From positions 32,001-96,000 of the forward strand of contig CAVYZN010000005.1 in assembly GCA_963773065.1 (NCBI GenBank): a DNA stretch of 64,000 nucleotides. The letters are read 5' to 3'. Below the pieces are notes generated by a model. It did not search any database. It was not told the DNA's origin and worked only from the letters and a program-made list of their open reading frames with translations. Below, in pieces: positions 1 through 64,000 of the stretch (positions within the stretch are counted from its first letter, which is position 1; the number at the start of each line of letters is the position of its first letter). The stretch is from an uncultured Gammaproteobacteria bacterium (GTDB lineage Bacteria; Pseudomonadota; Gammaproteobacteria; UBA9214). A program made the position numbers and the translations under genes.

Positions 1-80
1 GATCAACACCGCGCCACTGGAATCACTAGCCCGCATTTCAGTCTGATCTCTTGAGGACCGGCCGATGCTTCGTACCGACC

Positions 81-1998
81 TCAGTCTGACTGTTGTTCGG
101 GTATGATGATCGTCGCGCGCTTCTTCAGTTCATTGGTGAACGCGGCCACTTCCGCGTCGCCCTGAATCCGGCTCAGTTCCTGTCTGGCCTTCATCTGATC
201 GGCTTCCGACAGGCTGGAAATATCACCATCCTTGATTTCATCCAGCACCAGCAGGACATAGTCGCCCGAATCAAGGACGAAACCGGCCGTGGAGGCTTCC
301 CTGTCCGTCACCGATGGCAGCAGGAAGGCCTCGGTGATGATGGTCTTTGCGGGCTCCGCGGCATTCCGGCCGAGCAATCCTGGTGACTTGACCTCCAGAC
401 CCTGAGCCTTGGCAATCTCGGCCAATGGCGTTCCGGACTTCAGTTCCTTTAGCAAGCCATCGCCATGGGCGCGGGTGAGATCACGCGCCTTCATGGCGCG
501 CACCCCAGCCAGTACCTTATCCCGGACGCTTTCAAGCGGCTGTTTGTTTGCCGCCTCGTGCTCCAGAATGCGCAGCACCATCAGGTGGTTGTCTCCGAGT
601 TCAATCGGCTCGCTGTTGTTTCCGGTTTCGAGGACCTCATCCCGGAATGCGGCACCGACTACCATCTCATTCTGCCCGATACCCGGGCCGCCAGCTCGCG
701 TCAGCCAGTCGCTGGTCTGCACTTCGAGCCCAAGGGCATCAGCCGCGCCCTGGAGTGTATCCGGTTGTTCAAACGCCTTGTTCGCCAGGGTTTCAGATTT
801 CTCGTAGAAAAGATCATTGCGTTCCTGTGCATGATATTCCTTTACGAGTTCATCCCTAACCTCTTCAAACGGCCTGGTGACCTGCGGTTTGATGTCGGTG
901 ACCTCGATGATGTGGAACCCGAACGGTGACCTGATAATGGCGCTGCGCCCGCCCTTCTCAAGCGCGAATGCCGCCGTCTCGAACTCCGGCGTCATCAAAC
1001 CCCGGCCTAAAAAGCCCAGGTCGCCGCCCTTGCCCGCGGAACCCGGATCATCCGATGCTTCCTTGGCCAGCTTTTCAAAGGATTCCCCTTTCTCCAGACG
1101 GGCCAGGATGGACTCGGCCTTGGCGCGGGCTTTCTGCACCGCCTCCTCACCTGCATCGGGTGGCAGGCTGATGAGGATGTGCCGGGCCCGGCGTTCTTCC
1201 GGCGTTACATAGCGTTCCGCGTGCTCATTGTAGAGTGCGCGCAGCGCCTCATCGTCGGCCTCACCGGTAACCTGCAGCTCGTCGGCCTTCAGTTCGATGT
1301 ACTGTATCCTGACCCGTTCGGGTGTCATGAAGTCACTCGCATGGGCCGCGTAATACTGTTCTATATCACTGTCGCTGACTTCCACCCGTGAGGCGAACTG
1401 CGCCACCGGCAATTCGAGATAACTGAAACGACGCTGCTGGGTCTGTAGCCGGTAGATCTTTTCCAGATCCTGACGCGATACCCCTGCCGTCTGCACGATG
1501 CCGTTGATGATCTGGTTGGCCATGAGTTCACGCGACAGGCGCCACTCGAACTCCGCCGGCGCCATCCCCTGCAGCTGCAAAACCTGCCGGTATTTCTCTA
1601 CGGAAAATTTGCCGCTGTCATCCTTGAAGGCCGGCACCGCATTGATCTGCGCGGCGACCATTTGTTTACTGACGGCATAACCATCGGCATCCGCTTGCTG
1701 CAGCAGCAACTGTTCACGGATGATTTCCTGGAGCGCGCTTTTTTTCAGAGCTTGCTCATCGAGCATGGCCGGGTTGATATGCCTCGCCCATGAGGTTCTG
1801 CATGCGGTTACGCATCTGTTGGTAGGCGCGCTGGTATTCGGGAATGGTAATCTCCACGCCATTGACATCTGCCGCGTAGGTTTTCGCATTGCTGGTGAAG
1901 TACGAGTTCAACCCGAAAAAGGCAAATGCAATGAAGAGGGCGCCCAGCAGAAGCCAGCCTACCAAGCCCATGACGCGGTCGCGGATCGCCATTAACAT
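81..1998 (-). CDS. ppiD: PpiD periplasmic chaperone/peptidyl-prolyl isomerase (SurA-N plus parvulin domain), with a +1 frameshift near 1777
   Basis: N-terminal anchor (MLMAIRDRVMG...) in ORF 1756..1998 continues as ...NPAMLDEQALKK... in ORF 81..1889. Rotamase motifs RARHIL, GGDLG and FGFHII. Usual position after hupB. Confidence 0.9.
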
Positions 1999-2041
1999 AG
2001 ATCAATCTCTCGGAACGTTACAGAATAGTCGTTAACAAACT

Positions 2042-2074
2042 AAAAAAGAAAAGGGCACCACTTGGCGCCCTTTC
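2042..2074 (-). terminator. Rho-independent terminator after the tRNA-Val/tRNA-Asp pair
   Basis: Minus strand GAAAGGGCGCCA-AG-TGGTGCCCTTTTC followed by a T run. Confidence 0.75.
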
Positions 2075-2085
2075 TGTTTACCTAT

Positions 2086-2162
2086 TGGCGGAGTGGACGG
2101 GACTCGAACCCGCGACCCCCGGCGTGACAGGCCGGTATTCTAACCAGCTGAACTACCACTCC
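2086..2162 (-). tRNA. tRNA-Asp(GTC)
   Basis: Cloverleaf, anticodon loop CTGTCAC, GTTCGAG T-loop, encoded CCA. Confidence 0.96.
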
Positions 2163-2169
2163 ATGTCCA

Positions 2170-2245
2170 TGGTGGGTGCTGAGGGGATCGAACCCCCGAC
2201 ATTCGCCTTGTAAGGGCGACGCTCTCCCATCTGAGCTAAGCACCC
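2170..2245 (-). tRNA. tRNA-Val(TAC)
   Basis: Anticodon loop CTTACAA, GTTCGAT T-loop, encoded CCA. Confidence 0.96.
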
Positions 2246-2254
2246 GAAGGCGCG

Positions 2255-2527
2255 TTAGTTTACGGCATCCTTCAAGGCTTTTCCAGCCTTGAATCCCGGG
2301 GTCTTCGATGCCTTGATATTGATTGTTTCGCCGGTTTGCGGGTTGCGTCCGGTGCGGGCGGCGCGTTCCCGGACCGAAAAAGTTCCGAAACCGACGATGG
2401 CTACCTGATCCCCATTGCGCAGCGCCTTGCTGATGCTGTCCAGTACGGCATCGGTTACGCGTGTAGCATCCGCCTTGGATAAATCCGCTTCACTGGCAAC
2501 GGCTTCAATCAATTCAGATTTATTCAT
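2255..2527 (-). CDS. hupB: DNA-binding protein HU-beta
   Basis: [11 protein letters not shown]...GFGTF...RTGRNPQTG...GKALKDAVN, 90 aa, downstream of lon. Confidence 0.96.
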
Positions 2528-2649
2528 ATCTTGGTCCTCAAGAATTGGTTTTATAGTTAACAGCACGATCAATCATGAATGCAGTGAGTATCAGTACCTG
2601 GAATACCAAGTGATACGAGCGCGCGTATTAAAGCATAGATAGACGACAC

Positions 2650-2690
2650 AAAAAACCGCCGGCTGGTCAACGCTACCAGTCCGGCGGGTT
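2650..2690 (-). terminator. Probable terminator downstream of lon
   Basis: Imperfect GC-rich inverted repeat followed by T6 on the minus strand. Confidence 0.55.
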
Positions 2691-2710
2691 ATTCTATCAG
2701 TCAGGAAAGA

Positions 2711-5149
2711 TTAATGTGCCCGTATGGGTTTGTTCTTGCCGGCTACCTTTTCTTTTTCCTTTTCCTTGACAGCCTTTCGTTCCTCCCCCTTGGCGGCGTC
2801 CTCCGTCAACGGTACCGGATGATGCTGCAAGGCAACCTGCAGAACTTCGTCGATCCATTTCAACGGACGTATATCCAGTTTGTCCTTTACATTCTTCGGG
2901 ATGTCGGCGAGGTCCTTGCGGTTTTCTTCCGGAATCAGAACGATGGAAATACCGCCACGATGCGCCGCCAGCAGTTTCTCCTTCAGTCCGCCAATCGGCA
3001 AAACTTCGCCCCGCAACGTGATTTCACCGGTCATGGCAACATCGGCACGCACCGGTATGTTCGTCAGAGATGAAACCAGTGCCGTGCACATCCCCACACC
3101 CGCACTTGGCCCATCCTTTGGTGTCGCGCCCTCCGGCACATGGATGTGGATGTCGTACTTCTGGTGGAAATCCGGGTCGATTCCCAGCAAGGCCGCGCGG
3201 CTGCGCACGACGGTTGTCGCCGCCTGGATGGATTCCTGCATCACCTCGCCGAGCTGACCGGTATGGATCATCTTGCCCTTGCCTGGGACTATGGCCGACT
3301 CAATCGTCAGCAATTCACCACCGACCTCGGTCCAGGCAAGTCCGGTTACCTGCCCGACCTGATCACGTTCTTCCGCACGGCCATAGCGGAAACGCTTGAC
3401 GCCAAGGTATCTGTCAATGTTCCGCGGTGTGACCGTGAGCTTCTGGTCATGTTGTTTCATGACCAGTTCCTTGACCACCTTGCGGCAGATCTTGGAAATC
3501 TCCCGCTCGAGATTACGCACGCCTGCTTCCCGTGTGTAGTAGCGGATGATGTCGCGAATGGCATTCTCGCTGATCAGCAGTTCATCCTCCTTGAGTCCAT
3601 TGCTCCTGATCTGTTTGGGCAGCAGGTAACGCATGGCGATATTGATTTTCTCATCTTCGGTATAGCCGGGAATCCGGATGACCTCCATGCGATCCAGCAA
3701 GGGTCCGGGGATATTCATGGTGTTTGCCGTGGCCACGAACATCACGTCCGAAAGATCGAAGTCGACTTCCAGGTAATGATCATTAAAGGCGTGATTCTGC
3801 TCGGGGTCCAGGACCTCCAGCAATGCCGATGACGGATCACCGCGGAAGTCCATGGACATCTTGTCCAGTTCATCCAGCAGGAACAGCGGGTTGCGCACAC
3901 CGACCTTGGAGAGATTCTGCACGATCTTGCCCGGCAGCGAACCGATGTAGGTACGGCGATGACCGCGGATTTCGGCCTCGTCCCGAACGCCGCCAAGCGA
4001 CATGCGGGTGAATTTGCGGTTGGTGGCGCGGGCAATGGAACGTCCCAGCGAGGTCTTGCCGACACCGGGCGGTCCCACGAGACAGAGTATCGGACCCTTC
4101 AGCTTCTTGACGCGCTGCTGAACGGCCAGATACTCGAGGATCCTTTCCTTGACCTTCTCCAGACCATAGTGATCTTCCTCGAGTACGGCTTCGGCTGTCG
4201 CGAGATCATGGCGGATCTTGGAGCGCTTTTTCCATGGTACGCTGACCAGCCAGTCGATATAGTTCCTGACCACGGTGGCCTCGGCGGACATCGGCGACAT
4301 CATCTTCAGTTTATTCAGCTCCGATGATGCCTTGTCCTTGGCTTCCTTGCTCATGCCGGCCTTCTCGATCTTGTGCTGGAGCTCCTCCAGTTCGTTGGGG
4401 GCATCCTCCATTTCACCCAGTTCCTTCTGGATGGCTTTCATCTGCTCATTCAGATAGTACTCGCGCTGGCTCTTCTCCATCTGCTGCTTGACGCGGCCGC
4501 GGATCCGCTTCTCTATCTGCATGATGTCGATTTCGCCCTCGATCAGCCCCATCAGGCGTTCCAGACGTTCACGGCTGCTTTCAATCTCGAGTATCCGCTG
4601 CTTTTCATCCAGCTTCAGCGACATATGCGCCGCGATGGTATCCGCGAGGCGGCCGGGTTCGTCGATACCCGACAAGGATGTGAGAATCTCGGGCGGGACC
4701 TTCTTGTTCAGCTTTACATACTGGTCGAACATCGCCAGCAAGGAACGCGTGAGCACGCCAAGCTCCTTTTCCTTGTCTTCATCCGATGAGGCAAGAATCT
4801 GGATGTTGGCGGTAAAGAATGCCTCCACGGATTCAAAGGATGTGATGCGCGCACGCTCCACGCCCTCCACCAGCACCTTCACCGTGCCATCGGGCAGTTT
4901 CAGTAACTGAAGAATCGTGGACAATGTGCCTATTTCATGGATGTCATCGACCGAAGGGTCGTCAATCTCGGCGTTTTTCTGGGCGACCAGCAATATCTTC
5001 TTGTCTTCCTGCATGGCGGTGTCGAGCGCATTGATCGATTTCTCCCGTCCCACAAAAAGCGGGATGACCATGTGCGGATAGACGACAACGTCCCTTAACG
5101 GCAAGACTGGTATTGCACCCGTGGCGGTATCTGTCATTTCAGTCTCCAT
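2711..5149 (-). CDS. lon: ATP-dependent protease La
   Basis: [10 protein letters not shown]-terminus, Walker A GPPGVGKT, catalytic PKDGPSAG. Confidence 0.98.
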
Positions 5150-5282
5150 CCATTCCTGTTGAATGTGTAATTACCAGGTACATCAGCGATTTTACGTCAG
5201 AAATTCGTAACGCCAATCCTCCAAGCCCAGGTGCCTTGCCTGTCGGTATGCGGTATGACATTAGTATTGCTCAATTGATCCA

Positions 5283-5311
5283 ATATGGGGGGCCGATTGC
5301 AATACTTCAAC
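5283..5311 (-). promoter_or_regulatory. Sigma32 (RpoH)-type promoter of lon
   Basis: GTTGAA-N15-CCCCATAT on the minus strand matches the CTTGAA/CCCCATNT consensus. lon is a classic RpoH target. Confidence 0.75.
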
Positions 5312-5416
5312 CATTCAATTTTGACGTGTGATTATTAATAGGCAATGAGCGTGCCAGCCTGGCGGCTGGACGACATGAAAATATCAACTTACTGGTTTAT
5401 ATAGGAAATAGACAAA

Positions 5417-6688
5417 CTACTCGGAAACTGCCAGCGATTCCGAAGCGTCAAAAATCATGTACGGTTTTGATATACCCTGGATAACACTATCATCGATGAC
5501 CACTTTCCTGACGTTTTCCATCGAGGGCAAGTCATACATCGTATCGAGCAGCACTTGCTCGAGGATGGTGCGCAGACCCCGGGCACCGGTTTTCCTGACC
5601 ATGGCCTTGCGTGCAACGGAGCGCAGCGCGTCATCTCTGAACTCGAGTTCGCAGCCCTCCATTTGAAACAGTTTTGCATACTGTTTGGTCAGGGCATTCT
5701 TCGGTTCGGTCAGAATCTGAATGAGCGCCTGTTCATCGAGTTCCTCCAGTGTGGCCACCACCGGCAATCGGCCGACAAATTCCGGGATGAGGCCGTATTT
5801 GATCAGATCTTCCGGTTCCACGTCATAGAGTATCTCACCCAGGTTAATATTCAGATCCTTGCTCTTAACCTCGGCAGCGAAGCCAATGCCGCCTTTCTCC
5901 GAACGGCTGCGGATGATCTTTTCCAGCCCGGAAAATGCACCCCCGACGATAAAGAGTATGTTCGTGGTATCCACCTGCAAAAATTCCTGTTGCGGATGCT
6001 TGCGACCGCCTTGCGGGGGGACCGAGGCAATCGTGCCCTCGATCAGTTTGAGCAGCGCCTGTTGCACGCCTTCACCGGATACGTCGCGGGTGATGGAGGG
6101 GTTGTCCGACTTGCGTGAAATCTTGTCGATTTCATCGATATAGACAATGCCGGTTTGTGCCTTGTCAACATCGTAGTCACATTTTTGCAGGAGTTTCTGG
6201 ATGATGTTCTCGACATCCTCACCGACATAACCGGCTTCCGTCAGGGTGGTGGCATCCGCTATGGTGAACGGGACATTCAGCAGCCGTGCCAGGGTCTCGG
6301 CAAGCAGAGTCTTGCCTGAGCCGGTTGGCCCTATGAGCAGAATATTGCTTTTGGAAAGCTCAACGCCGTCCTTCTTGCTTGCGGCGTCGAGACGCTTGTA
6401 GTGGTTGTAGACGGCAACGGAGAGCACCTTCTTGGCACGCTCCTGCCCGATGACATATTCGTTGAGGACGTCATTGATTTCCTGTGGCTTAGGCAGCTTG
6501 TTTCCACCGCCGGAGGATTTCTCCTGCATTTCCTCACGAATAATGTCGTTACACAGTTCGACACACTCGTCACAGACGAAAACCGAGGGTCCAGCGATTA
6601 GTTTACGTACTTCATGTTGGCTTTTGCCGCAGAAGGAGCAGTAGAGGAGCTTTCCATCATCGCCCTTACCGTCTCTGTCGTTGTTCAT
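5417..6688 (-). CDS. clpX: Clp protease ATP-binding subunit ClpX
   Basis: Zinc finger [17 protein letters not shown] loop. Confidence 0.98.
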
Positions 6689-6890
6689 ACTCAAACCCTC
6701 ACATTTATCACCTAGGCCCTGCTACCTGTTTTTTAACACTCTTCTTCATTATGAATCAACTCATTCTACGTCTTATTGTAGATGTATTACCGGCGGATAT
6801 TCAGGTTTTTCCTCACGGTAAACTTATCACAGGTTGCCGTTGTAACGTTGTACGACGTTCGGTTGCAGGATCTTCCCGTTACGGCCAGGG

Positions 6891-7529
6891 CTATTGCGGC
6901 GCCTGGCGAACCGCCAGTATTTCATCGATCAGGCCGTATTCCTTGGCTTCCTTGGCTCCCATGAAGTTGTCCCGCTCGGTGTCCTGCCTGATCTTTTCCA
7001 GTGTCTGTCCGGTGTGCTTGGATAGGATCATGTTGAGTTTCTCACGAATCAGCAGGATTTCCCGCGCGTGGATGTCAATATCCGTTGCCTGGCCCTGGAA
7101 TCCGCCAAGCGGCTGATGAATCATCATGCGCGAATGCGGCAGACATACCCGTTTACCCTTGGCCCCGCCCGCCAGCAATAAGGCGCCCATGCTGGCGGCC
7201 TGACCGACACACATGGTGCTGACCGCTGGTTTGACAAATTGCATGGTGTCGTAGATTGCCAACCCGGCCGTTACCGAACCGCCCGGGGAATTGATGTAGA
7301 GGTGGATATCCTTGTCCGGGTTTTCCGATTCCAAGAACAGCAGCTGGGCAACGACGACATTGGCCATGTAATCCTCCACCGGCCCCACCACAAACACTAC
7401 CCGTTCCTTGAGCAGCCGTGAGTAAATGTCGTAGGCCCGTTCACCGCGTGCGGTCTGCTCTATGACGATCGGTACAAGATTCAATGCCCTGGTATCGGAT
7501 GCGCCACCCATGAATTTGCTATCGGTCAT
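6891..7529 (-). CDS. clpP: Clp protease proteolytic subunit
   Basis: [29 protein letters not shown]. Confidence 0.98.
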
Positions 7530-7535
7530 CGATTC

Positions 7536-8825
7536 TTATCCTTTAGTTTGCTTGGCTGCTTCGACTAAGGCGTCAAATGTTGTCGGTGTATTCGCCACCT
7601 GGATACCTGAATACTCCAGCATCCAGTCGACCACCTGTTCTTCTATGACGGCTGACTGGACATTGCTCAGCATCTCCTGGTTGCCATAGTACCATTGAAC
7701 CACTTCCTCGGGCTTTTCATAGGAGGCGGCAATGGTTTCGATAGTTTCGCGCACCCGGTCAGGATCGATCTGGATCCGGTTCTGCTTGACGATCGCGGTG
7801 ACTAACACCCCCAGTTTGACCCGGCGTTCGGCATTTGCCTGTAGCTCGAAGCTATTTGCAGTCTGTGTCGTTTGTTGTGCCCGCAGACGGGCCGTCTCAT
7901 CATCTATCAGGCTGCGTGGAACATCGACCGGGTTCCTCTCAAGCAGCCCCGAAAAAACCTGGTCTTTCACATTGGACTTGATGAGCTGTTTCAGCTCTCT
8001 CTGCATGTTGGCGGTAACCTCTTCCTTGAGACCCGCAAGCCCCTTTTCCGCGACTCCGAAGGCGCGCGCAAACTCGTCATCGAGTTCCGGCAAGACCATT
8101 TCCGATACCGTGTGAAGTTTGACCCTGAACTCGGCATCCTTGCCTGCAACCTCCCGGGAAGGATAGTCAGCGGGAAATGTCACCCGCAACGTTTTTTCAT
8201 CGCCGGCACCTGCCCCGATAAGCTGCTCTTCAAAACCACGCATCATAGTGTTTGATCCTATGACAACCGGCATTTTCTCAGCGTTACTTCCTGGGAAGGC
8301 ATTGCCCGCAATGGTTCCTTTAAAATCGATAACAATCTGGTCATCGGTTTGCGCCTTGCGATCCACCGTCTTCCAGGTAACCCGTTGTTTGCGCAACTTC
8401 TCCAACATGGCCGTAACATCCGCTTCGCCAATCTCGACGACGGGGCGGAAGATCTTAAATCCGTAATCTATCGGGGCCGCCAGTTCCGGAAATACCTCAA
8501 AGGTTGCCACGTATTCCAGCGGCTCTCCCGGGAGCGATTCCACGGGGTCGATTTTCGGCGCGGCGGCAGGTCGCAGACTCTCCTGTGTCAGCGCTTCCTG
8601 CAATGTTGCGCCGATGACCCGTTGTACTACCTCCTGACGCACCTGTTTACCGTATTTTTTCTCAATGACACTGAGCGGTACCTTGCCGGGGCGGAATCCG
8701 TCAAGCCGGACGGTACCTTTCATTGACTGGAGCCGGGAATCAACCTCGTGGTCGATACGCTCGGCAGGCACATGAACCGTCATGCGACGTTCGAGTCCGC
8801 CCCTCTTTTCAACCGAAACTTGCAT
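7536..8825 (-). CDS. tig: Trigger factor
   Basis: GFRPGKVP ribosome-binding motif, FKBP-like domain, tig-clpP-clpX-lon order. Confidence 0.97.
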   Translation of the reverse strand: MQVSVEKRGGLERRMTVHVPAERIDHEVDSRLQSMKGTVRLDGFRPGKVPLSVIEKKYGKQVRQEVVQRVIGATLQEALTQESLRPAAAPKIDPVESLPGEPLEYVATFEVFPELAAPIDYGFKIFRPVVEIGEADVTAMLEKLRKQRVTWKTVDRKAQTDDQIVIDFKGTIAGNAFPGSNAEKMPVVIGSNTMMRGFEEQLIGAGAGDEKTLRVTFPADYPSREVAGKDAEFRVKLHTVSEMVLPELDDEFARAFGVAEKGLAGLKEEVTANMQRELKQLIKSNVKDQVFSGLLERNPVDVPRSLIDDETARLRAQQTTQTANSFELQANAERRVKLGVLVTAIVKQNRIQIDPDRVRETIETIAASYEKPEEVVQWYYGNQEMLSNVQSAVIEEQVVDWMLEYSGIQVANTPTTFDALVEAAKQTKG

Positions 8826-8917
8826 CAAATCACCTCGATAAATAATAACCCGTCATCCGGCCTGGCTTTATGACGATAAGCAACTGTAATAATATCGCTG
8901 TTCTTTGTTACCTGGAT

Positions 8918-9002
8918 TGGTGCGAAAGGAGAGGCTCGAACTCTCACGGGTTACCCCACTGGCACCTAAAACCAGCGCGTCTACCGATTCCGCCACTTTC
9001 GC
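8918..9002 (-). tRNA. tRNA-Leu(TAG)
   Basis: 85 nt, long variable arm, anticodon loop TTTAGGT, CCA end. Confidence 0.95.
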
Positions 9003-9130
9003 CGCTTGTGCTAATTACCGTTTGCCGGTTCTGGCAAGACCGGATAATGCAAATAAGTATAACGGCTTGTCGTCACAGATCGCACCTGGGTTTTTTACCT
9101 CGCCGCCCCGGGAAAACAGGTGCCATGGCA

Positions 9131-9493
9131 GGCGCATCGCTCTCGCTCCGCCGCTTACGGCATCCTCGGTAACTGCTCCTGCGTTACCCTACCTCCTGCA
9201 TCCCTGCAGTCGTGCCTTCCGCGACACTTGCACCTCCCTGTGCATCGGTCGCTACGGGCATACTACCCTCCCGCGACACTCGCACATCCCTGTGCATCGT
9301 CCCTGCGCTTCGCGATGATGGACAGGACGTCCGAATGTCGCGGAGCATAGGACGTGCGAGAGCGACTGTACCTACATCCCTGTGGGCGCATCGCTCCCGC
9401 GCTTCCCTGCGCTCCGCGATGTACCTACATCCCTTACGGCGCATCGCTCCCGCGCCTCCCTGCGCTTCGCGATGTACCTACATCCCTGTAGGC
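9131..9493. repeat. Cluster of nested and tandem ~50-bp palindromic (REP-like) elements, including a 53-bp tandem repeat starting at 9367, 9420 and 9473
   Basis: Recurring hairpins with (A/C/T)TCCCT loops, e.g. CCTAC-ATCCCT-GTAGG, GCAC-ATCCCT-GTGC, GCGC-TTCCCT-GCGC. TGTACCTACATCCC recurs every 53 bp. Confidence 0.85.
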
Positions 9494-9522
9494 AAAAAAA
9501 TGCCCGCGCAATGCACAGGCAT
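9494..9522 (-). terminator. Rho-independent terminator after the tRNA Pro-Arg-His-Lys cluster
   Basis: ATGCCTGTGC-ATT-GCGCGGGCAT followed by a T run on the minus strand. Confidence 0.7.
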
Positions 9523-9529
9523 CCTGGTC

Positions 9530-9605
9530 TGGTGGGCCGTGTAGGAATCGAACCTACAACCAATGGATTAAGAGTCCACTGCTCTACCAATTGAGCTAAC
9601 GACCC
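9530..9605 (-). tRNA. tRNA-Lys(CTT)
   Basis: Anticodon loop CTCTTAA, CCA end. Confidence 0.95.
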
Positions 9606-9687
9606 GAAAGCCGGTATTGGATCACACAGGCAGGAGGGGTTCAAGTTTGAAGTCGGCTACCACCCAGCGTGGGCAAGGACGGAAAAA

Positions 9688-9764
9688 TGGGGTGGACGAT
9701 GGGACTCGAACCCACGACGACTGGAATCACAATCCAGGACTCTACCAACTGAGCTACGTCCACC
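9688..9764 (-). tRNA. tRNA-His(GTG)
   Basis: Anticodon loop ATTGTGA, G-1, CCA end. Confidence 0.95.
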
Positions 9765-9807
9765 ATCGAGCTGTTATCGCACGGCACTCACTCGGCACGG
9801 GCTGATT

Positions 9808-9884
9808 TGGCGCGCCCGGCAGGGCTCGAACCTGCAACCGTCGGCTTAGAAGGCCGGTGCTCTATCCGGTTGAGCTACGGGCGC
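9808..9884 (-). tRNA. tRNA-Arg(TCT)
   Basis: Anticodon loop CTTCTAA, CCA end. Confidence 0.95.
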
Positions 9885-9931
9885 CAGTCCCTTTGCCCGG
9901 TCCCCGCGACTTGCTGCGCCCCAGCAAAGAC

Positions 9932-10008
9932 TGGTCGGGGTAGAGGGATTTGAACCCCCGACATCCTGCTCCCAAAGCAGGCGCGCTACCAGACTGCGCT
10001 ATACCCCG
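9932..10008 (-). tRNA. tRNA-Pro(TGG)
   Basis: Anticodon TGG, CGGGGTATAG 5' end, CCA end. Confidence 0.95.
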
Positions 10009-10147
10009 TTGTAACGATGCATACACGAAGCCATGCCGGACCTTATCGTCCTTGCTGAGCGTCGTTATGGTACGTGCAACCCCAATAGGCGTCAATTAGC
10101 GCCTGTGTATGCCGCGCGCGGGCGATGCCCGCGGGAATTCCCGGAGA

Positions 10148-11549
10148 TTATTTGCGGCGCCAGCGGGTGCCCTCCGCCCCGTCTTCGAGTACGATGCCCT
10201 GCGCATCCAGCGCATCCCGGATCCGGTCTGCCTCGGCCCAGTTTCTGGCTTCCCTGGCACGGATACGCTGCGCAACCAGGGCATCAATATCGGTTTCGGT
10301 TAACGCCGCCGCGGCACCCGCGCCGGCATGATGCCTGGAGGAAGGCCGCGGGCTCGGCCTGCAGCAATCCGAGTAGGCCCCCCAGCTCGCGCAGGCAGCC
10401 GGCCAGTGCCGCTGCCCTGTCTGTGTCCGTTTCCCTGTTTCTGTTGATTTCCTTTGCGATTTCAAAAAGTACCGCAAGGGCTTCCGGTGTGTTGAAATCG
10501 TCATTCATGGCCCGGTGAAAACTGTCCGCAAAGTCCCCCCGGGACGACGTTCCCCTGCCGGGCGCAAGGCCGCGCAGCGCCGTGTAGAGGCGCGTCAACG
10601 CCGCCCTGGCGTTATCCAAATTCTCCTGCGAATAATCGAGCGGACTACGGTAGTGGCTGGCAAGGATGAAGTAGCGCACCTCCTCGGCGCGGTAGCGCTG
10701 CAGGATTTCCCTGACCGTGAAGAAATTGCCCAATGACTTGGACATCTTCTCCTCATCCACCTTGACGAAGCCGTTGTGCATCCAGTAATTGACGAATGGT
10801 TCGCCGTTAGCCGCTTCCGACTGGGCAATCTCGTTCTCATGGTGCGGAAACTTGAGATCCATGCCGCCGCCGTGGATATCGAAATGGGCGCCGAGACAAC
10901 CGGTTGACATGGCGGAACACTCGATATGCCAACCCGGCCGGCCATTGCCCCAGGGTGAACTCCAACTGGGTTCTCCCGGCTTGGCCGCCTTCCAGAGCAC
11001 GAAATCAAGCGGATCCTCCTTGGCCTCGTCGACGGCCACCCGCTCGCCGGCGCGTAAATCTTCCAGCTTCTTGCCCGACAAGCGTCCGTAATTCTTGAAA
11101 CGGCTGACGTCGTAATAGACGTCACCGTTGTTACCCGAATAGGCATAACCCTTCTCCATCAGGGTTTTGATCATGACGAGGATTTCATCCATCGATGCGG
11201 TGGCGCGCGGTTCCAAGTCCGGATCCAGTACGCCCAGCGCGGCGGCGTCTTCGTGCATGATGGCGATGAAGCGCGCGGTGAGGTCCTGTATCCGTTCACC
11301 GTTTTCATGGGCGCGCTTGATGATCTTGTCGTCGATATCGGTGATGTTGCGCACATAGGTCACTTCATACCCGAGATGGCGCAGGTAGCGGGTCACGATA
11401 TCAAACACCACCATGACCCGCGCATGACCCAGATGACAGTAGTCATAGACCGTCATACCGCAAACGTACATGCGAACCTTGCCCTCCTCGATGGGGACAA
11501 AGGTTTCCTTGTTGCCGCTCAGGCTGTTGTAGATCTTGATGACTTGCAT
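10148..11549 (-). CDS. cysS: Cysteine--tRNA ligase, with a +1 frameshift near 10330
   Basis: [30 protein letters not shown]. The C-terminal ...[11 protein letters not shown]...WRRK lies in the frame of ORF 10148..10504. Confidence 0.95.
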
Positions 11550-11692
11550 CGAAGTGGACGGCTACGGATTCGGGGACCGATGGGCGCGGCCATGGTAGCG
11601 GAAAGCACGGCGGGAATCATCCCCGCGGGCTTGTAAAGGCGGCCAAAGATTATATGATTGCCCGACTACTGACTGCTAACCGGGAGTATGAA

Positions 11693-12289
11693 ATGAAACG
11701 CGTATCCGCAATGTTCCTGTCCGTCATGCTGGGTTTTATGCCGGCTGCCGGATTTTCATCTGAGAATTCTTCAAAAGGAGTAGGCCTCGTGACCGTTCGC
11801 ATGGAAACTAGCAAAGGGGTAATCACACTGGAACTGGATGGAGACAAGGCGCCGGAGACGGTGGCCAACTTTGTGGCTTACGCCAAATCCGGCTTCTACG
11901 ACGGCACGATTTTCCATCGCGTTATACCCGGCTTCATGATTCAGGGTGGCGGCTTCACCACCGACATGAAGCAGAAGGCGACCCGGTCTTCGGTCAAGAA
12001 CGAAGCCGGCAACGGGCTGAAGAATGCCACCGGTACGATCGCCATGGCCCGCACCAGCGATCCGCATTCGGCCACTGCCCAGTTCTTCATCAATGTCAAG
12101 GATAACGGCTTCCTCGACCATTCCACGCCGACACCGCAAGGCTGGGGCTATTGCGTGTTCGGCAAGGTGACAGATGGCATGGATGTGGTGCATGCCATCG
12201 AACACGTCCAGACCGGTAACCGTGCCGGTTTCCAGGACGTCCCGCTTTCGGAAGTTGTCATCAACAAGGTGACTGTCGAGGGGAATTGA
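11693..12289 (+). CDS. ppiB: Cyclophilin-type peptidyl-prolyl cis-trans isomerase with a signal-like N-terminus
   Basis: [38 protein letters not shown]. Lies between cysS and lpxH. Confidence 0.88.
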
Positions 12290-12306
12290 CACGACGCCCT
12301 GGCGAC

Positions 12307-13035
12307 ATGACGAGCACCCTGTTCGTCTCCGACCTGCATCTCGATGCATCACGGCCGGAGATCACGCGGCTGTTTCTTGATTTTCTCGGGACACGCGGCC
12401 GGGAGGCCGATGCCGTCTACATCCTCGGCGACCTGTTCGAGGCGTGGATCGGGGATGATGACGATGCTCCCCTGAGCAATGCGGTCATGGACGGCCTGCG
12501 CGCCTGTGTTGATTCCGGCACGCCGGTGCATGTCATGCAGGGCAACCGGGATTTCCTGATCGGGGCGCAGTTCGCCGTCCGGACCGGTTGCCGGCTGCTC
12601 GGCGACCCGGCGCGAATCGATCTCTGCGGCTCACCCACGTTGCTTATGCATGGTGACACCCTGTGCACGGATGACGCGGAGTACCTGGCATTTCGCGCCG
12701 AGGTCCGCGATCCCCGCTGGCAACAGGCATTTCTGCGGCAATCCACGGAAACGCGCCGCAAAATCGCCCGGGATCTGCGCGCCACCAGCCGAACCCGCGT
12801 TGCGGAAAAACCCGAAACCATACGGGACGTCAATCAGGAAACGGTGGTCCGGGTGATGACCGAGCACGGCGTTCAGCAACTGATCCATGGGCATACTCAT
12901 CGCCCGGCGATTCATGAGATCGAAGTGGCAGGCAGACCCGCCCGGCGGATCGTGCTCGGGGACTGGTACCGGCAGGGCAGCCTGCTGGAATGCACGCCGC
13001 AAGGGTGCCGGTTACGGGGCATCATGCCCGCCTGA
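12307..13035 (+). CDS. lpxH: UDP-2,3-diacylglucosamine diphosphatase
   Basis: SDLHL, GDLFEAWIGDD, GNRDF, HGHTH metallophosphoesterase motifs. Confidence 0.95.
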   Translation: MTSTLFVSDLHLDASRPEITRLFLDFLGTRGREADAVYILGDLFEAWIGDDDDAPLSNAVMDGLRACVDSGTPVHVMQGNRDFLIGAQFAVRTGCRLLGDPARIDLCGSPTLLMHGDTLCTDDAEYLAFRAEVRDPRWQQAFLRQSTETRRKIARDLRATSRTRVAEKPETIRDVNQETVVRVMTEHGVQQLIHGHTHRPAIHEIEVAGRPARRIVLGDWYRQGSLLECTPQGCRLRGIMPA

Positions 13036-13114
13036 GGCCGCAGGCCGTGCAGAACGTAAGGCATGGGAACGCCGTCATCGCGTGTTCCGTTCCACCTGGC
13101 TTTGCCTGGTTAGT

Positions 13115-14375
13115 CTATCCCTGGGAACCAGCCCGGCCGGCATTCAGAGCGATGACCATATCCGTAACGTTGGTGCCGGTCGGCCCGGTGGTGATGAGGT
13201 CGCCACTCGCCGCGAGAAAACTCCCGGCATCGGCGGCTTGCAGGCACTGCAGCGCATCCAGACCGCCGGCCGTTCCACGGGCAACCGTCTTTGGGTCCAC
13301 CACGGCGCCGGCCGCAGCGGTTGGCCCATCCGTGCCATCCGTGCCGGCGGCCAGCAAGACGAGCGTGTCATGTTGCTGCATCCGCGTGGCGGCAGAGAGC
13401 GCCAGGCTCTGGCAACGCCCGCCCCGGCCGGGCCGTGCGGGCAGTCTGACGGTGGTTTCCCCGCCCCACAGATAAATACCGGGGGGCTTGTCCGCCAAAT
13501 ATTCAACGATCGCCCGGCCCGCCTGCACGGCGTCGCCGGCAAGTCTGGATGCAACGATGCTTGCCGGGTAATGCAGACGCCGGGCATGAGCGGCGGCCGC
13601 CTCCAGCGCATCTTCAAGCCGGGCGATTATGTAATGACCCACCGGCTTGAAACAGGCCGCATCGGGTTCGCCGGTTACCCCAAATTGAACCACAAGCGCC
13701 GTAAGCCACGGCGGCAGTTGGGAGGTATCCGGCGGTTTTGCAGCGGCTGGATACAGCAATCCGGATCCGATCAGCGCGGGGTCGTCACCGCCCACATCGG
13801 AAATCATGAGGGCACGGGTGTTTCTGCCTTCCAGCCATCTCGCCAGGCGGCCGCCCTTGATGCAGGAAAGCGCTTGCCGGATCCGGTTGATCTGCACCGA
13901 TCGGCAGACCGCTGCCGAGCAGCCAGTGATTCACCTGCTGCAGCGTGGCGAGCGTCATGCCGGCCGGCGGCACTTCGACCAGGCTCGAGGTGCCGCCCGA
14001 GATAAGGAACAGCAGTTCGGCATCGCCCGGGGCAGTTTCCAGAAAGCGGAGCAGGGCATCACCGGCGGCAAGACTGCCGCGATCCGGTATCGGGTGACCG
14101 GCTTCGAGGCAGGTGAAACGGCGATCATTCGCCAGATTGTCATCCGTATGTCCCGGTTTTGATACGACCAGAGCGCGCCGCAGCCGATCACCCAGGACAT
14201 CCACGGCACCGGCCGCCATCGCGCCCGCGGCTTTTCCCGTGGCGACCAGGAACACCGGGCGTGTCGGCGGATGCACCGACAGAAAAGCGGCCGTGCGGCG
14301 ACGGCCATCGACGGCCTGCAGGGCAGACGCGAAGATCGCCCGCAGGTCAGCGCGCGCCACCTCGAATGAGTTCAT
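13115..14375 (-). CDS. Glycerate kinase type-2 / MOFRL family protein, with a +1 frameshift near 13895
   Basis: GKAAGAMA, GHPIPD and ISGGTSSL in one frame. IKGGRLA, GGETTV, GTDGTDG and GPTGTNVTD in the next. Confidence 0.88.
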
Positions 14376-14488
14376 GCGGGTGCGTGTGTGCTGGAAGGGA
14401 ATAAAGCCTCGATCGGGCACGACGCCGCCATCAGCGCGAGGCTTCGTCGCACGCCAGTCGTCGCCGGTACCGGGATTCCATAAGCGCC

Positions 14489-15682
14489 TCAGCGGCGAAT
14501 GGCTGCGAACCCCCGGGCAAGGTCGGCTTGCAGGTCGGTGACGGACTCCAGACCGACCGCGAGCCGTATCAAGCCATCCGAGATCCCGGCCGTCGCGCGT
14601 TGTTCCGGCGTCAGACGGCCATGAGTCGTCGTGGCCGGGTGTGTGATCGTGCTCTTGGCATCCCCCAGATTGGCGGTAATGGAAAACACCCGGGTGGCGT
14701 CGATCATGGCCCAGGCGTTTTCCTTCCCGCCCTTCACCTCAAAGGAAACGATACCCCCGAATCCCCGCTGCTGGCGGGCGGCGAGTGCGTGCTGCGGGTG
14801 TGATTCAAGCCCGGGATGATAGACACGCGCCACCTCCGCTTGTTGTTCAAGCCACCTGGCCAGCACCAGCGCGCCGGCGCTGTGGGCCTGCATCCGTAGC
14901 GACAGCGTCTCCAGCCCTTTGAGGAAAACCCAGGCATTGAACGGGCTCATGGTCGGACCCGCCGTGCGCAGGAAACCGTAGACCTCCTTGCCGACACGCT
15001 CGGTGTCGCCGACCACCGCCCCGCCGATGCACCGGCCCTGCCCGTCCAGATACTTGGTGGCCGAGTGGATGACGATATCGGCGCCTAGTTCCAGGGGCCG
15101 CTGCAGGGCCGGCGTACAGAAGCAGTTGTCCACGGCCAGGAGACAGCCCCTGGCGTGCGCGAGATCCGCCAGCCGGCGGATATCGGCCAGTTCCATGAGC
15201 GGGTTGGAGGGCGTTTCGATGAACAACAGCCGGGTTTCCGGCCGTATCGCCTCCGCCCATGCGTTCAGGTCCGCCAGCGGCACGAAGGTGGTAGCAATAC
15301 CGAACTTTGCCAGATACGTGGTAAACAGGACCGTGGTCGTGCCGAAGATGCTGCGCGAGGAAACAATATGGTCGCCGCCCTTGAGCAGACCGGCGCAGGT
15401 CGAGAAGATGGCCGCCATGCCCGAGGCGGTCGCCACACAGCAGGCACCGCCTTCCAGGGACGCCAGCCGCTGCTCGAAGGTGCGCACCGTCGGGTTGGTG
15501 AAACGGGAATAGATATTGCCGGGCTGTTCGCCGGAGAAGCGCGCCGCCGCCTCGGCCGCACTGGCGAAGACATAGCTCGAGGTCGGGAATATCGCCTCCG
15601 CGTGTTCACCTTCGTGGGTACGCTGCTGGCCGGCGCGAACCGCCCTGGTCTCGAAGGCCAGATCGTCATTTGCTGTCGACAT
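14489..15682 (-). CDS. metZ: O-succinylhomoserine sulfhydrylase
   Basis: YSRFTNPT, HSATKY PLP lysine, ITHPATTTHGRL. Follows purF. Confidence 0.93.
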   Translation of the reverse strand: MSTANDDLAFETRAVRAGQQRTHEGEHAEAIFPTSSYVFASAAEAAARFSGEQPGNIYSRFTNPTVRTFEQRLASLEGGACCVATASGMAAIFSTCAGLLKGGDHIVSSRSIFGTTTVLFTTYLAKFGIATTFVPLADLNAWAEAIRPETRLLFIETPSNPLMELADIRRLADLAHARGCLLAVDNCFCTPALQRPLELGADIVIHSATKYLDGQGRCIGGAVVGDTERVGKEVYGFLRTAGPTMSPFNAWVFLKGLETLSLRMQAHSAGALVLARWLEQQAEVARVYHPGLESHPQHALAARQQRGFGGIVSFEVKGGKENAWAMIDATRVFSITANLGDAKSTITHPATTTHGRLTPEQRATAGISDGLIRLAVGLESVTDLQADLARGFAAIRR

Positions 15683-15701
15683 GTCAACGGCGAATCCGCT
15701 C

Positions 15702-17213
15702 TCAGGCGGTATTGTGCAGATCGATGACCTCGTCCTCGTTGTCACGCCGCTCCTTCTTGGCGGCGTCACTCCGGCTGGTCTGCAGGTCACTGAGGTAGTC
15801 AACCCCGATATCGCCGGTAATGTACTCGCCGGTGAAGACCGAGGCGTCGAAGCGTTCGATCGACGGGTTACCCTTCGCGACGGCATCGATCAGATCATCG
15901 AGATCCTGGTAGATTAGCCAGTCGGCCCCGATGGCACGGCACACCTCCTCCTCGCTGCGGGCGTGTGCAATCAGCTCGTCACTGGCCGGCATGTCGATCC
16001 CGTAGACGTTCGGATAGCGCACCGGCGGCGCGGCGGATGCAAAATACACCTTGCGGGCACCGGCATCCCGCGCCATCTGGATGATTTCCAACGATGTCGT
16101 TCCGCGCACCACCGAATCGTCAACCAGCATCACGTTCTTGCCCCTGAATTCCAGATCGATGGCATTCAGTTTCTGGCGCACCGACTTCGTGCGCTGCTGC
16201 TGTCCCGGCATGATGAAGGTCCTGCCGATGTAGCGATTCTTGATAAAACCCTCGCGATAGGTAAGACCGAGGTGATTGGCCAGCTGCAGCGCCGAGGTTC
16301 GACTGGTATCCGGGATTGGAATAACCACGTCGATATCATGATCGGGGCGCACGCGCTGGATTTTCTTGGCCAGCTTTTCCCCCATTCTCAGGCGCGCCTT
16401 GTAGACGGAGACGTTGTCGATGATGGAATCCGGCCGCGCCAGGTAGACATACTCGAAAATACAGGGTGACTTGATGGTTTTTGCAGCGCACTGGCGGGTA
16501 TGGATGCGGCCCTGCATATCGAAAAAGACCGCCTCACCCGGTTCAACGTCGCGCAGCAGTTCAAATCCCAGCGCATCCAGGGCCACACTCTCGGATGCCG
16601 CCATGTACTCGGTGCCCTGCGCCGTTTGCCGTTTGCCAAACACGAGCGGGCGGATACCGAAGGGGTCGCGGAAAGCAAGCACACCATAGCCGGTAATCAT
16701 GGCAACGGCGGCATAGGCGCCCTGGCAGCGTTTGTGGACGCCGGCAACGGCAGCGAAAACGTCATCCAGTTCCATGCGCAGCTTGCCCCGCTTTTGCAAC
16801 TCGTGGGCAACGACGTTCAGCAGGACTTCGGAGTCCGAATCGGTATTGATCTGACGCAAGTCTTCCTGAAACACTTCCTGCTTCAGCTTGTTGGCGTTGG
16901 TGAGATTGCCGTTGTGAGCGAGGCAGATGCCGTAGGGGGAATTGACATAAAACGGCTGCGCCTCGGCGGAACTTTCGCAACCCGCCGTCGGATAGCGCAC
17001 GTGACCGATACCCATGTTGCCGTGCAGATGAAGCATGTGCCGGGTATGGAAGACATCACGCACCAGGCCATTGTCCTTGCGCAAATACAGGCGGCCGCCA
17101 TCACAAGTCATGATACCCGCCGCATCCTGGCCCCGGTGCTGCAGTACGGTCAGACCATCATAGATCGACTGGTTAACCGGGCCGTAAGCAACAATGCCTA
17201 TGATGCCGCACAT
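15702..17213 (-). CDS. purF: Amidophosphoribosyltransferase
   Basis: MCGI N-terminal nucleophile, [20 protein letters not shown] loop. Confidence 0.98.
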
Positions 17214-17247
17214 GGCCGACTCTCAGTTACCATAGACATGGGATCAG

Positions 17248-17739
17248 TTAGACGTACGAAATGTTGTCCGAGATTTCCTTGGGTAGATAACCGCGCACCC
17301 ACATCGCAAAGTCTTGGAAATATTTCAGCAACTGGGAATCCTGCCACCAATGATCATGCGGCAAGGGTGTCAGGCCGGCGAGCAGAACCAGGATGGCGAC
17401 GATGACGGCCCCGCGAACCATTCCGAACACCACACCGAGCATCCGGTCGGTACCGGCCAGCCCGGTTTTAGCCACCAGCTTGCTCGCCAGGTAATTGACG
17501 GCCGCTCCAAGCAGCAGGACGGTGATGAACAGGATGCTGAAGGCGAGAATTTTCTGGAGTGAGGGCTCCGATATCCATTTCGCCAGAACGGCAGCCACAT
17601 CTTCATAGAAGATCATGGCGATCCAGAGAGCCACCAGCCATGAGGCAAGCGCCAATGCCTCCTTGATAAAACCGCGGAAGAGACTCAACACCGCTGACAA
17701 GACAATCAGCGCGACTATCGCAATATCAATCCAGGCCAT
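17248..17739 (-). CDS. cvpA: CvpA family membrane protein
   Basis: RGFIKEALAL, DRMLGVVFG. Upstream of purF. Confidence 0.93.
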   Translation of the reverse strand: MAWIDIAIVALIVLSAVLSLFRGFIKEALALASWLVALWIAMIFYEDVAAVLAKWISEPSLQKILAFSILFITVLLLGAAVNYLASKLVAKTGLAGTDRMLGVVFGMVRGAVIVAILVLLAGLTPLPHDHWWQDSQLLKYFQDFAMWVRGYLPKEISDNISYV

Positions 17740-17862
17740 TACTGAATGTTCCTCGAACTGTACGGGCCGCTACGGAAAAGCCCATTGACTTTACATAAGA
17801 AATCCGGAAGTCGGGTATTCTAGCAGACATGCGAAGACAGTCGCCATGTAAAATCGCGGCGA

Positions 17863-18486
17863 TTATCCCTTGTTCTGCAACACCATGGCCTTGAGCTTCT
17901 GCTCACGCGCCAGTTTGTCGCGCAGCTTATCCGCTGCGCCACGGTCTTTCATCGGTCCAATCAATACCCGGTAGGCATGCCCATCTGCGCTTTTTACATC
18001 CTGCAGAAAAGCCTGATAGCCTGATTTCTTCAAACGGTCGCGCAGACTCCGGGCGTTGGGTTGCTGGCTGAAACTGCCCGCCTGAACAATCCAACCACCC
18101 CCAGGTGAGGCAGGCGCGGGCGCGGCCTTGGGCGGGGTTTCCGGCGACGGCTTCACGACGGCCGGCGGGACTACCGCCGCTTTGACGGGTTCGGCTTGTG
18201 TGGCGGGGGGTTCGGGTTCCGTGACGGAGGGTTCGGGTATCGCCGATGCCTCTTGCTCCGTTACGCTGGCAGCCGGCGCCTCGGTAGGTACGGTAGGTTC
18301 GGCCGGTTCCGCGGGCACCGGCAGTTCCACCTCCGTCTGATAGTCTATCGTCGGGGGCGGCGGCATGTCCTGGGTGCGGGGTGACAATTTATCATCCGGT
18401 CCCTCCAGTATCATGGGAATGAAGATAACTGCCAGGGAAATAAGGACGATGGCGCCAATCAGCCTTTGTTTCAGCATCTGATCCAT
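17863..18486 (-). CDS. dedD: SPOR-domain cell division protein DedD
   Basis: KQRLIGAIVL transmembrane segment, Pro-rich linker, WIVQAGSF SPOR domain. folC-dedD-cvpA order. Confidence 0.88.
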   Translation of the reverse strand: MDQMLKQRLIGAIVLISLAVIFIPMILEGPDDKLSPRTQDMPPPPTIDYQTEVELPVPAEPAEPTVPTEAPAASVTEQEASAIPEPSVTEPEPPATQAEPVKAAVVPPAVVKPSPETPPKAAPAPASPGGGWIVQAGSFSQQPNARSLRDRLKKSGYQAFLQDVKSADGHAYRVLIGPMKDRGAADKLRDKLAREQKLKAMVLQNKG

Positions 18487-18538
18487 TGTCTCCTCGCATT
18501 GAATAACCCGTAATCCGGCCATTGCCGTGCCGGTGTGA

Positions 18539-19804
18539 CTATACCTTACCTGCCATTGCGGCTGCTACGGTATGAAACGAACCGCACACGACGATTCTGT
18601 CACCCTCCACGGCGTTGTCCCTGGCCCGTCGACTGGCGAGGTGCACATCCTCGCAGCGATCCACCTTTTCCTCTGGCGCCAGACCGCGCATCCGCTGATA
18701 TAGCTCATCAGCCGACAATCCGCGCGCATTATCCAGGCCGGCCAGGTACCAGTGGTCAACCCCGGATGCCAGCTCGGCCACGAACCCGCCGACATCCTTG
18801 TCTGCAAGCATCCCCAGGACGAGATGCGTTCGACCCTTGCGGGGGAACAGTCTGAGCACCTCGGCCAGACACCTTGCGCCATGGGGATTGTGGGCAACGT
18901 CAAGGATTATTTCCACCACTCCCGGGATGATCTGGCATCGACCCGGCAGTGCCACGTTCTCCAAGCCCCTACAGACCGCCGTCTCGCCGACAGGCAGACG
19001 TTCCCGCAACAATTCCAGCGCCATCAGCGCCCCGGAAGCATTCGCAAGCTGATGCGGCCCGATCAACGCCGGCAGCGGCAATCTGGCGTAGCGCCGTGAC
19101 GGTCCGCTCCAGCACCACGAGTCTTTACTCAACACATAGGTGAATTGTTCGCCGAGTCCATACCACGGCGCGCCGATTTCCCTGGCGGACTGCACCAGGC
19201 TTGCCGGAGGCGAAATCTCGCAGCTGACCGCAGGCCGCCCGTGGCGAAAAATCCCCGCCTTTTCCTGCGCAATGGACTCGCGGTCCGCGCCCAGCCATTG
19301 TACGTGATCAATCCCGATGGAGGTCACCATGGCGACATCCGGGTCAACGATATTGACGGCATCCAGCCGGCCGCCCAAGCCCACCTCCAGCAGGGCGACA
19401 TCGAGGGACGCGTCGGTAAACAGCCGCAAGGCCGCCAAGGTGCCGAATTCAAAATAGGACAATGACGTTGCCGCGCGCCGTTCATCCACTTCCTGGAATG
19501 CAACGCACAGACTGTCATCGTCAATGTCCTTGCCGTCGATGCGAATGCGCTCGTTGTAGCGCAGCAGATGGGGCGAGGTATAACTGCCGACCCGGTAACC
19601 GGCGGCCAGCAGCATGGCCTCGATCATGGCCACGCTGGAACCTTTGCCGTTGGTGCCGCCCACGGTGATGACGGTGCGCCCGGGACGTTGTACTCCCATC
19701 CGCGCGGCGACGCCGGCAACCCTGGCAAGACCCAGATCGATTTTCAGCGGATGCAATGTCTCCTGCCACTGCAACCATTCCGCCAGTGTCTTGAATCGCG
19801 GCAT
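18539..19804 (-). CDS. folC: Dihydrofolate synthase / folylpolyglutamate synthase
   Basis: GTNGKGS, YTSPHL, EVGLGGRLDAVN, DVAHNP. Confidence 0.96.
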   Translation of the reverse strand: MPRFKTLAEWLQWQETLHPLKIDLGLARVAGVAARMGVQRPGRTVITVGGTNGKGSSVAMIEAMLLAAGYRVGSYTSPHLLRYNERIRIDGKDIDDDSLCVAFQEVDERRAATSLSYFEFGTLAALRLFTDASLDVALLEVGLGGRLDAVNIVDPDVAMVTSIGIDHVQWLGADRESIAQEKAGIFRHGRPAVSCEISPPASLVQSAREIGAPWYGLGEQFTYVLSKDSWCWSGPSRRYARLPLPALIGPHQLANASGALMALELLRERLPVGETAVCRGLENVALPGRCQIIPGVVEIILDVAHNPHGARCLAEVLRLFPRKGRTHLVLGMLADKDVGGFVAELASGVDHWYLAGLDNARGLSADELYQRMRGLAPEEKVDRCEDVHLASRRARDNAVEGDRIVVCGSFHTVAAAMAGKV

Positions 19805-19931
19805 ACGTGTCGGCAAGCGGATATTGACGAATATCAGTACGGGAAGAAGCGCCCTGCGTGTAACCCAGGCGAAGCGCGGCGGCCGGTGCGGGTATCAGTC
19901 AGCGGGCAAGTCCGCCCTCGGGTCGCAGGAT

Positions 19932-20819
19932 TCAGGCATCGGGCAGGGCTTCGGGCACGGCCGGCGCCGGCTGGCCTGTCAGGATCCGCAGCAGGCTTAC
20001 GATTCTATCGCGCATTTCACGCCGGTCGATGATCATGTCGATCGCGCCATGCTCAAGCAGAAATTCACTGCGCTGAAACCCTTCCGGCAGCGTTTCACGC
20101 ACGGTTTGTTCGATAACGCGCGGTCCGGCAAATCCGATCAGCGCCTTGGGTTCGGCAATATTGACATCGCCCAGCATGGCGAAGCTCGCCGAAACGCCGC
20201 CCATAGTCGGATCCGTCAGCACGGAGACGTAGGGAACGCCGGCTGCCGCGAGCCGCGTCAGGGCCGCACTGGTTTTCGCCATCTGCATGAGTGCGAACAG
20301 GGCTTCCTGCATGCGGGCGCCGCCGCTGGCCGAGAAACAGACAAAGGGAATTTTATGCTCAAGACTGGTATTGACGGCGCGCACGAGACGTTCACCTACG
20401 ACGGCGCCCATGGAGCCGCCCATGAAGCGAAACTCGAAGGCGGCAGCCACCATGGGCAACCCCTCGACCGTCCCGCGCATCGCCACCAGAGCATCCGTTT
20501 CACCGGTGAGCTTCTGCGCGGCATTCAGGCGGTCGCGGTATTTCTTGCTGTCCCTGAATTTGAGCACATCGACAGGCTCAAGCCCGGCGCCGATTTCCGC
20601 GGTCGTGCCGTCATCGAAGAACATCTCCAGCCGCCGCCGTGCCCAGATGCGCATGTGGTGGCTGCACTTCGGGCAGACGTCACAATTGCGTTCCAGTTCC
20701 GAGCGGTACAGGACGGCGCCGCAGCCGTCGCACCGTATCCACAGACCCTCCGGCACCGTCCGTTTGTTCCCGCCGACGGTGCGGATTTTGGATGGCATCA
20801 GTTTCCGAAACCAGCTCAT
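19932..20819 (-). CDS. accD: Acetyl-CoA carboxylase carboxyltransferase beta subunit
   Basis: C4 zinc finger, [23 protein letters not shown]. Confidence 0.97.
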
Positions 20820-20870
20820 AGCCTGAATTTTACAATGTTCACGGTAGGATATTTAATAGTCTGGCGTCTG

Positions 20871-21702
20871 TTAATTGCCGACCCTGTCCCGCACGGCCTG
20901 TTGGTCAATGGCGGCGCGCATGGCGGAGAGTGTTTCCGCCAGCACGGGGGCGATGGCCTCGGGTTGCTCAACCAGGGTGGCTATTTTTGCAACCAGGGCG
21001 CTGCCGACCACCACCGCATCCGCAATCCGGGCAATCTGCGCGGCCGCGGCGGGGTCGCGGATGCCGAAACCCACACCCACGGGCAATCCCGTGTAGTGGC
21101 GGATCTCCTCGAGTTTGCCGGCAACCGAGTTTCACATCCAGGCGATTGGCCCCGGTCACACCCTTGAACGAAACGTAGTAGACAAACCCGCTCGCCGCAC
21201 GGCACACCGTTTGAATGCGTGACGGGCTGCTGGTCGGGGCGAGCAGGAAAATGGCATCCAGGCCCTGATCGTGCAGTGCCGCCGCGAGACCGGCGCCTTC
21301 CTCGGGCGGCATATCCACCGTCAGCACACCGTCAACGCCGGCGACCGCGGCGGCTGCGGCAAAGTCCTGATAGCCCCAGACCTCGATCGGGTTGAGATAG
21401 CCCATGAGCACTATCGGTGTGGCGTCGTCCCGGCGGCGGAACTCCCTGACCATGTCGAGCACATCATGCAGGCTGATATGATGCACCAGGGCACGTTCAC
21501 AGGCGGCCTGGATCACCGGTCCATCCGCCATGGGATCGGAAAATGGTACGCCGATCTCGACGATATCGGCCCCCGCCTGCACCAGGGCGTGCAGCAGTGG
21601 CACGGTCACCTCCGGGCGGGGATCGCCGGCCGTCACATACGGGATCAACGCCTTGCGCTGCTGTGCGCGCAGCTTTTGAAAGCGGGCCTCGATGCGGCTC
21701 AT
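20871..21702 (-). CDS. trpA: Tryptophan synthase alpha chain, with a +1 frameshift near 21130
   Basis: [18 protein letters not shown]-terminal VGFGI...VVVGSA in the frame of ORF 20871..21086. Confidence 0.95.
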
Positions 21703-22928
21703 ACCACGATGCCCTCGAGATCCGCCACGGTATGGATGTCCTTGTCGCCGCGACCGGACAGATTCACCACGATAATGCTATCGGAGTCCATGCCGGCCGC
21801 GAGCCTGGCGGCATAGGCCAATGCGTGACTCGATTCCAGCGCGGGTATGATGCCCTCCGTCCGGGTCAGTTGATGAAAGGCCGTCAGGGCTTCGCGGTCG
21901 GTGATAGTGGCGTAGCGGGCCCGCCCGCTGTCCTTCAACCAAGCGTGTTCCGGGCCAACGCCGGGGTAGTCGAGTCCGGCCGAGATGGAGTGGGTTTCGA
22001 GTATCTGTCCATCCTTGTCCTCCATCAGGTAGGTCCGGTTCCCGTGCAGGACACCGGGCCTGCCGGCACACAGTGGAGCGGCATGGCGGCCCGTTTCGAT
22101 GCCGTCCCCGCCGGCTTCGACACCATGGAGCGCAACTCCCGTATCGTTCAGGAAAGGATAGAACAGACCAATGGCATTGGAGCCGCCGCCGACACAGGCG
22201 ACCAGCGCATCGGGGAGGCGGCCGGTCCGCTCCAGCACCTGGGCGCGGGCTTCGCGCCCGATAACCGCCTGAAAATCCCGCACCATCACGGGATAGGGAT
22301 GCGGCCCGGCCACGGTGCCGATGATGTAGAACGTGGTGTCGACATTGGTAACCCAGTCGCGCAACGCCTCGTTGAGCGCGTCCTTGAGGGTTTTCGAGCC
22401 GGACTTGACCGCCACCACCTCCGCTCCCAGCAGGCGCATGCGATAGACATTGATCGACTGACGCCTGATGTCCTCGGCACCCATGTAGACCACGCACTCC
22501 ATGCCGAGTCGGGCCGCAACCGTTGCGCTGGCCACGCCATGCTGCCCCGCCCCGGTTTCGGCGATGATGCGCTTCTTGCCCATGCGTTTCGCCAGCAGGG
22601 CCTGCCCGACCGTGTTGTTGATCTTGTGGGCACCGGTATGGTTGAGGTCTTCCCGCTTGAGGTAGATGCGCGCTCCACCGATCTCTCTGCTCAGGCGTTC
22701 GGCGAAATAAAGCGGCGAGGGTCGTCCGACATAGTGCGCGAGGTCCGCATCCAGCTCCGCAAGAAACTCCGGGTCCTTGAGGTAACGCCGATAGGCGGCG
22801 GTCAATTCATCCAGGGGCAGCATGAGAGTTTCCGCAACGAATTGGCCGCCATAGGGTCCGAAGTGACCCGCCTCATCCGGAAGCAAGGCAGCGGTCGCGC
22901 CGGCTTCAGTCGTCTGTATCTGTGTCAC
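21699..22928 (-). CDS. trpB: Tryptophan synthase beta chain
   Basis: [29 protein letters not shown]. Confidence 0.98.
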
Positions 22929-23541
22929 CGCCTCTTACCCCTTTCATGAAGGCCGAGATCATGTCGGCCGATTTGATGCCTTTGCTGCTTTCCACCCCGC
23001 TGCTGACATCGACGGCGTACGGTCTGACCTGCCTGATGGCCGCTCCGACATTGGCCGCCGTCAGTCCCCCCGCGAGTATGACGGGTAGCGGCAGGTTTTT
23101 TGGTACCTGTGCCCAATCAAACGCCTCACCGCCCCCGCCATGGGTTTGCGGCTGCCACGCATCCAGCAGGATACCGCTGGCATCGGGGTAGGCCGCGACC
23201 TGCGCACGCAGATCAGTGTCCGGCTTCATGGCGACTGACTTGATGAAAGGCAGGCCGTAGCAGTTGCAATCATCATTTACCTCATGGCCGTGAAACTGCA
23301 GCAGGCCCAGCGGAATGTTCTCGAGTACAGCCTGTATTGATGAGGGTGATGCGTTGACAAACAGGCCGACCACCGTGACAAAGGGCGCAACGGCAGCCGT
23401 TATCCGCCAGGCCAGATCCAGCGTCACAAGGCGCGGGCTTTCCTCGAAGAAGACCAGCCCAATCGCATCGACGCCGTGCTCGACGGCGCTGCGCGCATCC
23501 TCGACGCGGGTGATGCCGCAAATTTTAACGCGGGTTCGCAT
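22906..23541 (-). CDS. trpF: Phosphoribosylanthranilate isomerase
   Basis: KICGIT, LQFHG, LAGGL, DVSSGVE. Confidence 0.96.
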
Positions 23542-23628
23542 GATCAGGCCATAGTGGATTATTGTCAGGCTTCTCGCCAGTCAGGTTGCAAGCGTAACAG
23601 AAACCCGTGGTATGGCGTGATTACCGGG

Positions 23629-24411
23629 TTAACGACCGTACTCCGGCAGCCAGCCACGATGGGGGATGGCAAACCGCTCGGGATAGTGAATACAGACCAG
23701 GTATAACCCCGCTGCCGAGGCGGTTATGCCGCCCACCGCGCGATCCCTTGCCTCCAGCACCTGTTTGACCCAGTCGGGTGATGTCTCGCCACGGCCGGTG
23801 GTGATCAATACACCGGCAATGCAGCGCACCATATGATGCAGGAAAGCGTTCGCCACCACATCGATATAGATAAAATCGCCGCAACGGCTGACCTCGAGTG
23901 AATAAACCGTTCTGACCGGATGCCTCGCCTGGCAGGCGAGGGCGCGAAACGAGGTAAAATCATGTTCGCCGAGCAGGTGGGTTGCGGCCTGCCGCATGCG
24001 GGCCTCGTCGAGTTCGGCGTGGACCCAACAGACCCGGTGCCTGAGCTGGGCCGAGGGATGGGGTCTGTTGAGGATCACGTAACGGTAGTGGCGCCGGCGT
24101 GCCGAAAAGCGCGCATGGAAGGTGTCATCCATTTCCCTGGCCCACTGAATGCGGATATCCAGGGGCATATTGGCGTTGCCGCCGCGAATCCAGGCCTTTT
24201 CCTCGCGAACCGCTTCGGTATCGATATGGACTACCTGCTCGATGGCGTGTACGCCCGTATCGGTACGGCCTGCACAGACCGTGGTGAGATCTTGGTCGGC
24301 GACCCGGGAGAGAGCCTCTTCCAGGCAGCCCTGCACGCTGCGGCCGGTCCGCTGGCGCTGCCAGCCGCAAAAGTCCGTACCGTCATACTCAACACCCAAG
24401 GCAATGCGCAT
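23629..24411 (-). CDS. truA: tRNA pseudouridine(38-40) synthase
   Basis: AGRTDTGVHA, FHARFSA, FLHHMVR. Confidence 0.97.
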   Translation of the reverse strand: MRIALGVEYDGTDFCGWQRQRTGRSVQGCLEEALSRVADQDLTTVCAGRTDTGVHAIEQVVHIDTEAVREEKAWIRGGNANMPLDIRIQWAREMDDTFHARFSARRRHYRYVILNRPHPSAQLRHRVCWVHAELDEARMRQAATHLLGEHDFTSFRALACQARHPVRTVYSLEVSRCGDFIYIDVVANAFLHHMVRCIAGVLITTGRGETSPDWVKQVLEARDRAVGGITASAAGLYLVCIHYPERFAIPHRGWLPEYGR

Positions 24412-24639
24412 ATGCGGCCTGGAATTTCAGGTACGTGAATTCTGTACGTGTGGCACGGACGGTTGGGACGAAGGGATACCGGGCAGATACACAACAGCCA
24501 CCTGACGGCCGTCGATAGTGTCATGATGCCATCCTGCACTGCCGACACAAAGAAGCCGGACCGGATCATGAACCGCAGCGGGCTGCCGTTACCAGTGACC
24601 CCTGACTATGGTAGTGTCGTCTTCAGCCTGCCGCACGGC

Positions 24640-26895
24640 TCAGGCAAGCCGTGAAATCAGGTTTTCCGCCTCGATCTTCTGATCGTCATTTCCTTCCTCA
24701 AGCACCTCTTTCAGGATGCCCCGGGCTCCGTCGGGATCACCCATGTCCATATAGGCGCGCGCGAGATCAAGCTTGGTGCCTATTTCATCGCTGCTGTCCA
24801 GCAGTCCTTCGGCGAGGGATCCTTCCTCTTGGTTGAGATCCAGTGCATCGAGATTGAAATCGACGTTTTCAGCATAATCGCCGGTTCCCTTCACGCCGCC
24901 TTCGTAATCAAGCCCGATGTCGTTGCCGGCGGGATTTCCAGCGGCGGGACTTTCCTCCATGCCGGTGAGGTCCATACCAAATTCCACGTCGCTTTCCTGA
25001 ACCGCGCGCAGCGTTATGGCCGCCTGGTATAAGGGGTTGGCGGGTGAAAGTTCGTAACCCATGCCGGCAACCCTGCGCCAATCGGGATCACTCTCGCCGA
25101 CCGTTTCGCGGAACACGGCCGCCTGGGCGTCGAAAGCGGCGGTATTGCCGGCGGCGTGATAGATCTCCAACAGTTTGATCTTGAGATCACGGCGATTGGG
25201 GTTGCCGTGCAAGGCGTTCTTGATGACGTCCTCCGCCTGTTGCACCCGCCCGTAGGCGATAAACACATCCGCTTCCGTCAATGGATCGCTCGCATCATCA
25301 CCCTGTAATGGTCCCATGTCATCGGCGGAGAAATCGCTGAACAGCGTGTCGTCACTGACGGCAACACGGTGCCTGACAGGCGGCTCATCATTACGCGCGG
25401 CAGACATCTGACTCGCGAGCGTTGGCTCCTCATTGAATATGTCCTCCGTTTTGCGCTGCCGGGTTGACGCCCACAGGAATCCGCCCAGGATCATTGCGAC
25501 CAGTACGCCCAGTCCGGCGAGTACCGGATTGTCCAACAGACGATCGACAATCCCTTTGGGTTTGCCGTCATCGCGGCCATTTGCAGCGGGAGTCGTCCTG
25601 GCCAGCGTTTCCCCCGACGCCGCCATCTGGTCACTTGCCGGTGCTTGCGCCTCGGATGAAGTCTCCTCTGCCGTATTGGCTGAAGGTGTCTGATTTTGCG
25701 TCGCGAGCCTGTTCTGCAGGTTCGCCAGTTGTTCGTCTTTCAGTTCAATCAGGCGTTGCATGCTGGTGACCTGTTCTTCCAGTTTGCTGACACGGGATTG
25801 CAATTCCTGCGACTGTGCGCGACCCGCCTCTGCCTCTTCGGTTGCGAGTGACAACTGCTGGAGCAGTGCTTGCGAGTCCGGCGCCTGCGCCGCACCGCTT
25901 GCAGGTACACCGGGAGCAACGGCCCCTTTGATGGTCTCGTCCTCAGGTGCGACCAACTGCAGGCGGGACTCCACTGCAGGCTCGGCTTTGGGCTCGGTGG
26001 CGGTTTCGGTTTCGGGCTCGGGGGCGGAAGCCGGCTGTCCTTTCGGCGCCATTTCGGGTGCTCTCGCCTGCTCTGTAGGACGTTCAGCGCCGCGGCCCTG
26101 TTGCCATTCGGTATATTGACGGCTGGCTTCACGTCGCGCGGCGGATTGGTCCAGCGACAGAATCTCGTCTCGCTGGGGAATCTGCAGGGTCACGCCGGCC
26201 TTCATATTGTTGATGTTGTTGTTGACAAAGGCATCCGGGTTCGCGCGCTGCAGGGCGAGCATCATCTGCTGAATGCTGATATCACCGCCGGGACGAACGC
26301 GCTTCGCAATATCCCAGAGAGTCTCGCTGCGTTTCACCGGACCATAATTATCGGCACCCCCAGAGGCGATTACCGGGGCGGGCGCAACGGTTGCCGGCCT
26401 CGCCGCCGGTACTCTGGCGAGAGGCGGGGCCTGCACGGCTTCGGGGGGCGGCGCCTGTCTGACTAAAGGGGCTCGCGGAGCCGGCGGAATTGCCGGCATT
26501 GTGACCGGCGGATCGACAAGCAGCGTATATTGCCTGAGCAATCGGCCCTTGCTCCAGGTCGCCTCGATCAGGAAATCCAGATAAGGTTCGCGCACAGGCT
26601 GCCGGGTGGTAATGCGGATGACCGGCTTGCCGCCCGGAAGCTGCTCAACATTGAATTGAAAGTCCTCCAGAATGGCCGGCCGGGAGACTCCCAGTTTGTC
26701 AAAGGATTCCCTGGATGCGATGGTGACCTTGAGTTCTTGAAGTTCCTCCTTGCTCGCCGAGGTAAGCTCGACATCGGCACTTAACGGGTCGTTCAATGTG
26801 GAGTGGATTTCGATGTCGCCGAGTCCGATCGCCAGAACATTCGAGCTTGCCGTCAAATACAGCATGGCCGCTGCGACTACTGCCTTTCTAAACAT
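24640..26895 (-). CDS. fimV: FimV/HubP polar landmark protein
   Basis: GLGDI N-terminus, LysM-like TLWDIA...NPDAF, transmembrane segment, C-terminal TKLDLARAYMDMGD. asd-fimV-truA order. Confidence 0.93.
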   Translation of the reverse strand: MFRKAVVAAAMLYLTASSNVLAIGLGDIEIHSTLNDPLSADVELTSASKEELQELKVTIASRESFDKLGVSRPAILEDFQFNVEQLPGGKPVIRITTRQPVREPYLDFLIEATWSKGRLLRQYTLLVDPPVTMPAIPPAPRAPLVRQAPPPEAVQAPPLARVPAARPATVAPAPVIASGGADNYGPVKRSETLWDIAKRVRPGGDISIQQMMLALQRANPDAFVNNNINNMKAGVTLQIPQRDEILSLDQSAARREASRQYTEWQQGRGAERPTEQARAPEMAPKGQPASAPEPETETATEPKAEPAVESRLQLVAPEDETIKGAVAPGVPASGAAQAPDSQALLQQLSLATEEAEAGRAQSQELQSRVSKLEEQVTSMQRLIELKDEQLANLQNRLATQNQTPSANTAEETSSEAQAPASDQMAASGETLARTTPAANGRDDGKPKGIVDRLLDNPVLAGLGVLVAMILGGFLWASTRQRKTEDIFNEEPTLASQMSAARNDEPPVRHRVAVSDDTLFSDFSADDMGPLQGDDASDPLTEADVFIAYGRVQQAEDVIKNALHGNPNRRDLKIKLLEIYHAAGNTAAFDAQAAVFRETVGESDPDWRRVAGMGYELSPANPLYQAAITLRAVQESDVEFGMDLTGMEESPAAGNPAGNDIGLDYEGGVKGTGDYAENVDFNLDALDLNQEEGSLAEGLLDSSDEIGTKLDLARAYMDMGDPDGARGILKEVLEEGNDDQKIEAENLISRLA

Positions 26896-26992
26896 ACCGA
26901 TCACCTCTGTTGGACAGTCTCTGAAGGCGCGCGCCGTAACTCCCTGACCAGCCAACCTGGCAGGCCAGGGAACCAATCCTGCGAACTATAAC

Positions 26993-28016
26993 TTACAAGT
27001 AATCTTTCACCAAGATTTCAGCAATCTGGATGCTGTTGAGGGCCGCACCTTTGCGCACGTTATCGGCGACGACCCACAGGTCTAAACCTCTCGGATGCGA
27101 GATGTCTTCCCGGATCCTGCCGACGTAGACCGGGTCATGATTGGCCGCCTCCGTAACCGCTGTCGGATAACCGCCGTCCCGGCGTTCATCGATCACCACG
27201 ACGCCGGGGGCGTGCTCAAGCAAGTTGCGAGCCTGCTCGGCGCTGATCTTATCCCGCGTCTCGATATGGACGGCCTCGGAGTGACCGTAGAACACCGGCA
27301 CCCTGACCGTAGTCGGATTGACCATGATCGTATCGTCTTCCATGATCTTCCTGGTTTCCCAGACCATCTTCATCTCTTCCTTGGTATACCCGTTCTCCTG
27401 GAACACGTCGATGTGCGGCAATACGTTGAAGGCGATCTGCTTCGGATAGACTTCCGCCTTGATGGAATTGCCGTTCAGCAGATTCGCCGTCTGGCCCGCG
27501 AGTTCCTCGATGGCTTCCTTGCCGGTACCCGATACCGCCTGATAGGTACAGACATTGATGCGTGTGATACCAACCGCATCATGGATCGGCTTCAGCGCCA
27601 CCAGCATCTGGATGGTGGAGCAGTTCGGGTTCGCTATGATGCCGTGGTTGGTGTAATGCTTGATCGCCCAAGGATTCACCTCCGGAACCACCAGCGGAAT
27701 ATCGTCCTGGTAACGGAACTGGGAGGTATTGTCGATGACGACGCAGCCAGCCTTCGCCGGCAAGCGGTGCGTACTTTTCCGAAATGGAGGCCCCGGCGGA
27801 GAAAAGCCCGATCTGTACCCGGGAAAAATCAAAGCTGCTCAAATCCTGAACGGTGAGCATCTTTTTACCAAAGGGTACCTTCTTGCCGGCGGAGCGTTCG
27901 CTTGCCAGGGCATAGACATTGTTGACCGGAAAATTCCTTTCCGCGAGGATTCCCAGCATCGCCTCGCCGACTGCACCGGTTGCTCCCACGACTGCCACAT
28001 CAAATTTACGTGTCAT
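26993..28016 (-). CDS. asd: Aspartate-semialdehyde dehydrogenase, with a +1 frameshift near 27758
   Basis: VGATGAVG in ORF 27579..28016. VIDNTS, NPNCSTIQ and DNVRKGAA in ORF 26993..27832. Confidence 0.95.
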
Positions 28017-28075
28017 TTTCTCGACTACCCGTTAACTGAACCCGTACAAGCGGGCGGATTGATATCAAAGCTTGG

Positions 28076-29164
28076 TCATGCGCCGGCCCGCAGCGCGGCT
28101 GCCACCGCATCGCCCATCTCCCGGGTCCCGACGGTTCGCATTCCCGTGGATGCAATATCCGCTGTCCGCAGACCGGCATCGAGGACCTTGCCAACAGCCT
28201 GCTCGATACGCCCGGCAAGCGCCGGCTCATCCAGACTGTAGCGCAGCATCATGGCCACTGACAGTATCGTGGCAAGCGGATTGGCGATGCCCCGGCCAGC
28301 GATGTCAGGCGCCGAACCGTGGATGGGCTCGTACATCCCCTTGCCGCGACTGTTTAGCGAAGCCGATGGCAGCATACCGATGGATCCCGTCAGCATGGCG
28401 GCCGCGTCCGAGAGTATATCCCCGAACATGTTGGTCGTTACCATGACATCGAACTGTTTGGGTCTGCGCACCAGTTGCATGGCGGCATTATCCACGTACA
28501 TGTGGCTCAATTCGACATCGCCGTATTCCGCTTTACCCAGATGCGTGATGACCTGACGCCACAGTTCGGTGGATTCCAGCACATTGGCCTTATCCACGGA
28601 GCACAGGCGATGCGAGCGCCGGCGCGCGATTTCGAAGGCGCAGCGACCGATGCGTTCGATCTCCGACTCGCTGTAGATTAATGTGTTGAAACCTTCGCGT
28701 TGTCCGTCCGCCCGGGTGCGGATACCGCGCGGCGTTCCGAAATAGATCCCGCCCGTAAGCTCGCGCACGATCATGATATCCAGACCGCTGACGATCTCGG
28801 GTTTCAGGGTCGAGGCCGCGATGAGCTGTGGATAGAGTATGGCCGGCCTCAGGTTGGCGAACAGTTCGAGCCCCGCACGCAGGCCGAGCAGTCCCTGCTC
28901 GGGACGCAAGTGACGTTCCAGCCCATCCCATTTGGGACCTCCCACCGAACCCAGCAGAACGGCATCGGCCGCCCTCGCCAGTTGCAGCGTCGCCGCCGGC
29001 AGCGGGTGGCCGGCTGCATCATAACCGGCCCCGCCGACGGGCGCGTGTTCGCGCTCAAGCGACAGTCCGAATTCCGCCTGCAGACAGGTCAGAACCTTTT
29101 CCGCTTCGGCAATAATTTCCGGGCCAATTCCGTCACCGGGAAGAATGGCTATTTTATATGTCAT
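28076..29164 (-). CDS. leuB: 3-isopropylmalate dehydrogenase
   Basis: [28 protein letters not shown]. Confidence 0.97.
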
Positions 29165-29192
29165 ATAAATCAGTTACAGACAATCACTCGGA

Positions 29193-29834
29193 TCAGTCGT
29201 CAAATAACCAGGGCGCTTCCCGGCGGCGCTTATCCTCGTAACGGCGGATGGCGTCGGCATGCTGCAAGGTCAGGCCGATATCATCCAGGCCATGAATCAG
29301 GCAATTCTTGCGAAAAGGGTCAACCGCGAACTCGATGACTTCCCGTTGTGGAGTGGTGATGCGCTGCGCCGGCAGGTCAACGGTCAGCGTGTAACCGGCG
29401 GTTACCGCAACGCCCTGGAAGAGACGTTCCACGGCGGCGGCCTCCAGCATGATCGGCAGCACCCCGTTCTTGAAGCAGTTATTGAAGAAGATATCCGCAA
29501 AGCTTGACGCGATCACTACCCGGAATCCCTGATCGAGCAATGCCCATACCGCATGTTCGCGCGACGACCCGCAACCAAAATTTTGCCGAGCGAGGAGAAT
29601 GGTCGCGTTGCGGTAGCGTGGTTGATTGAGAACGAAGTCAGGATTCACCGCCCGGGTGCTGTTATCCATGCCCGGCTCGCCATGATCCAGGTAACGCCAT
29701 TCATCAAACAGGTTTGGTCCAAAGCCCGTGCGCCGTATCGACTTGAGAAACTGTTTGGGAATGATGGCATCGGTATCGACATTAGCCCGATCCAGCGGCA
29801 GCACCAGTCCCGTCAGCGTCGTGAATTTTTCCAT
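29193..29834 (-). CDS. leuD: 3-isopropylmalate dehydratase small subunit
   Basis: [24 protein letters not shown]. Confidence 0.97.
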
Positions 29835-29839
29835 GGCCG

Positions 29840-31252
29840 TTACCCGCCCACCCGCGTGCGCACATCCACAAAATGCCCGGCCACCGCGGCGGCGGCGGCC
29901 ATCGCCGGGCTGACGAGGTGGGTGCGTCCGCCCGGTCCCTGGCGCCCTTCGAAATTCCGGTTCGACGTGGACGCGCAGCGTTCGCCGGGCGCCAGCCGAT
30001 CGGCGTTCATGGCCAGACACATGGAACAACCCGGTTCCCGCCATTCGAAACCGGCCGCCCGGAAGACGCGGTCCAGACCTTCGGCCTCGGCCTGTTGCTT
30101 GACCAGACCCGAGCCGGGGACCACCAATGCCTGTTTGATGCTTGCCGCCACCTTTTGTCCCTTGACCACGGCGGCCGCGACCCGCAGATCCTCGATTCGG
30201 GCATTGGTGCAGGAGCCGATAAACACATGATCCGGCCTGATGGCGCTGATCGGCATCCCCGGCTGCAGACCCATGTAGGCCAGCGCCTTGCGCATCCCTT
30301 CGCGTTTGACGGGATTGGCTTCCCGCTCGGGGTCGGGTACGACGCCGTCAACCGGGGCCACCATCTCGGGTGACGTGCCCCAGGTCACCTGCGGAACGAG
30401 GGCGGCGCCGTCGAGTGTGATCAATTGATCAAATTCGGCTTCCTCATCGCTCTTGAGGTCGGTCCAGGCGGCGACTGCCGCGTCCCACAGTCTCCCGACA
30501 GGCGCATAGGGACGGCCGGCAAGGTAATCAACGGTCGCGCCATCGACGGCGATCAGGCCGGCGCGCGCCCCGCCCTCGATGGCCATGTTGCACACCGTCA
30601 TACGTCCCTCCATGGACAGGGAACGGATGGCCGATCCGGAGAATTCGATGGCAAACCCGGTTCCGCCTGCGGTCCCGATACGGCCGATGATCGCCAGTAT
30701 CACGTCCTTGGCGGATACCCCGGTCATCAACCGGCCATCGACCCGAATCTGCATATTGGCGGATTTTTTCTGGATCAGGCACTGCGTCGCCAGCACGTGT
30801 TCGACCTCTGACGTGCCGATGCCGAAAGCCAGGGCGCCAAACGCCCCGTGGGTCGATGTGTGGGAATCGCCGCAGACGACGGTCATGCCCGGCAGGGTGG
30901 CGCCCTGCTCCGGGCCGATGACGTGCACGATCCCCTGACGCGGGTCATGCATGGAAAATTCGGTGATGCCGAAATCCGTACAGTTGCGATCCAGCGTCTC
31001 TACCTGTAGGCGCGACACCGGGTCGGCAATGCCCGCCGCGCGCGCCGTCGTCGGAACGTTGTGATCGGGAACGGCAAGGATGGACCGTGCCCGCCACGGC
31101 CGTCGGCCAGCCAGACGCAATCCCTCGAAGGCCTGGGGCGAGGTGACCTCGTGTACCAGATGCCGGTCGATATACAACAACGCCGTGCCGTCCCCGTCCT
31201 GCCGGACGAGGTGCGATTCCCAGAGTTTGTCGTAAAGGGTTTTACCGGGCAT
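29840..31252 (-). CDS. leuC: 3-isopropylmalate dehydratase large subunit
   Basis: [34 protein letters not shown]. Confidence 0.98.
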
Positions 31253-31334
31253 TAGAGCGAGTTCCGACATCCGCAGACTTCAGACGGGGGATTATATCGG
31301 ATGGTGACAGCGAAAACAGGACTCGCGCACCCGG

Positions 31335-32468
31335 CTAATAATCATCCTTGATGCCCCGATAGGCCACGCCCAGGGCGGTGAGGCTGGCCACGGCGGCCAG
31401 CAGAAACATCGCCTCGGGTCCAATACCCTTCCAGAGGTAACCGCTGGCGAGGCTGCCGGCCGCACCGCCGGCGCCGAAACTCAGGCTGCTGTAAAGCGCC
31501 TGACCACGTCCCTGATGTGAACCGATAAACAGCAGATGGACCAGGTAAATCGACACGGCATGGTAAAGACCGAAGCTGACCGCATGCAGGGTCTGGGCCA
31601 GTCCGATGAGACTGACATGGCCAGGAAAAACGGCAATCACCAGCCAACGCAGGGAAGTAAGGCCGGCGGCAATCAACAGCAGTTGGCGCGCGCCGAAGCG
31701 CGGCAGCAGCCGCGGCATGAGCAGGAAAATGCCGATCTCGGCGATAACCCCCAGTGCCCAGAGTTGGCCGATCAGCGTGCGCGAATAACCGAAGTTCTCG
31801 AGGTAAATGGTAAAGAAGGTGTAATAGGGACCGTGGCTGGCCTGCATCAGGAAACATACACCGAAGAAGGAAACCACCATCGGCCGTCTGATCACCTGGC
31901 GCAGTGACTCCTGCTCCAGTTTCAGATGACCGGCCGCGGATTCCGGCACGGCAAGGCTGCTCAGCCAGATGGCGAAGAACAGGGCCAGCAGTATTCCAGG
32001 CAACATGCCGGCCCCATAGTGATCCAGCAAGGCTCCGAGTCCCGCGACCGTCAGGATGAAACCGACGGAACCCCATAATCGAATGCGGCTGTAACGCCTG
32101 GTCTCACTGCCCAGGTGATTCATCGTCGTGGCCTCGAACTGTGGCAGCGAGGCATTCCAGAAAAAACTGAACACCGACATGACCAGGGCCAGCCACCAAT
32201 AGCCGGTGCCGGCAAAAACCCCGGCAAAGGTCACCGCAGCCAGCAAGCAGGCCACGCGCACAATGGCGATGCGTCGACCGGTGTGGTCGGCGATCCAGCC
32301 CCAGACGTTGGGCGCGACGATCTTGGTTGCCATCAGGATGGCGGTCAGTTGCCCGATCTCGGTGACGCTGAAATCCAGCGACTTGAGGTAGAGGTTCCAG
32401 TAGGGAACCAGTGCCCCGAGGGCAGCGAAATAAAACAAATAGAAGCCGGACAGCCGCCAGTAGTTCAT
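31335..32468 (-). CDS. MFS transporter (HcaT/MFS_1-like)
   Basis: About 12 hydrophobic segments, RLWGSVGF motif. Downstream of aroC. Confidence 0.85.
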   Translation of the reverse strand: MNYWRLSGFYLFYFAALGALVPYWNLYLKSLDFSVTEIGQLTAILMATKIVAPNVWGWIADHTGRRIAIVRVACLLAAVTFAGVFAGTGYWWLALVMSVFSFFWNASLPQFEATTMNHLGSETRRYSRIRLWGSVGFILTVAGLGALLDHYGAGMLPGILLALFFAIWLSSLAVPESAAGHLKLEQESLRQVIRRPMVVSFFGVCFLMQASHGPYYTFFTIYLENFGYSRTLIGQLWALGVIAEIGIFLLMPRLLPRFGARQLLLIAAGLTSLRWLVIAVFPGHVSLIGLAQTLHAVSFGLYHAVSIYLVHLLFIGSHQGRGQALYSSLSFGAGGAAGSLASGYLWKGIGPEAMFLLAAVASLTALGVAYRGIKDDY

Positions 32469-32520
32469 GCCGGGGTAAAATCGGTGAGCGGGTGGAGGAT
32501 TCTGTGCCGGCCCGGCAGAG

Positions 32521-33624
32521 TTATTCCCGCGCCCTTGCGGGTATGACCGGCGTATCCGATACGACATGCTGGTTCTGGGCGCGGTGCCGCAGCAGGTGAT
32601 CCATCAGCACTATCGCCAGCATGGCTTCGGCTATCGGCGTGGCGCGGATGCCGACACACGGGTCGTGCCGTCCAGTGGTAATGATTTTGACGGGCTCGCC
32701 CTTGATATTCACGGTTTGGGCCGGCAGGCGGATACTCGAGGTGGGTTTCAGCGCAATACTGACGACGATATCCTGCCCGCTGGAAATGCCGCCCAGCACG
32801 CCGCCCGCGTTATTGCCAAGGAAGCCCTGCGGGGTGATCTCGTCACGGTGTTCGCTGCCCTTCTGTGCAATGCAGGTGAAACCGGCGCCAATTTCAACAC
32901 CCTTCACGGCATTGATGCTCATCAGAGCGTGGGCGATATCGGCATCCAGCCGGTCGAAAACCGGCTCCCCCAATCCGGGCGGAACACCGCTGGCAACTAC
33001 GTTGATCCGGGCGCCGATCGAGTCGCCTTCCTTGCGTAGCGCATCCATGTAGTGCTCCAACTCCGCCACACGGGAAGGATCGGGACAGAAGAACGGGTTG
33101 GCATCTATCGCGTCCCAGTCTTTGATATCGAGCTGGATCGGCCCGAGTTGGGCAAGATAGCCGCGTATGCGGACACCGCAGCGTTCGCGCAGGTATTTCC
33201 TGGCGATGGCGCCGGCGGCCACGCGCATCGCGGTTTCCCTAGCCGATGAACGCCCGCCGCCGCGGTAGTCACGAAAGCCGTATTTTTGCTGGTAGGTGTA
33301 ATCCGCATGGCCGGGACGGAACCGGTCCATGATCCTGGCATAGTCCTTTGAGCGTTGATCGGTGTTCAGTATCAGCAAACCGATCGGGGTGCCCGTCGTC
33401 CTGCCATCGAAAACACCGGAGAGTATCTGCACCTCGTCCGCCTCCCGCCGTTGGGTGGTATGCCGCGATTTGCCGGGTCTGCGGCGGTCCAGATCGTGCT
33501 GCAGGTCCTGCCCGGTGAGTTCCATACCCGGCGGGCAGCCATCGACGATACAACCCAGTGCCGGGCCGTGACTCTCCCCGAAGCTGGTCACCGTGAACAG
33601 TTTTCCGAAGCTGTTTCCTGACAT
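32521..33624 (-). CDS. aroC: Chorismate synthase
   Basis: [26 protein letters not shown]. Confidence 0.98.
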
Positions 33625-33682
33625 GCGCCTATTGTAACGGGTTACTAAACAAGCGTCCCCTGTTTCCTGATGGCGCTGGTGT

Positions 33683-33709
33683 TAAAGGCCCAACCGTTTC
33701 GTCCGATAT
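33683..33709 (+). promoter_or_regulatory. Candidate sigma28 (FliA) promoter
   Basis: TAAA-N15-TCCGATAT compared with the consensus TAAA-N15-GCCGATAA, 41 nt before an ATG with an AGGAG RBS. Confidence 0.55.
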
Positions 33710-33750
33710 GAGCTATGCGGTAAACGCATATCGGACACCAGGAGACAGAC

Positions 33751-33948
33751 ATGGCGCAATCTGCAACCCAATCCACCCGGATCGGCAAGTACCTCGGTCA
33801 ACCCATCTACAAGACCATCCAGTCACACAATGGAACCTATGTGTTCGACCGGATCGCCAGGAATATCGATGGCGAATTTCCTCTCGACCAGTTGAACAAG
33901 GATGAGCTATTGATAAAGCCCGGACTCATTTACCGCGCCATGCGTTAG
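33751..33948 (+). CDS. Small hypothetical protein (65 aa)
   Basis: AGGAG RBS, fills the gap between aroC and the upstream gene on the opposite strand, protein-like composition. Confidence 0.7.
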   Translation: MAQSATQSTRIGKYLGQPIYKTIQSHNGTYVFDRIARNIDGEFPLDQLNKDELLIKPGLIYRAMR

Positions 33949-34001
33949 CGCTACACACACCGGTCTGCTGGCCGGACAGAATAGGGTCGTAGGAGGTCAG
34001 G

Positions 34002-34319
34002 TCAGTCCTCAGGAAGGTCGAGTCCCTGCTTGTGCGTCTGGTTGATCCGGTAAAACAGCCTGATAAACGGCAGCGCTTTCTCGTTGCTTCTCCTCACCAG
34101 GCGCATGAACGGCAGGTCCTCCCGACCGAACAGATAGCTGCCGTCCGCCAACGATACACGCAGTTCCCGAACCTCCTTCAGCAGAACATCCAGGTAGGCC
34201 GGATTGCCCTCGACGTCATCGATATCGAAGGCCGTCGACGCCTGCAGTTCTTCGAGATCAAATATCACCTGATCGACCAGATCTACGTATTCCTGCGCCG
34301 TCTTTGCCCTTTCAGCCAT
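34002..34319 (-). CDS. Hypothetical acidic helical protein
   Basis: 105-aa ORF overlapping the prmB stop, host-like codon usage. No domain recognised with confidence. Confidence 0.75.
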   Translation of the reverse strand: MAERAKTAQEYVDLVDQVIFDLEELQASTAFDIDDVEGNPAYLDVLLKEVRELRVSLADGSYLFGREDLPFMRLVRRSNEKALPFIRLFYRINQTHKQGLDLPED

Positions 34320-35268
34320 TGTCAGTAGACCTCGCATTCCTACCCGTCAGGCCGAGGCGCTCTGCCGCCACGCGATCAAAGTCCTGCTGATGCCGCTTCA
34401 ACTGAGTCTGTTCCAGCAAGAACACCCCCTCCCCGCCATGTTCGAAATCAAGCCAGAGAAACGGGATATCGGGGTACTGCCCGACCAGTGCCTGCTGGCT
34501 GCAGCCCACCTCCACGACGAGTATCCCGTAATCCCTAAGATGCCGGGAGGCATGTTTAAGTATCTGCACCACAACATCGAGTCCATCCTCCCCCGCCGAT
34601 AGGCCAAGCAGCGGCTCATGGTGAAACTCGTGTGGCAATTGTTGCACTTCCTCATGTGATACATAAGGGGGATTAGAGACTATCAGGTCAAATCGCCGTT
34701 CACCAATGCGCTCGAAAAGACTGCTTTCCAGCAGTTGCACGCGCTGCGTAAGCCCATGGCGGTTGATATTTTCCCTGGCAACGGCCAGGGCATCGGCGGA
34801 TATATCCGTTGCGAGCACGCGAGCATCCGGGAATGCATAGGCGCAGGCGATGGCGATACAGCCGCTGCCGGTACACAGGTCGAGTACGCTGCCGATCCGC
34901 TCCGGCACCACCCAGGGCGAAAACCGGTTTGCAATCAGTTCGGCTATCGGGGAACGCGGCACCAGCACGCGCTCATCCACGTAAAAGGGCAATCCGGCAA
35001 ACCAGGCTTCATGGATGAGATAGGCGGCGGGTTTGCGGGTGGAAACGCGGGACTCGATGAGATGCATAACCTGTTGGCGCTCGGTTTCATTCAGCACGGC
35101 ATCGAGGTAGTCATCGGGCAGGTCCCTACCGAGATGCAGCGCATGCATCACCAATGCCGCCGACTCATCCAAGGCATTATCCGTGCCGTGGCCGAATACC
35201 AGACCGGCCTCTCCAAACCGGCTGGCTCCCCAGCGTATGAAATCCCGTACGGTAGTGAGTGATTTCAT
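34312..35268 (-). CDS. prmB: Ribosomal protein L3 glutamine methyltransferase
   Basis: FGHGTDNA, VLVPRSPIAELI, DLCTGSGCI, SNPPY. Upstream of aroC. Confidence 0.96.
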   Translation of the reverse strand: MKSLTTVRDFIRWGASRFGEAGLVFGHGTDNALDESAALVMHALHLGRDLPDDYLDAVLNETERQQVMHLIESRVSTRKPAAYLIHEAWFAGLPFYVDERVLVPRSPIAELIANRFSPWVVPERIGSVLDLCTGSGCIAIACAYAFPDARVLATDISADALAVARENINRHGLTQRVQLLESSLFERIGERRFDLIVSNPPYVSHEEVQQLPHEFHHEPLLGLSAGEDGLDVVVQILKHASRHLRDYGILVVEVGCSQQALVGQYPDIPFLWLDFEHGGEGVFLLEQTQLKRHQQDFDRVAAERLGLTGRNARSTDNG

Positions 35269-35383
35269 GCGGCTCCTTGGCGCATGGGACTGCGGCGATG
35301 CACAGCGTCGATCATGCCAGATACTTTTCTTTTCAATCGCATAATGATGAAGCCGGGGCGGCTATGTGGAATAATGTGCCACC

Positions 35384-36031
35384 ATGTCCGCATCCGGCAA
35401 ATCATCAACACTACGCCATGGCGTCATTTTGCTGGCCGTCTCCGCCTTCGCCCTCTCCGCCGGGTACTGGGTAGCCGATAGCTTCCTGGTCACACCACCG
35501 GACCTGTCCGGTCTGCACGGCACGGTATTCGGCAAACCGCGCGACATCGGATCTTTTAAGCTCGCCGATCATACAGGAAAGACCTTTGACAACCGCGCCC
35601 TGCAGGGCCGCTGGTCGTTTGTCTTCTTTGGATATACCCATTGTCCCGACGTCTGTCCGACAACCCTGTCCGTGCTGAACAGCGTCGCCCGCAAGCTGAA
35701 AGATCATGAAAATGACGTGCAATTCGTATTCATCACCGTCGATCCCGAGCGGGATACGCCTGAGAAACTGGGCCAATTCGTTTCCTACTTCAACGGTGCA
35801 TTTATCGGCGTCACCGGCAGCAACGCGGCGATCAGCGAACTCACCCGGCAACTGGGTGTCATCTTCGCGCGCGTCACCGACAATGCCGGAGCGGACAATT
35901 ACCTGATGGACCATACTGCCAGTGTATTGCTGTTCGACCCCGCCGGCCGGTTCCATGCCGTATTCTCACCGCCCCTCAATGCGGCCGACATCACGGATGA
36001 CTTCGGCAGAATCTCACAGGCTTACCGATAA
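35384..36031 (+). CDS. SCO/SenC family copper-binding protein
   Basis: FGYTHCPDVCP (CxxxC), DPERDT, conserved His in MDHT. Confidence 0.93.
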   Translation: MSASGKSSTLRHGVILLAVSAFALSAGYWVADSFLVTPPDLSGLHGTVFGKPRDIGSFKLADHTGKTFDNRALQGRWSFVFFGYTHCPDVCPTTLSVLNSVARKLKDHENDVQFVFITVDPERDTPEKLGQFVSYFNGAFIGVTGSNAAISELTRQLGVIFARVTDNAGADNYLMDHTASVLLFDPAGRFHAVFSPPLNAADITDDFGRISQAYR

Positions 36032-36034
36032 TCC

Positions 36035-36493
36035 ATGAGACCCTTGGTTGCCGCCCTCCCCGCCTCCCTCGGCCTGCTGCTGTCCTTCGCGCTCGCAGCG
36101 GACGTGACGCTGGAAGTGCGGGAACCCTGGATCAGGGAGGCGCCGCCGGCGACCAGTGTACTGGCTGCCTATATGATCATCCACAACGAGGGTGACTCCC
36201 CGGCCGAAATCACGTCCATCACGAGTCCTGAATTTGACCACACCGAGCTGCACCGCACGATGGTCGAATCCGGTGTCGCGAGGATGATCCCTGTGGAGAA
36301 GCTCCAGATTCCCGCCGGAAGCGAGATCTCCCTGGAGCCTGGCGGTATGCATCTGATGCTGTTCAACCCGCGGCGCTTGCTCCGTGAAGGCGATAGCGTG
36401 ACCCTTGTCATCCATCGCGCCGACGGGTTTTGTAACACCTATACGATACCCGTGATACGCGCGGCCGCTGATGCCGGCCATCAACACCAGTAG
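36035..36493 (+). CDS. Periplasmic copper chaperone PCu(A)C
   Basis: Signal peptide, WIRE, ELH-x10-M...PGGMHLML motif, His-containing tail. Confidence 0.92.
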   Translation: MRPLVAALPASLGLLLSFALAADVTLEVREPWIREAPPATSVLAAYMIIHNEGDSPAEITSITSPEFDHTELHRTMVESGVARMIPVEKLQIPAGSEISLEPGGMHLMLFNPRRLLREGDSVTLVIHRADGFCNTYTIPVIRAAADAGHQHQ

Positions 36494-36516
36494 ACCCGTC
36501 AGCCATCCTCGAACCG

Positions 36517-37398
36517 ATGCCCTTTTGCAACCTCAGCGATTGGCTGAAATCCTGGCCGCTGGCCGTCCTTCCGCATCATCTGCTTTCCCGGCTGGTGCGC
36601 TCCGCCACGCGCTGGCGGGTACGCTGGTGGAAAAATCTGCTCATCAACCGGTTCATCCGGCATTTCGACGTGGACATGTCGGAGGCGGCGGAAACATCCC
36701 CCGCGCACTATCCGGATTTCAACAGCTTCTTTACGCGGGCCCTGAAACCCGGCGTCCGTCCGCAACCCGGGCAACTCCGGGCTATCGCCAGCCCGGTGGA
36801 TGGCCGTATCAGCCAGATCGGGCGCATCTCTGACGGGCGCCTGTTTCAGGCGAAGGGCCGGGACTTTTCCCTGGTTGATCTGCTGGGTGGAGACACCGGC
36901 CGGTCTGCCGGCTTCCAGGAGGGGGAGTTTGCGACGCTGTACCTTGCACCGCGCGATTACCATCGCGTTCACATGCCGTGCGATGCGCGGCTGACCGAGA
37001 CCGTCTATATTCCCGGCCGCCTCTTCAGCGTCGCGCCCCATACCACGCGGACCATTCCCGGACTATTCACCCGGAATGAACGCCTGGCCGCGCTGTTCGA
37101 AACCCCTGCGGGGCCGATGGCCATGGTGCTGGTCGGCGCCATTTTCGTGGCTTGCATGGAAACCGTCTGGGAAGGCGTCATTCGACCTGCCGGCAGAGGG
37201 ATCCGGGTCCGGAGATTTCCCGGCGAGGGCGGCCTGCAGCGGCGGTTCACCCGCGGCGATGAGATCGGCCGGTTCAACATGGGCTCGACCGTCATTCTGC
37301 TGTACGGACCGGGCCAGGCGCAATGGAACCCGGACCTATCAGCCGACCAGTCGGTACGAATTGGCCAGACTCTGGGGAGTATTTCCTCGGGTCCCTGA
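36517..37398 (+). CDS. psd: Phosphatidylserine decarboxylase proenzyme
   Basis: FNSFFTRAL, SPVDG, YLAPRDYHRVHMP, RNER, MGSTV autocleavage motif. Confidence 0.95.
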   Translation: MPFCNLSDWLKSWPLAVLPHHLLSRLVRSATRWRVRWWKNLLINRFIRHFDVDMSEAAETSPAHYPDFNSFFTRALKPGVRPQPGQLRAIASPVDGRISQIGRISDGRLFQAKGRDFSLVDLLGGDTGRSAGFQEGEFATLYLAPRDYHRVHMPCDARLTETVYIPGRLFSVAPHTTRTIPGLFTRNERLAALFETPAGPMAMVLVGAIFVACMETVWEGVIRPAGRGIRVRRFPGEGGLQRRFTRGDEIGRFNMGSTVILLYGPGQAQWNPDLSADQSVRIGQTLGSISSGP

Positions 37399-37412
37399 CC
37401 CTCCGCCTTTCC

Positions 37413-37440
37413 TGTTAACCTTTTTTCCGGTTCCGCGTTA
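37413..37440 (+). promoter_or_regulatory. Candidate ECF sigma promoter
   Basis: TGTTAAC-N16-CGTTA fits the general ECF AAC-N16-CGT pattern and lies upstream of an ECF sigma gene. Confidence 0.5.
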
Positions 37441-37471
37441 GCAATATATGCATCACCAAGGAACTGCGACC

Positions 37472-37825
37472 ATGCTTCTTCGAAGCTCAATTCTCACCGC
37501 TCTGCAGGCCTCAGGCTTGTCGTTCAAACATTCCCCTCCGGCCGCGGCAGGCGATGACTACTTCCCGTACTCCTACCAGGGAAGAGACTGGGGACACGAA
37601 TACCACCGCAAGCATTACTGCGCATGGTCAAGTTGCCGTCACTACCCTGACGGCCGTCGCCAGTACTACGGGCATCGAAATGGGCATGATTACGGCCTTT
37701 ACAAACAGCGGGGTTATTACGGTTATCCGGTACTCCCTGACAGAAACAGACATGACTATGGCAGGCATGATGATGACAATCAGGCAAAATCCCCTAACGG
37801 AATTGGTTATACTGGGCATCGGTAA
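37472..37825 (+). CDS. Putative small His/Tyr/Gly/Arg-rich protein with a signal-like N-terminus
   Basis: AAGGA RBS 9 nt before the ATG. Low-complexity H/Y/G/R/D-rich body. Follows an ECF-like promoter. Confidence 0.4.
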   Translation: MLLRSSILTALQASGLSFKHSPPAAAGDDYFPYSYQGRDWGHEYHRKHYCAWSSCRHYPDGRRQYYGHRNGHDYGLYKQRGYYGYPVLPDRNRHDYGRHDDDNQAKSPNGIGYTGHR

Positions 37826-37931
37826 TGCCTCGGCTCGCCAATCTGCAGGGCAGATCGCTCTGGCGGGGCCTGCCCGCGGCGCGCTGACGGGCAGCGTCAC
37901 TATGATGCTTGCCGTGTCAGCCATTGACGTA

Positions 37932-38549
37932 ATGGATGCCATAACGAACACGGGATTCGCCTTGCAGGCCAACAGTCAGAGCAATCAGGAATTGGATAAA
38001 TTCTTCGCCAGTCACGGGGATAATGCCTACTATGTTGCCTATGCGGCGTTGTGGCACCATGAAACCGCCATGGATGTGGTTCAGGACAGCATGCTGCGGC
38101 TGGTCGAATATTACCGGGACAAGCCCCCCGGACAATGGCCTGCGCTGTTCCGAACCATCCTGAACAGCCGGATAAACGACGTCAGGCGCAGGCGTCTCAT
38201 CGAACAGGGAAAACACAAGCTGGTTTCGTTCACCGGCCTGTTTCGCAAGGACCATGAAGACCCCAACAGCATGGAAGAGGCCGATCTTCCGGCCGACGAA
38301 CGGGACGATGACATAACGGCGCCCGAAGTCGAGATGGTCGCCGCCCAACTGCGGCAAAAGGTGTCCGAAGCCTTACAATATCTGTCGGAGCGGCAACGGC
38401 AGGTCTTCGTGCTCAGGGAATGGCGCGGCATGACGACCCAGGAAACGGCCTTGACGCTCGGCTGCTCGGAAAACAGCGTGAAACAGCATCACTTTCGCGC
38501 ACTGCGCGAACTACGCAAACTTCTGGCGGAGGTATGGGACTATGCATGA
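37932..38549 (+). CDS. ECF RNA polymerase sigma factor
   Basis: Region 2 AMDVVQDSMLRL...WPALFRTIL. Region 4 LSERQRQVFVLREW...TLGCSENSVKQHHFRA. Confidence 0.92.
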   Translation: MDAITNTGFALQANSQSNQELDKFFASHGDNAYYVAYAALWHHETAMDVVQDSMLRLVEYYRDKPPGQWPALFRTILNSRINDVRRRRLIEQGKHKLVSFTGLFRKDHEDPNSMEEADLPADERDDDITAPEVEMVAAQLRQKVSEALQYLSERQRQVFVLREWRGMTTQETALTLGCSENSVKQHHFRALRELRKLLAEVWDYA

Positions 38550-39028
38550 ACAAGCACATCCTGATACAGAATTGCTTGACCGCTTGCGTGCCGGCCTGCT
38601 GGATGACAACATCGACGCCAAGGCGCGGCTGGAAAACCACCTTGCCGCCTGTCCGCGATGCCGCGGCCAGTTGCACGCCTGGGAGCATCTGGGCCTGGAT
38701 GCGCTGGGAGCATGGCCGGTACCGGAGGGCAAACTCTCCGCCGGCCTGAAACAGGCCCGCCAGCGCGCCATGACAGCCGGCCGGCATCGCCGTATCCTCG
38801 GATACCCGGTGCTCGCGACTGCCGCCATGCTGCTCATCGCCGTGTCGGCCGGACTCTGGACGCTGCGCCATGAGTTCATGGACACGCCGCAAATGGCGGC
38901 CCGGACCACCGAGGAAGTCCCGGATCTCTATGAAGACCTCGATTTCTATCTGTGGATGGCCAACCAAGGCGACGACAAGATGCATGAAGAGAACGGCAAC
39001 GGCGATTCCAAGGCGGAACAGAACCTGA
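38542..39028 (+). CDS. Zinc-binding (ZAS) membrane anti-sigma factor. True stop probably TGA 39026-39028 after a +1 indel; the ORF as read runs to 39159
   Basis: HLAACPRC (HxxxCxxC), single transmembrane segment, DLDFYLWM motif. Overlaps the sigma stop. Confidence 0.8.
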
Positions 39029-39031
39029 GCC

Positions 39032-39400
39032 ATGAAACCGAAATTTCCCGCCATTGCCATCCTGCTGTTCGGGGTCTTGACCACCGTGTTGGTTCCGAGC
39101 GTGGGGCTGTCCAGGGATCGCGGCAATGGCGACGATCAACAGGCGCAATCGACCCGTGAGGGGGGTGTACCTTGGGGCGCCCTGTCCGGTGATGAACAGA
39201 CAACATTGAAGGATCATCACCGCAACTGGACGGGTTATTCGCCGGCGGAGCAGAAAAAACTGCGCCAGGGCGCCCGCCGCTACCTCGAACTTCCCCCCGG
39301 GGAACGCGACGCCGTCAAACGCAAGCAGCAGCAGTACCAGAACATGTCGCCCCAGGAACGCCAGCAGTTGCGCGAGAAATACCGCAAGCAACGGGACTGA
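39032..39400 (+). CDS. DUF3106-like periplasmic protein
   Basis: Signal peptide plus repeated W/YxxL(S/P)PxE(Q/R) helices. Typical third gene of this ECF/anti-sigma unit. Confidence 0.8.
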   Translation: MKPKFPAIAILLFGVLTTVLVPSVGLSRDRGNGDDQQAQSTREGGVPWGALSGDEQTTLKDHHRNWTGYSPAEQKKLRQGARRYLELPPGERDAVKRKQQQYQNMSPQERQQLREKYRKQRD

Positions 39401-39512
39401 TACGGATACGCTTCCGGGTTGTCCGGCCACCGGTGCATACCGCCAGGGTGGCTACTCTGCTATTCTTTGCGGCCTTTCATTAGCAGGCTCGCCTTCATCG
39501 GGTCAGAACACC

Positions 39513-40326
39513 ATGCAGCCCATGCTGAATATCGCGGTCCGCGCGGCCCGCAGCGCCGGCAATATCATCATCCGGAACCTGGACCGGGTGGATCAGTTGT
39601 CGGTCCAGGCCAAGGAGTGCAATGACTTCGTCAGCGAGGTCGACCGCCAGGCCGAGCAGGAAATTATCCATATCCTGCGTAAGGCGTACCCTGGCCACGG
39701 GATCCTCGCCGAAGAAAGCGGTGCACGACCAGGCGACGGGTATGAATGGGTCATCGACCCACTGGATGGCACCACCAACTACCTGCACGGCTTCCCGCAG
39801 TTTGCGGTTTCCATCGCCCTGCGGCACAAGGGCCGTCTCGAACAGGCCGTGATCTACGACCCGCTCAGGCAGGAACTGTTTACCGCCTCGCGCGGCGCCG
39901 GCTCACATCTGAATGACCGCCGCATCCGCGTCGCCTCACGGCGCACGCTCGATGGCGCATTGCTGGGGACCGGTTTCCCCATCAAGCAACAGCAGCATCT
40001 GGAAGCCTACCTCGGGATGTTCAGGGCATTGTTCCCGCAGACGGCGGGTATCCGCAGGGCCGGTTCGGCCGCACTGGACCTTGCCTATGTCGCGTGCGGA
40101 CGCCTGGATGGTTTCTGGGAAATCGGCCTGAGCGTCTGGGACACGGCGGCCGGTGTGCTGCTGATACAGGAGGCCGGCGGCCTGTCGGGTGATTTGTCCG
40201 GCGGGCACGAGCATCTCGAAAAAGGCAATATCGTCGCCGCGAATCCAAAGCTCTTTCCCGCTGATTCTCAAAGCCATACGCCCCTACGTAAGCGGCACAC
40301 TTGCCGGCGATTCACGTACGGAATAA
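39513..40326 (+). CDS. suhB: Inositol monophosphatase SuhB, with a +1 frameshift near 40258
   Basis: WVIDPLDGTTNY, RRAGSAALDL, WDTAAG. The corrected tail LILKAIRPYV...TE ends at TAA 40324-40326. Confidence 0.94.
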
Positions 40327-40421
40327 TCAACCAGAGCGGCAGGGAAAATACGCGGGAAATACGCCATGCGGCCGGGTTTACAGCCGCAGGGTCGATACCA
40401 CTCCCGCTCAGGGAATGGCGG

Positions 40422-41358
40422 TTACGGCAGGTTGTCGAGCTGCGCGCCTTCCTTCTTAGCCGGCATCATGTCTTTGCGCGATATGCCGAGCCACATGACT
40501 ATCGGGCTTGCCACCAGCACCGAGGAATAAATGCCGAACAGGATGCCGATGGTCAGGGCCAGCGCAAAGTAATGCAGCGTCTCGCCACCGAAGACCAGCA
40601 TGGATAACACGGCAAGCTGCGTGCAGCCGTGCGTAATAACGGTGCGCGACATCGTTCGGGTAATCGCGTTATCGATGATCTGCGGTATGCTGGCCGCGCG
40701 CATCTTGCGGAAATTCTCCCGGATCCGGTCGAACACCACCACCGATTCGTTCACCGAGTAGCCGAGAATGGCGAGTACCGCCGCCAGCACCGTGAGCGAG
40801 AAATCCCACTGAAAAAAAGCGAAGACAACCGAGGATGATGACCACGTCATGCAGGTTGGCAATGATCGCCGCAATACCGAACTTCCACTCGAAGCGGAAC
40901 CAGAGATACACCACGATGCCGATGGACACGAACAGCAGCGCCAGGCCGCCATTCTCGACCAGCTCGCGGCCGACCTGCGGCCCGATAAACTCGGTACGCC
41001 GCAGCTGCGCCGCGGTGTCGGCGCGGTGCAGGACCTCCATCACCGCTTCGGCCAGCTTGGCGCCGCCCGCATCCGCCTTGGCCGGCAGGCGGATCAGCAC
41101 GTCGCGCGAGCCGCCGAAGTTCTGCACCGTGACGTCGGCGTAGCCGCTCTGCTCCACCAGCGAGCGGATCTTCTGCAGATCGGCGGTCTGCGGGTAACTC
41201 ACCTCCATCACCGTGCCTCCGGTGAAGTCCACGCCGAAGTTGAGCCCCTTGGTCACCAGAAAAAATACCGCGAGCAGAAACGTGATCATGGAGATCACGT
41301 TGAACACCAGCGCATGGCGCATGAACGGGATGTCTTTTCGTATCTTGAAGAATTCCAT
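40422..41358 (-). CDS. secF: Protein translocase subunit SecF, with a +1 frameshift near 40828
   Basis: GVDFTGG, GPQVGREL and HDV in one frame. GYSVNESVVVFDRIREN in the next. Confidence 0.95.
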
Positions 41359-41390
41359 GGCGTGCTTATCTCAGCGTCGGATTTTTAAGT

Positions 41391-43289
41391 TCATGTCGCA
41401 CTGCGGCTCGAATGCCATTGGGTGTTGCCGATGGCAAGCCGCTCGAGCTTACGACGGCCTCCGTAGATCAGATTCACCATGGCGCGCGACACCATGACCC
41501 CGCTGAACATGGAGGTAACGATGCCCAGGCACAGCACGACGGCAAAACCGCGCACCGCTCCGCTGCCGAACATGAGCAGCGCGAGCCCCGCGATCAGCAT
41601 GGTGATATTCGAGTCGAGAATAGTGCCGAAGGCACGTTCATACCCGGCTTGGATGCTCGCCTGCGGCGTGTTGCCGTTGCGCAGTTCCTCGCGGATACGC
41701 TCGTTGATCAGCACGTTGACATCGATCGCCATGCCCACGGTAAGCGCGATGGCGGCCATGCCGGGCAGCGTCAGGGTCGCCTGCAGCATCGACAGCAGCG
41801 CGATCAGCAGAACCACGTTGATGCCCAGCGCGATAACCGCAGTCACACCGAAGACCAGATAGTAAATGATCATGAACACGGCGATCGCCGCGAAACCGAT
41901 CCATGTGGAATGAAAGCCGCGCTGGATGTTCTCGGCGCCGAGGCTCGGGCCGACGGTGCGTTCCTCGATAATCTGGATCGGGGCCGCCAGAGCGCCGGAA
42001 CGCAGGATCAGCGCCAGATCATGCGCCTCCTGCGGGCTGTCGAGACCGGTGGTCTGGAAGCGCTTGCTGAAGACGTCTCTGATGGTTGCCACACTGACCA
42101 CCTCTTCCACCTTCTTCGTGGACCTGACCGGCTGCCCGTCGACCAGGTTGGTTTCCGTCTTGTTTTCGATGAACACCACCGCCATGGGCTTGCCAACATT
42201 TTCCTTGGTAAACGCCAGCATCTTGCGCGCACCCTTGGCATCGAGCATGACGGTGACATTCGGGGTACCCGTTTGCGAGTCGAATCCGGAGCTGGCGTTG
42301 ACGATCTGATCGCCGGTCACGATCACCGACTTTTTCAGCAGGACCGGCTTCCCGTCTCGATGATGATAAATCTGCGAACCCGCCGGCACCTGCCCGGCCA
42401 GTGCGCGCTCCAGATCATGCTCGACGTCGACGGCGCGATATTCGAGCGTTGCCGTGGCGCCAAGTATGCGTTTGGCCCGGGCGGTATCCTGCACGCCGGG
42501 CAATTGGACCACCACACGCGAAGACCCCTGCTGCTGAATGATGGGTTCGGCCACACCCAGTTCGTTGACGCGGTTACGCAGTGTCAGGATATTCTGCTGC
42601 AGGGCAAACGTGCGGATCTCCTTGATCTCGCGTTCACTCGGCTTGACGAACAAGCCGTAGTTGCCGTTTTCCACCGCCAGTTCATCGCGCACCAGGTCCG
42701 GTAACTCCTTGCGGATCAGTGAAACGACGCTGTCCCGGTCTTCGGCGCTGCGGAACATGACGCGCACGCCAGCGTTCTCCGTGCGGATCTGGGTATAGTG
42801 TATCTTTTGCTCGCGCAGCAGCGAGCGTAAATCCCCGGCATAGCGCTCGATGGCCTGTTTGACCGCGGCGTCCATATCCACTTCCATCAGGAAATACACG
42901 CCACCGCGCAGATCCAGACCGAGATACATGGGCAGGGCGTTCAGCGACTGCAGCCATTGCGGCGTAGAGGGCGCGAGGTTCAGCGCCACCACGAACTGCG
43001 TACCCAGATCGGCCTTGATGAAATCCACCGCCTTCAACTGCACCTCGGTGGAGTTTAAGCGCACCAGAATCTGCTGATCGTCCGATTCGATACTCTTGTA
43101 GGCGATTCCGGCCGCTTTCAGCGTATTCACCACCCGCTCAGGGACTCCCGCCTCCAGCTTGCCGGCGCGTGCATTGGTTATCTGCAGCGACGGATCCTCG
43201 CCGTAGAGATTGGGCAGTGCATAAACGATACTGATGAGAAGAATGGCGATGATCAGGAGGTTCTTCCACAGAGGGTACTGATTAATCAT
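41391..43289 (-). CDS. secD: Protein translocase subunit SecD
   Basis: LGLDLRGG, RVNELGVAEP, ERTVGPSLG, ERIREE. Confidence 0.97.
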   Translation of the reverse strand: MINQYPLWKNLLIIAILLISIVYALPNLYGEDPSLQITNARAGKLEAGVPERVVNTLKAAGIAYKSIESDDQQILVRLNSTEVQLKAVDFIKADLGTQFVVALNLAPSTPQWLQSLNALPMYLGLDLRGGVYFLMEVDMDAAVKQAIERYAGDLRSLLREQKIHYTQIRTENAGVRVMFRSAEDRDSVVSLIRKELPDLVRDELAVENGNYGLFVKPSEREIKEIRTFALQQNILTLRNRVNELGVAEPIIQQQGSSRVVVQLPGVQDTARAKRILGATATLEYRAVDVEHDLERALAGQVPAGSQIYHHRDGKPVLLKKSVIVTGDQIVNASSGFDSQTGTPNVTVMLDAKGARKMLAFTKENVGKPMAVVFIENKTETNLVDGQPVRSTKKVEEVVSVATIRDVFSKRFQTTGLDSPQEAHDLALILRSGALAAPIQIIEERTVGPSLGAENIQRGFHSTWIGFAAIAVFMIIYYLVFGVTAVIALGINVVLLIALLSMLQATLTLPGMAAIALTVGMAIDVNVLINERIREELRNGNTPQASIQAGYERAFGTILDSNITMLIAGLALLMFGSGAVRGFAVVLCLGIVTSMFSGVMVSRAMVNLIYGGRRKLERLAIGNTQWHSSRSAT

Positions 43290-43314
43290 GTTGTGATTTC
43301 CTTGTTACGGGATA

Positions 43315-43644
43315 TTACGATTCCTTGATCGTACCCTTGGGCATCAGGTTGGCGATGGCCTGGCGCTGTACCTTGACCTTCATACCCTCGCCGAGTTCCA
43401 GCTCCACGAAATTATCACCGACACCGGTGATGCGCCCGAGCAAGCCGCCATTGGTAACGACTTCATCACCCTTGGCCAGCGTCTCGACCAACTTTTTATG
43501 TTCCTTGGCCTTTTTGCTCTGCGGCCGGATCAGCAGGAAATAAAACACCACGAAGATGAAGATCAGCGGTAGAAAACTGACCAGCGGATCCGCCTGTCCC
43601 TGGGGGGCAGCCTGCGCCCAGGCATCAGCAATGGAAAAACTCAT
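43315..43644 (-). CDS. yajC: Preprotein translocase subunit YajC
   Basis: FYFLLIRPQ, KGDEVVTNGG. Confidence 0.96.
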   Translation of the reverse strand: MSFSIADAWAQAAPQGQADPLVSFLPLIFIFVVFYFLLIRPQSKKAKEHKKLVETLAKGDEVVTNGGLLGRITGVGDNFVELELGEGMKVKVQRQAIANLMPKGTIKES

Positions 43645-43740
43645 GACCGTTGTTTAACTCCCGTGAATAGTCTTGATTGGGTTTCTGGAAATAGCCTGCC
43701 GGACAGTAACACAGGCCGGGCCATGGCCAGCGGCCGGTTA

Positions 43741-45907
<2,167 letters not shown>

Positions 45908-45982
45908 GGCGCGCGATGTTATCACACAGACCAAACAGACGGCTTGCCCGCAAGCGGGGATTGCTTATACTAGCGTCCTCAT

Positions 45983-46069
45983 GCCGGGATGGCGGAACTG
46001 GTAGACGCGCCAGACTCAAAATCTGGTGGGGGTAACCTCGTGCGAGTTCGATTCTCGCTCTCGGCACCA
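45983..46069 (+). tRNA. tRNA-Leu(CAA)
   Basis: 87 nt, long variable arm, anticodon loop CTCAAAA, CCA end. Confidence 0.95.
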
Positions 46070-46206
46070 CGATCGAGTCTGACGGGAATATTTCTTCATT
46101 GACAAGCGGTTCGAGAACAACAATGACAGGTTCCATTCCATCGCCGGCCTTTATTCCTGGCACACTTTGCCGCGCCTCTGGCACGATTTGCTAGCAAGGA
46201 TCATCC

Positions 46207-48765
46207 ATGTCAGGAACACGCTTCACTCTGGAAGTTCAACCCCGTATCCCGAAACCACTGAGACGTCTGGATGAACTTGCCAATAATCTCCTGTACAGCT
46301 GGGACCGGCAGGTACGCAGGCTGTTCACGCGGCTAGACCAGGATCTGTGGGGTTCCTGCGGCCATAACCCAAAAACATTCCTGCGCCGCGTCTCCCAGAA
46401 ACGCCTGGAAGAAGCCGCCGATGACCGGGTATTCATGGAGGATTTCAACCGCGTCCTTTCCGCCTACGATAGCTACCTGGGCCAGGGAACCCATCCCCTC
46501 ATCCAGGGCTATCTCGATCCCGAGCAGGACCTGATCGCCTATTTTTGCGCTGAATTCGGCTTTCATGAAAGCCTGCCCATCTATTCCGGCGGTCTGGGCA
46601 TCCTGGCAGGCGATTACTGCAAGGCCGCCAGCGATCTCGGCATTCCGTTTGTCGCGGTCGGCATACTTTACCGGCAGGGTTATTTCACCCAAACCATCGA
46701 TGCGCATGGCAATCAGCTCGCCCATTATCAGCCCACCGACTTCAGCGCACTCCCGCTTACCCAGGTCAACGATGGCAGCGGCAAGCCCCTGCGCGTGGCC
46801 GTCGATCTGAGCGGGCGCAAGGTGTATCTGAATGTCTGGCAGGCAAGGGCCGGTCATATCACCCTGTACCTGCTCGACAGCGATCTGGAGGAAAACCACG
46901 AGCATGACCGCATCATCACCCACCAGCTCTACGGTGGCGACAAGAACACGCGCATACAGCAGGAAATCGTCCTGGGTATCGGTGGCGTGCGGGCATTGCG
47001 GGCGATCGGCGTGCAACCGACGGTCTGGCACATCAACGAGGGACACTCCGCCTTCCAGATACTCGAGCGCTGCCGCGAGTGCGTACAGCAGGGACAGGAT
47101 TTTTCCACGGCGCTTGAAGTCGTCGCCGCCGGCACGGTATTCACCACGCACACGCCCGTCGCCGCCGGCCACGATATCTTCGATCACGGCCTGGTAAGCC
47201 ATTATTTCAGGGATTACATCCCGGAACTGGGTGTCGAGATGTATCGTCTGCTGGAGCTGGGCGCCACCCCCGGCAACCCGGGCAGTTTCAACCAGACCGC
47301 CTTCGCGCTGCGCGGTTCCAGGTACCATAACGGGGTAAGCCGCGTCCATGGCGGCGTCGCCTCCGAGATGGAGGGCTACATCTGGCCGCAGGTGCCGCAT
47401 GCGGAGAACCCGATCGGTTATGTCACCAATGGCGTTCATCTGCCCACGTTTCTGTCGCACGAATGGTCCAACCTTTACGACATGCGCTTTGGGCGCGCCT
47501 GGCGTGATGAACTGCTCAACGGCGAGTACTGGGATCTGGTCGATGAAATTCCCGACCACAGCTACTGGAGCCTGCGCCAGTCGCTGAAAAGCGACCTGCA
47601 CGAGAACATCCTGCGGCGCGCCCTGCGGCAATTCAGGCGCAATGGTTGCAGTGAGGCGCTGATGGAACGCCTGACGCGTTTGCTGCTCCCGGGGGAATCC
47701 GATATCCTGACGATCGGATTTGCCAGGCGCTTTGCCACCTACAAGCGGGCAACCCTGCTGTTTTCGGATCCCCCCAGGCTGAAACGGCTGCTCAACAACC
47801 CGGAACAGCCGGTACTGCTGCTGTTCGCCGGCAAGGCGCACCCGCATGACGTGCCCGGTCAGGAACTGATACGCAAGATACACGAGTTTTCACTCGACCC
47901 CGACTTCATCGGCAGAATCATCCTGCTGGAAGGCTATGACATGGCACTGGCGCGCAAACTCGTCACGGGTGTCGATGTCTGGCTGAACACGCCGGAATAT
48001 CCGCTGGAAGCCAGCGGCACGTCGGGACAGAAAGCGGCGATGAATGGCGTCATCAACCTCAGCGTGCTGGATGGCTGGTGGGCCGAGGGCTACAACGGTG
48101 AAAACGGCTGGGCCATCACACCGCACGCCCCCAATTTCGACGCCGTCTATCGCAACCACGAGGAGGCAAACGACCTGCTGGACCTGCTCGATAAACAGGT
48201 CATACCGATGTACTACGACCGTAATAGCCAGGGCTACTCGGAAAACTGGGTCAGGATGTCCAAGGCCTCGATGAAATCGTGCATTCCTAGGTTCAACGCA
48301 CAACGTATGGTTCGCGACTACATACACAAGTACTACGCGCCCGCCAGCCGTCAGAGCAGGCTCTACTGCGCCGACAATTACAAGGGCGCCAGCGAACTCG
48401 CGCAATGGAAGGCGCGTGTCAACCGTTCCTGGCCCGCCGTCTCCCTGCGGCGTATCGATGACGCGGCTAACTCCATCATGTCAGGTGACAGCCTCAACAT
48501 CCGGGTGGCTGCGGTATTGGGCGAATTAACCGCGGGAGATGTCATCATCGAATGCGTTATCGGAACCGAGAACGAACACGGCCTCTTCATGGAGCGCGAA
48601 CGCATCCCCTTCGAATCCGCCGGGAACAATGACAGGGGCGAAGCACTATTCGAACTCAACCTCATCCCGCCGCTTTCCGGATTGCAGTTCTACAAGTTGC
48701 GCATCTATCCGTACCACCGGCTGCTGTGCCACCGCTTCGAGACCGGACGTATCATCTGGCTGTAA
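46207..48765 (+). CDS. glgP: Alpha-glucan (glycogen) phosphorylase
   Basis: YSGGLGILAGD, NEGH, ARRFATYKRA, EASGTSGQK PLP site. Confidence 0.95.
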   Translation: MSGTRFTLEVQPRIPKPLRRLDELANNLLYSWDRQVRRLFTRLDQDLWGSCGHNPKTFLRRVSQKRLEEAADDRVFMEDFNRVLSAYDSYLGQGTHPLIQGYLDPEQDLIAYFCAEFGFHESLPIYSGGLGILAGDYCKAASDLGIPFVAVGILYRQGYFTQTIDAHGNQLAHYQPTDFSALPLTQVNDGSGKPLRVAVDLSGRKVYLNVWQARAGHITLYLLDSDLEENHEHDRIITHQLYGGDKNTRIQQEIVLGIGGVRALRAIGVQPTVWHINEGHSAFQILERCRECVQQGQDFSTALEVVAAGTVFTTHTPVAAGHDIFDHGLVSHYFRDYIPELGVEMYRLLELGATPGNPGSFNQTAFALRGSRYHNGVSRVHGGVASEMEGYIWPQVPHAENPIGYVTNGVHLPTFLSHEWSNLYDMRFGRAWRDELLNGEYWDLVDEIPDHSYWSLRQSLKSDLHENILRRALRQFRRNGCSEALMERLTRLLLPGESDILTIGFARRFATYKRATLLFSDPPRLKRLLNNPEQPVLLLFAGKAHPHDVPGQELIRKIHEFSLDPDFIGRIILLEGYDMALARKLVTGVDVWLNTPEYPLEASGTSGQKAAMNGVINLSVLDGWWAEGYNGENGWAITPHAPNFDAVYRNHEEANDLLDLLDKQVIPMYYDRNSQGYSENWVRMSKASMKSCIPRFNAQRMVRDYIHKYYAPASRQSRLYCADNYKGASELAQWKARVNRSWPAVSLRRIDDAANSIMSGDSLNIRVAAVLGELTAGDVIIECVIGTENEHGLFMERERIPFESAGNNDRGEALFELNLIPPLSGLQFYKLRIYPYHRLLCHRFETGRIIWL

Positions 48766-48790
48766 TGGCCGGCAGGGGCAGGCGACGGCT

Positions 48791-50302
48791 TTAGTTACGG
48801 GTGCGGCCGTAAAGCCGGACTAGCTGGCGCAGGCGCCCGGTGAGATCATCCGGCACCTGTTCCCAATCGAATCGCCAGTTCCAGTTGTTCCCGATCGTGC
48901 CGGGCGTGTTCATGCGGTGCTCGCTTCCCAGTTCCAGGATATCCTGCATCGGCAGGATCGCCAACTTGGCAACGGAGGCCAGCGCTGCACGTATCAGAGG
49001 CCACGGCATCCGCTCCGAGGGATCGCCCAGATACTCATTAACCGCTCGCCGTTGCGCATCGTCACACTTCAGGTACCAGCCCAGCGTGGTGTCGTTATCA
49101 TGCGTCCCGGTATAGACAACCGACTGTTGCACGTGATTGTGCGGCAGGTAGGGATTGTCCGCCCCCCCGCTGAAGGCAAACTGGAGTATCTTCATCCCCG
49201 GTAATGCGAACCTGGCGCGCAGCGCATCGACTTCGGGGGTTATGACACCCAGGTCCTCCGCGACCAGGGGGAGTTGTCCGAATTCCTGTTGCAACCGCGC
49301 GAACAATGCCTCACCGGGCGCCGCCACCCATCGGCCATGAATGGCCGTTTCCGCCGCGGCGGGGATCTCCCAGTATTTTTCAAACCCACGGAAGTGATCC
49401 AACCGGATAATATCGAACAATTCCAGTTGTGAGCGCAATCGCTCCAGCCACCAGCGATAATCATCCGCCATGATCCGCTCCCACCGATAGAGCGGATTCC
49501 CCCAGCGCTGCCCCGTCGCGGAGAAATAGTCGGGCGGCACGCCGGCCACGACATCGGGTTTTCCCGTCGCGTCCAGTGAAAAGAGGTCGCGATGGGCCCA
49601 GATATCGGCGCTGTCATGGGCGACAAAAATCGGTATATCGCCGAATAACGCGATGCCGTGTTGATGCGCATAATCGCGCACCGCACGCCATTGCGAGAAA
49701 AATACGAACTGTTCAAAACAGACCTGTTGCAGGGCCTCTCCCTGCGTGTCGCGGAACGCCAGCAACGCGGTGGCATCCCGGTCGCGCAGCGGTGCTGGCC
49801 AATCAATCCAGGAGGCCTCACCCTGTGACTGCCTGATGGACTGGAACAGGGCGTAATCATCCAGCCAGGCGGCATGTTGCCGCTTGAATTCGGCGAACGT
49901 CTTGCGGTCCCCTTCGTGCGCATGGCGTTCAAAACCCTTCCTGGCCTGCTCGAGGGCGGTATGCGAACGTTTCTCGCCCTGCTCCAGCCAGCCACGGGCG
50001 ACCAGTTCATCGGTACAGATCAGTTCGACATTGCCGGCGTGTACGGACATGCACTGATAGGGCGAACGGCCGTTGTGTGTCGGACCCAGCGGCAGGGTCT
50101 GCCACACGCTGAAGCCGCACTGTGTAAGAAAGTCGATAAAACGCAATGCCTTTGCCCCCAGGCAGCCGCCGGAGTGGCTGTCGGGCAATGAGGTGGGGTG
50201 CAAAAGCAGCCCCGCACGGCGCTCTTTCAATGGATAGGCCAAGGGAGGGGATCGGGTCTGTTCAGCTTGGTTGATCTTCCACAGTGTATTGCATGCCGCC
50301 AT
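48791..50302 (-). CDS. malQ: 4-alpha-glucanotransferase (GH77). Start may be TTG 50242
   Basis: LHPTSLP, GVPPDYFSATGQRWGNP, RLDHFRGF, YTGTHDNDT. Confidence 0.95.
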   Translation of the reverse strand: MAACNTLWKINQAEQTRSPPLAYPLKERRAGLLLHPTSLPDSHSGGCLGAKALRFIDFLTQCGFSVWQTLPLGPTHNGRSPYQCMSVHAGNVELICTDELVARGWLEQGEKRSHTALEQARKGFERHAHEGDRKTFAEFKRQHAAWLDDYALFQSIRQSQGEASWIDWPAPLRDRDATALLAFRDTQGEALQQVCFEQFVFFSQWRAVRDYAHQHGIALFGDIPIFVAHDSADIWAHRDLFSLDATGKPDVVAGVPPDYFSATGQRWGNPLYRWERIMADDYRWWLERLRSQLELFDIIRLDHFRGFEKYWEIPAAAETAIHGRWVAAPGEALFARLQQEFGQLPLVAEDLGVITPEVDALRARFALPGMKILQFAFSGGADNPYLPHNHVQQSVVYTGTHDNDTTLGWYLKCDDAQRRAVNEYLGDPSERMPWPLIRAALASVAKLAILPMQDILELGSEHRMNTPGTIGNNWNWRFDWEQVPDDLTGRLRQLVRLYGRTRN

Positions 50303-50440
50303 CGCAGGGCGTTTTCCGGCCCGGGTGGCTGCCGGAATCCGCGTCTTCAGGCGGCATATCGACAGCGGCGCATCATGCTACCCGGCGTTAGGTTCCGCGG
50401 CTGGCGCATCTGCCGGCAAATACCGGCGTTCAGGCGTCTG

Positions 50441-51703
50441 TCAGCGGACAAAGTGGAATTCCTGGCCGAGCATTTCCGGCGTCACCAGCACCACGCCGTT
50501 GGGGGTGAGGTAAAAACGGGCTTCATCCTCTTTGTGATTCTCACCGATCACCATGCCGTCCGGTATCTCGCAGCCCTTGTCGATCACGGCGCGCTTGATG
50601 CGACAGTTGCGACCGATGCGGACGTTGGGGAGCGCGACGACATCCTGGAGCACGGTATACGACTTGACCCGGACATTGGAAAAAAGCAAGGAGTGGCGCA
50701 CCGTGGCGCCTGAAATCAGGCAACCGCCGGATACCATGGAGTCCACCGCCATCCCCCGCCGGTCATCATCGTTAAATACAAATTTCGCCGGCGGCAACTG
50801 CTCCTGGTAGGTCCAGATGGGCCATTCTTCATCGTACAGGTTGAGTTCCGGCAGTACCCCGATCAATTCCAGGTTGGCTTCCCAAAAGGCATCGACCGTA
50901 CCGACATCCCGCCAGTACGCGCTCTGTCCACTCTGCGACTCCCTGTAGGGGTAACTGAAAACGCGGTATTTCTTGATCATGCTGGGGATAATGTCATGGC
51001 CGAAGTCATGCGTGGAATAGGTCTCGTCGGCGTCCTTGATCAACTGTTCGAACAGGAAATGTGTGTTGAAGATATATATTCCCATGGAAGCCAGCGCCAT
51101 GTCGGATGATCCTGGCATCGGGTGTGGTGCGGCCGGCTTCTCGTTGAATTCAATAACACGGCCGCCTTCCTCTATCGACATGACGCCGAAGGACTTGGCC
51201 TGTTCGAGCGGGACCTCGATACAGCCTACGGTCATATCCGCTCCCCGTTCGACGTGGTGTGCGATCATGGGCCCGTAATCCATCTTGTAGACGTGGTCAC
51301 CCGCCAGGATCAGGACATATTCAGGCTTGTGTGTGCGGATGATATCCAGGTTCTGGTAAACGGCATCCGCCGTGCCGGCATACCACGAGGGCTCAATGCG
51401 CTGCTGCGCGGGCAGCAGCTCGATGAACTCGCCGAATTCGCCACGCAGAAATCCCCAGCCCTGCTGAATATGCTGGATGAGGGAATGCGCCTTGTATTGG
51501 GTGATCACGCCGATCATGCGTATACCCGAGTTCATGCAGTTGGAAAGCGGGAAATCAATGATGCGAAATTTGCCACCAAAAGGAACCGCCGGTTTGGCGC
51601 GCCACTGGGTCAGTTGCCGCAAGCGGGAACCGCGTCCTCCGGCCAGTACCAGCGCCAGTGTATTGCGTGTCAAACGGCTGACAAATCGATGAGTCTGCTT
51701 CAT
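50441..51703 (-). CDS. glgC: Glucose-1-phosphate adenylyltransferase
   Basis: [32 protein letters not shown]. Confidence 0.97.
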
Positions 51704-51880
51704 TGCTTGTGCGTAATTGTTTTGATCGGCGGTTTGAAATCAAACCTTCCGGGGTTGATGATTCGACAAAGCCGATATTGTATGGTTAAGCACATTGCCT
51801 GTATAGTTGCACGGCATTCTTTGTAAGCATTAATTCTGGTCGTACGACCTCTATACTCCGTGGCCTCGCACAGTTGACCG

Positions 51881-54112
51881 ATGGTGCAATCAGATTCGGA
51901 AGTTCACCCCTATCCCAAACTCTCCGCGGAGCTTCAACGCCTGCTGGATGCACGTCACCACGACCCCTTCAGTGTTCTGGGTCGCCACTACTCCAAAGGT
52001 CAGGATATCATCCGTGTGTTCATCCCGTATGCCGCCTGGGTACGCACCGTGGAAACCGGGGCGTCCCTGGAACGTATCGCCAATACGGACCTGTTCGAAT
52101 GGCAAGGGCAAGCCGGCAGCCTGCCTGAACGCTATCGGCTGATATGGCAGGACCGCTACGGGGTGGAGCATGTCGCCTATGACCCCTACTGCTTTCCCCC
52201 GCAGATTTCGGACTTCGACATCCACCTGTTCGGAGAAGGCAAACACTGGCACATCTACCGCATCCTGGGGGCTCACCGTAAACAGGCGGACGGCATCCAT
52301 GGCGTGCTGTTCGCCGTCTGGGCCCCATCGGCGGAGCGCGTCAGCGTCGTCGGTGATTTCAACGGCTGGGACGGGCGCGCGCACCCGATGCGTGCGCGTG
52401 GCGGCAGCGGCATCTGGGAGCTGTTTATACCCGGGCTGGACAGCGGCCAACCCTATAAATACGAAATACGCTGCCGGGATGATGGGAAACTCTTATTGAA
52501 AACAGATCCCTATGGACAACAATTTGAGCGGCGCCCAGCCACGGCCTCGCTCATACCCAAAGACGTCAGCTATGAGTGGCATGACAAACCTTGGCTGGAA
52601 AACAGGAGCCGGAGTGACTGGCGCCACAATCCCATCTGCATCTACGAAGTGCACCTGGGATCCTGGAAACGCGATGAACACGGTCATTTCCTGAATTACC
52701 GGACCCTGGCGCGGGAACTTGTCGAATATGTCGGGCTAACCGGGTTTACCCATATTGAACTGCTGCCCATCACGGAGCATCCCCTGGATGCTTCCTGGGG
52801 TTACCAGACGACGGGTTATTTCGCGCCGACCAGCCGGTTCGGCAGCCCGGACGATTTCCGCTACTTCGTCGATCTCTGCCATCAGAACAACATCGGCGTC
52901 CTGCTGGATTGGGTCCCGGCCCACTTCCCCAGGGACAGCTTCGGTCTGGCCCGATTCGATGGCAGCGCCCTGTATGAGCATCAGGACCCGCGCCGCGGTG
53001 AACATGCCGACTGGGGCACGCTGATCTACAACTACGGCCGCAATGAAGTCAGGAACTTTCTGCTGTCGAGCGCCATCTACTGGCTGGAGGAATTCCATCT
53101 CGACGGCTTACGGGTCGACGCGGTGGCCTCCATGCTGTATCACGACTATTCACGTGATAACGATCAATGGCTGCCAAACATCTATGGGGGACGGGAGAAT
53201 CTCGAGGCCGTCACTTTCCTGCGCGAACTGAACACGGTCACCCACAGCGCCTATCCGGGCACGATCGTGATAGCCGAGGAATCAACCGCATGGCCCGGCG
53301 TCAGCCGTCCGGTGAACTTGGGCGGCCTGGGTTTCAGCATGAAATGGAACCTCGGCTGGATGCATGATTCGCTGAACTACATGCAACATGACCCGGTGCA
53401 CCGGAAATATCACCACAACGACCTGACCTTCGGTCTGCTGTACGCCTTCACGGAAAACTTTGTCCTGCCCTTCTCGCACGATGAAGTGGTGCATGGCAAA
53501 CAGTCCATGCTCTACAAGCAATCGGGCGACGATTGGCAGCAGTTCGCCAACCTGCGCCTGCTGTACACCTACATGTACACCTCCCCAGGCAAGAAACTGC
53601 TGTTCATGGGCAATGAAATAGCCCAGGGACGGGAGTGGAATTTTGATGCAAGCATCGAGTGGCATCTGCTCGATTACGAATACCACCGCGGCGTACAGAA
53701 ACTGGTCAGCGACCTGAACCGGCTCTACAGGGAGATCCCGGCGTTGCACCGCTACGACTTCGTGTCGGAGGGTTTCGACTGGATCGACTGCAATGCGGCC
53801 GAACAGTCCACGCTCAGTTACATCCGCAGGGATGGCGAGGATGTCATCGTAGTCACGCTCAATTTCACGCCCATACCGCGTCATCAATACCGCATCGGCG
53901 TACCGGCGGCGGGCAATTACCAGGAACGTTTCAATTCGGACTCGGGTTACTATGGTGGTTCAGACCTTGGCAACCGCGGCCAGGTACATGCGGAACCCGT
54001 GCCCTGGGATGGTTATCCCTATTCCATCGCCCTGACTCTTCCACCCCTGGCAGGCATCGTTCTTCAGTACAGCAAGTACGCGCCTGACCCCAGGCCCAGC
54101 GCCCCCGCCTGA
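51881..54112 (+). CDS. glgB: 1,4-alpha-glucan branching enzyme
   Basis: [40 protein letters not shown]. Confidence 0.97.
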
Positions 54113-54172
54113 TCCGAACGGGAAACACCGGGGTGCTGCCTATCCTGGTCAATCAGGCTAAAATGTTTATTT

Positions 54173-54958
54173 ATGGGCACGACGCGTCAACCCGCCGTAG
54201 CAGGCTCCTTCTATCCCGCCGATCCGCGCAGGCTGCGCGCCATGCTGGAGGACTTGCTGAGGGAGGCCCGTACTGACCAGCCGGCGCCCAAGGCCATGAT
54301 CGTGCCGCATGCCGGCTACATCTATTCAGGCCCGGTTGCCGCGACCGGCTATGCACGCCTGCTCAATTCAGCGGACAACTATACGCGCGTCGTGCTGCTC
54401 GGGCCGGCCCACCGCGTGGCATTCCCGGGCCTGTCAGTCACCAGTGACACCTCCTTCGCCACGCCACTCGGCGAGGTGCCTGTCGATGAGGAGGCAATCT
54501 GCAAGCTTACTGGCCTGCCACAGGTAAAAATTCATAACGAGGCACAACGCCTCGAACACAGCCTGGAAGTACACCTGCCGTTTCTACAGGTCACGCTTGA
54601 AAACTTTACGCTGGTTCCACTCCTCGTCGGCGATGCCACCGCCGAGGAGGTATGCGAGGTGCTGGAACTGACGGCGTCTGATCCCTACAGCCTGGTAATC
54701 GTCAGTTCGGACCTCAGTCATTACCACGATTACCAGACGGCCATGCGCCTGGATAAAAACACATCACGCCACATCGAAGCGCTGGATTACGCGGACATCG
54801 GGTATGGACATGCCTGCGGGCGTAACCCTGTCAGCGGTCTGCTGCTCTACGCGAAACATCACGGACTGAAGGCCGAGACCCTCGATCTACGCAACTCGGG
54901 AGACACCGCGGGTCCGCGTGACCAGGTGGTGGGATATGGCACTTATGTTTTTGACTGA
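54173..54958 (+). CDS. amrB: AmmeMemoRadiSam system protein B (MEMO1 family)
   Basis: PAVAGSFYP, PHAGYIYSG, EHSLEV, SSDLSHY, NSGDT. Confidence 0.92.
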   Translation: MGTTRQPAVAGSFYPADPRRLRAMLEDLLREARTDQPAPKAMIVPHAGYIYSGPVAATGYARLLNSADNYTRVVLLGPAHRVAFPGLSVTSDTSFATPLGEVPVDEEAICKLTGLPQVKIHNEAQRLEHSLEVHLPFLQVTLENFTLVPLLVGDATAEEVCEVLELTASDPYSLVIVSSDLSHYHDYQTAMRLDKNTSRHIEALDYADIGYGHACGRNPVSGLLLYAKHHGLKAETLDLRNSGDTAGPRDQVVGYGTYVFD

Positions 54959-55553
54959 GGATCGGCGGGAGTTCTCGTCGACAGTACAGGATCTACTCCT
55001 GCGCATTGCACTTGCATCCATCCAGTCCGGGCTCGAAACCAGACGGCCGGTGGCCATGAGGAACGAGGATTATCCTGGCATATTGTCAGACAGACGTTCA
55101 AGTTTTGTCACGCTGCAGGTGGGGGATAGGCTGCGCGGCTGCATCGGCTCGCTTGAGCCCTGGACGACCCTTGCCGAGGATGTCAGTCGCAATGCCTTTG
55201 CGGCAGCTTTCAGGGACACGCGCTTCCGGCCCTTGCAGGCAGAGGAGCTTTCCACACTGTCCGTACAGGTTTCCATCTTAAGCAAACCGGAGATACTTAA
55301 CGTCGACTCTGAAGCGTCATTGCTGGTGAAGGTCAGACCGGGAATCGACGGCCTCATACTGCAGGAACATGCCCGAAGGGGTACTTTTCTGCCCTCCGTA
55401 TGGAATTCATTACCGGAACCGGCCCAGTTTCTCGATCACCTCAAACTCAAGGCAGGTCTTCCCATTGACTATTGGTCGGAATCGATCAAGGTTTGGCGAT
55501 ATACCACCGAGTCATTCGCCGCGACCGTACCCTCGATAAGGGAAAAAGATTGA
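54945..55553 (+). CDS. amrA: AmmeMemoRadiSam system protein A (AMMECR1 family)
   Basis: FVTL, LRGCIGS, TFLPSVW, LKLKAG. Confidence 0.92.
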   Translation: MFLTEDRREFSSTVQDLLLRIALASIQSGLETRRPVAMRNEDYPGILSDRRSSFVTLQVGDRLRGCIGSLEPWTTLAEDVSRNAFAAAFRDTRFRPLQAEELSTLSVQVSILSKPEILNVDSEASLLVKVRPGIDGLILQEHARRGTFLPSVWNSLPEPAQFLDHLKLKAGLPIDYWSESIKVWRYTTESFAATVPSIREKD

Positions 55554-55555
55554 GA

Positions 55556-56059
55556 TTATCTGGCGGAAATACCGAAGTAGGCAAATACCAGCGTCACCAC
55601 CAGCATCGCCAGAAGAAATATGCGCAGCGGCTGTCTTGGTTTATTGTCCGTACCAAGTCGGTTATGGGGTAGGTAATTCAACAGATTATATTTGAAGAAT
55701 TCGGCGTTGCTGTCCAAGCGACGTCGATCCGGTGAATTGCGCCTTTCTTCGGGGGGTGCTTGCAGGCATTTCCCCTGCCGCCCCCGGCGTTCCTCCAGAC
55801 GTTCGTCCACCTTCATGCGCGCCACCACCAGTGCCTGGTAATCCTCCCAACTGGACAGTTGCAGCAGTTCCTCAGGGAACAGGTCCGGGTAATCTCCAAC
55901 CGGTCGCCACCTTATACGGTCCTGACTCAGTTCATCCTTCAGCCCGATGCGCCCGAGCAGGATATAGCGCGCGACGTTTTCATCCGTGAAGGGGCCCCGA
56001 ACGGTACCATTACGGCGAGCATACCACCGGTTGCCGTTATTCGAATGCGCCATGGCCAT
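55556..56059 (-). CDS. Hypothetical membrane-anchored protein with a GYF_2-like N-terminus, an ERR/DRR-rich linker and a C-terminal transmembrane helix
   Basis: WYARRNGTVRGPF...LGRI...W pattern resembles GYF_2. Hydrophobic C-terminus. Same strand as fliA, 30 nt downstream. Confidence 0.7.
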   Translation of the reverse strand: MAMAHSNNGNRWYARRNGTVRGPFTDENVARYILLGRIGLKDELSQDRIRWRPVGDYPDLFPEELLQLSSWEDYQALVVARMKVDERLEERRGRQGKCLQAPPEERRNSPDRRRLDSNAEFFKYNLLNYLPHNRLGTDNKPRQPLRIFLLAMLVVTLVFAYFGISAR

Positions 56060-56089
56060 AGCGACAGTCTGCCTTGTTACCGTTCGATG

Positions 56090-56820
56090 TCAGTCCTTGA
56101 GCCACTCTTCCATGCGTGCCCGCAGACGAATCAGCGCCTGGCCATGAATCTGGCATACCCGTGACTCACTTACACCTAGAATCTCGCCGATTTCACGCAG
56201 ATTGAGTTCTTCGTCGTAGTAGAGCGCCATGACCAGCCGTTCGCGTTCCGGCAGTCCCTTGATCGCCTTGGCCAGGCCCTGCTTGAAATCATCATTCTGC
56301 AGATTATCGAGAGGCTGGTTCAACTGGCGGTCGGAGCCACGAAACCCTCCTCGCCCAAGGTCCCGGGATCATCAAAACTGAAGATGCGGCAGCCGGTCGC
56401 ATCCTGGAGAATCTTGTGGTACTCGTCCAGGCCGATTCCCATCGCTTCCGCTACTTCAACATCACGCGCATCGCGGCCTTTCTCATTCTCTATTTTGCGC
56501 ACCGCCTCGGCGACCTCGCGCGCCTTCCGATGCACGGACCGGGGGGTCCAATCGGTTCGACGGATTTCATCAAGCATGGCTCCGCGTATCCTGATGCCCG
56601 CGTAGGTCTCGAAACTGGCCCCCTGTTCCGGGTCAAAGTTCCTGGATGCTTCAATCAAGCCGATCATACCGGCCTGAATCAGATCGTCAGCCTGGACACT
56701 CGGAGGCAAGCGGCTCAGCAGGTGAAACGCAATGCGTTTGACCAGCGGTTCGTGCGACGTGATCAGATCGTTTTTATTGCGATGCAGTTTCACTTCAGCG
56801 GTGACTGTATTACCCTTCAT
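56090..56820 (-). CDS. fliA: Flagellar sigma factor FliA (sigma28), split by a -1 frameshift near 56325
   Basis: DDLIQAGMIGL, FETYAGIRIRGAMLDEIR and DWTPRSVHR in ORF 56320..56820. LPERERLVMALYYDEELNLREIGEILGVSESRVCQIH in ORF 56090..56323. Confidence 0.93.
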
Positions 56821-56930
56821 GACCTTACCTCCATCTCGACGTTGTTTCGGTGAAGCAAGCGTTCGATGAAAAATTCAAGGTGGCCCCGCAGGCTATGCTG
56901 GCGTGGCCAGTTAGCCACCCGCCTCGACTT
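56817..56930 (-). pseudogene. flhG: 3' remnant of flhG/fleN (C-terminal 37 residues)
   Basis: Hand translation KSRRVANWPRQHSLRGHLEFFIERLLHRNNVEMEVRS* resembles the FleN/FlhG tail (WP...RGHLEFFVERL). Its stop overlaps the fliA ATG (ATGA). In-frame TAG upstream at 56946-56948. Confidence 0.8.
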
Positions 56931-56956
56931 ACATCTTATGTAGTCCTAATTAACAG

Positions 56957-56971
56957 GCAACAAATGTACCA
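56957..56971 (-). promoter_or_regulatory. Sigma54 promoter in front of the flhG remnant and fliA
   Basis: TGGTAC-ATTTG-TTGC, exact GG-N10-GC spacing. Confidence 0.75.
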
Positions 56972-57074
56972 ATACTGGAATTGTTCCTGCTTGGACATCA
57001 AAAGGCATCATAACGTACTGTATTTAAAGAGCTATGAACTACATTGAAGGCTCATTCAAAGAACCATGTACTGC

Positions 57075-57088
57075 GTCATATTTCTGAC
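57075..57088. promoter_or_regulatory. Candidate FleQ-binding box
   Basis: GTCATATTTCTGAC (GTCA-N6-TGAC) resembles the Pseudomonas FleQ box and lies about 105 bp upstream of the sigma54 -24 element. Confidence 0.55.
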
Positions 57089-57323
57089 TTCATGAGGATG
57101 AGTCGTGCGTTTGTGCCATGAAATTTTTGTACCATGAAATTAATGAGCAGATTTCATGAATTGCCTTTGAACCATTACACGCGACTGACGCCGAGAAGAA
57201 AGTGGGCTGTAGCTGAAGGCTGTCAGATATCAAGAGCAGGAAAGGCTGTGCCCTGTGAACTGAACGTATGCTGCCGTGGTTATAGGTTTTCGATACCGCG
57301 AACGGCAATCGAATGCAGGCCCG

Positions 57324-59588
57324 TTACGCCAGGGGGGAGGATGATGCCTTTGCCAGCCAGCTGGCGAAGTGTTCTTTGGGTAGCGGATGACTGACATGGA
57401 AACCCTGTGCTGAATCACAGCCTAGATTATTCAGCATGTCCCAGGCCAAGACGCTTTCAACACCTTCGGCCACAACCTTGTAGCCAAGGTTGTGGCCCAG
57501 ATCGATGATCGAGCGCACAATGGCGATATCCTGGTTGTCGAAGGCAACATCGATGATGAATGACTGATCAATCTTGAGTGTGTGGATAGGCAGCCGTTTC
57601 AGGTAGGACAGGGATGAATAGCCGGTACCGAAATCGTCAATCGCAGTACTCACACCGAAATCGGATAACCTGGCCAGTACATCTGCAGCCCGCTCCAGGT
57701 CGAGCATCAAGGTTGCTTCGGTAATCTCGATCTCGAGATTCTCCCCGCTGATCCCCGCTTCCTGCAGAGCCCATTTGATCTTGTCCACCAGTCGCGGGCT
57801 CTGAAAGGATCGTGCAGAGACATTCACGGAGACCGGGACCGTGGTCCCGTTGTATGCCCATTGTTTGCACTGCTGCAGTGCCGTAACCAGAACCCAGTCA
57901 GTTATCGGGGATATCATCCCCAGCTGTTCGGCAACGGGGATGATGCGCTTGGGAAACACGGTTCCTTCCAGGGGGTGCTGCCAGCGCAGTAATGCCTCGG
58001 CGCCGGTAATCAGCGATGTCCGCAGATCCACCTGTGGCTGGTAGTGCAGCACAAATTCATTGTTATCGAGCGCACTCTGGATCTGGCCCGAATAGCGCAG
58101 CTGTTCGGCCGGACTGACATCGCTTACCGGGTCGAAATACTGATAGGGCAAACTGTTTCGCTTGGCGCGATACATCGCGCTCTCTGCGTTGGTAAGCAAC
58201 GCCTCCTCGTTCGCGCCATGGTCGGGGAAACAGGCCACACCTATTGTTATGCTGACACACAGCTGTTTGTCCGAACAGGAGAATGGCATATCGAAACAAT
58301 CAAGCACCTGGGTGATCACGCGTTCCGAGGCGGTTCTGGCGTCATTAACGGGTGAGAGGAGAATACCGAACTGATCGCCACCGAGGCGGGCCAGGGAGTC
58401 CGATTCGCGCACGACAGATCTGAGACGATCGGCAATCTCCTGCAGCAGCAGATCGCCGATATCGCGTCCCAGTGTATCGTTGTACATCTTGAAATGGTTG
58501 ATATCGAGGGAAATCACCGCGACCTGTGATCCAGGCACTCGTCGTGAGGACGCCAATGCCAAATTCAAGTGATCGGCCCACAGCGTCCGATTCGGCAAAT
58601 GCGTCAAGCTGTCTGTCGTGCTCAACTGCTCAAGCCGTTTGCGTTCACTGATGGCATGATTGATATCTTCAAGCAGACAGTGGATCTTAACCGGGCGGCC
58701 ACGCTGATTCAGGGACGGATACAGCGACAATCGATACCAGTGTTCAAATGCATCATCCAGGGATATCCGTATTTCACTGGCAGAGGTATTGCCGTTGACC
58801 GCTTCCTGCCATGCCGTCAGCAGCAACTGCTGGTCCTCGGCATGCGTGTTTTGCAAAAATGGAAATGGTGCCTCTATCCCTTCTGGATAAAGTGCGTGTA
58901 ATGGATAATTGGCATACTGAACCCGGTTACTCTTGATATCCACACTCCAGAGCAATTGCGGCAGTTCTGACAGGAGGTTCTCGATACTCGCATGCTGTTG
59001 GCATACGTGGGCCAATTCTCCACGCGCCTCGTCCAGCGAGGCGTTCCAATACCCCTCGGATATCAGGCCGATATCACGCAACGACAGTTTCACAATGACG
59101 GATTCCAGCCGGTTTCGATCCGCAGTGCTAATATCCTGTTCAGCCACTAGATTACGAAGGAAATCCATTAACAGTAGGTATGCGCCCGTGACCCAGACCG
59201 GCTTGATCCCTCTTGCGTAGCGTGTCTCGCCCTCGCGAATCAGTTCCATTTCACGTTTCCCATCCTCCTGGACAGAAAAGAGTTTGAGCATGAAAGTGAG
59301 TTCTTCACGAATCGTGTCGCTGACATCGCCACCCTCACGCTCATCCGCATAGAGAACATCAGCGATATCGGGATTATCGAAGAGGTAGTTGTAATAGACC
59401 TCGGCAAATCGTGCTGTGCCCGCAGCAACAATTTCCCGGTATTGACTCAGAAATGCCAGATCATCATTAGAAATATGAAGAACATATTTATATTCCTTCA
59501 CATGAAGGTCTGGTCTGGATTGCTGATCAGGATCACCAGCACATCCACTTCCGCTCCCCCGTCGACTATTCTTGTTTTTCTCTGCCAT
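57324..59588 (-). CDS. Globin-like sensor-PAS-GGDEF-EAL protein, probable c-di-GMP phosphodiesterase
   Basis: Protoglobin-like N-terminus (FAEVYYNYL...GIKPVWVTGAY), PAS-like segment, TDSLTHLPNR, RxxD then GGDQF, EAL with EITE, DDFGTGYSS and AEGVE. Confidence 0.9.
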   Translation of the reverse strand: MAEKNKNSRRGSGSGCAGDPDQQSRPDLHVKEYKYVLHISNDDLAFLSQYREIVAAGTARFAEVYYNYLFDNPDIADVLYADEREGGDVSDTIREELTFMLKLFSVQEDGKREMELIREGETRYARGIKPVWVTGAYLLLMDFLRNLVAEQDISTADRNRLESVIVKLSLRDIGLISEGYWNASLDEARGELAHVCQQHASIENLLSELPQLLWSVDIKSNRVQYANYPLHALYPEGIEAPFPFLQNTHAEDQQLLLTAWQEAVNGNTSASEIRISLDDAFEHWYRLSLYPSLNQRGRPVKIHCLLEDINHAISERKRLEQLSTTDSLTHLPNRTLWADHLNLALASSRRVPGSQVAVISLDINHFKMYNDTLGRDIGDLLLQEIADRLRSVVRESDSLARLGGDQFGILLSPVNDARTASERVITQVLDCFDMPFSCSDKQLCVSITIGVACFPDHGANEEALLTNAESAMYRAKRNSLPYQYFDPVSDVSPAEQLRYSGQIQSALDNNEFVLHYQPQVDLRTSLITGAEALLRWQHPLEGTVFPKRIIPVAEQLGMISPITDWVLVTALQQCKQWAYNGTTVPVSVNVSARSFQSPRLVDKIKWALQEAGISGENLEIEITEATLMLDLERAADVLARLSDFGVSTAIDDFGTGYSSLSYLKRLPIHTLKIDQSFIIDVAFDNQDIAIVRSIIDLGHNLGYKVVAEGVESVLAWDMLNNLGCDSAQGFHVSHPLPKEHFASWLAKASSSPLA

Positions 59589-59655
59589 CTGGTTTGTTGC
59601 TTTATTATTTAGTGCCAATTAATTGGCATATGTATTTGAAGGCACATGCGGACTG

Positions 59656-59670
59656 GCAGGACACGTGCCC
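59656..59670 (-). promoter_or_regulatory. Candidate sigma54 promoter of the globin-GGDEF-EAL gene
   Basis: GGGCACG-TGTC-CTGC, GG-N10-GC spacing, about 68 nt upstream of the ATG. Confidence 0.5.
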
Positions 59671-59900
59671 AAATATTGTTTAATAAATACATGCCAACCC
59701 GCTATCTCACAGAAAGCTGTTGCGGGTGTATTTCTGTATAGAAATGTGCAATGGAATAGATAGCCCCATTGATTATTATTCTATTAAGCGGAATCTATCA
59801 CAGTCGAAGGTACGTATAAAGACTGATTGGGCATAATACATGGGGAAAGGAATCCATAGATCAGAAATTCTGCATGCAAAACCGCAAAATGATCCCGGAG

Positions 59901-61331
59901 TTATGACATGGCGGCGACTCTTTGCAATCCATATTTCCGCAATTTCTCTACCAGAGTGGTACGACGCATGCCCAAACGTTTTGCCGCATGGGCGACCACG
60001 CCGCCGGTATCATTCAATGCTTGCTTGATGTAATTAATCTCCAGGGTACTGAGGTGTTCCTTCAGATTCAAACCGTCGCGAGGCAGGCGTGGATCGAGAT
60101 CGTCAGAAGTAACTGGAGTACCGACTAGCGCCTCTCCAATCAGTTCCATATCAATTTCTTCATCAAGTTTGAACTTTTCGGGTAAGTCACCGGCTTCCAC
60201 GACCCCGTAGGGATGCAGGATGGCCAGGCGTTCTATCAGGTTTGCAAGTTCACGGACATTTCCTGGCCACGTGTACTGACAGAGGGTATAGATTGCACCG
60301 GGTGATAATCTGACCGAACCACGTCTTTCATGCTCGATGCGTCGTACCAACTCATTGACGAGAAGAGGGATATCCTCTAGCCGCACACGTAATGGCGGCA
60401 TTTCTATCGGAAAAACGTTTAGTCGATAGTACAGGTCTTCACGAAATCCACCGTCTCTGATTGCCGATTCGAGATCCCGATGCGTTGCCGCAATTATTCT
60501 CACATTTGTTGTAAGGCTTGTATTGGACCCAACCCGTTCGAATGTTCTTTCCTGCAACACCCTCAATATCTTGACCTGCATAGCAAGGCTCATGTCACCG
60601 ATTTCATCAAGAAACAGCGTGCCACCCTCGGCCATTCCAAAGCGTCCTTCGCGCGCGGTGATAGCTCCGGTGAAAGCGCCCTTTTCGTGACCGAATAGCT
60701 CGGATTCCAGCAAATCAGCAGGAATTGCCCCACAATTCACTGGTACAAACGGTTTGCCACGACGCGCGGAGTGGTAATGAAGATTTCTTGCAACAACTTC
60801 CTTGCCTGTCCCCGACTCACCGAGGATAAGTACATTCGCCTCACTGTCAGCAACCTGTTCAATCATTTTTCTGACGTGCTGAATTGCACGGCTGCTCCCT
60901 ACCAGGCTGCGAAAGAGATCAACCGGCCGATGAGTTGTTTCGGACAGGCGATGCGATTCGGCATAAACCTCCGCCCGATGGATCGCACTCGTCAATTGTG
61001 CGTAATTGGGAGGAATATCGAGACGACCGAGAATGCAGGATCCTGAATCGATTGTGACGGTTGGCTCTCTACCCTTCTGACTCAGCAGATAGATGGGAAG
61101 ATTCTCATTGAACTGATGGATCTCGTTAAGCAACATGCCAAGCCTGTTGTCTGCATGACACGATCCCACCATCACGGCCAGGATATCGGGAGCATCCTGT
61201 ACCGACTGTTCCCATAGCAAACAATCATGTACAACAATCGGTGAATAGTTGATGAACTTGAGAATTGCACACAGTTCCTTTGCATTCTCCGGATCAGCCT
61301 CAATTATCAGAACCTTGGGATCATTTAGCAT
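59901..61331 (-). CDS. fleQ: Sigma54-dependent activator FleQ/FlrA
   Basis: FleQ-type N-domain, LFRS, ARN and ExxxR c-di-GMP motifs, [15 protein letters not shown]-terminal [15 protein letters not shown]. Confidence 0.93.
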
Positions 61332-61938
61332 TTGTTTTACCTAAGGAATTATCTGGCCTGCCGATTATTCTAAATTCTTGACGATATTTAAAGTTTTTTT
61401 CACTTTCTCTCAATCGAGCTACCTAGCGGTTTAAAATAAAGTCAAATTACCGTCATATCCACACCGGAAATCGGTAATGATTTAAAATCAACAGATGTAC
61501 AGGATCCACTGATTGCGTTCATATTTACATTTACGCATGATGAGCATTATATCAGCCCCGAAAAAAAATACTCCCTCGCCTGAATCATTTATTCAGGTTA
61601 CGTCATTGTGTCGGGCACCCCCTGAAAGGCTGACTTCTACACGCCGACTTTCATCTGCCCTCAACCCTCATACTCCTCCGGGATTGCAAATACTGACCGG
61701 ACCATCACTTCATCTAGACACCCAGTACGCGCAAATTACCCTTGAGTCCAAAATTCACAATGGAAACCATACAGCACAAACCTAGGTCGGTCACTTGAAA
61801 AAAGTCGAGGGTACTTACCATGTTGATCTGCCACATGCGGCAGTCCATAAATAGCGAGCGAATAAACATTGGTGTGATCGCGACCGACTGAGTCAACTTC
61901 GAAACCTGAAACTCTGGAATGCCGAAGCGTTTTTGGAT

Positions 61939-61954
61939 TGGCACTTTGTGCGCA
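61939..61954 (+). promoter_or_regulatory. Candidate sigma54 promoter upstream of flgM
   Basis: TGGCAC-TTTGT-GCGCA, GG-N10-GC spacing. Confidence 0.5.
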
Positions 61955-61971
61955 TAGCCACAAAAATTCGT

Positions 61972-61998
61972 TAAACTACGAAAATCAACAGACGATAA
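61972..61998 (+). promoter_or_regulatory. Sigma28 promoter upstream of flgM
   Basis: TAAA-N15-GACGATAA, one mismatch to TAAA-N15-GCCGATAA. Confidence 0.75.
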
Positions 61999-62077
61999 CC
62001 TAGCATGTGTCATGGATGAACAAACAAAGACTTGGAACCAAATTCGAAAAGCCCACGAAAGATAACCTGGACACAAT

Positions 62078-62245
62078 ATGTTCAATAAGTTGCCTAATTC
62101 TCCTGAAATTGATGATCGCCGAATCAATATCATTCGCACACAACTTGATGAAGATATCTATGTCGTGAATAGCCGTCAGATTGCGGACAAAATAATTGAC
62201 ATCGAGCTTGCACTTTCAAATTCAAAGAAACCATCCAATTGCTGA
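62078..62245 (+). CDS. flgM: FlgM-like anti-sigma28 factor, C-terminal half only (55 aa). May start at 62016 if one base is missing
   Basis: Hand translation MFNKLPNSPEIDDRRINIIRTQLDEDIYVVNSRQIADKIIDIELALSNSKKPSNC matches the FlgM pattern PE(V/I)DxxR(V/I)xxI(K/R)...YxV(N/D)xxxIAxK. Sigma28 promoter upstream. Below the ORF-track size cutoff. Confidence 0.78.
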   Translation: MFNKLPNSPEIDDRRINIIRTQLDEDIYVVNSRQIADKIIDIELALSNSKKPSNC

Positions 62246-62403
62246 TATGCACCATGGTCCCGATTGCCCTGACCTGTGATAGTACTCCGAATTAACCATC
62301 ATATTTCGCATCGACCTTGCCGTACGTATGGAAGTAATATCCGTGTCGATGCTAGAATCTATCGTTCTATTGATTCCTTAGCCAGTATTATTTACGAATC
62401 ACC

Positions 62404-62479
<76 letters not shown>

Positions 62480-62484
62480 AAATT

Positions 62485-62510
62485 AATGGCCAGACTGAAT
62501 CTGGCCATTT
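62485..62510 (+). terminator. Stem-loop between the two tRNAs (terminator or processing signal)
   Basis: AATGGCCAGA-CTGAA-TCTGGCCATT perfect 10-bp stem. Confidence 0.5.
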
Positions 62511-62528
62511 GATTTATACGGAGCCACT

Positions 62529-62604
62529 GTCCCGGTAGCTCAGTGGATAGAGCAAGCGCCTCCTAAGCGCTAGGTCGGAGGTTCGATTCCTCTCCGGGAC
62601 GCCA
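62529..62604 (+). tRNA. tRNA-Arg(CCT)
   Basis: Anticodon loop CTCCTAA, GTTCGAT T-loop, CCA end. Confidence 0.95.
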
Positions 62605-62978
62605 TATATACGGGGTTTCAACGCACGGATATCCATTACACAGTTACGTTTCCATTGACTAGGTGATGCAGGGGTAGTAAAGAACTAGGCAAGAGTGCTT
62701 TCACCATCGGCCGGTTTCGTCAGGCTGAACATCCATAACAGCAAACTCGATAATATCCTTACACCATGATGAGGTTACACCATCCCATGGCTGTCAGGCA
62801 GTCTCTCGACTCACAGTATCGACCTATACGGACACAACCGGCACCTAATGTGCAATGGGGTTTTAGTGCTGCACCATACCCACGCAAGCAATAGCCAAAA
62901 AGTATTTCACTTGTTATCGTTTTAGCCATATCCGTCTTATATAACCTGTCTTAATATAACCTGATCAGATTTGCCATC

Positions 62979-64000
62979 ATGCTGACTTGTAGATATCGAT
63001 CCATAGTCTTCTTTCTCTTCCATGTACTGATCGCCAGTATCTCCGGTTGCGGGATTCTAGGAGACACACATGTCGTGAACGCTGATGCCGCCTCGTCCCC
63101 ACACCAGGTCGATGTCTACTTCGTAACTGACCGCACACCAGATGCCGACAGCCGCACGTATTTCGGGGTTGAACGGGGTGAGATCAGCTACGGAATAACT
63201 CACGTTGGCATACCCCCCGGCCATCTGATGGGCCGGCAGGAAGAGCCGTCTCTATTCAAGTTCGAGTCCTCGGCCGATGAACATAAACACATCAAGGTTC
63301 GCGACGTCATGACGCTGACCAGGGATGACTTCCTCCGGCGCCTCACCCTGGCCGTTGCCGGGTCACCCGGTGGCAAGATCATGATTTTTGTCCATGGCTA
63401 CAATGTTGAGTTTCCCGAGGCTAGTCGTGTTGTGGCGCAATTTGCCAATGACCTCAAGTTCACTGGTCCCGTCATACTGTTCAGTTGGCCATCGCAAGGC
63501 AGTCTGACCGGCTACACCGTGGACGAAACCAACGCGGAATGGGCACAGGCCGACTTTGTCCAGTTGCTTACTACGCTGCTCGATACCATTCCGGCACAGA
63601 ACATTTATCTGGTCGGCCACAGCATGGGCAACCGGGTCATTGGACGAGCCATGACATCCCTTGCAAGCGACCGCCCGGATGGTGATCTCATCGTATTCCG
63701 CGAAATTGTCATGATCGCGCCCGACATCGATACCGATGTTTTCCGTCTGGATATGGCGCCGCGCCTTGCGCGTACTGGGATCCACGTGACGGTCTATGCC
63801 TCGTCCAACGATCGTGCGCTGATGGCTTCAAAGGCATTCCACGGCTATCCGCGTGCCGGTGAAACCGGGGAGGGACTGGTCGTGGTGAACGGGGTGGAAA
63901 CGGTGGATGCCAGTGATGTCTACGGTGGACTGTTGGGGCATTCCTACTTTGCCGAAGACCGGCGCATCATGGAAGATATCTTTGCACTTCTGCAAACCGG
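62979..64000 (+). CDS. DUF900-type alpha/beta hydrolase lipoprotein, truncated by the window end
   Basis: Hand translation: lipobox ISGC, VYFVTDR, FVHGYN, FSWPS, GHSMG nucleophile elbow, APDID, GHSYF. No stop before base 64000, so absent from the ORF track. Confidence 0.85.
   Translation, partial: MLTCRYRSIVFFLFHVLIASISGCGILGDTHVVNADAASSPHQVDVYFVTDRTPDADSRTYFGVERGEISYGITHVGIPPGHLMGRQEEPSLFKFESSADEHKHIKVRDVMTLTRDDFLRRLTLAVAGSPGGKIMIFVHGYNVEFPEASRVVAQFANDLKFTGPVILFSWPSQGSLTGYTVDETNAEWAQADFVQLLTTLLDTIPAQNIYLVGHSMGNRVIGRAMTSLASDRPDGDLIVFREIVMIAPDIDTDVFRLDMAPRLARTGIHVTVYASSNDRALMASKAFHGYPRAGETGEGLVVVNGVETVDASDVYGGLLGHSYFAEDRRIMEDIFALLQT

Follow-up and report, generated by a model that had tools for sequence, protein, structure and literature searches.

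Why would a bacterium that has lost its flagellum keep the genes that govern flagellar synthesis? The question is raised by a locus in a 64-kb stretch of DNA (the window) from an uncultured gammaproteobacterium. The initial annotation described it as a flagellar regulatory cascade condensed into one place by the loss of the flagellar genes, joined to new partners and repurposed for a non-flagellar programme, with a locus in mid-decay as the alternative.

Contents of the regulator locus

All of the elements named in that description (fleQ, fliA, a short flgM, an flhG tail, sigma motifs and a FleQ-like box) were found, as were a globin-PAS-GGDEF-EAL gene near fleQ and a membrane protein gene after fliA. 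Pfam profiling of the ORFs confirmed that the 64-kb window contains no flagellar, motor or chemotaxis genes.

The fleQ gene (59901..61331, reverse strand) has orthologue-level matches in 20 of 24 family genomes. By its Pfam domains, FleQ (PF06490, 59.2 bits), Sigma54_activat (PF00158, 248 bits) and HTH_8 (PF02954, 48.1 bits), and by its motifs, the product belongs to the c-di-GMP-binding class of sigma-54 enhancer-binding proteins. We take LFRS, the R/N following Walker A, and ExxxR to be the c-di-GMP contact motifs of FleQ. LFRS, KEVVARN and NELVRR (NELxxR) of the window protein align with Pseudomonas aeruginosa FleQ, which it matches over its full length (8p53; 545 bits, residues 4-471 aligned).

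The neighbouring gene (57324..59618, reverse strand) codes for a protein with Protoglobin, PAS_4, GGDEF and EAL domains. A sensor globin domain is present (PF11563 at 32.2 bits, cut-off 25). The GG(D/E)EF cyclase motif is degenerate, reading GGDQF in the window protein and in 17 of 20 orthologues, while EAL, DDFGTG, EGVE and KID are all in place, EAL and DDFGTG being kept in 20/20 orthologues. This globin-PAS-GGDQF-EAL protein is probably a c-di-GMP phosphodiesterase with a putative gas-sensing role. At the other end of the locus, a gene for a 167-aa protein with a hydrophobic C-terminal stretch and a weak GYF_2 match (55556..56059, reverse strand; 18.6 bits, under the Pfam cut-off) follows fliA in 18 of 18 family loci. 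Its dN/dS is 0.15-0.36, and the Atlas gives hypothetical proteins alone for it, some with GYF_2.

The short flgM (62078..62245, forward strand) has an in-frame stop 5 codons upstream of its start, and the identical start is found in 17 of 19 family loci. The 55-aa product (PF04316 at 29.1 bits, cut-off 25; profile positions 18-55) retains the C-terminal sigma-28-binding domain and is missing the N-terminal export region. The N-terminus of FlgM carries the signal for export through the flagellar apparatus. Mini-FlgM is the sole FlgM match in the window genome; flagellated relatives have, besides mini-FlgM, an FlgM of about 105 aa within the flagellar cluster, and two FlgM matches were obtained in 4 of 5 of them. 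A 141-aa ORF at 61714-62139, antisense to flgM and its promoter, is probably spurious.

Flagellar loss and ancestry of the locus

Profile searches of the window's own genome, which is 90.9% complete with 6.3% contamination, gave no match to Flagellin_N, FHIPEP, Flg_bb_rod or FliG_C, and for the flagellar ORFs between 89.7 and 140 kb of G017:C9 it has generic homologues at best. On an unbroken contig (C33) of this genome, about 470 bp separate the sequences that flank the 56-kb flagellar cluster of a flagellated relative. FHIPEP and FliG_C occur in 0/4 other same-genus genomes, and in 7/24 and 6/24 family genomes, respectively. The empty whole-genome search, together with a syntenic site that lies inside one contig without the cluster, upholds the proposal that the flagellar apparatus was lost. 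The completeness and contamination figures would allow flagellar genes to hide in the unassembled 9%, or the block to be chimeric; the adjacency of the cluster flanks, the zero counts in the genus, the collinearity of the window with 62 kb of G002 and independent contigs spanning the locus argue against this. We consider either case extremely improbable.

The order mini-flgM, fleQ, globin-EAL, flhG, fliA, GYF is conserved in all 18 family loci long enough to show it, 5 of which come from flagellated genomes. The arrangement is identical in flagellated and aflagellate members, partners included, which refutes the view that the locus was condensed by flagellar loss; nor were the partners acquired after that loss, as the globin-EAL and GYF genes also occupy the loci of flagellated relatives. 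These relatives hold their only fleQ and their only fliA in the regulator locus. Their single FliA orthologue is 82-84% identical to the window protein, the next-best sigma matches being 29-31% identical. Since the sole orthologue sits here in 5/5 flagellated relatives, the window gene is, by orthology, the flagellar sigma factor and not a paralogue.

In aflagellate genera, strong purifying selection still acts on the regulators. FliA from three aflagellate same-genus genomes shows 0-5 nonsynonymous against 44-62 synonymous differences. The dN/dS is about 0.02 for FliA in aflagellate genera, 0.01-0.04 for the window fliA parts compared with relatives, 0.05-0.14 for fleQ in the own genus and 0.01-0.18 for mini-FlgM; the Memo control gene gives 0.13-0.20. 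Within three aflagellate genera, fliA and fleQ range from 0.0 to 0.14 at dS 0.3-2.4, as they do in flagellated relatives. These values support the claim that the FleQ/sigma circuit was kept after the loss. Were the whole circuit a functionless leftover heading for loss, one might expect the flhG deletion of the window strain and the lesions of G001 (both described below), or the failure to find fleQ or fliA in a few family genomes, whose assemblies are fragmented. Such a fate appears very unlikely in the face of the dN/dS values, of the conserved promoters and FleQ-like box, and of a locus that is intact in G010, an aflagellate genome closed at 2.6 Mb.

The flhG deletion and the fliA frameshift

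Where relatives have a MinD-type ATPase of 295-322 aa with GKGGxGKT, the window has a remnant of flhG (fleN), identified by tblastn and alignment with relatives and consisting of the last 40 or so codons (about 56820..56939, reverse strand). Out of the 295 codons of the relatives' gene 40 are left (tblastn matches q256-295 only); about 800 bp are deleted and the deviant Walker A ATPase domain is missing. A 658-nt X1 contig bridges 56793-57455, lending independent support to the deleted form; an X4 contig departs from the window at 56926 and continues into flhG sequence. The deletion is real. It spared the promoter as well as the ribosome-binding site of fliA and brought the FleQ/sigma-54 promoter to 135 nt before fliA.

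The fliA gene itself is split on the reverse strand into a 5′ part with sigma-70 regions 2 and 3 (56320..56820) and a 3′ part in the +1 frame with region 4 (56090..56323; Sigma70_r4, 67.5 bits), the latter 94-99% identical to relatives' FliA. A base missing at 56334/56335 creates a premature TGA, so that regions 2, 3 and 4 are not in one chain; of the 22 relatives that gave a match, 20 have them intact. The X2 and X4 contigs have one extra base at this position. In X1 contigs the extra base was seen 0 times at a depth of 3.7 among the rows listed, which at first sight would favour a real frameshift shared with the flhG-deleted strain; we discount this readout because five indel rows are absent from the listing and the X1 depth is low (under the smallest single-run row among the indel rows listed). 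The frameshift is further made doubtful by at least 6 other window genes, some of them essential, that carry uncompensated 1-nt indels, about 1 per 9 kb over the 64 kb: asd and secF are split, and comparison with G002 shows broken frames in ppiD, cysS and two further genes. On this evidence an assembly indel is somewhat likelier than biology.

Should both lesions be real, the sigma-28 arm would be decaying in this strain: FliA would be dead or cut to regions 2-3, function would be left to FleQ and the EAL protein alone, and pilG (see below) and flgM would lose their sigma-28 drive. The base that X2 and X4 possess is missing from both the window and X1, which also has the flhG-deleted form, and the two lesions may travel together. 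Furthermore, G001 has a fliA frameshift of its own; its FlhG Walker A motif is degenerate and its EAL gene is interrupted by a stop, lesions that could be real decay within the genus. Against this stand the indels in asd, cysS, secF and the other genes, the ambiguity of the X1 readout among the rows listed, the lack of relaxed selection in window fliA and the survival of promoter and ribosome-binding site; such decay seems unlikely, although a case for it can be made. The initial suggestion of a locus in mid-decay stands for flhG alone, whose deletion is real; the fliA frameshift may be an assembly error. Alternatively, a real frameshift might yield two FliA polypeptides, one with regions 2-3 and one with region 4, that come together again on RNA polymerase. 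In favour of this, the TGA stop and the TTG start of the second ORF overlap (TTGA, four bases) and both FliA parts are perfectly conserved; against it, FliA is one chain in sister strains and all relatives, and an assembly error is the simpler account of the split. A two-piece sigma factor is scarcely credible.

Conserved promoters and a predicted pilus output

The flhG-fliA operon is preceded by a sigma-54 promoter motif, TGGTACATTTGTTGCC (56956..56971, reverse strand), and a FleQ-like box, GTCAGAAATATGAC (57075..57088), lies 117 nt upstream of it. TGGTAY-N5-TTGC is found in 19/19 loci, and 16/19 have the box, allowing up to 1 mismatch, between -113 and -118. FleQ-like boxes number 5 in the window against 0.99 expected; in the own genome, which has rpoN, a sigma-54 promoter combined with a perfect box occurs at the regulator locus only. 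FleQ box consensus sequences are quoted in PMC6120874.

A sigma-28-type motif, TAAA-N15-GACGATAA (61972..61998, forward strand), lies 79 nt before mini-flgM and has an equivalent in 17/17 upstream regions of relatives. A second predicted site, TAAAGTTTGC-N9-GACGATAA, precedes pilG in 24/24 family loci, with spacer and flanks that vary among them. Of 80 pilG loci from other gammaproteobacteria, just 6 have the same promoter, and in flagellated relatives a matching class stands before the flagellin genes at 5 of 7 loci. After gshB, pilG stands in a row with pilH (CheY-like), pilI (CheW) and pilJ (MCP with the PilJ N-terminal domain; Pfam, L117 ORFs), and there are PilB/PilT-type ATPases as well. 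Genome-wide, TAAA-N15-GACGNTAA occurs twice, before flgM and pilG only; a reversed-pattern control also gives 2 sites, so that only the position and conservation of the sigma-28 sites carry weight. No further FleQ target (promoter plus box) turned up in the own genome. Conserved predicted sigma-28 promoters at non-flagellar genes favour the notion of repurposing, and the retained locus probably controls a pilus-based (twitching) sensory system.

In outline, the retention of such regulators without flagella is already known from non-flagellated Legionella. According to a review (PMC5655016), L. israelensis keeps fleQ, fliA, fleN and flgM, L. londiniensis keeps fliA, flgM, fleQ and fleN, and L. 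oakridgensis has functional FliA and FlgM only, with no virulence target found. As described there, the cases share the loss of structural flagellar genes, the same four regulators, sigma-28-dependent flgM expression (here predicted from the promoter motif) and the impossibility of exporting FlgM via a basal body. The window strain differs in belonging to another, uncultured gammaproteobacterial family, in having the four regulators in one locus with globin-EAL and GYF genes, in an FlgM that is a 55-aa paralogue also found beside full-length FlgM in flagellated relatives, and in a candidate output, the pilG operon, predicted from a conserved promoter.

The Pseudomonas FleQ-FleN-c-di-GMP system (PDB 8p53, 5exx) is alike in full-length FleQ homology, c-di-GMP-contact motifs and the GTCA-N6-TGAC form of the box, and in a sigma-54 promoter before fleN(flhG)-fliA (P. 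putida operon flhA-flhF-fleN-fliA, PMC6424431). In contrast, the window locus lacks upstream flhA and flhF and downstream che genes, its fleQ adjoins the globin-EAL gene and not fleSR, its flhG is deleted and the organism has no flagellum. In Bdellovibrio, FliA controls a Tad/flp operon, as tested experimentally in flagellated predators (PMC5430801); there, too, a pilus-related operon is under the flagellar sigma factor, a link that in our case is predicted from motifs. The Bdellovibrio operon is one for type IVb (Tad) pilin, whereas ours is the type IVa pilG-pilJ chemosensory operon of an aflagellate organism. Finally, in WhiG/RsiG of Streptomyces (PMC12871210), a sigma-28-family factor of non-motile actinobacteria also serves a non-flagellar programme linked to c-di-GMP; c-di-GMP acts there through the anti-sigma factor, while the presumed sensor here is FleQ, upstream of fliA transcription.

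The reading that we favour on balance is that this is the family's ancestral motility master-regulator locus, which survived deletion of the flagellar cluster and whose cascade would now steer twitching, not swimming. The wiring, which we infer wholly from motif conservation, would begin with the globin-coupled EAL phosphodiesterase setting c-di-GMP in answer to gas. FleQ would bind c-di-GMP and, from its upstream box, activate the sigma-54 promoter of flhG-fliA-gyf; sigma-28 (FliA) would then read two promoters, that of mini-FlgM, which is not exported and would feed back negatively, and that of the type IV pilus chemosensory operon, pilG-pilH-pilI-pilJ.

More tentatively, we consider it quite possible that the swimming cascade of this family has this second, pilus output, running from the gas-sensing phosphodiesterase through c-di-GMP, FleQ/sigma-54 and FliA/sigma-28, with mini-FlgM as a check, to direct Pil-Chp transcription, and that this output alone preserved a nearly unchanged cascade in several lineages that independently shed the 56-kb cluster. 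FlhG, the flagellar counting factor, would then be dispensable, as its clean deletion in the window strain shows. The conservation of the predicted pilG sigma-28 promoter offers a testable reason why the family may have retained these regulators.

Gene content and ancestry of the regulatory locus

Pfam searches, alignments and motif scans confirmed the regulators and motifs that the initial annotation had noticed. The fleQ gene (59901-61331, minus strand) encodes a protein with FleQ, Sigma54_activat and HTH_8 domains (Pfam) and with a full-length alignment to P. aeruginosa FleQ (545 bits), in which the LFRS, KEVVARN and NELVRR segments are visible. The next gene (57324-59618, minus strand) specifies a 764-amino acid Protoglobin-PAS-GGDEF-EAL protein by Pfam, hereafter globin-EAL. 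Its GGDEF signature reads GGDQF and its EAL, DDFGTG, EGVE and KID motifs are intact, which suggests a sensor phosphodiesterase and not a cyclase. The locus physically links this predicted gas-sensing c-di-GMP enzyme to FleQ. Downstream is a sigma-70-family gene, fliA, whose Pfam domains fall in two separate minus-strand ORFs, regions 2+3 at 56320-56820 and region 4 at 56090-56323. It is followed by a gene for a 167-residue protein that matches GYF_2 weakly and has a hydrophobic stretch at its C-terminus (55556-56059, minus strand). The only Atlas matches of this GYF protein were clusters of hypothetical proteins. A separate search for related loci returned no relatives with it as query, and only distant loci (55% identity or less) with FleQ.

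On the opposite strand, a 55-codon ORF (62078-62245) matches the FlgM profile (29.1 bits; threshold 25). An in-frame stop five codons upstream rules out a longer ORF; two tRNA genes lie downstream. We refer to it as mini-flgM. A 141-amino acid ORF upstream of fleQ (61714-62139, minus strand), antisense to mini-flgM and its promoter, has no Pfam match and aligns only in part with relatives; it was discarded as probably no gene.

Of the 24 family genomes, 20 have a FleQ match at orthologue level (70-89% identity); in the other four, whose assemblies are fragmented, FleQ scores are at paralogue level only. The globin-EAL gene follows fleQ in all 19 family loci fetched, five of them from flagellated genomes. 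A gene for FlhG/FleN (a MinD-type ATPase of 295-322 residues), fliA and the GYF gene then follow in each of the 18 loci where the contig continues, and in 17 of the 19 mini-flgM is located upstream of fleQ in divergent orientation. In the five flagellated relatives, the single FliA orthologue (82-84% identity, next matches at 29-31%) resides in this locus, and four of the five have two FlgM matches, one of about 105 amino acids in the flagellar cluster and the mini form beside fleQ. Since the arrangement is common to flagellated and aflagellate relatives, both the gene partners and the separation from structural genes are older than flagellar loss. The locus is thus ancestral, and the proposal that it had been condensed, with new partners, upon loss of the flagellum is not supported.

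Selection on the orthologues was assessed with a Nei-Gojobori script of our own. In three aflagellate genomes of the same genus, FliA shows 0-5 nonsynonymous and 44-62 synonymous changes (dN/dS 0.00-0.02), and the two parts of the window fliA give 0.01-0.04 against same-genus genomes. Within the genus, ratios are 0.05-0.14 for FleQ, 0.01-0.18 for mini-FlgM, 0.10-0.14 for the globin-EAL gene, 0.21-0.30 for FlhG and 0.15-0.36 for the GYF gene; the neighbouring Memo gene, used as control, gives 0.13-0.20. Values from the other aflagellate genera and from the flagellated genus g4 fall in a like range, with dS near saturation there. Those with an implausible dN above 1 (globin-EAL gene in g2, AMMECR1 in g1 and g2) were dropped, being probably codon-alignment artefacts of the script. 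The low ratios in aflagellate lineages indicate that the regulators are maintained by selection: fleQ, fliA and flgM are under purifying selection (0.00-0.18 in the genus), with no relaxation in the window fliA.

Loss of the flagellar genes

The genome assembly (3.84 Mb, 33 contigs, 90.9% complete, 6.3% contamination; window on contig C5) gave no match to the Flagellin_N, FHIPEP, Flg_bb_rod or FliG_C profiles, and its only FlgM match is the 55-residue gene. The comparison was made with a flagellated relative, whose flagellar genes lie within the 80-kb stretch of contig G017:C9 that we used. Pfam confirmed there a supercluster, from about 89.7 to 140 kb, that contains fliD, S, T, F, G, H, J, K, L, M, flhB, flhA and motAB, as well as flgN, M, A and D-L. 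Searching the present genome with the 84 ORFs of this stretch yielded, for the flagellar ORFs, either nothing or generic matches at 26-46% identity. The left flank of the flagellar cluster maps to contig C33:55956-62288 and the first gene on its right to C33:62756-62971, with about 470 bp between them; in the relative this interval measures about 56 kb. As these flanks lie on one uninterrupted contig, the absence of flagellar genes is real and not an assembly gap. FHIPEP occurs in 7 of the 24 family genomes (own genus 0/4, g2 0/5, g3 0/1, g4 5/8, g5 1/1, g6 1/5) and FliG_C in 6. Loss of flagella with retention of the regulators, as initially proposed, is therefore supported at family level by the missing profile matches, the syntenic site and the low dN/dS.

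Next to the relative's supercluster is an MSHA-like pilus/secretin cluster (L116, G017:C9:145-159 kb), with no orthologue at the syntenic site of the present genome (C33:62756-63581). Inside the supercluster lies an HDOD-GGDEF gene (L115:1489-3165, that is, G017:C9:121489-123165), with a sigma-28-like 27-nt motif, TAAA-N15-GACGATAC, that begins 31 nt before the ORF; in flagellated members this gene would connect the cascade to c-di-GMP at a second point.

Retention of such regulators after loss of flagella is a situation already known. Non-flagellated Legionella resemble this family in keeping exactly these regulators: according to the review PMC5655016, L. israelensis retains fleQ, fliA, fleN and flgM, L. 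londiniensis has fliA, flgM, fleQ and fleN, and L. oakridgensis has functional FliA and FlgM, with flgM sigma-28-dependent; for the latter species, it reports no virulence target of FliA so far.

Deletion in flhG and a doubtful frameshift in fliA

The gap between the globin-EAL gene and fliA measures 503 bp in the window vs about 1,220-1,340 bp in relatives. In the alignment, the sigma-54 promoter and roughly the final 40 flhG codons are still present, and about 800 bp between them are lost. A 658-nt contig from public sequencing run X1, differing from the window at 21 positions, bridges 56793-57455 in the deleted form. A contig from run X4 departs from the window at 56926 and goes on into flhG sequence; sister strains therefore still have the gene. 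The deletion, independently seen, is unlike single-base assembly errors. Contigs from RNA libraries (X4, X6) also match fleQ and the globin-EAL gene, although contigs cannot show transcription.

The fliA frameshift is a different matter. It amounts to one missing base at 56334/56335, where contigs from runs X2 and X4 carry an extra base that restores the frame. Among the indel entries listed, run X1 shows no insertion there (0 of a depth of 3.7); the full set has five more entries, and this depth is below the smallest single-run entry listed, so the X1 reading was not relied on. A same-genus contig runs collinear with the window over 62 kb, and five of the 71 ORFs searched from it align with the window in two or three different frames: fliA, ppiD (around 1777), cysS (around 10331), a 464-residue ORF and a 277-residue ORF. 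Nucleotide alignment reveals single-base indels at these places; the breaks in the window include ones at about 13894, 21132, 27580-27830 and 40820. By Pfam, asd (26993-28016) and secF (40422-41358) are each split into two ORFs, and on contig C9 a DAO-family oxidoreductase gene is split as well (L118:3797-4760). In all, at least seven of about 55 genes are broken, some of them essential, corresponding to about one uncompensated indel per 9 kb; at that rate the chance of a hit in a 729-nt gene is about 1 in 11. The assembly thus appears indel-prone. Because other genes nearby are broken by indels and the window fliA lacks relaxed selection, we doubt the frameshift and lean towards an artefact, giving a genuine recent lesion an appreciable but smaller chance. 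The alternative that the locus is in mid-decay holds only for flhG; the fliA frameshift may be an assembly error. More generally, in a metagenome-assembled genome (MAG) with long contigs a frameshift is no basis for calling a gene decayed if nearby essential genes share the lesion type, and any "pseudogene" in this genome needs read-level confirmation.

Another same-genus genome (G001) has a 1-nt deletion near fliA codon 39 (L015, contig G001:C62), an altered FlhG Walker A motif (GSEGLGKT vs GKGGxGKT) and an internal stop in its globin-EAL gene, reflecting either independent decay or another error-prone assembly.

Predicted sigma-54 and sigma-28 promoters

A sigma-54 promoter motif, TGGTAY-N5-TTGC, precedes flhG in 19/19 loci (window 56956-56971). 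In 16 of these, a GTCA-N6-TGAC box with an A/T-rich centre and at most one mismatch lies 113-118 nt further upstream; nine of the 16 boxes are perfect, and that of the window is at 57075-57088. The box resembles the FleQ consensus sequences of P. aeruginosa (GTCaNTAAAtTGAC) and P. putida (GTCAaAAAAtTGAC), as quoted in PMC6120874. The genome has rpoN. Among 229 loose sigma-54 matches genome-wide, three have a box and only the flhG-fliA site has a perfect one, so that no further target of this type emerged. Two other candidates were rejected: a motif before the globin-EAL gene (59655-59670), not kept in relatives, and a TGGCAC-like motif at 61939, whose GG is not conserved in relatives. Throughout, we infer from sequence whatever mechanistic steps go beyond presence, absence, conservation and selection.

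The sigma-28 motif TAAA-N15-GACGATAA lies 79 nt upstream of mini-flgM, and an equivalent occupies the same position in all 17 upstream regions of relatives that were inspected. Immediately upstream of it is a conserved element, CACTTTGTGC-N6-CCACAAAA (61942-61965), whose left half, CTTTGTGC, recurs in 18 of the 18 upstream sequences inspected and which we take to resemble a CRP/Vfr-type TGTG-N8-CACA site. A genome scan turned up one more intergenic site, TAAAGTTTGCCTTAGGGTGGACGATAA, which precedes pilG by 135 nt within the cluster gshB / pilG-pilH-pilI(CheW)-pilJ(MCP). This motif is found in 24/24 family loci (the present genome and 23 relatives; the count omits G005, whose contig starts inside pilG), with invariant -35 and -10 elements and variable spacer and flanks. 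It is present in only 6 of 80 pilG loci of other Gammaproteobacteria, among which are MAGs resembling the family, two Thiohalobacter MAGs and one Thiogranum MAG. In flagellated relatives, the flagellin genes have the same promoter class, TAAAG-N14-GACG(T/C)TA, in five of seven loci, the remaining two being downstream tandem copies.

A strict scan of the genome with GCCGATAA gave no exact and 22 one-mismatch sites, about the number estimated by hand from base composition; scanning is informative only with the family's own -10 element, GACGNTAA. An exact TAAA-N15-GACGATAA scan of five relatives found little besides pilG and flgM and is too strict for defining regulons.

A second block is conserved in the pilG leader (C..TGTAG...A....CAATA.TAA, 80% consensus of L122-L145), about 3-40 nt downstream of the -10 element; this block may act as a regulatory RNA element or serve as an operator. 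Sigma-28-like motifs also occur at C9:57705-57731 (minus strand), 252 nt before a fimT/U-like minor pilin operon, and at C5:130094-130120 (plus strand), 256 nt before an arginine-rich membrane ORF of 154 amino acids. The genome encodes PilB/PilT-type ATPases, minor pilins and FimV. FimV-type proteins serve type IV pilus and flagellar systems as a polar hub; one is encoded among housekeeping genes in the window (24640-26976, minus strand).

In Bdellovibrio, FliA has been shown to control a pilus (Tad) operon (PMC5430801), and PMC12871210 presents WhiG as a non-flagellar sigma-28 relative linked to c-di-GMP. In the literature library searched, no title or abstract listed describes sigma-28 control of pilG. 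What is new here is a predicted family-wide sigma-28 promoter at the Pil-Chp operon, a mini-FlgM paralogue that, having no N-terminal export region, is predicted not to be exported, the globin-EAL gene as a fleQ partner and a natural flhG deletion. The family-wide footprint points to the pilG-pilJ chemosensory operon of type IV pili as a concrete target. These findings bear on why flagellar regulators persist in bacteria without flagella. With a minimal predicted sigma-28 regulon of two promoters, the question of retention becomes directly testable, and flagellated and aflagellate relatives, along with a strain without flhG, are available as natural "experiments".
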